A DNA stretch of 63,478 nucleotides, counting the filler, from Ministeria vibrans ATCC 50519 (lineage: Eukaryota > Protista > Filasterea): assembly GCA_943704425.1 (NCBI GenBank). It is 9 parts of 9 records of this genome, joined end to end, with 100 filler letters (N's around TTAATTAATTAA, not from the genome) between each part and the next. Parts side by side here need not be neighbours in the genome. Positions count along the whole stretch, not along the records: positions 16,623 to 31,855 come from CALSCP010000801.1; 8 more parts are not named here. The stretch is one strand, 5' to 3'. Shown here piece by piece: positions 1 to 63,478 of the stretch (positions are counted from its first letter, which is position 1; the number at the start of each line of letters is the position of its first letter). The position numbers were made by a program, and so were the translations under genes. The notes under the pieces are model-generated. The model had not been told where the DNA came from and searched no databases. It saw nothing but the letters and a program-made list of their open reading frames with translations.

Positions 1-110
<110 letters not shown>

Positions 111-130
111 GTCTCGCACACTTGTTTTTA

Positions 131-1099
131 CCTTCCCTCGCCGCCCCATGCGTCGTTGGGGGTAATACAGATCTCACGACATCTGTCTGTTTCGACGTTG
201 TACACAAAGAGACGCAACGGCGTCTGATTGGACTGCTCGACCAACAGGAAAAAGTCACTGTCTTCGTGTAGGAGCGAATCGGGCGAGCCAATGATGTAGT
301 CTGTCATGGAGCGCAGTCCGGCTGACGCAGCAGGAGAGTTTGCTTGGACTTCCTGTATAATACAACAAGAGAGAGGGTGTACAAACAGAGAACTGAGCAT
401 GGAGAGCGGCTGGTGTCTCCCTTACCAGTACGTGCCAGACGTTTTCATTGGTGGGAGCAAACGTGCAAAAGCGTATGCTTACTCCGAGGAGACCAGTGCC
501 ACCCCACGTCCGACACGGTCGCAAAGTGGTCTCTACAATGATCAGTCAGTGAGATGTGAGTGAGTGCACAAAACCGTCTTTCCGGTGCTGTACCTCGCGT
601 GCTCGTCGTCTTGCTGCTGTACACTCGCAGCGACACAGGCTGATCAATGTGACTGGCAAGCACATCAACAAGAGTCGAGTCTTCTTGATCCTATACTCAG
701 ACGAAAGCAAAAAAAAAAAAAGAGATCAGGAATCAGGAAAAAAAAACGGAACAAAATATGTCATTTTAACGGCTTATTGTACCAGTATCACGTTGTTCAC
801 GGCAGTGATGTAGTCAAAAAATGCCTCGAGACCAGCGTCGGCGCCAGGCGAACCTTCTTGAACCTGCAATGGGAGCGGGAGAGAGAGGAAAAGGGATGCG
901 ATGATGAGTGTCGCAACGAAGCCCTTCTAGAGCGTGTTCACGCGCACGGAACGACACGCTGCCTTGTAAAGAGGAACCACACGACAGTGGAAGGGGGAGG
1001 AGCGGGCGGGAAGGCCCCAGGGCTCACCTTGAGGACATGATAGCCAAACTGCATTCCTTCTTCTCCCTCGCCCGCGACCAAAGACTGATCGTTGCCCAT
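131..1099 (-). CDS. GORASP2: GRASP55/65 Golgi reassembly stacking protein (multi-exon, 3' end runs off window)
   Basis: Spliced exons read MGNDQS..GYHVLK|[23 protein letters not shown]..|..SLRVYSSKT..|..[21 protein letters not shown]|[47 protein letters not shown]: two GRASP PDZ-like domains, Gly2 myristoylation site, GT-AG introns. Confidence 0.93.
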
Positions 1100-1277
1100 A
1101 TTGAAAGAAATAAGCACACAAAGGCTGAGTGCTGATGAGTTGTCAAAAAATTGTAAAATGTAATCATTAATCAACCTTAAGTCTCTTTTTCGTTTGACTT
1201 GCAAGTGAAACTCAGAAATTTAGTTATGGTTAAATAGTCTTCGCGGAAATCGGAGCAGATAGACGAGTCTCGGTAAG

Positions 1278-1704
1278 ATGGGTCTATTCCATTGCCATAA
1301 AGTGGGTGTTTCTCTCATTCCAGAAGTACAGAGAGAGAGAGAGGCTGAGAAAGTGTGCGGAGCAGAAGTTGAACGAGACGGATCTTCATTCAGTTATGTC
1401 GGATGCAACGACTTCGTACTAGTCGGTGTCGCAGGTACAGTGGTACAGTGGTACAGTGTGAGGGGTCGCCATTCAAAAATTTCGCACTCTCATTTTCTGA
1501 GTGTGCATCACACAAAGTGTGTTATCTGTATTTGCGGTTAATCTTTCATTCAGACAAGTCGTCACCTTCGCGGGTGTCACAGAAACGTGTTTATATCACA
1601 GAACAGTCACTAATAGTCTAATACATTGCATAAAAGCAGACAGTGAGGAGGGCACTGAAGAAAAAGAGGGAGATTTGAGTGAGAGTGAGCTGATGATACT
1701 ATAA
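1278..1704 (+). CDS. Possible small orphan 3-exon gene (~85 aa, acidic C-terminus)
   Basis: Exons 1278-1434, 1554-1586, 1640-1704 join in frame through two phase-1 GT-AG introns (CTAAT branch-like motif in the second). No recognisable domain. Confidence 0.3.
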
Positions 1705-1904
1705 CTCCTTTTCAAAAGTAAACCTGGTCTTGTACAAAATAAAAATCCCAATTACGCTCTGTAATCCTCAACGAAAAAAACAAAGAAAATAATAAATAAT
1801 AATAACAATAATAATTACTGCTCAATTCCGAATCTCAATCCACTGTCCTTCCTTCAGTTTTCCCTAACAATCACCCAATCAAAAACGAACTCTAAAAAAA
1901 TATA

Positions 1905-4031
1905 TTATATAAAAACACCTACCTTTGGTTCGGTCTCATTGGCCTGCTCTTCTTCAGTCGGCCTGTGAGAAAGAAGGGATCGCACAAGTCGCTTCAGTGA
2001 GGCGATGTCGCTCTGGTGCGTCAGCAACCGCTCGAGATCAGCTGACATGGCGTTGCGGGTGGACAAAAGTGCGTTGCGTTCGCGAGTGAGATCATCCGTG
2101 AGCGACTGCGCTGCTCTCAGCTGCGCTTGGGCGTCGCGAGTGCGTGATTCGGCGTCGCGAAGACGGGAAAGCAGGTAGCCATGGGGCTGCATGCGTGTGC
2201 CGTCCAGGAGCGCATTGGCTTCCCTCAGCTCTCCCGTCAGCGTCTGCACTTTCCCACTTACAGTCGCAAGATCATTCTTCAACCGTCCACACTCGCTCTG
2301 CAGATGCACCACACGGCGTGCCAAGTGCAGACTTTGCTGCATGCGCCGCCGCGCACTCGTCGGCAGACCACTCCCAAAGCTGTACGCAGCCAACAGTGCT
2401 TGCCCTTCATCCAAATTGCTATTACCGCTGCTACTTCTCGCTGCAATGTCCATCACGACCCCATCCAACTCCTTCTCCAGCCGCTCGTACCCCTCCAACT
2501 TGCTCTGTCCACTCACACACTCCGTCTCCAACTGTCCAATCCGCTGTGCGCTCGTCTGCTGCAGTGCATAGTACTCACTCTTGAGCGCGTCCACTTTGCG
2601 CGCAAGCACATCCCGCTCCGACTGCACTCGCCCCAACAATGCCACCGTCTCCTCGTGCACCACGCGCTGTCGCTCCAAATCAAATGCTTTCATCTTCCCT
2701 TCCGCACTCAAATCACTCGTCTCGCTCGCAAAGCGCCCCTGCAACTCCTGATAGTGCTGCTGAAGCAGCGCATGTTCGGCGCGCAGTGACTCCTCTCGCG
2801 CGCACGTCCGATCGCGATCCAGTGCAACCATATCGCGCGCCTCGCGCAGCACACGCAGTTCACGTTCGTGTACTTCGTGCATTTGTACGCGCAAAGCGTC
2901 CATTTCACGGTCGGACGCTGCTCGCAAACGCGCAATTTCGGCCGTGAGTCGCTCGTCGTGGCCACTTGTGGCACGCTGATGCGTGTGCACTGTGGCGTCG
3001 CGTTGTGCGTCGCGTTCGGCACGCAGGCCATCAGCCTGAGCCCGTGCACTCTCCAGTGCACTCTGAAGACGCTGGTTGTCTTCGCGTAGCGACGCTGTCT
3101 GCTGCTCAAACAACGCGCGGTCCTGACGCAGCACCGCAATCTCCTGCTCGCGACCCGCAGTGCCATGGTACGCCTCGCTTGCAGTCGACTCAGCAATGTT
3201 AAGACGAGCCTGAAGCTCGGCCACCCGAGCCTCGCTACGAGTCAGCTTGGACACAAGCGCATCGCGTTCATCGAGAGCCTCGTCGGCACGTCGCACACGC
3301 TCAGCCGAGGCACGATGGCGCTGCTCAAGCGACAGAATGCGTTTCTGAAGTGCCACATTGTCGACGGCCGCCTCCTCTTCGCGCACACGACGCTGTTGTC
3401 GCTCTCGCTCAAGTCGATCACGTTCGCGTCGCAGCCCCTCGTTTTCAAGCTCGAAACGATGGTAGCGACGAGAGAGCGTCGAGAAGCGTAACGTAACAAG
3501 TTCGTGCAGCGACAATACCTCGACAGGTCGCCCCAGAAGTTCGTTGAGCTGCGCATCGCCGGCGTACATATGCAACGCTGCTGTGTCGTCGTCAGAGAGC
3601 TGTCGACGCAACTTGGCAATGCCTTCGTTCACCCCAGGATGGCTCAGCTTCTCAATCTGCTCCATTCGACGACGCGCCTCCTTCACTTCGGCCGTCAACC
3701 GCGACATGCCGTCGTCGGCGTCCACAGACGCGTCCCCGCCATGACCTCTGTTTCCACCGTGCCGTCGATGGTGGTGATGCTGATCACGGTGCCGGCGTTG
3801 GGGCCCGTCACGGTCGTAATGTCTCCTATCAACGAAAAAGGCGGGATTTTCAAAAAAAAAATCAAAATCAAAAATCAAAAGGCAAAGCGCATACCGCTTG
3901 GCGGGAGCAGCTGAGATATCTGATGACTGGCTCAGGGCAGAGGTGAAGCTGCTCAAGCTCGTGCTCGAGAGGGAAGACGACGACGAAATGAGAGTGGCCG
4001 ACAACGCTTCGCTCTGCACAGAAGCTTCCAT
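1905..4031 (-). CDS. PIBF1: PIBF1/CEP90 centriolar-satellite coiled-coil protein
   Basis: Long coiled coil with family motifs LYAGD-like (MYAGD), LSLHELV..R, LKSEYY.LQ, YERLEKELD.V, PTSARRRMQQSLHLARRVVHLQ, QPHGYL. A small in-frame intron is likely near 3828-3893. Confidence 0.88.
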   Translation of the reverse strand: MEASVQSEALSATLISSSSSLSSTSLSSFTSALSQSSDISAAPAKRYALCLLIFDFDFFFENPAFFVDRRHYDRDGPQRRHRDQHHHHRRHGGNRGHGGDASVDADDGMSRLTAEVKEARRRMEQIEKLSHPGVNEGIAKLRRQLSDDDTAALHMYAGDAQLNELLGRPVEVLSLHELVTLRFSTLSRRYHRFELENEGLRRERDRLERERQQRRVREEEAAVDNVALQKRILSLEQRHRASAERVRRADEALDERDALVSKLTRSEARVAELQARLNIAESTASEAYHGTAGREQEIAVLRQDRALFEQQTASLREDNQRLQSALESARAQADGLRAERDAQRDATVHTHQRATSGHDERLTAEIARLRAASDREMDALRVQMHEVHERELRVLREARDMVALDRDRTCAREESLRAEHALLQQHYQELQGRFASETSDLSAEGKMKAFDLERQRVVHEETVALLGRVQSERDVLARKVDALKSEYYALQQTSAQRIGQLETECVSGQSKLEGYERLEKELDGVVMDIAARSSSGNSNLDEGQALLAAYSFGSGLPTSARRRMQQSLHLARRVVHLQSECGRLKNDLATVSGKVQTLTGELREANALLDGTRMQPHGYLLSRLRDAESRTRDAQAQLRAAQSLTDDLTRERNALLSTRNAMSADLERLLTHQSDIASLKRLVRSLLSHRPTEEEQANETEPKVGVFI

Positions 4032-4175
4032 TGAGAAACACGCAAGGCTAGCCGTAGACTGTAGAGTAGAAGTAGAAGAAACAATGAACTAGATTACTAG
4101 AAATGAATCAATCACAAATGAATAAAATATCTAAATTGTTTCCAGTTTTACTTTTTTTTTTTTTTTTCGTTCAAT

Positions 4176-6891
4176 ATGGACTCGGAACCTATTGCGTGCC
4201 AGTGGATGGCTGAATTTGTCGCGTCGGAGCTGATCAAGACGTGTCGTGTGTCGCAGTCGTCGGGTGACTGGGGTTCGCTTTTTGACGGTACCGATTTTTC
4301 AGACTTGCCTGCAGCGATTTCCTTCCATTGCACTTCCATCTCATGTGTGGCTTGGTGAAAGTCCCCATGGCGCTGTCGGTGCGACCGGTCTACTCGAAAC
4401 TTTTGCGAATTTTTGCGTTTGGCAAAAACGTCCGTTACAACTGTCACTTCTGAGTGAGGTCCTTCATGCCCCTTGCCGACCCGTCCACGCTCTTGGACAG
4501 TTGATTTTCGTGCATAATCAAGTTGTAAAGCGTGCGTTTTATTGGTGGCATTGCCTCAGAAGTGGTGACACACATTTTCGTTAAACACACAACTTTTCCT
4601 TTTCGACTCAGAGTGCATCAAAGCAACAACCACTGCCGAGCCCATTGGCGACGCCAACATGCACCAGCGCATCGAGCTTGCCTACATTGCCCGCTGCATC
4701 TTGGAGTTGGGCAACCAGAGCCGTGCCAGTCCCACTGCGACTCGACTCCCTGGAGAGGTAAACATCTCCGACTCTGACTCTTGTGTTCACCTCCTCTCCC
4801 CATTTCTTTTTTTTGATATTCAGGTCCTAGAAGAAGCATGCAAGCGATTCCCAGACTGCGTTGCCAAGAACATGGACCGCACACCCAACTCGGCCTATGG
4901 AAAGTGTTTCCGCGAACTCAAAATTCAGGTTCGATGCATTGGCGACTGCAACATTGTTGGTTGTGTCTATTATGCCTGTTATGAGAGACTGTATGACAGA
5001 CTTCTATCATATACTTATTTTTATCATTACCCTTTTGTACAGTCTGTGCTGAATTGGGTGCGCTGTGAGCGAACAGACGCGAAGAAGAAGGCAGACGAGG
5101 TGGAGCGAAGCATCAAGGCATTGTTCCCGAGCAAGAGCAAGGACCAGTCAAAGGAGGACGTGGAGGCGCGCGCCGGCCTGGTGCGTGTGCTTGCGGGCAT
5201 GCGCAAGGACACACACGATGCCAAGTTTATTGGCGAGCATCCTTTTAAGAGGCTCCTTAAGCTGTTCATGCGCCTTCTGGTGCTTGTCTCAGACGAAATC
5301 CCTCCTGCCCGTCTGCTCGCAGCCATTGCGACAAGCCAGGCTGCCCCTCCCGCTCGCTTGCCCAGCAAAAAGAAGATCAAAAAGTCAAGCCATGTGAGTG
5401 ATGACGACGATGACAACAACAGCGGTAATGATGCCGGTCCGGCTTTTGACGAGGAGAACTCGATCAGTAGCAACAAGCCAGCGTCAAGGTACCACCACGA
5501 TCTCTTTTAACGACCCGCTGTGTTTTTGTTGTTTTATAATCACAATACTCTGTTTCAGTCTTGTGTTGCCGCGCAAAAAGCTTGACTCGTACGTTGATCG
5601 ATTGGGAGTGCAAACTGAAAAGGATCTGGGCTTTGGGAGTAAGACGATGGCGGCTGCGACAGCGAAGATTGCGAGGATGCGCAGGGGGGAGGAGGAGGCA
5701 GCCAAGAAGAATAAGGGGGCAATAGCGATGGTGTCGGCGTCATCTGAGGATGAGGAGGAGGAGGAGAGCAGTAGCGATGAGGATCTGCGAAAGAAAGTCG
5801 CGGTGCGCAAAGGGGACAAGAAACGTGTGGTGTCGTCGTCGAGCAGTGACGAGGACAGTGACGAGGACTATAAGGAGGAGGAGGAGGAAGACGTGAAGGG
5901 ACATGCGAAGAAGCGTCGCAAGGTGGCTGAGATGGAGCGACTGAAGCGCTCGGCTGGCTCAAGAGGTGATTTGTTGCATTACAATATGATGATGATTTTC
6001 ATTGTAATTGTTGTTGTGTGTAGGAATGACCGACTCAACGAAGCAGGCACTGAACAAGATGAAGGAGACGAACAAAACGTTGCAGAAGACGGGAACAGAT
6101 CCATTGACTGTGTTGCTGGACAAGAATGGACGGGCGAACAAGAAGCGAGAGGCCTCGTCGTCGTCGTCGTCGTCTGATGACAGTGACGACGAGATGGTTC
6201 GACCGCCCAAACCACCGTCGCCAGTGATGAAGGTGCAACGGAGTGTGCCGCAGAAGAAGGGGAAGAAGAAGACGGGTGAGCGACTTATTGTGGTGGATGG
6301 TGACGATGACGATGACGATGACGATGACGAGGAGGATTCAGATGGTGATGGTGCAGCTGATGGGAAACGGGTTTCTCCGATTGAGTCAGAGGAGGAAGAG
6401 ACGATCGTTCGGGGGAAGGTTGGTGGGACGATGCAGTCGGCTGGGGGAGCTAAGGCGCCCAACAAGCCAAAACGGAGACCATGGACGCAAGCAGAGACCA
6501 AGGTATGATCCCTGGAAATGAGATGGATGGGTGTGGGATATTTTGATTTGTGTGTGTGATGTTAAGATAAAATTGTCATTGTACATGGTGTGTGAGTGTG
6601 GGTGTGAAGAAATTCTGACAGCGATTTGGTTTTAGGCACTGGTCGATGGACATAAGGAGTTTGGAAATATGTGGGCGGAAATCAGACGAGCGCACTTTGT
6701 AAGCATTTTGTGCGTTCCATTTTTTCTGTCTTACTCTCACTAATTATCTCTTATCCTATGTCTTACTTTCACCTTGTTTCTTTTTCCCTCATTTCCCTCT
6801 CTCTTTTCTTTTTCAGAACGTTCTTCAACATCGCACTCCGATAAATCTCAAAGACCGATTCCGTAATTTGTTGCAGAAAAAGTCATTTTGA
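4176..6891 (+). CDS. TRF1/TRF2-like telomeric dsDNA-binding protein: TRFH-like domain, acidic/basic linker, telobox Myb domain
   Basis: C-terminal spliced Myb: KRRPWTQAETK|ALVDGHKEFGNMWAEI..|..RTPINLKDRFRNL, stop 6889-6891. The N-terminal helical region resembles the TRFH domain (see findings). Confidence 0.8.
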
Positions 6892-7111
6892 TCGAGTGTG
6901 GTCAGAGAGTGAGAGTGAGAGGACTTTTTTGTGTGTGTGAATGAAAATTACAAACCGAAAATAAGTGAACAAAAAAAGTTGATTAAAACTCATTTACTTT
7001 ACTTTGATAGACGAAAATAATTGATGAAAAATCTAAACAATAATTATTAATAATAATATAAAAAGTATAATGCAGTACTACAAACTAAATAAATACACAC
7101 AAATCAGAAGT

Positions 7112-10100
7112 TTAGGCGACGGAAGAGTGGGGATTGTCCCTCTCAATGCCGGCACATGTCTCCTCCATCGCATCCAGCTCGTCCACAATGGCCGTGAAGG
7201 GCATGCGTTCGCTGGGAAGGGTCGCCCAGCAGCGCGTCATGAGTGACACAAACGGTAAAGGGGCGTTCGAGGGAAGCGTTGGGCGAAGGTCTTCATCGAC
7301 AACGCGCTTTTCAATGTCCCACATTTGCTCAATGTCGTTGTAGGGCAATGTCCGAGTCGACAATTCTACAATGGAGAATCGATTAGGTGCCCGTTTTTTG
7401 TTGTGCTTTTTGTTTTTTTGTTCAACATACCCCACAAGACAATTGCAAAGCTGTACACATCAACCAGCGATGTGTACGCGTCGCCACGAAGCACCTACGC
7501 AAAAAAAAGAAATAGGTGTCTAAGACAAACAGACACACAAGAGACAAAGACACCACACAAGAGACACACAGACATCACACACAAGAGATTCACAGACACC
7601 ACGCGCAAGAGCAATACAAACAGACACCACACAAGAGACGTACAAACAGACACCACACTCAATGCTTTTTTTTAGTTACCTCTGGTGCAGTCCAGAGAAG
7701 AGTGCCTACACCACGGGTCATAAGCGAACTGCCAGTGGTGAGACGACTGGAGGAACCGCCCGACGACTGACGATCGGACGAGCCCTTGAGTGAGAGTGCC
7801 CAGCGATTGTTGGAACGCACTGCAATGGGATTTTCCTGTGCCTGAATGGTATCAACAAGACGTGCAGTGCCAAAGTCACACACTTTGACAACCCACAGGT
7901 CACTGACAAGCAGATTGCCCGACTTGAGATCACGATGAATGCACGGCGGTGTCTGGCTGTGCAAGTAGCGCATCCCTTTAGCCGCATCCAGTGCAAACCG
8001 CGTCCGCTGTGCCCAGTCCAACACCACACTTGCATCATGCAGAATCCGATACAGCGAGCCTTGCGACAAAAACTCAGTCACCAAAAAAGGCACTTCTTCG
8101 GCATCTGCTCCGGCACCATAAAAAAAGGTCACATTCGCATGTCGAAGAGTTCGCATAAAGCGCACTTCCCGCTCAAAATCCTGTGCACACGACCTGAAAA
8201 AAAAAAAAAGTTAAATTGATATTGAGAGTGATGAAAATTAAGTGAATGAAAGTGAAATTGTGAGGAGGAAGGGTGTGGAAATGTAAGTGTGAGAGCGAAA
8301 TTAAATGCACATTGGCTTCTAATAGTTACGAGTCTGATTCAAGCACAGCCAATTTCAATCGTTTCACTGCCACTTTGCGTCCCATCCACTCAGCAAGATA
8401 CACCTTTGAAGGAGAAGAAAAGAGAGTTAAGTAAAAAAAAGTCAAGCACAAAATCAAATTAAATGTGAGTGAGAGAGTAAAAAAACAAGTACAAAATCAA
8501 ATTAAATGTGAGACAAGTGTGAGTGAAAGTCGATACAACTAACGAATACAAGATATTATAATAATAGAATTATTACTTCGCCAAATGCACCGGCATCCAA
8601 CTGCTTTTCAAACTCAATGTCACTCAGCTCGATGTGCCACGACCGTTCCAAATCACGAACCTACACGATAGAAATGGCCAGAATAGTATAGTGTGAGAGA
8701 AAACAAAAACCAAATTAATATTATTATTATTATTATTATTTTATTATCATTATTATATTGAGTGTGCAAGAGAGACAGACTTGACCGAGAAACAGTGTTA
8801 CTTTCACCCATTTTTTTTCACTCACCTGTTTGATTTGCACATCCAAATTCTGCTCCGCGTCATCCAATAGTTTCTTATAGATGGACGAGCGTTCTCGTGA
8901 CTTGCGTGCACGACGACGCATCACGCAGAAGGTTAAAATCACAAGAAATAAGAACACTGACACTCCTAAAAACCCCACACACACAATGCAATATCGCACA
9001 AATGAATTTAAATTGTGACTCTTTCCTTCTCTCACTCTTTCGCGTGTAGTTGGTTACCAATGAGAATGTACTCTATGGGAAGAGAACAGTCATCAAATGC
9101 ATAATAACCAGAAGCACAGACACACTGGAAGGAACCCGTAGAAGGATCCGTAATGGAACAGTTTCCATTGTAATTGCAAGTGTGGTTTTGGCTAGTTTTT
9201 AATAAAAGTAGCGAGTTAGTAAAAAGAGACACAAAACGAGAATAACAACTGATGATACCGTACCAAACATAGCACTCAAAGACGGACGATGCGCCAGTAT
9301 AGTTGGTTGAGCCGACACCAGGACACGAATAGCACTCAATCAGACCCGCAACAGGCCCATACGTTCCTATGAATATTGAAACTGTCATATTCGGCCAAAT
9401 TCGAAAATCTCACTCGTACCAATGGGACAGGGAAGACAAGTGGAGTTTGCAAAGAAATCATCTTCTGATGAGTAGCCGGGGGGACAGCCAATCACCATAC
9501 CCAGCACAGGCGAGCTACGGTCCGCACCCGCATAGATGGACAGTACAGGCGCGCCAGTGGACGCGGAGACAGTCACAGCTGAGCTGAGTGACGCGTATGT
9601 GGGCAGAATGTTGTTGCTGGGTGTCAGTTGAAGCCACAATTGTGAGCGAGTGTCGTAGCTCCAGAGATTACTGAACGAATAGAGTGTGTCGGGTTGACTT
9701 CCGCCGGTCACAAAGAACTATTAAAAGCACACAAGTTAGAGTTGGGTTGCAACACACTTACAGAGAGAGAGAGAGAGGAAGGAGAAAAAAAAAAGTAATG
9801 ACACACGCCACGCACACAACTCACACCCCTTTTTTTCGTACTCGAGTGCCAAGAGACGCACTAGTGCCGTACATTCTCCCTAAGGGTCCACTCTCGGTCG
9901 CAATGGGAACCCACAGTGCATTCACCGCATCATAGCACCACATCTCACGCGACACCGCTCCCCCTCCTAAGTACCCCCCAAAGAAGCATCCTCGCGTCGC
10001 ATTATACTCATCAAAGCGCAGCATCGCACTCGAGCTGAACGCCATGGCATTCGGCGTGCCATGTGACGGCGTCGTAATGACCTTCCAGGAAACAGACCGT

Positions 10101-12226
10101 GTCGCCACATCCACTTGCATGAGGTAAGTTTGATTGTCGTTGGGTGACAGTTCCAATGACACCTCATCGTATCCCCCAAAGAAGACAATCTCGCGTGTGT
10201 TCGATGTGCTCTCGTATGGCAGAACAAAAGCAATCCCGGCTGCAACCTTGGGCAGTGTACCTCCGCCGGCAATGGTCGCTACAGGACAGTGCCACGCAAT
10301 GCCTTCTTCATCCACTTCGCCATACCACACCTAATGAAAGAGGTGTTTTACATATTATAAAAATACAAATAATTATAATAATTCTTATTATAATTATGAA
10401 TTAATTGCTGTACCTGATCGCCCACAGACACTCCTACAACACCGTTCAGGCCACTATTAGAGAGAGGGAGGAAGCCACCAAAGAGAAGCAGAACTGTTCC
10501 GGTGAGAGGCAACAGCTGACCCGCATAGCGAGGTGTAGGATGCGATGGAACAACAGTGGTACAGGCTGAGCCAGTGTTGCCGACGTGTTTCCACGAGTAG
10601 TCCTTGAGGAAGAGAAACCACAGGTCGTCGTACGCTTCGAATGCTTCCGATGAGAGTCTAATCGTTCAATAGTGTCATAGTGTCATTAGGGTTAGAATCT
10701 TTTTTAGGGCTAGGGGTCAAGAACGATGCATTCTCTCGTTTTACCCTCCGAAAATGGCAAGAACGGAACCACTGGAGACACGCGGAGTCCACGTGAACTG
10801 AGCACTCAACTGAAACTGGCGGAGAGTCGGTGAAATTTGCGATGAGGCTGGAGTCCACGCAAGTGCATTAGCCGTGTCATTGCGAAGATGGAAGATCCAA
10901 AGAGACGTGACAGCACTGACAGTAACCAGTGAGCTGAACCCATCAAAAATCATGGCAGATTGAGGACTCAGTTGGATTACAGAGTATTGAATGCGTGCAA
11001 GAGGTCCTTGGGGAGCTCTAGAGAGCGACAATGAAACACGTCATTATCGTTTGACACAAAAAAGACGACAAAACAAAATTGCTTACTTGACAGTGAAGTT
11101 GATGGGTCCTTCTTGAAAGGGATCAAGAGAGAGCACAAGTACTTCAAAATTGGCAGTACTCGTAAGGCCAAAAAGAGTGAGTTTGTTGTCGATCCAGGCA
11201 GCGCCACTGCCCCAGATGACGGGGGTGGACGTGAAGCTGTACTCGACGTAGGCGGGGAGGAGACGCCACTGAAGGACGGGAAGACGCGTGTCCATGGTCC
11301 AGAGAGTGTTGACGGGCGGAACAATGAAGGGTTCGCAGCCGACCTGCGTGGCCTGTCCAGCGTACATGACAACAGTGTGTTCGTCGGTGAGCACCAGGGG
11401 TGCCTGAACTGTCGCGGGCGGGGTGGTCTCGTTGGTGCCACTGAGACCGTCGTCGATGAGGGTCCATTTGAAGTCGTCGATGGTAAACAACCATGTGTCG
11501 TGGCGACGTGTGCATGGCACAGTGGTGCAGTTGTTGGCAATGGTGATGTGACAGTCGCCAAAGCCGCCGTAGACTAGCATGGCAGTGTGATTGCGGATGG
11601 CAACACTCGAGGCGAACACACGCGACGAGATGGGCCCGTCGAGAGTCGGTTGAAACTGCCAAGAGGATGTGTCGAAGATGACGGTGGCGGCGCTGGCCTC
11701 GTCAAGGGCGTTGATTCCGCCAAAGGCGACAAAGTATTCGGTGCCGTTGGAGTGGCGCAGCACTTGACCTGTGCCGCCCGACAAGGACGGCGTCCCTGCA
11801 GTCCGCCCGCCCGTCCCCTGGCTCCACGTCAGCGATGCAAGGTTAAGGATCCACACTGTAGGTGTTTGGAGGACGTGGGAGAGGCGAGGAGGCGGAGAGA
11901 GTGTCGCGCGTGAGTGGGAAGATTTCGCGATGTCACAAAAAAACAGATTGCTTACCGTCGTAGAAGTAGACGATGCGGTTGTATTCCCACGACTGCCCCC
12001 CATAGACAAACATATTGTCGGCTGCGCTACTCACAGCGGTAACTGGACGGCAGAGAGAGAGAGAGGTGAGAAGGAGTTCGACAAGACACTCAACAGACAT
12101 ACTTGCCAGCTGGACTGCCGCCGGAGAGTACGACGACGAGATCTGGTTGCTCCATTCGTTGAACACCAGCTGTCCTTTGGCGCGCAAAAGGAAGGAGAGA
12201 AGGAGGAGCCGGAGACAGTTGATCAT
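7112..12226 (-). CDS. Receptor-type TKL kinase: signal peptide, kelch repeats, Cys-rich (GCC/ephrin-receptor-like) and EGF-like modules, TM helix, kinase domain
   Basis: MINCLRLLLLSFLLRAKG signal peptide; repeated hhhGG kelch motifs (MFVYGG, FVAFGG, MLVYGG, IVFFGG); CPPGY..CLPCPIGT; TM FLGVSVFLFLVILTFCVM followed by RRRARK; kinase motifs GAFG, VAVK, HRDLKSGN, DFG, GTLLWTAPE, DVYSF. Confidence 0.88.
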
Positions 12227-12644
12227 GATGGCTTTGGGTTGGGGAGTGCGTCGCCCGACAGCACCAACACACACAGACGAAGGGGATTGGGAGGTTGGTC
12301 GCGTGGACTGAGAAGATCAAGAAGAATGCGTGTAAGTGAAAGTGACGAAAGAGTAACTATTTTGTTGGTGATTAATTTTGTTGAGTCATGACTTGCAATG
12401 AATAACAATCATAAATATAAATAATTAATAATATATTTCCCCCACCTTCGCTTGCTAGAGGCTGCCCACCAGCGCCGCTCTCTGTTTCAACAATGGCCGA
12501 AACGCCGTGGGTTAAGCTCGTCGACCCGTCGAGTGGCAATGACTTCTTTGCGAATATCGACACTGGTATCTGCGTTTGGGAACTTCCGACGCACCTGCCC
12601 GTCCGCCCCAAGTCCCAGGCAGCCGTTGATGGAGGTATGCTTTG

Positions 12645-13062
12645 TCACTGACTCTCGCCTGCCTTTGCGTCAGATCCTATCGCTTTGAAAAAAAAAAAAA
12701 AAAAACGAACGAACGAGCGATGAAAAGCGCAGCAAGGACTCGTTGAGGGGCGCAACAGCAACGAAACACACCAAGGGGAACTTACCGCCCACGCATAACT
12801 CGGTGGTGGAGCAGGGGTTGGAGTTGCAGACGTTGGGCAGAGCCGTTCCACAAGTGTCGCCAGTGTATCCCTCAGCACACCAGCAGCGCGCCGCTGCGAG
12901 GTCGCACGTTCCGCCATTCTGACACGGGTTGGGTGTGCAGGACTGGATCGTGCGGCGCGAGCGCGTCAGTGGCTTATTTTCCAGCTCGGACGGAAAAATC
13001 TCAACGTGTGACGTTGCAAGTGAACCAACAGCAAAAAGAGCGACGACGAGCAGAGAGCGCAT
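12645..13062 (-). CDS. Small secreted EGF-like protein (3' structure uncertain)
   Basis: Signal peptide MRSLLVVALFAVGSLA, furin-like TRSRR, complete EGF CTPNPCQNGGTC..CWCAEGYTGDTC, then half of a second EGF before a GTAAG donor (~12785). Confidence 0.6.
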
Positions 13063-13505
13063 AGCGGAGGGGGAAAGCGACGTCTGGGGGAGGATGGGCA
13101 GTCAGCAATGGTCGACAATCAAATTCAAGGCGCGCGAAGGAAAGGGAAAGGAAAAGGAAAAAAAAATACTCTTTTGTGACTTCACACTTCTATTAAATAT
13201 TTTGAAAAATTCTTCACGTTTTTAAAAATCATTCTTTGTTTGTTTTACAGTTTCCACGCGACCCCACGCAGCATCCAGTGAGCTAGACCGCCTGGCAAAC
13301 TCTACCAACACTGAGTCTCTATTCTCTAAAGGTATTATGGGGCTCAGAAGTCAGAAGTGTGGCGAGTGTGGCAAAGCAATTCTGTCTCAGTGTGCTGATA
13401 GTAAGTAAGGTCTAAGTCAGTCAATCCTCACGTAGTACAGACCGCTCTCGAAAGATAGCACCACATCAATGATCGACCCACTGTACTTTCTCTATCGTTT
13501 TTCTT

Positions 13506-15402
13506 TTAAACCGCCGTGTGCATGGCAAAGGTGGCTGTCCGCTCTGTCGTCCTACGAGCCATCTCCGCCTTGTTCTTCTTCTTCTCGTCCAACAGTGCTG
13601 TCAGCAGTGCGTGTTGCAGCACCCCAATCCGTAGATCCATCTCCTTTCGCTCCTCCTCAAGTCGACTCAGCGTCTGTTTAATCTTCACCAAAGGACTTGC
13701 CTAAACACAGCGATCGCAATTAGTGTGTGATGTGTATGTATAATATATATATATATATATATATATAATTATATAATTTATATATAATTATATATATGTA
13801 CATGGTAATATGTGTGTGCGTGTGTGTATGTGTATGTGTGTTTATATATAATAATAACAATTATAAATTAGGATTATTTGTGTTTTACGTCTGTCATTGA
13901 GTTGCTGCGCTCTTCCATTTGCATTTTCATATCTTCCAATTCCTCAGTAACACTCGCAAGTTCGTTGGTGAGCTGCGAAACAGTCTGACTTGCCTGAAGA
14001 AAACATACACAAACAGTTTAATATGTTAGTAGAGCGAGAGAGACACACACTCAGAAGTGTCAAACCCACTCTAATTGACTCAGAACTCACAACTTGCTTG
14101 ATTACCTCTTTGTATCTTTGTTCCGTTTCCACCAGTGAATTCTGTGCACTCCGATAGTGCTGAATCTCATTCTCAAACTTACTATTGTACGTGCGCTCGC
14201 GCAGCGCAATCTTTTCCAGTGCGCTCACAATATCACTTTCCAATTTGCTCAATTGTTGTCTGAAAATAAAGATGATGAAGCCACTTAGTGTCATTAGTTC
14301 TTTGGATGTACCTTGTTTCGGCAAAACTATTGTCAATAGAGAGTCTGTGGCGTTTCATTTCCGAGAGATGTGCTCTCCAGTCCTTTTGATCCGTCTTTAA
14401 ATGAACTTTGAGCTGTGGAAGCACTCGCTCGACCTCAAGACGCCACTGCGACTGATCCACCGTGCTTGTGAGAACCCCATGGGCATCACCCGTTGCTGTG
14501 GTAGTAATATGAGAGGATGTGTGGTCTACTGCGGCGTCGTGCGTGATGTGTGCGGTGCGCTTGAGTGGGTCTACTGCACCGTTGTGGTGGTTGGTTGTAC
14601 TGGCGTGGAATGCGTCGTGCTCGTCGCCAAAGTCATCTTCGTCAATTATGTCTTCCTCCATCACGTCGTCGGCCGCACGTAGTTCGTTAGTGTCCTCTCC
14701 TCCCTTGCCTTCTCCTCCCACACCCCCCTCGCCTTCGTCGTCGTCTGGCGGATGAACCGGTTGTCGGTAGCTGAACTGTGTCTGCTCGGCGACACGATTG
14801 CACAGCTCGTGAAGCACACTGATCACAAGCTCGCCGTGACCCTGTCTCAAACGTCCAGGTGCAAAGTCAGTCGAAAGGCCCACCTAAAAACCCATATATA
14901 TAATTATATATTAAAATAATTATAATTATTATTAACATAATTATAATCTAAAAAACAAGCGAGAACACACTAACGTTGAATGTTGTTCAAAAATCGTACC
15001 TGTTTAAGAGCGCTCACCAGTTGCGACAGCGCTGCGTTGGGGTCGTCAAAACGCTCGGGAGGGTCGAAGCGTTGGCCGAGACTATTGAGAAGCCAGGCGG
15101 CAGCGACACAGAGCGTGTGGAACTGCTCAGCGGGCTGTTTTGAGGCGACGCAGAAGTAGTGGGGAGTCAAATGCGCTGCGTTGGTCGTGTTGGGCGCCTT
15201 TCCATAGCCAAGGACCATCAGTAGGTCGTACACCTCTTCGTTGGCCAGCATCACTGCGTGCGCTGGCTTGTGACTCGGCGTCGTGGACGCTGTGGCCGAT
15301 GCTGTGTCTGGTTGCTGTGGAGATGAAGTTATTGTCAATAATCGTCTCTCAACTCACAACTGAAATATGTTGTCCGTCCCCACAGTATACCTCGCTAGAC
15401 AT
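13506..15402 (-). CDS. IFT57: Intraflagellar transport protein IFT57 (HIPPI)
   Basis: Microexon MSSE (15402-15391), then ..EQF..AWL..FDDPNA..; WRLEVERVLPQLKV..KDWRAHL; LEKI..RE..N; SPLVKIKQ.L..L..E..EMDLRIGVLQH. Confidence 0.93.
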
Positions 15403-15427
15403 GATTCAAGATTCTGAGAGTGCTCTT

Positions 15428-15441
15428 GGCTTTAAGACAAC
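15428..15441. promoter_or_regulatory. Candidate RFX X-box-like site in the IFT57/IFT70 divergent promoter
   Basis: GGCTTTAAGACAAC: one good half-site (GTTGTC on the minus strand) with 14-bp X-box spacing; the other half is degenerate. Confidence 0.3.
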
Positions 15442-15511
15442 TAAAATTGAATACTTGATAAAATTTTGAAAACTATATAAAAATTAATAACTATTATTCT
15501 GTCCGTCTGGT

Positions 15512-16421
15512 ATGACGAATAGTACTATCCCGGATGGTCAAGTGACCGAAACTATCTACAGGCTGATTCGCCAGCGTGAATATGCTGAAGTCATACGAGT
15601 AATTGTTTTTTTTTTCGTTCAAAAATGCTCAAACGATTGAGACTGATTGAGCGGCGCAGATGCGTCGCTCTCAGCGCTGCCGGTCTGCTGCAGACCGTTG
15701 CTCTTACAGTTGTCTGTGTGCTGTAGACGTTGAATAGATGATTTTGGTGGTTCAAACGTGTTTTGTGTAGCATTTGTCTTTGCAGTTGGAGTTCTTTCCA
15801 AAGTCTCGAGCGGCGCTCTCTCTCCTGGGCTACTCTTACTATCAAATCCAGGACTTTCAAAGCGCCACAGACTGGTGCTAATTACGACGCACAGCGTTCC
15901 GCCTGTTCTAATGTGATTCTGTGTGTTTGTGGTTGTTTTTGTTTTGGTTGCCACAGTTACAGTCAGCTCACGACAGTTTGTCCGGAAAGCGACGAGTACA
16001 AACTGTATCTCGCTCAGTCTCTCTTCAAGGTATTTAGCATGCATATGGTGCTCTGTCTCATGACTCATTATGGCTGTCATGGTCATGGATTGACTATTGC
16101 TGCTTTGTTGGCTTGCGTAGTCGTGTCAGTATGCGGAAGCAAGTCGAGCGTGTCTGCAGATTGAGAATCCCGCCTTTACCTCTAAGGTGATGTTTTGTTG
16201 ATTGGTTGGTTTTCGCTCATGATCATTGAATACTTTGATGTGGATGGATAGGTCCGCAAACTACAAGCGGCAATCAAGTATGAGACGGACGACATTGCGG
16301 GAGCCAAGGCGATTGTGGAGAGCATGAAGAGCGAGAAGAAGCCTGACGAGGCAGGCGATGTGGTCGTCAACAGTGCCTGTCTGCTCTTCAAGGCGGGAGA
16401 CTATGAGGCCGCACTCGAACG
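15512..16421 (+). CDS. TTC30: IFT70/TTC30 (fleer/DYF-1) TPR protein, 5' part; truncated by gap
   Basis: Not in the ORF track. Spliced: MTNSTIPDGQVTETIYRLIRQREYAEVIR..SRAALSLLGYSYYQIQDF..YSQL...PE...YKLYLAQSLFK..KLQAAIKY...D..GAK..V..VNSACLLFKAGDYEAAL. Confidence 0.93.
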
Positions 16422-16454
16422 GTGACTGTGATATATATATATATATATATATAT

Positions 16455-16517
<63 letters not shown>

Positions 16518-16522
16518 ATGTT

Positions 16523-16622
16523 NNNNNNNNNNNNNNNNNNNNNNNNNNNNNNNNNNNNNNNNNNNNTTAATTAATTAANNNNNNNNNNNNNNNNNNNNNN
16601 NNNNNNNNNNNNNNNNNNNNNN
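16523..16622. other. Artificial assembly spacer (N44-TTAATTAATTAA-N44); also at 31856, 40828, 52520, 55121, 57396, 59077, 61895
   Basis: Same 100-nt pattern each time, with stops in all six frames; genes do not continue across them. Confidence 0.97.
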
Positions 16623-19600
16623 AGTACTGATTGGCGTAATAGCCACACTGTTGGCAACCGCGTGTGTCGCCGGCAGGAACATAATAGAGGTTTGGGCAAG
16701 CAGTACAGGACGCGCTGTTGAGAGAACGATAAGAGTGAGAAGTGCGGTATTTCCCAGAGTATAAGTGTACTAGTTGTTTCCAGGCGTGTAGGTGTTGGCA
16801 CCGCATGTGACGCAGCGAGCACGTCGACGGTACACATACTGTGTGAGAGAAAAAAAAAGAATGTGAGAGAAAAAAAAAGAATGTGAGAGAAAAAAAAAGA
16901 ATGTGAGAGACAGAGAGAGTAAGTGTCTGTGGGTGTTGATCGGAAACCTTCATCTTGCTGCACAGAAGACACTGCGACGAAGACGTTGACGCAGTCTGGC
17001 CTGTGATGTAGCCACTGGGACATGAGGGGCACGACCAGTAGGTAGCGGACGATGTGGGCTGGTAGCGACCTATCTGGCAAGCGGTACCTGACGGAGGAGA
17101 GTAAAGTAAAAAAGGACGTAATGAGTGAGATGTGGAACCACAAGCTGTCATTGGGGATGGTTCGTACACGACGGGTTAGTTGCCGAGACGGTGTAGTAGC
17201 CGGCGGGGCAGAAGTAGCAAGTAGTCGGGTACGTCTGAATGGTGCGCTTGCCATAGGGGCATCGGGGGCATCTGAAAGGGAAGAAGAAGAACTTATAATT
17301 ATATTCATTCATTTGCCAGGTTTGGTCAATTTATACGATGCGTAGCCGGTGCTCGGAGCGTAGTAGCCAGCGGGGCACGTGCGACACGATGTTTGAGCAT
17401 AGGAGTTTTGATAGCGTCCAGCAGCGCAGTAGGGGCATGACGAGGCGCCCGAGGACGGACCATACTGCAGAGTCATGGGTAAAATGGTGGTGGGGTTGTT
17501 TGTTTTGGTAGGTGTAGCTTACCCGTCCGGTCGGACACGTACGACAGTAGCCGGACGATGTACTGCCTGTGCTCGGGTTGTAACGCCCAGTGCCACAGTA
17601 AGTACACGAAGAGCGAGCGGTGTACTGGTTGTAGCGGCCGGCAGGACAGTATCGACTATGAATTGAAGCAAAATAAATAATAATAATAATATTATTATTA
17701 TTATAAATATAAAAGTATTATAATTATAAAAAATTAATAATAATAATAATTATAATTGGTACTTCGTTCTTTTTTTCCGCGCTGCTTACCAGTAGGATGA
17801 AGAAGTGGAGCCTGTTTGAGCGTTGTAGCGCCCCGTTGGGCAAACGGTACAGCTCGAGTAGCCAGTCCCAGCGGCATAACGACCAGCGGTGCAATAGAGA
17901 CAAGATGCCTGCCCACTTGATCCCTGATAGCGACCAGTTGGGCAATAGAGACACTGACCGACTGACTTGGCGTTCGTCGAACTGCGGTAACGACCTGCAG
18001 GGCAGGTGTAGCAAGACGAGCGACTATAGTACGGGTTATACTAAAATTGATAGAGGAACAGTATGAAAACAGAATCATGTGAGTGATGCGCGAGAAGGAC
18101 ACACAAAGAAATTACTCGGCCAGTTTGGCAGACATGGCAGCCGGTCGCAGCAGCCGGGCTATACTGTAACGGAGAAAAAAACAAACATTAAAATACACAA
18201 AAATAATATCAAGCAAAACAGGGTGACGTACTGTTCCGGGACCACACGACCGACAGCTGGCCTGGTACGATTGGTAGTTATACTAAAATCCAAGAAGCAT
18301 TGATTAATAAGACACTGAACGTTAACCCCAACAAACGATGCGGGAGAAAATCTTTTGGAGATTACGTATCCAGCGGCACAGTTTCGACAAGAACTCGTGG
18401 CTGTTGAAGCAGGCGAAAACTACAGATTAAGGGTATAGTTGAATTAGAGGAGTACAATCCGACAGACTGACCATTATTGATTAATATTATTGTTGAGACA
18501 CAGTATTTAATCTGATCAAATTGCTGATTACCTTCCCTGTGGGACAGCCAGCACACACGTAGTAGCGCCGGCGACGACGGCGCCGGCTGCCACCGCCGGT
18601 CCAGTACATGTAGTAGCCAGCAGAGCAGTAAGCACGGGTGCTGCGCTCGAGACCAGGTGCATTTGCCTCAGTATTCGTAGTGTCGAGGTCGCTGGCAGGT
18701 GACAGTGCAACATCGACATCGGCGTGTTCGTTGGCCCCAAAAATGGAGTCTTCAACCTCTGTCCATATGATCCATAAGAACAAAACAAAACGCATTGGAA
18801 CACGTCAGTGGGTCAAGTACTGACTGTACATGTGTGGGTGCGCAGGAGATGTGGTTTAAAAAAAGAGTACCTCGAAAACCCGCATCGAGCTCCGCCTTGT
18901 CGATATCGGCAGCGTCAAGTTGAAAGTTGGCTACAAAGATATATTTTGTAAGACGTACTAGAAAATTAATAATTATATAATAATAATAATAAAATTAATA
19001 ATAATTATTATTATTATTATTATAATAATTATAATTATTTTTATTATTATTATTATTATTATTAACAAAATCCGCCAATGGTACTGTACCTTCACGTCGC
19101 AAAGAAGTGGCCGCAAGCGAATCGCTCGTAGCCGCCTTGACCTCGTTTTGTGAAGAACCCGCTGTGGAAAAAGAAACCAAAACAGGGCAGGGGTTAATTA
19201 TTCGTTTCGTGACTTTTTTCTTGTACGTACCTTCACGTCGCGAAGAAGTGGCCGCAAGCGAATCGCTCGTAGCCGCCTTGACCTCGTTTTGTAAAGAACC
19301 CGCTGTGGAAAAAGAAACCAAAACAGGGCAGGGGTTAATTTTTCGTTTTGTGACTTTTTCCTGTACGTACATTCACGTCGCGAAGAAGTGGCCGCAAGCG
19401 AATCGCTCGTAGCCGCCTTGACCTCGTTTTGTGAAGAACCTGCTGATATGTATTAGAATGGAACATGTACAATTGGAATTATCATCAGCGATGTTGTGGT
19501 CATGGTAATTACCCTCAAGCTCTGAAGAAGTGGCACGAGCGAACGAGTCGCTTGAATCCCCCTTGACCTCAGAGCCAGAAGTGGCATCACGTCGCGAAGA

Positions 19601-20534
19601 AGTGGCACGAGCGAACGAGTCGCTTGAATCCCCCTTGACCTCGGATTGTGGTTCACCTTCAAAAAAGTAATAGTGTGTGTGTGTCAGGAAAAACTATAAG
19701 TATAGCTATAAAACATCAGAAAACAATCATACCAATCCCAGCATTGGCTTCCTTTAACTCAGCAATCGTTGCTGGAACACCCTCCCCGGCAACGTCAACG
19801 GCAAAGTTTTCCTAGGAAAAGGACGAAAGATGACCACAAAAATATTTTAATATTAATTATTTTTTCAAGGGATGCAGGGGACGCGTCTGGAACAGCCCCA
19901 GAAGATTTCAACTCCGTTCCAACACCATGCATAGGTATGCAAGGCCACCAAGGCGGCCATGGGTTGCAATTTACAAGCCGTATCGGCGTGCAATATATGG
20001 GCACGTGTTCGAGCGTGCTGGGCAGAGACGTCGCCCCACGCATCCAGCGTCCTGTCTGCACCGCAAACCGACCGCAGACCCTTTTTTATTGAAGAACAAA
20101 GAAAACGCGCTATACGTAACGAGTCAACATCCTACATCGCGCATATGTGCTACTCTATGCCCATACATCCTTAATGTTGAATTAGGTGGCGCTGGATGCA
20201 GTTGCAGCGTGCACAGGCAAAAAAAGGTTCAAAAAAGGCGAGGATGAAAATGAAAATGTCCGTGCATTCAGTCCGGTCACGCCGGTAGGTCCACGACCTG
20301 TGATGTTGCGACAGACACCTTGAATCTTTGGTGCGCCATAAGCAAGACCAACACACAGCGACTGAGCAGCCCAACGGCCAGGACAAAGCGAGATTTTCGA
20401 GAGACGTGATTGACGTGATACAAAACAAATACCTTCAACTCCCGAAGTTGAGTGACAGATACGGCCGCTCCGGCACCGGCCAGTTGAAGAGCCACAAGGG
20501 CAAGCGTCACCACAAAGACTGCGGTCACTCTCAT
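16623..20534 (-). CDS. Secreted/surface Cys-rich protein: signal peptide, repetitive pro-region, many CxxCPxGxY (GCC2/3-like) repeats; 3' end lost in gap
   Basis: MRVTAVFVVTLALVALQLAGAGA signal peptide; many short exons such as CYTCPAGRY..CLYCPTGRYQGSSGQASCLYCTAGRY, CRTCPAGYYAP, CPSCPSGY. Exon path between 19810 and 20430 not fully resolved. Confidence 0.72.
19090..19442 (-). repeat. Tandem ~140-bp exon+intron units (three 72-nt phase-1 exons)
   Basis: Near-identical units start at ~19090, 19231 and 19371; each exon encodes xGS(S/L)QNEVKAATSDSLAATS(S/L)RRE; the two internal introns are also near-identical. Confidence 0.95.
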
Positions 20535-21490
20535 CGCGTTGGGTCTTCAGATCGAATGAAAATCACTGAGAGTCTGGGGACTGGGTCTGAGTGAGACACG
20601 AAGTATAATCTGTGATGCCAAGCGTGGTTTTTAGCGATTTTGATCAGGTAGAGTTGGGGCAGTGCCGCTGGCTCGCTCGTTGCGCTCTAGTGTTGAGAGA
20701 AACGCATTGCCTCAATCGTGCAGCGGTTGTTTTTGTTTTTTCTGGGGAATGAGGGAAGTGCGATAAAACGTATCTATGGGGAGTTGGGGCTTCTTCATGA
20801 TCTTTTGGGTCTTATGAAGTATCTTCGCCTGGGGCGGAGTGAGTGGCGCCTCTCGTGTCACTTGTCTGGCCGTCGGGCGTGGACAGCGTCACTGTCTGAT
20901 GTCTCCGGGTCCGGGTGCTTCCACTCGACGCTCTTGTCGTTTAGATGTGTCGCTTTTCGTTATCAAATGTCTATTCATGTCGCTTTTCCTTTTTTTTCTT
21001 ATCAAAAAAAAACTTGAAGACTTTTCAAGAAGTGTTTAGGATATTAGCATTTCTGTCTCACTTATTCAGCGTGGTCTGACAACACCAACGCGCTCGTCCT
21101 CAGACGTCCTCAGTCTTGCCATTGTTTGCTTCTTGTGAATCTTGAAGGTTAAACAATCCAAAAAATGTCTCTCCTTACCACAACCCGCCTTTCAACCTGG
21201 ACAACAAGCGCACGCTACACGGCACGCACCCCTTAAGCTCCCTGCTATGCCCGCCGCGATTGCTTTTCGTGCTGTCCTCTTGAATCCTAATCGGGAAATC
21301 GCTCGCGCGTCACTCACTGCCACCACCACCACGCTGGAGCTCAACCGATCTCTCAACGTTAGCCCTCTTCATGTCCAGCTCTCTCACTTCATTCCTCCAG
21401 AAGACTCCCTCAACCTGAACTGTCCTTTGTCTCATTCTCACTTTTTCTTTTTTCTCTTTTTTTTGTGGTTTTTCTCTTGTTATGTAGATT

Positions 21491-22966
21491 ATGCGTCTCG
21501 CCATTCCCTTCGCAATCGCCGTTCTTGCCGTTGCAACGAACTCTCAAGCGACCACCGCACCAGCCCTGTCCGTCACGAACGCGGTCAATTTGACGCTTTC
21601 GTCGTCTGTTCAACTCAACGCCTCAAACGTTGAGCTGTCAGGCCGTCTTGTCGGGAGCGCGCCAGGCGCTGCTGAGGTCACCCATGCCCTTGTCAAGTCG
21701 CTCAATGCCAAGATCCAGGCCGCCAAGAAACTCGTGCAGAGCGCGGCTGAGTCCTTGGAGACGCACCACAACACCCAGCTGCACTTTCTTGAGCCAAACT
21801 CATCAGCTCGTGTGTTCAGCAGCCCTGTGGGCTTTAGTGGCATCGGTCTGACGGGTGCCGGCGCCGACTCGACGTCCTTTTCGGTGGGCGATTCAAACTA
21901 CTTGGTCTTTTGCGATCACGGCAAAGAACTGTGTCACCTCAGCGTGTCACTTGTGGGCGGCGCACAGCAGCCAATTGCCTCCTTCGCTGCTGCTTATGGT
22001 CGACCTAAGGCATTCACAGTGAGCTCTGGCACCTCGCTCATTGTCTATATTGTGGTTGCACAGGATGTCGAAGGGAGCACGTCCGCCTCGCACGCCACTC
22101 AAACACACCGCTTTGTGCCCACCACGGGCACTTTTAGTACGCTTGCCACATCGCCCGCAAGCTCGTTTTCGGCAAGCAGTGTCAGTATCATGACAATTGG
22201 CAGTACGGTGTACGCCGTGTGCACGCGACGCAAGTCAGCAGATGGCTCGTCCCGCGCGTCTACTTCGACCATCGCTGCCTTCAACGAAGCCAGTCGTGCC
22301 TGGACGCAGGTCAGCACCTTCTCGACCAATGGCGCCTCCGATTCGGCAGTGTACACCTCGGGCTCTAACACCTACGTGGTGGTGGCGCAGTCGGCCCTCG
22401 GTAACGGAGGTGGGATTGCCAATGTGGCGGTGGGTCGTCGTTCTGCTGTTGCCCAGTCGGCCGCTGTTTACTCCGTGAGCTCCAGCAATGGCGCCGTCAC
22501 CAAGCTACCCACAGTTGGCGTGGATATTCCAGCCGGTCACAAGATTGCTGTTTCACAGTTGACAACCACTACGGCCGGTATTTTGTTTGTGACGGACACC
22601 AACAAGGCACAAGCCTTTTTGGCACAGGGTGATGCATGGGTGACTGTGCCAACGTCGCCCACACTCGACGCGGCATCCGTCGTGCGCACTGCTTACCCCG
22701 TGCAGCTGGGTATCAACGCGCCCAGTCGTTATGTCGCTGTGTCATCGTCAACAACTCTCTACCTGAGCGAGTGGGATACCCTCACCGGTGAGCTGACCAT
22801 TCACACCGCCGCGCCCCTGTCTGGCGTCCACTCTCAGGCGAGCACGACCGTTCCTGCCCTGGTTGGCTCCTTTGCTGGCATTGACTCGCTCTTCCGAGCG
22901 ACGACTTTCCTCATGGTGGGCCGCACTCTCTACGGTGCTGACATTGTCTCCCTAGTCCCTTTTTAA
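21491..22966 (+). CDS. Secreted protein with EPTP/EAR-like beta-propeller repeats
   Basis: 491-aa ORF with signal peptide MRLAIPFAIAVLAVATNSQA; repeats such as WTQVSTFSTNGASDSAVYTSGSNTYVVVAQ and ASSVSIMTIGSTVYAV, ADSTSFSVGDSNYLVF. Confidence 0.65.
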   Translation: MRLAIPFAIAVLAVATNSQATTAPALSVTNAVNLTLSSSVQLNASNVELSGRLVGSAPGAAEVTHALVKSLNAKIQAAKKLVQSAAESLETHHNTQLHFLEPNSSARVFSSPVGFSGIGLTGAGADSTSFSVGDSNYLVFCDHGKELCHLSVSLVGGAQQPIASFAAAYGRPKAFTVSSGTSLIVYIVVAQDVEGSTSASHATQTHRFVPTTGTFSTLATSPASSFSASSVSIMTIGSTVYAVCTRRKSADGSSRASTSTIAAFNEASRAWTQVSTFSTNGASDSAVYTSGSNTYVVVAQSALGNGGGIANVAVGRRSAVAQSAAVYSVSSSNGAVTKLPTVGVDIPAGHKIAVSQLTTTTAGILFVTDTNKAQAFLAQGDAWVTVPTSPTLDAASVVRTAYPVQLGINAPSRYVAVSSSTTLYLSEWDTLTGELTIHTAAPLSGVHSQASTTVPALVGSFAGIDSLFRATTFLMVGRTLYGADIVSLVPF

Positions 22967-23603
22967 TCTTCATTGAGTGACAAAAATAAATAGAAGACAT
23001 TTCCAATTTTATCAATCACAAACGAAAAGCGACAACACAAACAGCTCAGAACCACTTTCTAAGCAATGAGAGCGTCGAGAGAGAGCAGAGACAGGTTGGC
23101 TGTTGGCCAAACAAGTGACGCGATAGGCACCAGATACACCATATCCTGGAGAGGGACATAAGGCTCTGCCAGCACAAAGGTAAAATAATAATTATTAATA
23201 ATAATAATTTTTATGATTTTTTTATAGAGCTGAAACACACACTATCAAATTTAATGAAAACACACTATCAAACTTAGTGATCTATTTTCTCACATCAACA
23301 ACTAAACAATCATTAAAACACAACAACAAGTAAGATACAAAACATAACAACAAACATCCAAGCAACATTACACACACAAAACGAAAAGCAACCAAACCCC
23401 TCAAATTCAAGATCAGTAAAACGCATATATAATACTCCAACAAACACAGCACGCGTCCAAAGTAACAAAGACGCACATCAAAGTCAACTGGAACCCTTAA
23501 CCTTATAAATTGGCTTGGTCAAGACATGAAATAATCAGAATAATCAGAATAATAATAATAGTAATAATAATAATACTAATAATAATTATTGTTGTATCAA
23601 AGG

Positions 23604-26600
23604 TCACACTGACATCATCATAGCGGCCGCACGTGCATTGACATCGCGCTCGTGATCTTCCAGCCGTTTCAATAGACCTCGGCGTTTGACAAATTGACTG
23701 GCAGTCTTGTCGTTCATCACTTGCATACGAGCACGCAGCAGCAGCGCAATTCCCTACAAACAGACATACATGCCATCAGAGAGACTGCACACAGTTCAAA
23801 ATTCAACGTACAAAGCCTTCGCACGGCATCTTCTGTGACGCACGGTACAAATCCACGCTGATCGGAGTGCGCCGATCGCATTCCAGGGCTGCAAAAAAAA
23901 AAAAAAAAAAAAAAATAGTAATAATTAATTAAATTTTTTGCTATAGTTCGAACACATACAGCCAATGGGCACGAGCCCCGACCCAATGAATTGGTCGCCA
24001 TTTAGCAGCTCAAAGTCCATGCACGACACACTGAGCACCAACTGATCCGACCAGTGCTGGATGTTAAAGGTGAACTTCTCCTCCCACTGAGGCGACAATG
24101 TGCGCTTCTTGATGGACGTTCGCATCTTCTTGTTGTCGTGCAACACGCGCCCTGTCGACTCTTGCTTGGGCGTCTATAAAAAAAANNNNNNNNNNAAAAA
24201 AAAAAAGGAGAACAAGGAAACCGTGAGAGAACCAAACGTACAAAAAAACACATTCACAAATTAAACACACGCTCACAGACACTACAAAACCACAAAGAAG
24301 ACATACCAACTCAGAACCCCACCCACATACACACACAGTCACCACAACGACGTACCAATAGCAGCTCAACGTAGGGGTCAGAGTAATTATTGTTGGTGTT
24401 CATTGATGGGAGGTCAGTCGCCCGCTTGATTGACACTGTCAAAACACGCTCCTCACCCGTCCGGAGCATGTGTATGTCAAGCTCAACCTACAACATCAAA
24501 TTAATAATAATAATAATAATTACAATACAATAATAACAAAATTATTAATAATAATACAATAATAACAAAATTAATAATAATAATACAATAATAACAAAAA
24601 ATATAATAATAATAATAATAATAATACAATAATAACAAAATTAATTATAATAATAATAATTACAATACAATAATAACAAAATTAATAATAATAATACAAT
24701 AATAACAAAATTAATAATAATAATAAAAATAAAAAATATAATAATCATTGACAGTCTTTAATAATAATAATTTACTGACGCAAATATATATATCAACATT
24801 ATGAGAACAACTCATTAATTTGTCATTTTGGCCTACCTTTCCAAACGTCTCGTTGTCTTGTGTCTTCTCTTGGGCAACCTCCAGCTCGACGAAACGCTTG
24901 ATAAGGTCCTCAGTGGGCTCGCCAATGTGCATGAGAAGCTTCAGAATGGTACGATAACGCTCGTTCTCAAGGCGCGACAGTGGCAAGCCATTGCCATTGG
25001 CGTGAAAGAAGTCGTGCAAGATCGACACAAACTTCATGTACATCTCAACGATCCAGCGGCAAGTCAGATGGCCCTTGCCGGCCTCGTACACCGCGTACAG
25101 CGTCAGTTGCCACAATCGCCACACCATCTGCTTGAACAACGGCTCGTACAACTCATCCGACATGAGCTCCAGACGCTCGTTTAGATACGACAGCAACGGC
25201 TCCGTCGCCATCGCCACCTCCTCGTCGGTCGCCACCGCCTTCACCTTCTCCTTGTCCTTGCGCTTGATCAAACGTGGCTTCGACGACTTGAGCTTGCTCG
25301 ACATCTGACGCTCCTGATCCTTGGACGCCGTGCCCACCACCAGACTTGTGTAAGCAATGATGTCGGGTGCAAATTTGCAGGCGAGTGACTGTAGCAGTTC
25401 GTCCATGACTGTGCCCAATTCGCGGTAGCAGTCCTGGAAGATCTCAATGACACGCGCGTCATAAACACCCTCTACCTGCGTGTCGCTGCGTTCCGCCTCG
25501 TCCACCTTGTCCAAATCGACAAATCCCTCGTCCTGCAACATCTTCATCACACCCTCCAGCTGGTTGTGTGCCTGTTGAATGTCGTTGGCCATGACACACA
25601 CTCGCGACGACAAGTCAAACGACGGACCGGTGTCGACAATGGACGTCTTTTTGGAAGAAGAACCCTTGCCACTGTTGGCGCCGCCCCCACTAGAGCCGGC
25701 AGCCGCCGCGCCGTTGAAAAAGCCAAGACTCTTGAGTTGTTCGAAGAGTGCCCGGCAAAACTGCGTCGTTCCCGAGCACACAATGTCCGCATAGATGCTC
25801 ATGAACATTCCAAGAGACTGCGTGTCGGACCAGCGCAGACCACGCAAAAAGGCAAGGCTCTGGTCAAAGCAGGTGAACACGTCAACAACGGACGCCGAGT
25901 ACATGTGGCCCTCGAGTGCCTTGTACTGGTCTTCACGTACACTCAAATCTACCCACGTTTTGGTCTTGGCACGACACACTGTGAGCCACTCGAGAACACA
26001 CGGTGTGAACACCCTGTATACCTCTGCCAGCTGCACGTTCTTGGAGGCACCCGCGGCAGCGTCGGTGCCGGTCGACTCACGCACGAGCGTATCCAATGGA
26101 CCGTACACATTTTCGAGGGCATCCTTCATGCGCGTCACGTGCTCGTACAAGTCAAAAACACTCGCCGACAGTTCCAAGTCGACACCCACACGCGAGACGG
26201 ATTTTTCAATCTCGCCCATCAACAGCGTGAGATACGCCTGAATCGTAATGGTGCCGTAGTCAATGTTGTGCTGCTTGAAAATGGGATGAAATTCGCGACA
26301 GCCCATGCAAATCTCGTCAGTGACCATGCCCGTGAGCAGCGACAATTGATGGAACACAGCGTACGAGGCAAAGCCGTCGCTCTTCACATGGGCCGCTTGC
26401 TTTTCATGACGGTCGCGTGCCATGCGGCGCATGAGACGGTACATGCGTGACACGCCTTGGCGAAGAGCCGCCGGAATAGCATCCTCAAACGACGCCAGGC
26501 CTTCGTTGTATTGCATCCACGCCTTGGTCTCGCGAACGCGCTTCAGCAGCGCTAGCGACGCGTTCACTTGACTGTACGAGTCGACACTGGTCGCCTTGGC

Positions 26601-29600
26601 CGGCACACCATCACTAGAACTGGAGTGGTCGCCAAAATCTTCGCGTAAACACGAAATGGTTCGCTCCAAGCGGCCACTCAAGTGCGCCAACGCTCGCCCA
26701 ATGCGTGCCTGTTCCTCCGGCCCAAACAACTCGTCGAGTCCGCTACCACTCAACTCGGTGATCTGGCTGAGAACAACATTGCGATTGACGCCCGCATAAA
26801 TGGTGTCGTGCGACAGACTGCAAATGCGAATGGCTGTGCGCTGCGGAAACGTCACGCCGTGATGGAGGCACCACTGTTCGCACAGCTGCTGTGCTGCCGT
26901 GGGCACCTCGGCCGCCCACAGAGGCATGCGCTCGTACGTGACGGGTACCTTGTCGACGGGTACCAGCACACACGTGTCGCCGCGACACCGCACCAGTGAC
27001 GAGCCAGCGTCGCCATAGGCACCCTTTGACTCGCGCTCAAAATGCGACGCGTACTCCGTCCTGACGACGAGACCGTCGAGTGCAACAAACTGCGCCAGGT
27101 CCGTCTCGGAAGCGTGCACCACGGTGCTTTCGGCCGGAACCGAGCTCTTCTTGCCCTTGCCCGTCGCGCTTGAGCCGCCGGCGGTGTGCACCCGGCGTTC
27201 AAAAGACACGCCAAACTCGATGTCGCCACTGATGTTGGATCGCTTCGAGCGCTTCTCGAGAGTCACCCACTGGGCCGAGTGGCCGGCGTGCTCGTCGAGT
27301 GGCACCACGACGCGCCCAAGAAAGTCGGGCTTTTCACCCTTGGACAGCTTCGCCAGTGTCTCGCGGTTGTTCAAGTTGTCGTTCCACAGCTCGAGAACCA
27401 CGTGTGTGGCACGGCCATCGTCATCTGACAGCTGGAAGACTTGTTTCTCCCAGCGTGGATCGCACGAGCGCACAATAGGCGTTCGCTGGTGTCGTTCGAC
27501 GTCGAGTGTGGTGTCGGATGGATCGCGCACAAGCGCCACGGAACAGAAGCAGTCGTTGCTGCGATCCTTTTGAGTCTTCACTCCCTTCGCTGTGAGGCCA
27601 CGCGCGCCGCGCACGTCCACTGTCACATGCATACGTGCCACCTTGGAGGTGGCACCAAGACCACTAGTACCAGTCGCCGCCTCATTCTTGGCCGCCACCT
27701 TCAGAATCACCTCGGCGACCTTGGACGCGTGATCTTCGTCACTGACACGAAACAGTTGACGAGCGTACGCAAAAAGTTCGTCGTTGGACAGCGCAGTTGA
27801 CTGCGCTCCCAGTCCCACCGTGCCATCAGCTTTGGGGTGGCTCTTGGACAGAAGGTTGAAGCCGCGACTAGACTGGTGGTCGCTGGCAAGCTCGGCGGGA
27901 ACGCGACAGACGATGGCCGTGAGCACTGACTCGTACAGTTGATCCATTTGCGCCTGGGGAAGAGGACCATCATCGTTGGTGGCTGACAGAGCATCTGCAG
28001 TGGCCAACGAATCGTCAGGGCTCCCAAACGTGGCGGCTGCCACATCACGGGCAGTCTGGCGGATGTCACGCGTCTCTAGCGGCTGTCGTTTCGACCACTC
28101 ATTCTCAGCGGTCGTACCGGTGCACGAGTAGTTATTGAAAAACTCCGCCTGTGCCGCACCCAGAGTCAACTCGATCTTCTCACGCTTCTTCGAGTGAAAC
28201 AGCATGCGCGCGACACTCGCAAGTTTCGCTGTTGCCTTGGCCGCCGTCGCTGCCAGCGCCACCTGAGCAGCCGTCTCAGCATCGTCTTCACTCTCGTCCT
28301 CACTTTCCCCCTTGGTCTCCGGAGCGGAAGACGCGAGCGATGCGGCCTTTGTGGTGTCCTCACAAGCCAGCGCCTCCTCCTTCTCCTTGGCAGCATTTTT
28401 CTTCGCTTGTGCCGCCTCTTTTCTCTCCTTCTCCTCCGCCTGCTTCTTTATTTTCTTCTCCTCCTCCTCCGCTGCCTCCTCCGCCTGCTTCTTCTTCTTT
28501 TTCATTTCAGCTGCTTCCTTCTCCTTCCGTTCGCGCTCCTCTTCTTCGAGTGCGAGTTTGGCCAGCGCTGCTGCGTGTGCTGCTGCTTCCGCTTTCTCAG
28601 CCTGACGCTTGCGTTCGGCTGCTTCCTTCGCCTCACAAGCAGCACGGGCGGCCTCCTCTTCCGCTTGGCGCTTGCGTGTCTCCGCCTCGACTGCACGGCG
28701 CGCCGCTTCCGCTGCCTCCTCCTCTGCCTGGCGCTTGCGTTCTGCCTCTTCCTCGGCTGACTTTTTCTGGCGTGCCGCCTCCTCGTCCGCCTCGCGTTTC
28801 TTCTGTTGCGCCAGTGCCTCTTCCTCCTGCTTGTGTCGCCGCTTCTCTTCAGCGTCCTTCTCCTTCTTGCGTCTCGCCGCCTCTTGCTCCTTCTTCTTCT
28901 TCGTCCAGTTCGCCTCCAGCACCAGTCGCTCTTGTTCTTCCGCCGCCTCCTTGGCACGACGTGCTTCTTCCGCCGCCTCGGCTTGTCGCTTGCGTTCTGC
29001 TCGTTCTTCTTCGGCCTTGCGCTCGCGCTCCACCTTCTCCTCGGCCTCAATCCGCTCGCGCTCGGCCTTGTCGGCCGCCTCGCGTTCACGACGCACACGC
29101 GCTGCTTCCTCGGCCGCAGCTTTGGCCGCCTCCTCCTCCTCGGCAGCCTTGGCAGCGGCCGCAGCGGCTATTTCAGCGCGTCGTTGTGCCTGTTCTTCCG
29201 CCTTTTCGGCCTCGTGTTTGCGCGCTGCCGCTGCAAGTTCCTCTTCGCTTGGCGCCGCCGCCTCCTCCGTCCCAAACACCGAGCTGCTCGCTTGCGCCGA
29301 CGAGAGCACCATAATGGACTCGTGTGCGGCGGGCATGTCGTGTTTGGCCCTCTTTGTGGGCGTCAACTTGTCGTCGGTGGCGTCTCCCGACGTGTTCGTG
29401 CCGTTGCTGTGCGTGCTTTCCGCGCGTTTGGGCACGAGGGTCATGGCGGCGTTCAGGTCGAAGCAGCCGTCGCCGAGTGCTTCATGCACAAACTGGAGGA
29501 TGTCGCGAGCAGAGGCGGTAGCACTCGTCGTAAGAACAATGGGCTCCTCGCCGACGGGGAACAGCTTGATGAGGGGAGGCGACGTGACTGTGTCGTAGTC

Positions 29601-30149
29601 CGGGAATAGGCGAGCGCTGACTTGCTCGTTGGCACAGTCAAGGTGACACTGGGTAAGATTGCGAGCGGGCACGGCGGCAAGCGACGAAGCCGCGACAACG
29701 TACGCTCGAGTGGCGGGGCGCGGGGCAACAAGGACAAGGATGTGGGCGGTGGAGCGGACCATCAACTCCTCGAGTTCGTCGGCCGTACAGTCGTAAATGG
29801 GGCGGCCGTCTTTGGGCGTGAACGACAGCACCGCCGGTGTCGTCGGCTGCACATAGGAGCGATGCTTCTCGCTTGTGTCCGCCAGCGCCTCGATCCAGTG
29901 GTGCATTTCGTCGTCGTTCTCGGCACAAGCAAAAAATGTTCGCTGTGGTGTCACTATGCGAAAACAGTGGGCCCTGCTGCGCTCCTCGCTTGCATCCGAC
30001 ACCTCCTTGATCTCGCGGAGTGAGACGGCCCCCTTCGGCCGCGTCGCATTCGGCGAGTCCGAATACACAAGCATAGTGCGCTCACATGAAAAATAGCGAC
30101 GCTTCCAGTTCTTGCGCTGTCCTCCCTCTTTCAGCAGCCATCCTTCCAT
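23604..30149 (-). CDS. Munc13-4/BAIAP3-like protein (C2-MUN-C2) with N-terminal PH, thioredoxin-like and long charged helical regions
   Basis: PH: MEGWLLKEGGQRKNWKRRYF..WIEAL. C2A: HVTVDVRGARGL..NDCFC..PRW..ELWNDN..DFLG..WVTLEKRSKRSNISGDI. MUN: F.P.V.EWL..YSASVVDVFTCF, CVMANDIQ, PLLSYLNERL, DFFHANGNGL. Spliced C2B: LTVSIKRATDL..SDPYV..TSIKKRTLSPQWEEKF. First exon 30149-24837; stop 23604-23606. Confidence 0.9.
24505..24725. repeat. Intronic AT-rich minisatellite (AATAATAATACAATAATAACAAAATT-like units)
   Basis: Several imperfect tandem copies are visible. Confidence 0.8.
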
Positions 30150-30391
30150 CTTCTTCGTACTGTCGGTTCAAAGAACAGACGCGAAGACAAACGCCGAGGT
30201 GAAAATTATTATTATTATTAGTATTATTATTTTATTTTTCGGAGGGAATTTCTCAAAAAATATAATAACTCTATAAAGTAAAAATTGCCGAATTCAGACT
30301 TGAGATCGCTGATCCCTTGAGGGCGTTGTGCCTTCTTCTTCAGTTTTTCGTCTTCAATTATTTTTGAGTTGATCCGACAGCCACTGCGCCC

Positions 30392-31218
30392 ATGTCAACC
30401 AGCGGCGCATCCGACACGCCTGTCGCGGTGGACTCCGCTTTGCCTCTCAAGGTGTGTGGGGGGTCCTTTTGCGTTCGTGTGCTTCTCCTCACTCCCCCTT
30501 GCGTAGGTTTTTGACAGCGATGGTAACGAGCACACCTTTGCGTCCCTCATGAGCCCAAACGACGACGAGTACACAATGGTGTTTTTCGTGCGACAGTAAG
30601 TTTTTGTCTGTGCTTTTGCATATTCGCTTTCATGTCTGACTCGTTCTCTGTCACATTTGGAAGCTTCCTGTGATACGTGTGCCGCGAGTACGCCGAAGGT
30701 ATGCCACGACGACGATGCGTACGGTCGCATCGGCACTCACCTGTTTTTTTGGCTTCTTTATGTTCGTTCTTGTCGCAGACCTTGCTCAAGTGTCGACTGC
30801 GTCTCTCGCGGAGCGCAAGGCGCGCGTTGTCATTATCGGATGCGCCAAGCCCAAGTTCATTGCGGCGTTCAAGTCTTCGTTGCGTATCCCCTTTGACGTG
30901 TATGCCGACCCTGACCGTTCCGTCTACCTTGCGCTCGGCCTCAAGCACGACAAGTCTCTTGTTCGCATCAGTGGACAGTCGGCGCACGTCAAGAGCGGCT
31001 TCACCATGGGCATCTTCAAGGCGATTGGCGTAGGTCTCAAGTCTCTGCAAATGCAGGGTGATGTTTATCAGCAGGGCGGCGCCTTTGTCTTCCGCGGGCC
31101 CCAGACACTTCTGTACTCACATGTAGACGGCTCACCAATGGACCACGCGCCTATCAACGACGTCCTCGCTGTGTGTGGCGTCGAGTCTCTTGCCTTGCCC
31201 CACTTGGTCAAGGCCTAG
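30392..31218 (+). CDS. PRXL2C: Selenoprotein of the AAED1/PRXL2C (SelU, AhpC-TSA_2) family, Sec encoded by TGA at 30671-30673
   Basis: Exons 30392-30451, 30507-30595, 30664-30698, 30779-31218 give ..VFFVRHFL-U-YVCREYAEDLAQ..VVIIG..FDVYADPDRSVYLALGLK..QGDVYQQGGAFVF..H.D..PMDHAPINDVL, matching human AAED1 VFVRHFLCYICKEYVEDLA as I recall it. Confidence 0.92.
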
Positions 31219-31274
31219 CGGGCGCTCTGTAACTTCTCCTCTTGCTGCGTGTACACTCCTTTCCCCATGACACC

Positions 31275-31365
31275 TCCCCCTCGACGATGACGGCACACTT
31301 CCTCAAGGAACACCTCGCTAGTGTTCACGGAGTCCGTGCCCGATGCATACATAACCTGAAGGGAA
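31275..31365 (+). promoter_or_regulatory. Type II SECIS element in 3' UTR
   Basis: ATGAC core 31287-31291; helix GGCAC/GTGCC plus ACTTCC/GGAGT; unpaired AA 31305-31306; apical mini-stem GAACAC/GTGTTC; 3' core CGAT 31341-31344. Confidence 0.88.
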
Positions 31366-31480
31366 CTGTCCAATCGAAATGAAGTCTAATTCAGTCACTA
31401 CTATAATAATAATTCACATAAAATAGAGCAGCCAGCTGCTGCAGCGACAACAGCAGTGACAGCAGCGAGGTCGGTCGAGT

Positions 31481-31682
31481 TTAGTCAGAGAGGGCGTCGC
31501 CCGAGTAGTTCCAATCATCTTCGAGTTGGTCGCCACTGTCTTTCTTCAAGTCGAGCTGCTCAATGCTGCCAAGCGGCGCAAACACCCGATCCGACTTGCG
31601 CACTTTGAGCTTGTTGTCAAGCAGCTTGAGTACACGCAGCTTGGCCTGCGAGCGGAACAGGTTGTCGGGCAGTGAAGTAAGT
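31481..31682 (-). CDS. Last exon of a leucine-rich-repeat protein (remainder lost in gap)
   Basis: LTSLPDNLFRSQAKLRVLKLLDNKLKV..VFAPLGSIEQLDL; pyrimidine tract and AG acceptor at ~31684. Confidence 0.75.
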
Positions 31683-31770
31683 CTGCAGAAGAAAAAAATT
31701 AATGACAACAAATCGACAAGAACCATCTTGTGTGTGTAAAATATACAAAATTTAATAATACTTATAATAC

Positions 31771-31854
<84 letters not shown>

Positions 31855-31955
31855 GNNNNNNNNNNNNNNNNNNNNNNNNNNNNNNNNNNNNNNNNNNNNT
31901 TAATTAATTAANNNNNNNNNNNNNNNNNNNNNNNNNNNNNNNNNNNNNNNNNNNN

Positions 31956-34900
31956 GATGCGCACTCATCCACGTCCGTCTCGCAGTGCACTCCAAAGTAC
32001 CCCGACGCACAAAAGCAAGAGTATCCACACGTGCTGTCTTGGCAAGTTCCGCCATTCGTGCACGGGCTCGACGCACACTCGTCAATCGGCGAGAAACACT
32101 TCGTTCCCGTCCACCCACACGTGCACGAACACATGAACATGTTCACGCCATCAACACATGTGCCTCCGTTGCCGCACGGTGACGACGCACACTCGTCAAT
32201 CTCGCTTTCGCAATCAGATCCAGTGTACCCAGGAGCGCACGCACACGAATAGCCGCACACACCGTCAGTGCATGTCCCGCCATTCGCGCACGGGTTCGAC
32301 GCACACTCGTTGATGTTCGTTGCGCACGTCACGCCGGCGTATCCACACGCACACTCACACGTAAACATGTCAATGCCCATGTGGCACGTCGCTCCGTTCT
32401 CGCACGGGCTCGACGCACACTCGTCCGTGTCGCTCTCGCACATGTCGCCAAAGTACCCCGGTGCACACAGGCACGAGTAGCCGCACACCGCATCCACACA
32501 CGTTCCTCCGTTCATGCACGGGTTCGACACACACTCGTTGATCGCACTGCCACACTTGGCGCCCTGCCATCCGCACGCGCAGTCACACACAAACGAATTA
32601 ACTTGGTCAATGCACGTTCCTCCGTTCTTGCACGGCGAAGATGCACACTCGTCGATCTCGCTCTCGCAGTCCGCACCGGTGTAGCCGCTCTTGCACAGGC
32701 ACGAGTAGCCACACACCGAGTCGATGCATGTGCCGTCGTGTGCGCACGGGTTCGACGCACACTCATTCGTGTTCGTCGCGCACATCACTCCCTCGTAGCC
32801 ACAGGCACACTCGCACGTGTAAAATCCTACTCCCGAAGTGCACGTCGCCCCGTTCTGGCATGGTGATGAAACGCATTCGTCCACATCTGTCTCGCATTGG
32901 GAACCAAAGTAGCCATGCACGCAGAAGCAAGTAAAGCCGCATAGTCCATCAACGCATGTCGCACCATTTTTACACGGTTGAGACGCACAGTCGTCTATTG
33001 TGTAATCGCAGAGCGTTCCTGTCCAGTCGCAAGCACACTCACAAGTGAATGAATTTGTTCCGTCGATGCAGGTGGCGCCATTGTGGCATGGGTTCGAGGA
33101 GCATTCGTTGAGGTCCGTCTCACAATGGTCACCCGTGTGTCCCGGGAGGCACGTGCATGAATACGCGCACACGCTGTCCGTACACGTTCCGCCGTTGTGA
33201 CAGGGAGTTGACAAGCATTCGTTGGTGTTCGTGAAGCAGTTGGGACCCTCCCAGCCGCATTTGCACTCGCATGTGTGCGAGTTTCCAATAGGTGTGCACG
33301 TCCCCCCATTCGCGCAAGGGTTTGACTCGCACGGCGCAAAGTCTGATTCGCAGTCGATTCCCGTGTAGCCATCGGTACATGAACAGGTGTAAATGCCGGC
33401 GGCCATGTCGATGCAAGTGCCGCCGTTGAGGCACGGCGACGATTCGCACGAATCAATATCCGTCTCGCAGTCCTCACCAGTGTAGCCGTATGCGCAGTCG
33501 CAAGTGTATGATGGTTTGACAATGTGGAGATTTGAGAAGAGGTTCGCATTGAACACAGTCCTGTTGTAAAAGTCTCCCACCAGTCCGTTTCGAGACGAGG
33601 TGTGCGCCACCTCGGTGAGGCTGTTGATGAAGGATGCTTGCGAAGTCGTGAGGGCAACGCCAATAATGTAGACTGGTACAGATGCTACGTTAAGTCCGCC
33701 GTCGATACCGTCGTTTCCGACATACGTTGGTCCATAATCATCATTGACATTTCCATCGTTGAGGCCAAGGCGACCAAGAGCGTCACCGTCTGGGAACTCG
33801 TTTGAGTCGTTGTTGCCCCACGAGTTGTAGTCTGATGAAGTGTCGGCTCCGTCCGTGAGCGCAATGACGACGCTTGCACGATTAGGGTCAAGGTTGGTCG
33901 TGGCGTAATTGATTGCCATGTATAACGAGTCGTAGAGGGGCGTCCAGAAACTGCCAGCAATTTGAAAGTCTGAGGCAATGGACTGGTCGATGGTGTAGTC
34001 TTGGCCCGTGAGAACGCCCGCCGTTGGATGAGTGTATGTCTCGTTCATCTGCAAGTAGGGCTGGAGCAAGACTGGCTCTGTGTTTTGGCGCTTCGTTCCT
34101 GTCGGCTGGAATGTGACAACGGCGACGCGGTCGGTGTCGCGAAGTCCGGCGACGAGATCTGATGCGGCTGCGACGAGGAAAGCCATCTCAGTGTCATCAA
34201 TCGAGAAGCTGTTGTCCAGCAACAGAACGATGTCGAGGGGCACGCCGCCAAGATTGCCAACGTCGTACTGGCAGGTACCGCCATAGAGACAAGGTGACGA
34301 CTCGCATGGAAAATCGGCTGTTGATCGGCGCGCAATCTTGCCAGCTTCGAGCGTCGACAAGCATGGTGCTCCACGTGTAACGTGCCCGTTGGGGCATATA
34401 CACAGGGGGGCGTCAAGCCTCGAGGTGCACGTCGCGTCGCTGTCGCATGGAGATGAGGCGCATGGGTCGAAAGTGGCGATTTCGCAGATGTTGCCAGCCC
34501 ACGCCGGTTCGCATCTGCACACTGCTTCTCGTCCACAACTTGGGTCCTGGGAGAAAGCAAGCAAAATATTTAGGCGATAAAGTTGTCTTTACACTTTAGA
34601 AGGCTGAGAGAGAAGAGGACGCCCAAAGTTGAAGTTTCGATTTTCTTCCTTGGTCGAGTGGAAGCGCGTGTGACCACATGTGTGTGTATGTGTGTAAGTA
34701 TGTATGTGTGTGTGAGAGAGAGAGTCTCTCAATGATTCTTTGTTTGCTTTTCGTACTTGTTTTNNNNNNNNNNGGGGGGGGTGAAGACCAAGGGGAGTTG
34801 AACCCTCAGAGCAATTGATAGCGATGGGCGAAGTTTTTTTAAAAGGAAAACAAACGTGATAATGCAAAAAACAAAACTGATGGAAGAAAAGGAGAACCCT

Positions 34901-35155
34901 AACTGACGTGCTTACGTTGTCGTCGGTACACGTTGATGTGTCGAAGCCAACGATGGGGGAGAGAACACATGCTCCGTGCGAGGAGCAGGCAGGAGAGCAA
35001 CTTTCTGGATTTGTCTCAAGAGAGCGTCCTCTTGATGCGTCGAGGACACCGCGAGTCACCCAGACATCCAAGACAGCGTCGGGGATGGCGTCCGCCGCGA
35101 TTTGCGTCGTGAACGCAAGACAAGTGACTACGGTGAAGAAAAGAATGTCGCGCAT
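31956..35155 (-). CDS. Secreted/surface protein with EGF modules, one vWA domain and ~13 or more Ca-binding Notch/fibropellin-type EGF repeats; 3' end lost in gap
   Basis: Signal peptide MRDILFFTVVTCLAFTTQIAA; vWA MIDAS DNSFS..T(PLYD)..LTDG; repeats of DECASSPCxNGGTCxD..Y.C.C..GY.G..C. Confidence 0.9.
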
Positions 35156-36312
35156 CCCTACATGAAAAAGAGAAAAGGTGTGAACGACGGCAGGAAGGTA
35201 ACCAGAGAAAGATTAATCGACTCAAGGTGAGGCGCTAGCGCTGGCACTGGCGAAAGAGCTCTGCAGGACACTTTTTTTTTGCATCGAGTTTTGGATTTTG
35301 AATATCTCAAAGCGAGAGACGTTTCAACACACCCTCAGATGATGGCACGCAGATACTGCGGTCCTTGTGTAGATGCATGGTATGGTTCCCGCAGTACCTG
35401 GTGCTCCTGAGCCTAGTTTCTTGATGTCGTAAGGTAAAGTTTGCAACGTCACACAGACGGCAGAGCAACAAAAAATCGTTTGGGACTCCTCTGTGTTGCC
35501 AACTGTTTAACGGTGCAGCAGAGAGGACGAAGGTTAATAAAAAAAAAATGCCCAAACTGCAAAAGTCAAACTCCGTTGGTGTTGCGAGGATCATGAGTCG
35601 CGAAAAAAAAAAATCGCGCATTCCACATTCCAAGCCTATTTTTTTAAAAAAAAAAAAAAAAAAAGATGATTGCACTTCGATTGCACCAACAAATGACAGT
35701 CAGGACGCACGAGCGTATGGGCCGCTTAGTGGCGTGTCCCCTGATGGCTGGTGGGCGTCATGGCGCGTTGCCACGATGGCTGTAAATGCGTGAAGCGGGG
35801 CGACGGTGAGAGCGAGGGCGGTGGGAACCGTCGGACAAGCGTATCACACGTCCTTACAAGAAAAGGTGGGGAAAAAAAAAAAAACGGCAATCACAATCAC
35901 TTCGACTCAGTCTGAGTTACTCTACTCGCCGACTCTCTTGCTCTTGATTCTTCCTTGCTCTTGAGTCTTGTCAAATGTCAATGCTAACAATAGTGTCAGC
36001 CGCCCCCGCGCGAGGACCTTGCTTGGGCCTTGCTTGCACCGGCACACCTCGCGAGACCCAAAATGGAACCCATTGGTAAATTAGTACATAATAGGTCAAG
36101 AATGAATAAAGATGTTCAGCGGATGTATCATCTCTCGTGCATGGGGGAGTGGTGAAACTGATGAGAAGGGCTGCGGCAGCTTAGTCAATATGGAGGCATT
36201 ATCGCGACCTGGGCTCTGTATTCTGACGGTATTTCTCACCTTGTCACTCTTCTTCTTTTGTGGCACTATTGAATACTACCATGCTCCTTTTGTACCTCTC
36301 TCCCTATCACTT

Positions 36313-36405
<93 letters not shown>

Positions 36406-36498
36406 GTTTGGTGTTTGCTTCTATTTATGTGGTTCTGGTATAATTTCGCTATCGCGTTACTCGCGTTTCGTTTGTGATGGGTGAGAAACTCTTTTTGT

Positions 36499-37569
36499 TC
36501 ATTTTTTTACAACAGCACTGCGCTTTGATCTTTTGGCAGGAGCAGCATTCACAGCAGCGGCAGATGGCTTGGAGGCGGGCGCTGCCTTCGGTGTTGCCTT
36601 GGCCCTCTTGGCCGTCGGTGCCTTCGCTTTAGTAGTGGACGTTGTTGACGGAGAGGCGTCATCTCCAGGGAAAGAATAGTCGATACCAGCGGCGGCCAGG
36701 CGTGCGCGCTTTCGTTTGTCGGCGCGGTCATGACGACCATGCAGTGTCGACAGTTCCGCCTCGTCTCGCTCGCGATTGTGTCGATGTCGTTCGCGTCCCT
36801 TTCGAGGCTGCGAGTGTCCTCGTCGGTTGGCCCCGTCAAACATTTGGGCGTGGACTTTGTCACTCTCCAGCAGTTCGCACTTGAGCGTACGATCAAACAG
36901 CAGGTAGTTGTTCATGGCACCCACAACGAGCTCAGCAACCTTGCGAAATTGGAACTCGATAAACGCATAGCCGCGTGAACGGCCTGTGCGACGACTGCGT
37001 GACAGACGAAGGCGCGTCACGGTGCCAAACTGTGAGAAGAAGTCGCGCATGGGCCGCTCGTAAAAGCCAAAGGGGATGTGGCCGACATACACAACGCCGC
37101 GGCCGGTAGTGTCCACTACGCTTTGACTTCTTCCGTCATGCTCGATCTTGCGGGCCTTGGTCTGCGCGGCTTTGACCGCGGGCGCCGTGTTGAGACTGGC
37201 GACGACGGCCGCATTCTCTGCGTCGTCGCTCTCGTCGTCGTCGTCGTTGTCGTCGCCCCCGTCGCTCAGATCGTCTCCTTCGGCTTCGTCAAAGACACTC
37301 ATGGGCGTCACGTCGGCTGCGGGTGCCTCTGGTGGGCGAGGGGGGGGGAGAGGAAGAGGGGAAGGACCGTTGTCAAAAAAGAATCAAACTGAAAAATACA
37401 CGTGTACGACAAAACATTCCCCTGCGCACCCCTGTACGTCTGACGTTTGGGCCATTCTTACCTGTGGCTTCCTCGAGGCGGTGCGCCTTTCTTTTTCCGA
37501 CAGCTGAGGAGAGAATGAGGATGAGAAGAAAAAAAGGTCAACTTCAAGTGGTCCGGTACCTTTCGGCAT
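36499..37569 (-). CDS. NIFK: NIFK/Nop15 nucleolar RRM protein (60S biogenesis)
   Basis: GVVYVGHIPFGFYE..FFSQFG.V.RLRLSRSRRTGRSRGYAFIEF..VA..V..AMNNYLLF..L.C; two small 5' exons (ATG at 37569). Confidence 0.9.
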
Positions 37570-37849
37570 GTGAGTCTCCAGGTCTCGTTTCTGTGCAGCT
37601 TCTCGTCAGGAGGAGGCGCGTTAATATGAGTGTGATTGATGAATAATTGAATATGATCATTTTTCTATTGAAGATGAATTTCTAATATCCGAGTGTTCTA
37701 AGACGAACGGAAGACTGACCCCCAAAAAAATTGGGGTGCTCATATGCTCAATTGCTCATAAGTCATATGCCCAGTTATTGCCCACAAATGTAACAAGTAT
37801 GCGCTCAGTCCCTTTTACAGCAAGCGTACGAATAATTCACTTTGAAGGG

Positions 37850-39950
37850 AAGATGACAGTGCCTGTGGGCCAACATCACAGCAAGAAGGCCTTCGGTGGC
37901 CGCCAGGGATGGAAACACCAAGGCAGGAACCCGCTTAAGCGTGTGGTGTAGATCATTGTAGTCAGTGGTTTCAATGGTGCACACATTACACCCCAGGCAG
38001 GAGCTCCGCAAGGGGGTGGATATTTAGGTTCCCTGAGAGTCTCAGCCAACCCCCCAACCCCCCCTCCCCACCTCGTGAAGGAAGCCGTGGGTCGCGCCAA
38101 GAAGTTGATGGCGGACAAACAAGTGGGTGGCTGGGGGCGGAGGCGGAGGCGGCTGTGCGTTGGCAGAACATGCTGTAATGGCGCTGAGACAGGCGAGCTG
38201 GTCCCCCTGAGCGGCCACCAGAGGGGTATTCCGAGAGGATTACGTCTCTGAGTAAAGCGTGAGCAAAGGACTTTGGAAGCAGCTTGGTACAGAGATAGCA
38301 TTGTAGAGTGATCTATGGAATCCCGGGTACCCCAACGGCGACAGCAGCTACAGTACACGGCGTTCGTCATGCGGGTGAAGCCAGAGCGGACGATTCCATT
38401 TCGCCACGTCCTCGCCTGATATGAGTTGGATGCTGAGTAATCGGAAGGCAAGTAGGGCGTCGTCCTGGACCAGAGTGACTCACGCACACAAAACAGGGAA
38501 AATCAAAAGCCTGGAGACCCTCCGAGCGGGACGCAGAAGGGAAACATGGCTTCACGACTACAACACACCCTCGGTGTCCACGATTCATGAGCGTAACTAC
38601 AGGCTGATCCGCACGGCACTGGGCGTACGGAACGGACGCCCCAGTGCCCAGACCCCTCTGGGACGGTGGATCGTCCGTGCCAGCACGATGGAAGAGAACA
38701 AACCCGACGCGGCGGTACTTCACGAAAGGCGGTGTAGGTGAGGACTTCAGCAGGCGGAAGAACCTCAGGGAACGGGCGGGGCGCAAGCGGATTTGGCTCC
38801 GGGCCCAGTGGTGGTGGCGACGGACGGTGCCTTTGTGCAGCCGTCTACATCCCATCTGATACTGTAGCAACCTAGACGCTGCCCGCCCCGCCGACTCGTG
38901 CACAGACGCACTGGACCATGCGCTACCCCTTTTACGCGTACAGAAGCTACCAGCCGGAGCTCTGGGCAATCTGTATGACAATGTGGTACAGCAACCCCAC
39001 CAGCAAACTGAGAATTTGGATAGACAACGAAGCGGCGTGACGACGGCCAACCAGCTCCTTACAGACGCGGTGGGGCCCAGGGACACCAGAAAGCCGCAAG
39101 ACGGGGGTGCCTCAGTTGTGGCGCTACGACAGCCCCCTGTGACAACAGCTCTATCACTAGATGCCGTGCGGCAGCGCCGCGCGCCGACGCGGGTGGAGCA
39201 CGTCAAGGCGCACGTCTCGCCGCCGACACGGGAGGAAGAGGCATGGAACAACAGGGCCGATGCGATATTATCGCCGCCGATTGATAATGTACGCTTGCGT
39301 GACGCGGGACGACGGCAGAATGACGCTCTGTGAGCTGGACGAACGCATCTCGGGCAAGGTGACCACGGACCCTGAGCAACGTCTGTGGAGGGAGTGGGGA
39401 CAACACAGGACGCAGGGCGCTGTGGTGAGACAGTGCGACCGGTTATGGTTTGCGGCAATGAGCCTGGCCTATCTCCCACGATGCGCCGTTTCCTGGTCAG
39501 ACTGGTGAGCGACATCCTATCAGCTGTCAGTGTACAGATTAGGCGAGATCTCACCAGGTTCGCAACCTGCAGGTACTGCGCGGCGACGGAGACTACGGCA
39601 CACATCTTCGAGTGTGAGCGGCAGCCATTCCGGCCCAACAATAGCAGCTGCGATGAAGACATCCGTGCCCCCCTGCGGCTCTCGCTCCTCCGTTGGTGGT
39701 ACATGGGCCGGTCCCTACGTTTGGTCAGGAAAGCTTGCAAGGGTCAGCCCACCCTGCACCTGCTGTCTGGCTGCTGACCCTCCAGCATGACAGGACGCAT
39801 CCCGGCCTATGCGCGCAAGGATGCGGTTGCTGCAGCAAGACGGTGTCTCGATGCGGCGTACGAGCATTACAGAAAGTGTGCTTTCATCCCCTAGGTTTTC
39901 CAAAATAAAATTACAGAAAGTGTCAGCGGCACCATCAACGGCCCTAGCGG
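37850..39950 (+). mobile_element. Decayed non-LTR retrotransposon remnant (RT fragments, RNase H, CCHC knuckle)
   Basis: Motifs in order on the + strand with stops and frameshifts: KKAF, AGAPQG, YLG (RT); VVVATDGA and VEHVKAH..WNNRAD (RNase H); CRYCAATETTAHIFEC (C-terminal zinc knuckle). Intronless and compositionally distinct. Confidence 0.75.
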
Positions 39951-40093
39951 CTGACTTTTTACCATGAACCCGCTTTACCAACAACCCATCTTACCTCCCT
40001 TTTCTTTTCCTTACTTCTCTCTTCTCCCCCAATTTTCCTTGCCCCCTTTTCTCGTTTCCTTTTTGGGTGCGTGAATTTTTTCGTTAAAAGTAG

Positions 40094-40713
40094 GAGGCGT
40101 CTCGGCTGTGAGAATAGTCACTTGCCTGGATGACTGAGCCTACATGCAAGTCTCACAGAATATCCATTTCGGCCCATGCGGGCAGTCACTTTGGATGGCC
40201 AAGTAGATTTGTCTTGTACAATGAAGCTTTTGCCCTAGAGGACTTCCAAATATAAAAATACCCCCTATTTGTTCGCGTCCAGGCGTTCGCTCGTTCCTCT
40301 TCAATCATCTTCTCGTTATCCTAAAGCAACAGGATTGACTTTCGTCTCCTTCTGCGCGCACAGTCTCACGCTGCTGGCTGCCTTTCATGCTCCCGTGCCC
40401 CATCTTTATTTAATTAAACTTTCAGGTGACTTTCATGATACAAGCCAACATAAGACTCTCCGTCTTAATTACAACACTGCGACCAATTCCGAAGAACTCG
40501 TCGTTATCGCTCCTCCTGAACATTTCTGTTTCATCTTTATCCCTTACTATCATGACTCTCACACCCTTTTTCATGAGATGTTTAGTTTAAAATCATGAGA
40601 CGTATTTAGCTGCTGAGCATTTCACTTGCTTGGGTGAATGGCTCTGTATGCAAGTCTCTCGGAATCCGCTTCGGATGGCTAGATTGTCTTGTACAATGAA
40701 GCTTTTGCCCTAG
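40094..40713 (+). repeat. Two diverged direct repeats (~40094-40238 and ~40597-40713)
   Basis: Shared blocks TCACTTGC, ATGCAAGTCTC, GGATGGC and an identical TTGTCTTGTACAATGAAGCTTTTGCCCTAG. Confidence 0.85.
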
Positions 40714-40928
40714 CTAGCTAGCTTGACCTTCCAATCTCGGATCTCGCCCCCCAAAAATCGCAGATTCACTCATCAGCCTCACATCGGTTACTTAGTAGAC
40801 AACTATGATTGATTACGCTCTCTGGGGNNNNNNNNNNNNNNNNNNNNNNNNNNNNNNNNNNNNNNNNNNNNTTAATTAATTAANNNNNNNNNNNNNNNNN
40901 NNNNNNNNNNNNNNNNNNNNNNNNNNNC

Positions 40929-40991
40929 AGCGAAACACGTCCGTGCAATACCATCGCGTGTCCTGTCGACTGTGTTCTCTCGGACTGGACG
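40929..40991 (+). other. Fragment of tandem thrombospondin type-1 (spondin-type) repeats at contig edge
   Basis: Translates SETRPCNTIACPVDCVLSDWT, then breaks into an A-run and stop. Confidence 0.55.
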
Positions 40992-41877
40992 AAAAAAAAA
41001 GAATTATAATGGCAGAATCCAACTTTCAGTGTATACCTCGGATTCAGCGAGATTGCCATTTGAATTGCTTGTGCGAGAGTCGGCGCGAGGTAGGACACTC
41101 AACAGCCTATTCAGCGGCATGAATATAATTAATAATATTAATTAATTAATTATATTGACAGTTGACACAAAACTGAAACCAAACGTAGATCGATGCCGGA
41201 TGCAACCGGAGCAGACGCCGGCGAGGAGCCATAAGGTTCGCGGTCGCATTGCGGAGGGTTGCTACAAAACGGCGCTGACTTGCGTTGCCGCTGGCCATTC
41301 TCTCGCACTTGGCGTTGTCAGAGCGATACCGGGGGTGCGGGAGTTATAATAAGAAACAGTACGATCGTTTTAAAATATGACCGCAGCTGAGCGTGAGAAA
41401 GGCGACAGTTGGTCTACACCAGCGCAGCATGTGCGGAGTTGTTGCTACTTGCACGGCGCAGAGTGAAGAGTGAAGAGTGAGCGGTGTGGCTTATCACACG
41501 TTCTGACCACCAAGGGAAAGAGAAGAAATTTATGTCATACGCCACTCACAAGAAGGGTCTGGCGGTGTCGTTGCGCGTAATGGGTGGCACTGCTTGCTGC
41601 ATATGTCCGGACGCCGCTTTTGCCTGCGTCTGCTAAACCCTAGGCAGATCGTCGGGCCGAGATCGCTGTCGGATCTCCGCCTTCGCCTTTTTTTTTTTTT
41701 TTTTTCTTTCTTTTTCTAAATCCACTTCTTTGCGGCCGTTTCTGTTTTAAACGGACACCTTAGGTTACAATAGGGCCTTCCCGTTGGGTCTGAGAGTGAA
41801 TACTCTGCGCGAGCGTCGCGGTCGTCACAACTGAATCTTGACGGTCGGTTGGATCTGCGCAGCGTAGCGGCCGAGCC

Positions 41878-42792
41878 ATGGACATGTACCGGCAGTCGAA
41901 GCGAGAGGTGGCCAACTCTAATGAACGGTAAGAGGAGTGGGCGACGCAGCCGTCGCCGTGCCCGCTCTACCGCTACGACTGGTTTTCTTGATTTCGCTTG
42001 ATAACAAACGAATTGCTGTATGCCTGCGCTCCCCACCCAACTCTGCCCCTGTTGCGTCGTCACCGTCTCCGTCGCGCGATCTGGACTTAATCGCGCGTCC
42101 TATTATGGTTTCCCGGATAATCCAAGCCCCTTTCACCCTAAAAGGGCGCCGGCGCTGGAAAAAGAAAAAAAAATACACACAGGGCCGAACGTGGAAGTTC
42201 TGCCTTGGCGGGCCTCTATCGCGCGTCCCTGTGGTGTTTTCTGTTACTGTTGATCCGTAAGCGCGCGTGCAAAATGGACTTGAGGCGTCGACAGAGCCAG
42301 GGTTTGGATCTCCAGCCGTCTTGGCGTCGGGTCTTCCCTCAGGCCTCCTCCATCACACGCATCCGCGGTTTCCCTTTGGCGCACGCAGGCGACCACCACG
42401 AGCCACACCATGCGCTGCAGCCACGTTACCCACATGTGTGAACCATGCGTGTCTCCTCTGTGTGAACCGCCGCGTCTCCCGATCATTATTGTTATGTACT
42501 ATGTTTGGTTCATTCTATCACTTTGTTTCTCTCACTCGCTTTGTGTCTTTCGCTTCTCTCTATCGCTTTGTTTCGCTCCTCTTTCTCTCTATCACTTTGT
42601 GTTTCTCCTTCTTTTCTCTCTCATTTTGCCTCTTTTTTTTTCTTTCTTCTCTCTCACACACTTTATTTCTTTCTTCCTTCGCTCACTCTTTTTTCTCTCT
42701 CTATCACTTTGTTTGTTTCTTTTTTTTTCTCTCTCTCTCAATCACTTTGGTTCTTTCTTCTCTCGCTCTCTCTCTCAATCACTTTGTTTCTT

Positions 42793-42885
<93 letters not shown>

Positions 42886-44454
42886 TCTCTCTCTTCTCTC
42901 TCTCCTTCCACTTTCTTTCTCTCTCGTTTTCACATTGTTTCTTTCTCTCTTCCCTATCTATCTCTGCGTAGACGACGAATGGAAAACATCAACGCTGGCT
43001 TTGAGCGCCTGCGATCCCTGATTCCCGCGCTGGATCGCGAGAAAATAAGCAAGGCGGCAATCCTGCAGCGAAGCTGTGATTACATCGAGGCTGTTCAGAC
43101 ATCACTGCGACAGCTTCAGGATCAGGTGGTGAATCAACGGTCGCTCATCGACCGTCTGAAGAATGCCCTGTCGGACGACAAGCAATCACTTTGCCTCGCC
43201 GCCGACTGCGTTGACTTGCCCATGATCACCAATGTTCCGCTTCTTCCCCAATCCATTGCCACAACATCCACACTAGCGCAGGAGCATGGTCATCAAGGGC
43301 AACATTCCCCCCAACACAGCAGCACCAACCACTCCATGCACCACGGTGGTCGCAGCAGCACGTCCACTACCGCCAACCGACCCCACAACCATGAACAGCA
43401 GCAGCAGCAGCAACATCAGCACAGTCATAATAGTGGCAGTAGCACTGGAGGTCAACGGGACGCAACAAGTGCCCCCGACCATGACAATCACTGCGCGGAG
43501 ACAAGTCGCTCCTCTGACGTTCTTCGGGTGTTGCCGCGGCGCAAGCGTGCGCACCTTCATCTTCGCAGTCTTAGTGGTGAAGATGATATCGATGATGAAG
43601 ATTATCATATCGACGAGGACGACCAGAGTGACAGCTATCACATCGACGACGACGATTTGGACGAAACCAGCGAGCGCTCGGAAAAACACAGCAACGAAAG
43701 TACGCCCACGGAGAAGGCACGCAAGAAGATTCGTACCGAACAGCACCGTACTGGTGCCACTGTGCACGTGACCGCCGTGTCGTCCATGCGCGCGACAACA
43801 CAACCGAACCAGTATGTAGCGGTCGAAGCGCAACAGCGACAACGGCAGCAATCGCCGAAGCAGGGAGTAACTGGTTCACCACTTACGCCACAGCAGCAGC
43901 AGCCTCAATCGCAAGTTCAAGTTCCACCAAAGCCACAACCCATCGTCGAGCCGCCACGTATCTTTTCGTCTCCTCCCACACTCGCGGTAAATTCTCTAAA
44001 CGCCACAAACGGTGGTATACCTGGTGTCCCGTACGGCGTTGCCGCCAACTCGTACGGCGCCATGATGATGCCCAGCACTGAGTGGGCACCCTCCGACGCT
44101 CTCACCAGCGCGTCTGTGCCCACGTATTGCCCTCCAGGTTTTCCGACAACACCACAACACATGTTTTCTCACTACCAAGAGATACATCATCAACAACTGC
44201 AGATGCAGCAGCAACAACTGCAGATGCAACAGCAACAACATCAATCACTGCAGTTGGCCCCTCAGCATCAACTGCAGCTACAGCAACAGCAACAGCAACA
44301 GCAGCAGCACCAGTCGCCGCATCACCAGCTTCATCTCCAGCGACAGGGACAGCATCTGCCACTCTCCTCCCATGACTCATCGCTTCCTCCTCTGGCTCAC
44401 CCTGCGTCCCTTCCCGTTCCTTCCTTCTACAACTCGGTCAATCCGTACTCCTGA
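41878..44454 (+). CDS. TFAP4: AP-4-like bHLH-ZIP transcription factor with Q/H-rich tail
   Basis: Exon 41878-41927 plus exon 42972-44454 give KREVANSNER|RRMENINAGFERLRSLIPALDREKISKAAILQRSCDYI..L, followed by a leucine heptad. Confidence 0.82.
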
Positions 44455-44544
44455 GTCTCGCCCTCATTATCGTTGTAAATTATGTCTTCTTCTTTCATTG
44501 CATCTTTCTGCACTTTTACGAAAATACAATGGTTGGTCACACAT

Positions 44545-45908
44545 TCATGCGGTGGCAGTATCATCGAGTAGAATACGGTCAAGGACGGACACGTGCGAGG
44601 CGTAGTCAAAGGGAATGGAGTCGCCGACGTAGACGGCTGCAAGGGCAGCGGCACCGACTGCCGCCGACTGACTGAGACGCACCAGACGAACGCCCCTGGG
44701 CAGCAGGACGTGCCCATGCTTGCGCAGCACCTGTACAAAGCCAGGGCGTAGGAGCGGCCAGCTGAGAAAGACGGAGCCCACACACACCACTTGCAAGCCA
44801 TCGTCGGCAGCCAAAAGGCTCTAAGGAAAACAGAGCAAAGTAAGCGACAGTAAAGAAAGAAGGAACAACGCACAGCGCTTGCTTTGTGTGCCAGAGCCAC
44901 AATATGCTCGGCCAAGAGTCGCCCGGCCCGCTCCATACAATGTTGTGCCAGCGCATCTCCCGCCTCTGCAGCTTCCGCCACATGTACCGTAAAGCGCGCA
45001 AATTGCGCCTTATCAAAATTGCCATAAATATGCTTCAACATGTCCAGCTGTGTCGTCGCCTGTAGTCCCCCACCAAAAAAAAAATAGAAAATCACTGAAT
45101 CAATGCAAATATGCGCAATACGACTAGAGAGGTCCTACACCAAAATGCAAGTGCATGCGCCGCAGTAATTCTGATGGATTCCATTTCGCACGAGCCATGT
45201 CGCCATAGCCATCGAGCAGGTCGAATATGGAGCGAACAGCGTAGTGGGCAATGGACCAGGCGGAGCCGTCGTCACCCATGATATGACCCCAGCCACCACA
45301 TCGCACATTGACATCATGCTGCGGTTCAATCAGCAACGAATTGCTACCGGTACCTGCAATCAATACAACACCACCTGCAACCATCGTCCGGTCGTGAAAC
45401 TACGTTGCAGTGGGCACACAAAAAACCGCCTACCTTGGGCGCTGGCTGCCGCCAGAGAGCCCGTCGTGTCGGTGCACACCCGAACATTTGTGGCAATCTG
45501 TCCATTGAATCGGTCATGCAGACCAGATATGATGGCCTTCTGACCTTCTTCCTCTTCGCCGCCGCTCAACGAAAGGCACTACGTTGGAGCGAGAAGACGT
45601 CGACTCGGTGAGCAAAACACGAAAAGAGTCTTCTTACCAGCGACTTGAGAGGCGTGCTCGCATCAATTTTCGCATCAGACTTTGCGAGTTTAGTCATTTC
45701 AGCAATGTTTTCGAGACACGCGTCGAGCCCAATGACCTGAGAAAGCGATAATCAGCAACATGAGTGTTTTGCATTTCAGTGTTATGATTGTGCGCACCCA
45801 GTGGTTTGTGCCACCACCGTCGCTTTGGCCGACAATGTCACCCGCTTCGTTGACAATAACCATGTTTGAGTGTGTCGCACCCCCTTCTACACCGCCGTAC
45901 AGACTCAT
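44545..45908 (-). CDS. NAGK: N-acetylglucosamine kinase
   Basis: YGGVEGGATHS..GTNHW; G..LSG; DTTGSL; GGVVLIAGTGSN..RCGGWGHIMGDDGSAWSIA; KAQFARF..AEAGDALA; VVCVGSVFLSW. Confidence 0.93.
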
Positions 45909-46069
45909 CTCCAAATGCAGAGTGAGTGTGAATAAAAAAGTTGTGTGAAAGTAAAAAAAATTTGTTTGAGTGACGAGTAATTATAATCGTCAAATTGAAA
46001 AAATAAATAATAATATGAAAATAATTTCTACCCTTATCTCGTGTCAGACTCGTAGCAGTTTTTTGTCAA

Positions 46070-46407
46070 ATGTCTCGGCAGATGCGCGGGCAGTTGCAGA
46101 TCAATCCAATGCAGCAGGAGATGACCAACCAGAGCAACGTCAACGAAGAGGTCAGAAACGCCTCTGCTGTGATGGTGCCCTTACCCACGCCCCGTAGATG
46201 GACACGCTCAACGACTTCTTGCATGCCGCGTCGGAAGGTAGGCGTGCATTGCGCAGCCAAGCTGAACCCTAACCCAAACAACCCATTCTGCTCTCTGCGT
46301 AGGCGAACCCAGCACCTGCACCGTCCCTATCGACACACTGGTCAATCTTCATCAACAAGGTATACGCCTTTCAAGACACCCCTTGTTTCTACGTCGCAAT
46401 CCCAAAA

Positions 46408-46438
<31 letters not shown>

Positions 46439-49284
46439 TTAATCTTGTTTTGTACTCTCTTCTCTCAAACATACTTTTGTGTTAGCCGCTAAACAGAGCC
46501 GTCTTGAACCCATTCCGGCACCTCCACGACTCCGGTCGCTCGTGACGAAGTTGTCGATGGCCATGGTGACGTGTGAGCGTCAGAGTGTTCGAGTGCGACT
46601 CAGTGCGCGCCTGACCCTCCTCAACAAGGCTTGGTCGGCCGTGGCGCTCTTGCCGTCGACAGCTGCCGTCGTTTCGTACACGTGCAATGCTAGCTCGGGT
46701 GTCCAGCTGCTTGATGTGCACCGTGGAAAGCATGCACTCATCTCGCGTGGCTTCGTCGGGGAGTGCACCGTTCAAGTGGATGCATACGTTGCGTACGCCA
46801 ATAAAAGCTGCACAGGTACGTGTGAGAAAAAACAGACAAGACGACTCTTCTTCTCCACGAGTCTTCTCTCTGCTTCGCTCATCTTTTTTGCCTAATTTTC
46901 CCTTCCTCTTTTTTTTTCTTCATTCTTTCTTTAGGCTTTGACATTGAGTACATTCCCGAATGCAGCGAGACGACACTCCAAATGGCGGTTCGCTCTGCGC
47001 GCGGCCTCGAAGTCTCGGTGGATCCACAGTTGTCGATGGCAGGTGCGGATGAGGTGGACATGAGTGCATTTGGCGAGGGCGACGACCAGCCGGACGCGAG
47101 CAAGGACACGCTTGTGTGGGCGCGTGTGCGACCTTCGCAAAAGGTGAACGTGCGCTGGACTGAAAAGGCGTCCAAGGGCAAGCAGGCGGCAGCTGTACCT
47201 GCAGCCGCTACTTCGCTGCTTGACTCAGTTGAGGGTGGCAGTGATGATGAGGATGCATCGACGTCTGTGGCGGCGCCTGAGCCCGAAGAGGCGAAGCCAC
47301 CACTGTCGCTCGCCATTGAGCATCAGCATTTATTTAGTGTTGGCGAGGGCATGCTGCTGATCGAAAGTCGTTTCCGCTACGACATTCGCAATGGAGCCAT
47401 CAACATACTGGAAGTGAGTCTTGACCCACGCTTGCGCGTGCTCTCTGTGAACACGTCGCTGCTGAAGCGGTGGGATGTGACGCACAGCACGCCAGTGCGC
47501 GCCGATGGCAGTGGACCCGCGGGCGCAGCCGTTGACGAAGACCCCGTCTTGCGTGTGCTTCTGGAAGAGACCGTCGAAGGCACGCACGAGCTTCAAGTGA
47601 GCTCAGAGATTGACTTGGGCGCGACAAGTGTGGACTTTACGGGACCTGTGTTTAGCCACACGCACCCGGCGGTGACGCGTGAGAAGGGATACATTGCGGT
47701 GGAGGCGCGCACCAATGTGGAGCTCAACCAGCGCGAGCGGGTTGTTGGTTGTGTGCCCCTCGACGTTGCTGAACTTCCCGACGAGTTGCGTCAGAGTGCT
47801 GTCAACCCGTTGCTTCTCGCCTACAAGTTTCTCGTGCCGGACTTTACATTGGACCTGTCCGTGAAGAAGCACGGCGACGTCGACGTGCTCATTGCCGTGG
47901 CCGACTCGGCGCACTTTGTCACGACCAAGACGCTCGAGGGCAAGACCATGTACCAGATGATTTTGCTTGTGCGCAACACACAGAGGCAGTTTGCTCGTGT
48001 GTTTCTTCCGTCCGATGCTGAGGTCTGGAGTACCGTCGTCAACGCCAAGGTATCGCTTTTTTTTTTGACGCGAACGAGTATTTTGACTGTAGCGAGCTTA
48101 TTATATTATTACGTTTTATTGATGTTTATTATAGTAATAATAGTTATTATTACATTGTTTATATGTATTTATTTGTCATCCCTAGCCGTTTTTGTGTTAC
48201 TTACTTTTGCTGGGTGCTGTGTGTGTGGGGGTTTTTTTTTTCTTATCCGGTTTTTTCTATTTATTTTTACTAGGCGGTGAAACCGGCTCTCGATGACACA
48301 ACGGGAGCGGTGATGGTTCCGCTGGTGAAGAGCAGCCGGGGTCGCAGCGCGCCGTTTAACGTGGAGATGATCTGGGTGATGGGCGAGGAGAGCCGTCTGC
48401 CACAGCGTGGACGTCTGAATTTCTCGTTTCCGCGCGTTGATATGCCCCTGAATAAGGTCTTTGTCAGCGTGTACTTGCCATTGGGCTTTCGCTACGGCGA
48501 GTTTGACACGACGGACTTGCGTGAGATTACACAGCGCGAGTTTCGTCACCTGCGCGCCCCCGAGCCCAGCAATACGCCGGTAGCCGTTGACGGCGACGAG
48601 CTGCCGCACGGCGACCGGAACTCGATCGACTCCTGCTGTACGTGTTTTTTTTTTGTCATTCTCTTTTTATTTGGAGCATGGTGTGGGTGTTCGCGCTGAC
48701 TTTTCTGTTGTACTTTTTGTTTTCTTTTTGGTTTGTTTGCTTTGGGCGGCGTTTTAAACTTTTTGTATTTGCAGCGGACGACTCTGAGGAGGATATGATG
48801 GAGCTAGTGTGTGCAGGACTGGACATGACTACCAACATGGGTCTGGCAGCGCCACCGTCGATGAAGAAAAAGAAGAAGGGAGGTTTCGGAGGAGGAGGAG
48901 GAGCGAGGAACGCACGGATGATGCAGTCGAATGCCATTGTGCAGCAGCAGCAGCAGCAGCAGCAGCCATCGCGAGGGATGAAGCAAAAGAGCAGGCCTAC
49001 ACCACGCGGCATGACCACCAAGGCTGTCGTAAGTCCAGAACATCAAAACAAATGCAGGGATGAGGCGTCTTTTCATCGTTTTTTTTCGTTCTATAGGTCC
49101 CCGTTCGTGTTGAGATGGTCCGCGTTGGAAAGAAATTTCTTCTGAAGCGGTAAGTGTACCGTGCCTGTTCTCTGTTCCTTGACCCACGTTTTGCTGTAGA
49201 CTCCTTGTGGTGGATGAGGCACTCTCAGTGAGTGTGCCCTTTGCAAAGCGAAGCGACAAAAAAGGAAAGTTCGGAGTGTGCTGA
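46070..49284 (+). CDS. Uncharacterised beta-rich protein (multi-exon), resembling a family of bacterial hypothetical proteins
   Basis: GT-AG exons with coding-like composition; motifs REKGYIAVEARTNVE, LDVAELP, LLAYKFL, VRNTQRQFARVFLP..VWSTVVN..VKP; ends KRSDKKGKFGVC. Confidence 0.7.
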
Positions 49285-49478
49285 ACCCTGACCCTAACCC
49301 TGATTGTTGTTAATAATGAAAATAAAAATAAGAAAAGACCTAATGGAGAATAGAGAGCAATAATAATTATTCTCAACATTAAAAATTATTATTATGTTTG
49401 TTTCAAAAAGGAAAAAAGAGCAGCAACAAAGTAATAATAATAATAATAATAATAGGGTTTTACTATTAATAATTATGG

Positions 49479-49733
49479 TCAGAACTCATCGAGGATTGCC
49501 GGAGCGGACGGCTTCTTGCTGGGCATGATGCCGACAGCGACATTGAAGGCGGCAATCCACATGCGCATAATCTGTTTGTTGGTCGCCTTGAGCATATACG
49601 TGCGGTCGCGTGTCATGAGCTACGGAGAGAATGTGCACAAACAATCAAATCAGATGAGACAACTCCCAACAAGCAAAGAAAATATCAAATGTGAAATGGT
49701 AATACGCTTTAAATAGTAGTAGTAGTAGTAGCT

Positions 49734-49764
<31 letters not shown>

Positions 49765-52363
49765 TAATAATACTACTACTACTACTAATAATATAATAAT
49801 AATAAAATAATATAATAATAAATATAATAATAATATAATAATAACATAACAAGAATAATAACAGAACAAGAATAATAAGAGTAATAAGATGTCTTTATCA
49901 TAATATTCTAATAAGAAACATACCTCAAATGCATGCAGGTCCTTTTGCTGCACAATCTTGCTGGGCGTCGAGCCGTTGACATGCTTGAGGTCGATGGAGC
50001 CTTTGCACTCGCGTTCCGTGTGGTCTACAAAATACTTGATGGTCCCTGCGCCCACGTTCACAACAAACCACCGCCATCTAAGGCGCTGGAACATCTTGCG
50101 CTTAGCGCCACCTAAAACGGTACATAATCAGATACTTTCTTAAATGGAGAGGATAGAATAATTAAATAATTGAAAATAAACAATTGAATGAAAATGCGAC
50201 GAGCAAAGCAATAGTGATAAAGAAACAAAGACATGTAATACAAGAACACTAGTATGCTCCAGATTACGTACCTTCTTTGAAGAGGTAACCCTTGCACACT
50301 TGTCGGGTCAGAGTGATACCCTCGGGAACTTGAAGAAAGACAGCGGCAGAGAGAAGAAACAAACAAAGTGATACAGAGAGAGAGAAAAGAAACAAAGGGA
50401 TAGATGAGAAAGGAAGAAACAAAGGAGTAAAAAAGAAAATGATAGAGAGAGGACAAAGAAAAAAGAAAATGGTAGAGAGAGAGTATGAGAAACATCCCTC
50501 TTGTTTTACGCAGACGTACTTCGGGCGTCGACAATGGCCGATGTGAGATCCACATAGTCGACTTCGACTGCCATTTGGGGAGGTGCAGCTACTTGAATGA
50601 TCTTGGGAGCATTCTTAGCGGGCTCATGCACCACTCGATCAGCAATGGGAATGCGCTTGCTTCCACCCTTGGCTTGCGCAGCGGCATCATCATCAGCAGC
50701 AGCAGTACTGCTGACGGTCGTCTTGGGAGACTCCTGACCATCGTCCGAAGCTGTTTCGGGCACTTCTTCGCCGTCTGTGTCGCTGTCGTTGCTTTCACCA
50801 CTGGCATCATCTGTCGCTTTCTCTTCAGTTTCTACAAAGGGAAATTTGTGTTCTCAGTTAGCATGAATAATAATTGTGTATTTCCAAAACGTGATAGAAC
50901 CCACCATTTAGAGGGAACAAGAATACAAGAAAACTAATAATAAATTTATTAATTATTTTAGCGATTACCAGGTTTGATGGTTTCGACAACAGAGGACACC
51001 ACAGAAGACTTGGGGCGTGAAGGGGCGCGTGGTGGGGGTTTGCTGACGGGACGTGATTTGCGCGCTTGTTCAATTTGAGACGACGGACGACTCCGTGGAG
51101 AGCGCTGCGTAGAGAGAAGAGGCGTTAAAACAAAAAGTAAAAAGAGAGGTGGGAAAACCCTCGAAAAATGCAATCCTTACAACAATATGGCCACTGTCAG
51201 AGACAGTCTAAAAAAAAACGAGAAAAGAAAAAAGAGAGAGGGGGGAGAGAAAGAGAAAGAGAGACGAAGTAAAGGGTGCGTTAAGAAGCATTTTCACTGA
51301 GATAATATGATTGTACCTCTTGGAACTCAGTGTCGTCGACGGACTCCTTGTCAGGGCTGCTGGGAGCAGTGTCAATAACGACAGTCGGGCTGAAACGAAT
51401 AAGACAAAGAAAAGAAAAAAAAATGATAACATAAAAAAAAACAAGGGCAGCATTGTGGATGCGTACGCCGACGGCTCTGTTGGGGGCGCGACAAGTGCAC
51501 CATCGGATGACACCCAGATCTCCTTAGCAATAGACTCTCTCTTGATCAATGTGGAGCGCGTGGATGTGTTGTCACGCAGCGTCGGCACCTCAGCGTCGAC
51601 CGTGTCTGAGGCCTCGTCAGCAAGGGTGCTCTGCGTCACGGTACCCTCATCTGCCGGCGTCGCTTCGTCTTCCTCATCGTCGTCCTGCACGCCCGTTTCC
51701 GTGTCCTCCTCCACAATCACCTTGGTCACGCCTGTCATGTCACGCTTGCCGGTGTACCCGAATCTAAATGCAGAACAAAACAAAATAAAAAATAAAACAT
51801 GAATACTAATTAGTAACATGACAGAATCCAAAAGATGAAAACCGTGTTTTACGTCTCAAAGGAAGCACCTGCACCTGGCACAATGTCGAACAGCTTCTGC
51901 ATGGTCTGGTCGAGAAATCCCACGACGTCCATCATGCGAGGCCTGCATCAAAACATCAATTCAGATGAATGGTATAGTTGGTTGTTTCCAACCTGTCCTC
52001 AGGATCGTCGTTGACGCAATCAAGACAAGCCATGAAAAACTCCTCGGGGCAGTCAGGAAGGGCAGTGTCGCGCACGACATCTTCGTCGATGCCAAAGCCA
52101 GGGATGACGCGCTCAATGGAAGCGCCTGGGGTACCTGTGATGAGTTCAATGACGACAATGCCGTAGGAGAAGACATCGACGCTGTTGTCGTAGTCCATGC
52201 CCAGCATCATTTCCGGTGCCATGGTAAATTCGGTGCCGCACATGGTCATGCGTGACTCTTTGAGTTCACTCGGACGCGTAAATCCAAAGTCGCAAAGACG
52301 CACCCGACCCGACTGATCCAAAAGAAAATTTTCGCTCTTGACATCACGATGAATCATGTTGCG
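49479..52363 (-). CDS. LISK/TESK-like TKL kinase with C-terminal PH domain; N-terminus lost in gap
   Basis: IHRDVKSENFL, LCDFGF, MTMCGT..MAPE, VDVFSYGIV; C-terminal PH pieces GYLFK..RWRWFVV..IKYF..KGSIDL..AFE..TRDRTYMLKA..WIAAF; stop 49479-49481. Confidence 0.82.
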
Positions 52364-52684
52364 CTGCATAGAAGGAGGGGAAGCAAGAGAGAGAAAGTAA
52401 GGGAGAGGAAAGAGAAAGAAACATACTGTAAAACAAGAGGCAAGACAGTGACAAAGAGGTAAAAAACGCAAGGAAAGAGAGGCAACAAAGAAGTAAACGA
52501 CCAAGAGAACAAAGTGAAANNNNNNNNNNNNNNNNNNNNNNNNNNNNNNNNNNNNNNNNNNNNTTAATTAATTAANNNNNNNNNNNNNNNNNNNNNNNNN
52601 NNNNNNNNNNNNNNNNNNNTTTTTTTTTTGATTCTGACTTAGTCACTTTAATCTTTATTTTACTCAATCACATCACAATCAACC

Positions 52685-54812
<2,128 letters not shown>

Positions 54813-55254
54813 TTGTTTTCAATGCAATACCGATACAAATGCCTTTCTCGGTTGACATACCGTTTCTAGAGAGTACCGTCACAGAACACCATCATCAACG
54901 GTGATGCTACTTCCGTCGTACACTCCGCTCACAGACTGTGACAGGCTGTGAGGGAACACTTGTCGTCGCGATGGACTTGTCCTCCTGCTTTCTCGCGTGC
55001 GCGTTCCATGTGTAGTGTATTGGCATGAGCCATGTTAACAACGTATGGCCGTCATGGTTGCCATGAGTGTTTGTTTACGGAGGAAGGACCTTGAAACCTA
55101 AAAAAAAAAAAAAAAAAAACNNNNNNNNNNNNNNNNNNNNNNNNNNNNNNNNNNNNNNNNNNNNTTAATTAATTAANNNNNNNNNNNNNNNNNNNNNNNN
55201 NNNNNNNNNNNNNNNNNNNNTTTTTTTTTTTTTTTTTTTTTTTTTTTGTTATAG

Positions 55255-56627
<1,373 letters not shown>

Positions 56628-56721
56628 ACAAACACACATGAATAAACAAACGAAAATCCAATAGTATCAGAATACAGACATTAAATTTTTTTATTTATTA
56701 TTTTTCATTGTATTTGCTAGT

Positions 56722-56808
56722 ATGGCCTCGTCGAGTAGAGAGCCGGGCGCTGGCTCGCGCGATAGCGCTCAGGGACAGTCACTTTATGTGTACGCAATTT
56801 TTCGTTCT

Positions 56809-56854
<46 letters not shown>

Positions 56855-57318
56855 CTCTATTCGCGTTGTCTTTCCCCCAGTGGACATTGAAGCGACTGTC
56901 CGTTGTCCTCGCTTCTCAATGCGTCTCTTTCCTTTCCGTTTCGTTTCTTCTTTCTCTGTTTCACTTCACGTAATAATTTATTATCATTTTTTCAATAGAA
57001 TGCTTAATGTGGACAAAGGGGCCGACGAAGCCGCCATCAAGGTATCACGACACGCTTGGACTATCCCAATCGCCTTTCCTCCTCGTTGGCAAGTGCAGAT
57101 TTTCAGTTGAATTTGAGATTCTGCTCGTTTTTTTTTTTTCCTTTTTTTCTCACTGACATTTGAGACCTATTTTTCTTTTGCCTCTCATTCTGTCTCTCCT
57201 CCTTCTCTCGCTCGGGGTTCTTTCCCGGGCCACTCCACAGAAAGCATACAGAAAACAGGCACTGAAGTATCATCCGGATAAGAACCCTGACAATCCAGAG
57301 GCGGCTGAGAAGTTCAAG
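56722..57318 (+). CDS. J-domain protein, cysteine string protein (DNAJC5)-like N-terminus; truncated by gap
   Basis: SAQGQSLY|[15 protein letters not shown]|[26 protein letters not shown]. The cysteine string itself is not in the sequence, so the subfamily is tentative. Confidence 0.8.
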
Positions 57319-57667
57319 GTAAACAGCACTCGCTTGGGCTGACTGCTGAGTGTTGTTGGTCTCTGTGCCACTCGTGTGGAGCACACTCGCTGCTTNNNNN
57401 NNNNNNNNNNNNNNNNNNNNNNNNNNNNNNNNNNNNNNNTTAATTAATTAANNNNNNNNNNNNNNNNNNNNNNNNNNNNNNNNNNNNNNNNNNNNAAACA
57501 AAAGAATGATCAAAAATCAAAAAATTAATATAATAACAATAAAAAATATAAAAATAATTATGAGGGAGGGAGGGAGAACGAAACTGAGTGATAGAGAGAG
57601 AGGAGAACAAAGTGATAAAGAGAGAGAGAGAGAGCGCTATGCTAAAACGTCTTTGTGTGTGTTTAGG

Positions 57668-58918
57668 ATCCGAATTTAAGACTGATTCGAGAATTGCGAG
57701 CGGAACTTGAGGAGTTGCGAGCCGCAATCAAGGGCGAAGGGCTGGTGGTGACCAGCAGCGATGGGAAGGCGGAGATTGCGCGGCTGGAGGCGGAGGTGGG
57801 GCGACGCGACGCCGTCATTGCGGGTCTGCGGAATGTGTGGGAAGAGCGGTTCGAAGTGACGCGGGGAGTGATGGAACGGTGGCGGATGGGTCTGGTGGAG
57901 GAGGTGTGCGAGAGGGCGTTGCGTGTCAATTTTGATTTGCCGCATTTTGTGGCGGTGAATGAGGATACGGTGGAGACCGGAGTGATGGTGTATGCGATAC
58001 GAGAGGGAGAGACTCGCATTGGCAATGGCGAGGGGTGTGGACTGCGGCTCAAGGAGGGCGATGGGGTGGAGGAAGAGCACTGTGTTGTCTCGTTTGGGAG
58101 TGGTGGTGGTGAAGGGGACGACGGCGCTGGAAGCGACACGGAGTTCACCGTGGAGTTGCGCGCGGTGAAGGGTGTGACCGTGCTTAACGATGCAAAAGTG
58201 GTAGCCGAGGGGGAGACCGTTGTGTTGCATCATGGGGACTCTGTGACGCTGGGCAACTGCGATGTGTTGCGCTACAACAATGCGCAGGAGGCCGAGGAGA
58301 TGCGCTGCCGAGACGCTGTGCTGATGGCGGCGGCCGCCATTGAAGCGGGCGAGGCCGTGGTCGTAGGAGGCGATGCCGTTGTGAGTGTTATGGCTACTGA
58401 GACGCCCGTACTGACACCGCAGCAACCCATGAGGAAGCGACGAGAGAGCGCAGCGGCCGCACTGGGCAGTGCGCAACGGGTGATGATGCAGGCCAAGGTG
58501 GATGAGGAGGAGGAGGAGGAGGAGGAGGAGAAGGAGAAGGAGAAGGCAGAAAGACAACGAAAACACGACGTTGAGCAAGACCAAGTTGTCGTGGCGAAGA
58601 CCAAAGTGGTTGATCCGGCAACGATGGAACGAGCCGAGGCGCTACTGGCACTGCCGATTGTGGCGACGGAGACCACTGCCGAGCTTATTGACGAGTTGGT
58701 ACGACTGGTAAAGAACGGCGAAGTCGACGAGAATGTGCGTGAGGCAATGGTGAAGCGAGTGATTGAGCTGCGAGTTGCCCAGATGAAGAAGGAGACGGAC
58801 GAAGCGGAGCTGGGGCTGACCACACGAGTAGAGAAGCTGCGGGAGCGTGAAGAAGAACTTGTGGTGCACAAGAGTATTCTAGAGCAAAAGTTGTATCAGG
58901 CCGAGTCGAAACTGGAAT
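57668..58918 (+). CDS. Internal exon of a kinesin-3-like protein (coiled coil, FHA, coiled coil)
   Basis: LPHFVAVNEDTVETGVMVYAIREGETRIG..L.G.GVEEEHC..VLHHGDSVTLG..LRYNN is the kinesin-3 FHA pattern. Motor domain not present in the window. Confidence 0.75.
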
Positions 58919-58926
58919 GTAAGCAA

Positions 58927-59050
58927 GAGAGTTTGAGAGTTTGAGAGAGTTTGAGAGTTTGAGAGAGTTTGAGAGTTTGAGAGAGATAGAGTTTGAGAGA
59001 GAGAGTTTGAGAGAGAGTTTGAGAGAGTTTGAGAGAGAGTTTGAGAGAGA
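58927..59050. repeat. Intronic GAGAGTTT-type simple repeat
   Basis: Tandem (GA)nGTTT units. Confidence 0.8.
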
Positions 59051-59181
59051 GAAAGAGAAAAAAAAAAAAAAAAAAANNNNNNNNNNNNNNNNNNNNNNNN
59101 NNNNNNNNNNNNNNNNNNNNTTAATTAATTAANNNNNNNNNNNNNNNNNNNNNNNNNNNNNNNNNNNNNNNNNNNNCTCAC

Positions 59182-61893
59182 CTTGAAGACATAGTTGACA
59201 GCAAAAAGCGAAGTGCAATAGTCGACATTGATGTGACACTGATACTTGGCGAGCAGGAAGGCATTGTAGGTCACGACCCACTCATGGCCGACGTTCGCAT
59301 TGACCATAGCGCCGTCAGGCCCACGACGCCTGATGACACCCACGACGCCGTTGTCACGGCGGCGGTACATCCACCGCCCTACGCGTTCGTCCAAATGTGA
59401 CATGTCCGAGAGGGGAGCAGGGAAGCGCTTCTGGCAAAGCACCGGTGTAACAACAGCTGGCGCGGCGACGTCTGCAGCAGCCGCCAAACGAGGGACACGC
59501 CTGCAGGGCTGCTCGCCAAAGAGATGGGCGTGCTCTCCCGAGCACGGACGGTGAATCATGAATTTCATCACGAGAGCATGAAGTTGGGGTTGAGCGACAG
59601 GATCCGGCACTTCGCCACACACCCAGTCATCGACGTGACCCGATTCAACAGCAGACTCGCGAAAGCGACATATGATGTGGGCGTGCGGCAAGCCTCTCTT
59701 CTGAAACTCAACCGCGTGAGTCGAGTACTTACATGCGCCAAAGACAGTGCCTGACTTCAGAACGGTCACTAAAGAGTCGCTGTGTGGAAACAAAGGAGAC
59801 TGCGTGTTTGAATTTGAAAGAATGAGTAGAGCAGGTTAACGTATATATATTATACGTACAGGCGAACTTTGAAAGCGCGGGCGCACACAGCGGGGTAGTC
59901 CATGGCACGTGCCCCGACTGGGATGCTGTCGACAATCTCAGGCCACTCAGGATTGCACGTCATGGTAATCATCATGTCGGGAGGGCCAAACTCTCGCACG
60001 ACAGCAAGCGCATTGCGCGTGAGCTCACGGCTCCGAATGGGACTTGCGCGGTGGAGCCTGGGCAAGAGGATGCCGACCTCGTTGGCGGCGCCGCCGTTGG
60101 CGGCCGCCTCAACGTCCACGTGCTGGGCAAGACGTGCCTGGAGAACATCGCGGACGTAGTCCAAATGGGAGTCTTGCATCTGCGCGACCATGGTGCACAA
60201 CCATTCTTGGCGAAGGCGTGGAAGCACTTCCCATGTCTCAAGGTAGAAGATACACTCGTGTAAATATTGATGGAGTGTCACCTTGTCGCCTGTTGTTGAG
60301 ACAGTACCACGCAACTGATTGGGGCCCGCCTGCAGGTTGGCACTGACGGGAGGGTGCCACCCAAATGTTGCCTGTGGGAACAGGAGCGGAAACAGCATGG
60401 GCTCCAATCGACCATCGGGAGCACGCAGAAATCGAGGGCGAGCCATCCAGTTGTCAACAATGTTAGCCGGTGGAGGGCCATTCGCTCCAGCGCCTGCTGC
60501 AACAACAGCGTCAGCGACTTGACGTCGCTGCACTGCGTCGTTTTGAGGAAAGACACAGTAGGAAAGGTTGGTGGGGGCACCCATAGCGGCCGAGGTTCGC
60601 ACCACAGCTACGGTGTTCGAGGAGATTCTCTCACCGACGAGTGGCCCGTCCGCCCTGCGCGTCACACTCTCATCAAAACGCACAATGAGTTGCTGCATTG
60701 GTGGCGCTTGAGCCGCTGGCAAGCGACGGTACTCCGTTATGATGGCTCGATAGTCCCGAAACATGACGTTGTGGTCCAAAAGGGCAGCGCGAATGTCGGC
60801 AACAGTCTCGGGTCGAAGGTCATTTCCAAGCATCCGTCGGGCGACGTCATCGTGTCCGTTGTCTACTGTATAGTAGTATGAGTAGTTGTTAACCACGTTG
60901 TTGTAGTTCGCCTGCGGGTCGAAAATGCGAGCATAAGGTCGACCATTCAGTGACATGAATGAAGGTCCATTTCCCACTCCTCTGTGTCCCCACATGGGCA
61001 CACGCTGGTCGGTACGACACGAGCCGGGAGCAGCAAAGGAAAAAATACCATTGTACGCGAGTTGACGTCTCTGGACGTCGTTGTGCTGGAGCTTGAGGAG
61101 CAAGTCAGCTGGGATTGCTGGCGCCATCTGAACCGTCCCTTTACCTTGGGCACCTCTACAGCACGAGAGAGTCTCATTCGGCCAACGGCGATTAGCACAA
61201 TGACCACATACGCGAACAGACAGTCGAAGGTCGAGAGAACCATCTTGATTCGGTGTAATTGAAAAAGCTGCAATTCTTTCGGCGGCAACGCCATGAATTG
61301 CACCCAATTGGAGGTTGTCCAGGTCGATCTCACGAAGAACAGGTGCAAGGCGAGGCTGAGGTGCAGCTGGGCCCGCCTCATCGGCGTCGTCACTCATGTC
61401 GTGATCGTCAGAGAAACTCTCCTCGCCGGAAGCCGCAGGATCGTAGTCTTCATCATTCTCTATAAATAGATTCTTACGGTTAGAATGACGTAATAGCCAG
61501 TTGGGGGGAGGGCACTTGTCTTGCCGTACCCGAGTCGAGCAAGGCTTCCTCGTCGTCCTCAAGGTTGTCGTTCCCGAAGGAGGACATTCCGGCGGAGGCA
61601 GAGCTTTCAGACGCGTCGTCGACGTTCTCCAATTCTACCCAATGTACGTAGTGAAGGAATCAGAATACACGGGCGAGGAGATTAGTAAATACAGTCTTTC
61701 GCATGGCGTACCGCCAAACTCAAGAAGAGCTGCAATTCTTTCGGCGGCAACGCCATGAATTGCACCCAATTGAAGGTTGTCCAGGTCGATCTCACGAAGA
61801 ACAGGTGCAAGGCGAGGCTGAGGAGCAGCTGGGCCCGCCTCATCGGCGTCGTCACTCACGTTTTGATCGTCAGACAAACTCTCCTCGCCGGAA
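59182..61893 (-). mobile_element. Helitron RepHel, N-terminal and Rep (HUH) region, intron-containing; both ends lost in gaps
   Basis: Zn finger CGHC..W..E..CC..GK; YNGIFSF; PMLFPLLFP..GW; GPPDMMITMTCNPEWPEI; EFQKRGLPHAHII; MIH.PC; C.KRFP; YRRRD; WVVTYN.FLL.KYQCHINV..C..V.YVFK. Confidence 0.93.
61267..61892. repeat. ~165-bp direct duplication in Helitron 5' coding region (~61267-61431 and ~61728-61892)
   Basis: Both copies encode GEES.SDD...SDDADEAGPAAPQPRLAPVLREIDLDNLQLGAIHGVAAERIAA with few substitutions. Confidence 0.93.
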
Positions 61894-62182
61894 CNNNNNN
61901 NNNNNNNNNNNNNNNNNNNNNNNNNNNNNNNNNNNNNNTTAATTAATTAANNNNNNNNNNNNNNNNNNNNNNNNNNNNNNNNNNNNNNNNNNNNTTTTTT
62001 TTCGAAAACGTCAAAAAAAGCGATTGACGTTACTGATTGTGAAAGAGACGCATTACGGCACGCCGTGGCTGCCACGGTGCTTGCTGGTGTGGGAAGGGAG
62101 GGTGGAGGGGAGGGGGGCTGTATGGGCACGTCTCTGCTTGTGTGTGGTGCGCTGTTGATGACCTCTGCATTGTCGTGTGTAG

Positions 62183-63001
62183 GTGCGAGTGGCTGACGAT
62201 GATCTCCCGTGGCGCCGCGACGTCCCTGAGAAGGCCTTGGACGACCATCTTGCCGTCGAGGGACCCGCTGCCAAGGATGCTGCTGCTCCTGCTGCACAGC
62301 CTGCGGGCATGGGGCAGGCGGAGGTGGAGGCACAGAGAGACCACCATCCGGTCGGCTTAGCGGGCCGATCAAGCATCCCCCGTCCGCCTGCAGGGATGCC
62401 CGCCGTCCCGAGTGATGCCACTGGCGGGTACGCCCTACCACCATGTTCTATCACTTGTGTATTTCTTTCTTCCTCTCTAAGTTTGTTTCTCTCTCTCACA
62501 CACACACACACACGCAAAGATTGATCTGAACCTCAAAAATAGTACACTAATCTCATTTGTAAACTCCACGTATAGACGACTACATCTTGCCGTCACGATG
62601 TGCAACGACCGTGGTGCCGAGGCTGTCAACATGCTCAAGTCGGCAACTCTCTTCTCGTCACAGCCTCTGATGTTCCATGTCTTTCATGCCGACGGCAATG
62701 ACAAACTCGTCGAGATGGAACTTGCAACTTGGCCGGATGTCCAGGTAAGACCTCCCCCTGAAAAAAAGATTGGAATCGGGCGAGAAAAAAGCTGAATGCG
62801 TGCGTTGCTTTTTTTTACTCTTTTAGTCGGGTCGCGTTGCGTATCGTCTCTATGAAGTACACTTAGAGCCCGAATGGCGCAAGCTGTTCAAGCCGTGCGC
62901 CGTGCAGCGTCTCTTTTTCCCCGACCTTATCGCCGATGTCGAGCGCCTGGTTTACCTCGACTCCGACACTCTCCTTCTCGAAGTACATTTTATACAACCA
63001 T

Positions 63002-63058
<57 letters not shown>

Positions 63059-63368
63059 TGCATGTGACTACTGAGCGTGTCTTTGGGGCGTGTGTTTGTG
63101 ACTGTGTTTATGCATGTATGTATGATGTGTGGGCGCGTGTGTGTGCTTCTCTCAATGTTGTGTTCTGGCTTGATAGGATCCGGGACATCTGTGGGCGTTC
63201 TTCAAGGAATTCAACACGTCGACAATCACGGCCGTTTCAGCGGTATGGAAGGGGGAACCCCGCACAATACACTTTCACTTCTTTCCCGCCTTATTCGTTG
63301 TTTTCACTGTATTACTGTAGGAGGGTGAGCGTGGCGGTGGCTGGTACGACCGATTCAGTCGACACCCG
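62183..63368 (+). CDS. GXYLT1: Glucoside xylosyltransferase (GXYLT1/2, GT8), partial at both ends
   Basis: LHLAV..C.DR..E...MLKSA.LFS..PL.FHVF; EWRKLFKPCAVQRLFFP; LVYLDSD; LW.FFK.FN.S; GWYDRFSRHP. Confidence 0.88.
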
Positions 63369-63373
63369 TACGC

Positions 63374-63478
<105 letters not shown>

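Follow-up and report, generated by a model that had tools for sequence, protein, structure and literature searches.

A stretch of DNA of 63,478 nucleotides from Ministeria vibrans ATCC 50519 (the window), joined from nine parts of the genome, was used for the analysis. Analysis of the 15-kb piece that comes from CALSCP010000801.1 revealed a gene that opens with the ATG at 30392 and has a reading frame running from 30392 to 31218 (+) in four exons. The coding exons of 60, 89, 35 and 440 nt add up to 624 nt, that is 207 codons followed by TAG. A TGA lies in phase 0 within the third exon, as codon 53 of the 624-nt coding sequence, and a hairpin with the shape of a SECIS element lies in the 3' UTR. 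As the third exon is 35 nt long, the reading frame would be broken if this exon were skipped. The positions of the individual features are given in Table 1.

The only database protein for this locus is P0001, an ORF of 152 amino acids that begins inside intron 3; protein databases thus represent the locus only in this shortened form, an annotation blind spot that is now corrected. The coding region of a convergent gene lies beyond approximately 31480. Searches with the neighbouring 491-aa ORF and with the PH-MUN protein gave no matches, and no tRNA genes were found in the 15-kb piece.

Table 1. Features of the gene and of its 3' UTR, with positions along the window.
Feature	Position	Strand	Remarks
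5' UTR	30315-30391	+	minimum extent, from transcript contig starts; without upstream ATG
Coding exon 1	30392-30451	+	20 codons, MSTSGASDTPVAVDSALPLK; joint 30451/30507 in X1, X3, X7 and a loose end of X13
Intron 1	30452-30506	+	55 nt, GTGTGT..GCGTAG
Coding exon 2	30507-30595	+	89 nt, VFDSDGNEHTFASLMSPNDDEYTMVFFVR and 2 nt of the His codon
Intron 2	30596-30663	+	68 nt, GTAAGT..GGAAG; four runs
Coding exon 3 (micro-exon)	30664-30698	+	35 nt, (H)FL-UGA-YVCREYAE; in all four transcript assemblies
In-frame TGA, codon 53, proposed selenocysteine	30671-30673	+	aligns with the conserved first Cys of CxxC
Intron 3	30699-30778	+	80 nt, GTATGC..CGCAG; four runs
Coding exon 4	30779-31218	+	AhpC-TSA_2 domain; (D)LAQVS...HLVKA*; TAG 31216-31218
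3' UTR	31219-31392	+	minimum extent; X7 contig end at 31392
SECIS-like element, type II	31269-31370	+	descriptor match and constrained fold
Lower helices of SECIS-like element	31269-31283/31357-31370	+	constrained fold
Core of SECIS-like element	AUGA 31287-31290 opposite GA 31342-31343	+	descriptor and constrained fold
Helix II	31292-31304/31329-31340	+	first segment 31292-31296/31336-31340; descriptor and constrained fold
Unpaired AA	31305-31306	+	13 nt into the 5' strand
Mini-stem	31308-31313/31321-31326	+	6 bp, GAACAC/GUGUUC; 7-nt loop 31314-31320

Expression and splicing of the gene

A word-index search found the stretch 30392-31365 in runs of ten studies. In most of those runs approximately 0.55-0.67 of the words of the stretch are present, which is what spliced RNA should give; the two DNA runs X19 and X20 contain all of its sampled words. 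Transcript contigs were examined in four runs from four studies (X1, X3, X7 and X13, the last being a poly(A) marine metatranscriptome); the runs consist of assembled contigs, in which minor isoforms, true transcript ends and the poly(A) site are not visible. The contigs of these four runs have the joints 30451/30507, 30595/30664 and 30698/30779 exactly, and all three introns are of the GT..AG type. The introns that had been predicted originally from the DNA alone are therefore exact to the nucleotide in transcripts from four studies. The 35-nt exon, the skipping of which would have spoken against that prediction, is kept in every contig that crosses the region. Substitutions, deletions and insertions number zero across the contigs of the four runs; TGA is thus present at 30671-30673, with neither TGC nor TGT read at this codon.

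Contigs begin at 30315 (X1), 30359 (X3) and 30375 (X7), and their cover is unbroken through the hairpin in the 3' UTR. Positions 30872-31392 lie in a single contig of X7, which ends at 31392, while contigs of X1 and X3 reach past 31480; a transcript ending before the hairpin, another outcome that would have counted against the original prediction, is therefore not what the contigs show. Since contig cover passes through both sites, the mRNA holds the TGA together with the downstream hairpin. Past 31480 the contigs of X1 and X3 continue for approximately 1.07 kb and appear to be fused with the convergent gene next door. FL*YVC is also the reading of L003 and L004, two DNA contigs from metagenomes that belong to the same organism. 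The locus is a real gene and is expressed; the runs indicate that its source is a marine eukaryote.

Protein family and occurrence of UGA in related loci

Searches were carried out with single exons as queries, the UGA being left as a stop. Exon 4 (145 aa) matches the Pfam family AhpC-TSA_2 (PF13911) with an E-value of 8.2e-16 and 58.8 bits, against a cut-off of 27. A word-indexed protein search with exon 4 matched only the ORF of the locus itself (P0001); an exhaustive HMMER search with the same exon identified 432 relatives. The named relatives, at approximately 65-80 bits, are annotated as peroxiredoxin-like 2C, thioredoxin-like protein AAED1 or C9orf21 homologue and come from Sycon, lampreys, Xenopus, primates, Priapulus, Anneissia, Lineus, Biomphalaria and Trichoplax; scores of the best among them are 79.5 bits for Sycon, 73.4 for lamprey and 64.9 for Mandrillus. 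In a language-model atlas the 'C9orf21 protein' cluster ranks first (0.95). PRXL2B (PDB 9us9) gave 25.3 bits and an E-value of 1.4e-4 with exon 4, over residues 35-136; at 25 bits, compared with 65-80 for the PRXL2C proteins, PRXL2B is not the nearest subfamily. In a domain tree of 68 sequences, built without a PRXL2A/B outgroup, the protein from the window and that of Salpingoeca rosetta fall in a basal polytomy (88/79) between the animal and fungal PRXL2C-like proteins and a bacterial-like clade. Overall, the predicted protein appears most like PRXL2C, an assignment that rests on best hits and on the motif, the comparison with other PRXL2 subfamilies being with PRXL2B.

The redox motif lies just N-terminal of the region matched by PF13911, after the hydrophobic strand VFFVRHFL. 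Full-length Cys forms of the family read VRHFLCY(V/I)C(K/R)(D/E)YVEDLA immediately ahead of the part aligned with exon 4, and the window reads VR/HFL-TGA-YVCREYAE/DLA, the slashes being exon joints. The Cys forms have VRHFLCYVCRDY and similar sequences at the motif, and tblastn pairs FLCYVCRDYMKELAR with FL*YVCREYAE. Among homologues the first Cys of the CxxC motif is conserved; the second position varies (C, S, T, A, G). Since it falls on this conserved Cys, the UGA stands in for the key redox residue. The reading RHFL-TGA-YVC-REYAEDL put forward in the original prediction is borne out by these results, with the TGA in frame as codon 53 and at the first position of CxxC; so is the statement that mammalian AAED1 has Cys at this place, where P0031/P0136 read HFLCYICKEYVEDLA.

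Six other loci with an in-frame TGA at the same column were found (L001, L002, L005/L006, L007, L008 and L009), and in these the homology runs across the codon. In S. rosetta (L001) the sequence VRHFL*FYCKYYIEDLAKVP lies in a single tblastn HSP with an E-value of 2e-38. Three of the loci are metagenomic and eukaryote-like: a 328-kb contig (L002) with IRHFL*YVGKEYIMDLAKVP, including IRHFL*YVGKEY (E = 3e-54), L005/L006 with VRHFL*YVCKEYVDELAKIP, including VRHFL*YVCKEY, and L009 with RHML*FMCRDYLLDLD. Trichoplax sp. H2 (L007) has a micro-exon HFL*YICKEYVE, and a bacterial-like contig (L008) reads LVRHFG*MFCREQVAQL. Conservation is also present upstream of the UGA, as exon 2 and the N-terminus of the S. 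rosetta protein share 48% identity across precisely 30507-30593.

The original prediction expected gene predictors to miss the exon with the UGA, and three cases are in line with this. Besides P0001, the public model of the S. rosetta gene has the UGA region cut out as a false intron of 42 nt, and the public 'AAED1' model of Trichoplax sp. H2 omits the Sec micro-exon. Furthermore, 58 of the 150 best library representatives start just after the motif, which is the pattern expected when gene callers stop at a Sec codon. The error seen at P0001 is shared by the public models of both orthologues, from S. rosetta and from Trichoplax sp. H2, and probably by dozens more members of the family that start just after the redox motif.

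A SECIS-like hairpin in the 3' UTR

SECIS elements are known by an [A/G]UGA..GA quartet, a helix II, an unpaired AA and an apical loop or mini-stem. The descriptor used in this study asked for [A/G]UGAN, a closing helix at the core, at least seven pairs, an unpaired AA 9-14 nt in, and NGA. The hairpin 31287-31344 matches it, and owing to the 6-bp mini-stem the SECIS-like element is classed as type II. The AUGA begins 69 nt past the TAG, and along the mRNA the element is approximately 530 nt 3' of the UGA; the hairpin that had been foreseen about 70 nt past the TAG, with AUGA/GA, AA and an apical mini-stem, was thus recovered. Read as a SECIS, the hairpin would form the quartet U·U, G·A, A·G, C·C with C-G-A-U at 31341-31344. 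Helix II consists of GGCAC/GUGCC together with either CUC/GAG (-16.4 kcal/mol) or ACUUC/GGAGU with a CC bulge (-15.7), so that it has an internal loop or a bulge, and helix I is weak.

The upper stem-loop has a dG of -16.4 kcal/mol and z = -2.2, with 2.8% of shuffles reaching that stability. When the core is kept unpaired, the fold of the 119-nt segment has -24.1 kcal/mol, compared with -25.8 for the free MFE, in which part of the AUGA is paired. The unconstrained fold of 31270-31365 (96 nt) is not more stable than shuffles (z = -0.12).

The descriptor gave three matches in 30.4 kb (both strands of the 15.2-kb piece), compared with a mean of 7.6 in shuffles, and the hairpin 31287-31344 is the only match that lies in a 3' UTR within the piece. 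By chance, approximately 0.01-0.04 matches are expected in a UTR of 175 nt. With the same descriptor a hairpin was found in three orthologues, 72 nt past the stop in L002, 90 nt in Trichoplax (L007) and 310 nt in S. rosetta (L001). MAFFT alignments of three orthologous SECIS candidates were not structurally consistent. Rfam cmscan (E <= 10) returned zero SECIS families for 30000-31855, for the 182-nt UTR alone and for the S. rosetta 3' region; the only matches were to snoRNA and miRNA models, at chance level and far below gathering scores. Since Rfam misses the S. rosetta element as well, this null result mainly reflects the limits of the models, and it is taken as a limit of sensitivity for non-metazoan SECIS elements.

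Decoding of UGA codon 53 and comparison with known systems

Considering the exon structure, the transcripts, the homology on both sides of the UGA, its recurrence in several lineages and the hairpin together, UGA codon 53 of this expressed gene with four exons is very probably read as Sec by means of a SECIS element in the 3' UTR, which gives a protein of 207 residues with a thioredoxin fold from the PRXL2/'selenoprotein U' group. The mechanism would be ordinary eukaryotic recoding, in which the type II element (core 31287-31344) is predicted to recruit SBP2, eEFSec and Sec-tRNA[Ser]Sec, and the recruited factors would decode the codon as selenocysteine instead of stop. The redox motif RHFL-C-xx-C would then become RHFL-U-YV-C, a UxxC redox centre. 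By comparison with the family, Sec53 would attack and Cys56 would resolve, with a selenenylsulfide formed between them. The last exon junction is 25 nt downstream of the UGA. In mammals, nonsense-mediated decay follows a 50-55-nt rule, and if this rule holds in the organism, the distance of 25 nt would spare the mRNA from decay.

Decoding of the UGA as Cys or Trp, by lineage-specific reassignment or by near-cognate readthrough, would leave no Sec in the protein and would make the hairpin incidental. It would suit the stop codons of the 15-kb piece, among which TGA is missing (the three neighbouring ORFs that were checked end in TAA and the gene itself ends in TAG), and also the lack of a match to the Rfam SECIS models. 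However, the adjoining ORF of 1812 codons contains 33 Cys codons and 17 Trp codons and zero TGA, and TGA is therefore not a common sense codon here. The lone TGA falls exactly on the redox Cys, which is the typical position of Sec, lineages with the standard code, including S. rosetta and Trichoplax, have TGA at the same column, and the SECIS-shaped hairpin is found in the 3' UTR here and in the three orthologues, so that decoding as Cys or Trp is very unlikely. We regard as extremely unlikely that the codon is a nonsense allele or that the gene is a pseudogene, in which translation stops at codon 53 and leaves a peptide of 52 residues, the downstream domain not being made. TGA is normally a stop, and the standard ORF call (P0001) treats the domain as a separate ORF of 152 aa; yet four transcript assemblies, which carry the labels of three organisms and of a marine metagenome, all have the identical TGA, as do two contigs from metagenomes, the downstream domain is intact and well above the Pfam threshold, independent lineages retain TGA at this column and the 3' UTR has a SECIS-like element.

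The gene could also be a true selenoprotein gene with its functional SECIS elsewhere in a longer 3' UTR than the one that holds the hairpin 31287-31344. The stability of this hairpin is modestly above that of shuffles (z = -2.2), Rfam gives it no support, and the contigs of X1 and X3 that run past 31480 leave the end of the UTR undefined. Against this, the hairpin is the sole same-strand descriptor match downstream of the stop within the piece, its distance of 69 nt from the stop resembles those in L002 (72 nt) and Trichoplax (90 nt), and the coding region of the convergent gene lies beyond approximately 31480, and a SECIS at another place is accordingly most improbable. No supporting point was found for an error of sequencing or assembly that hides a true TGC or TGT. 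Contigs from four runs, each of a different study, have zero differing letters, the DNA runs X19 and X20 contain every sampled word of the stretch, and L003 and L004 give the same reading; the probability of such an error is accordingly negligible.

Decoding of UGA codon 53 as Sec has consequences for the organism and for the annotation of the family. The organism would almost certainly have a working selenocysteine insertion system, its machinery being presumed from this gene, and would need selenium for at least one redox enzyme. It would add to the lineages that have kept Sec in the PRXL2C-type branch of the SelU family, and this retention fits the view that Sec is ancestral in the SelU family and was replaced by Cys in vertebrates. 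The identification reveals no new mechanism and is useful for annotation.

Comparison of intron positions showed an intron just before the His of RHFL(C/U) in Priapulus and Trichoplax, which in the gene from the window lies 2 nt further on. The intron after EY(A/V)E has the same place and phase in Trichoplax and in the gene from the window. If these intron positions are homologous, the Sec micro-exon might be an ancient unit and the Sec form of PRXL2C with this exon structure might predate the animals, which we consider unlikely. On this unlikely reading the organism might be related to the holozoans, or stand for a lineage with a selenoproteome not yet described, and the frame-breaking 35-nt exon could also allow selenoprotein output to be regulated through splicing.

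Bacterial Sec proteins of the AhpC/TSA_2 (Prx-like) type share the UGA at the same position of the motif (L008), and many representatives are truncated immediately behind the UGA. In bacterial recoding the SECIS lies immediately 3' of the UGA and SelB is used. The bacterial system thus differs from the gene described here in having its SECIS directly downstream of the UGA together with SelB, with no kink-turn element in a 3' UTR and no introns.

Within eukaryotes, SelU2 is the name given by Jiang et al. 2012 to PRXL2C/AAED1/C9orf21-like proteins (PMC3473315), and many Sec-containing SelU proteins of marine invertebrates were reported in 2012 to be SelU2 (C9orf21-like) and SelU3 (PMC3473315). 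As Sec forms of both are already published, the gene from the window belongs to a kind already described. SelU has been described as a selenoprotein in fish, in birds and in unicellular eukaryotes; for algae and diatoms, Sec forms are listed in Ostreococcus and Thalassiosira (PMC2375036), and SelU2 and SelU3 of vertebrates are Cys proteins (PMC3316567). The protein from the window resembles PRXL2C in the AhpC-TSA_2 domain, in length (207 versus 203-240 aa) and in the near-identical motif VRHFL[C/U]Y(V/I)C(K/R)(D/E)Y(V/A)EDLA. It differs in that vertebrate and many invertebrate members have Cys, whereas this gene has UGA and comes from a unicellular marine eukaryote. SelU1/PRXL2A/C10orf58 has Sec in fish, birds, algae and diatoms (PMC2375036, PMC3316567); it has in common with the gene from the window the Pfam family, the thioredoxin-like fold, Sec in the redox motif and a eukaryotic SECIS in the 3' UTR, but belongs to another subfamily, the named matches of the window protein being all of the PRXL2C type. 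PRXL2B (prostamide/prostaglandin F synthase, PDB 9us9; 'SelU3' in PMC3473315) shares homology that is detectable in exon 4.

The closest single relative is S. rosetta PTSG_04672 (EGD72940.1), with 50% identity. Its in-frame TGA at the same column (L001:2618-2620) is flanked by homologous sequence on either side, and its 3' region contains a SECIS-like hairpin of type II (L001:3356-3406). Unlike the gene from the window, it is without introns around the motif, the core of its hairpin is GUGA and not AUGA, and the hairpin lies approximately 310 nt past the stop.

Redox motif in public gene models

The public model of PTSG_04672 (EGD72940.1) from Salpingoeca rosetta has 167 amino acids. In this model a 42-nt GT..AG segment (L001:2603-2644) is spliced out as a false 'intron', and the segment contains an in-frame TGA (L001:2618-2620) together with the entire redox motif (VRHFL-U-FYCKYYIE). 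A SECIS-like hairpin of the GUGA type is found ~310 nt 3' of the stop (L001:3356-3406). PTSG_04672 looks like a misannotated selenoprotein gene.

For Trichoplax sp. H2 the 184-amino-acid model RDD47937.1, named 'Thioredoxin-like protein AAED1' in the database, leaves out a 37-nt micro-exon (L007:3646-3682; HFL-TGA-YICKEYVE), and an AUGA SECIS-like hairpin is present 90 nt 3' of the stop (L007:5803-5853). A second AhpC-TSA_2 gene occurs in tandem downstream (L007:7312-8213).

Among the 150 best representatives of AhpC-TSA_2, 58 start directly after the redox motif (e.g. MFCREQV..., MCRDYLL...). Both late-starting representatives that were checked have an in-frame TGA immediately 5' of the annotated start (table). 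Sec forms of AhpC-TSA_2 appear to be systematically shortened in protein collections.

Neighbouring genes and other features of the window

The 1812-codon PH-MUN ORF is divergent from the selenoprotein gene and starts ~240 nt from its ATG on the opposite strand. A Glu-, Ala-, Lys- and Arg-rich region, a few hundred residues long, connects its PH and MUN domains. As the final ~30 residues resemble read-through into AT-rich sequence, the true end of this ORF is probably spliced. No homologues were found by word-based search.

On the 3' side a convergent gene occupies 31481-31726 (-) and beyond; its TAA end and the end of the transcript contig from X7 lie ~90 nt apart. Contigs from two other transcript sets (X1 and X3) extend ~1.07 kb beyond 31480, and therefore transcripts of both convergent genes were assembled as one. 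The 3' ends of the two genes' transcripts may overlap.

The 491-codon ORF has no Pfam match, and the word-indexed search for homologues found nothing. The second microsatellite reaches the edge of the piece.

Features of the window and of two late-starting AhpC-TSA_2 loci
Feature	Position	Strand	Remarks
Bacterial-like, LVRHFG*MFCREQ	L008:469-660		in-frame TGA just upstream of annotated start
RHML*FMCRDY	L009:801-1004		in-frame TGA just upstream of annotated start
491-codon ORF	window 21491-22966	+	GC-rich stretch
1812-codon ORF	window 24711-30149	-	PH domain N-terminal, MUN (Munc13-like) domain C-terminal
Divergent promoter region	window 30150-30391		between PH-MUN ORF and selenoprotein gene
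(ATT)n/(AAT)n microsatellites	window 30207-30240 and 31755-31855		within AT-rich intergenic stretches

Intron positions around the redox motif

Priapulus (L011:749/1994) and Trichoplax (L007:2662/3646) have a phase 0 intron immediately 5' of the His in RHFL(C/U), and in the window an intron (30595/30664) is placed 2 nt later. The intron following EY(A/V)E is identical in position and phase in the window (30698/30779) and Trichoplax (after L007:3682). The Sycon (L010) and Salpingoeca rosetta genes are intronless at these sites. The sites of introns flanking the redox motif are shared.
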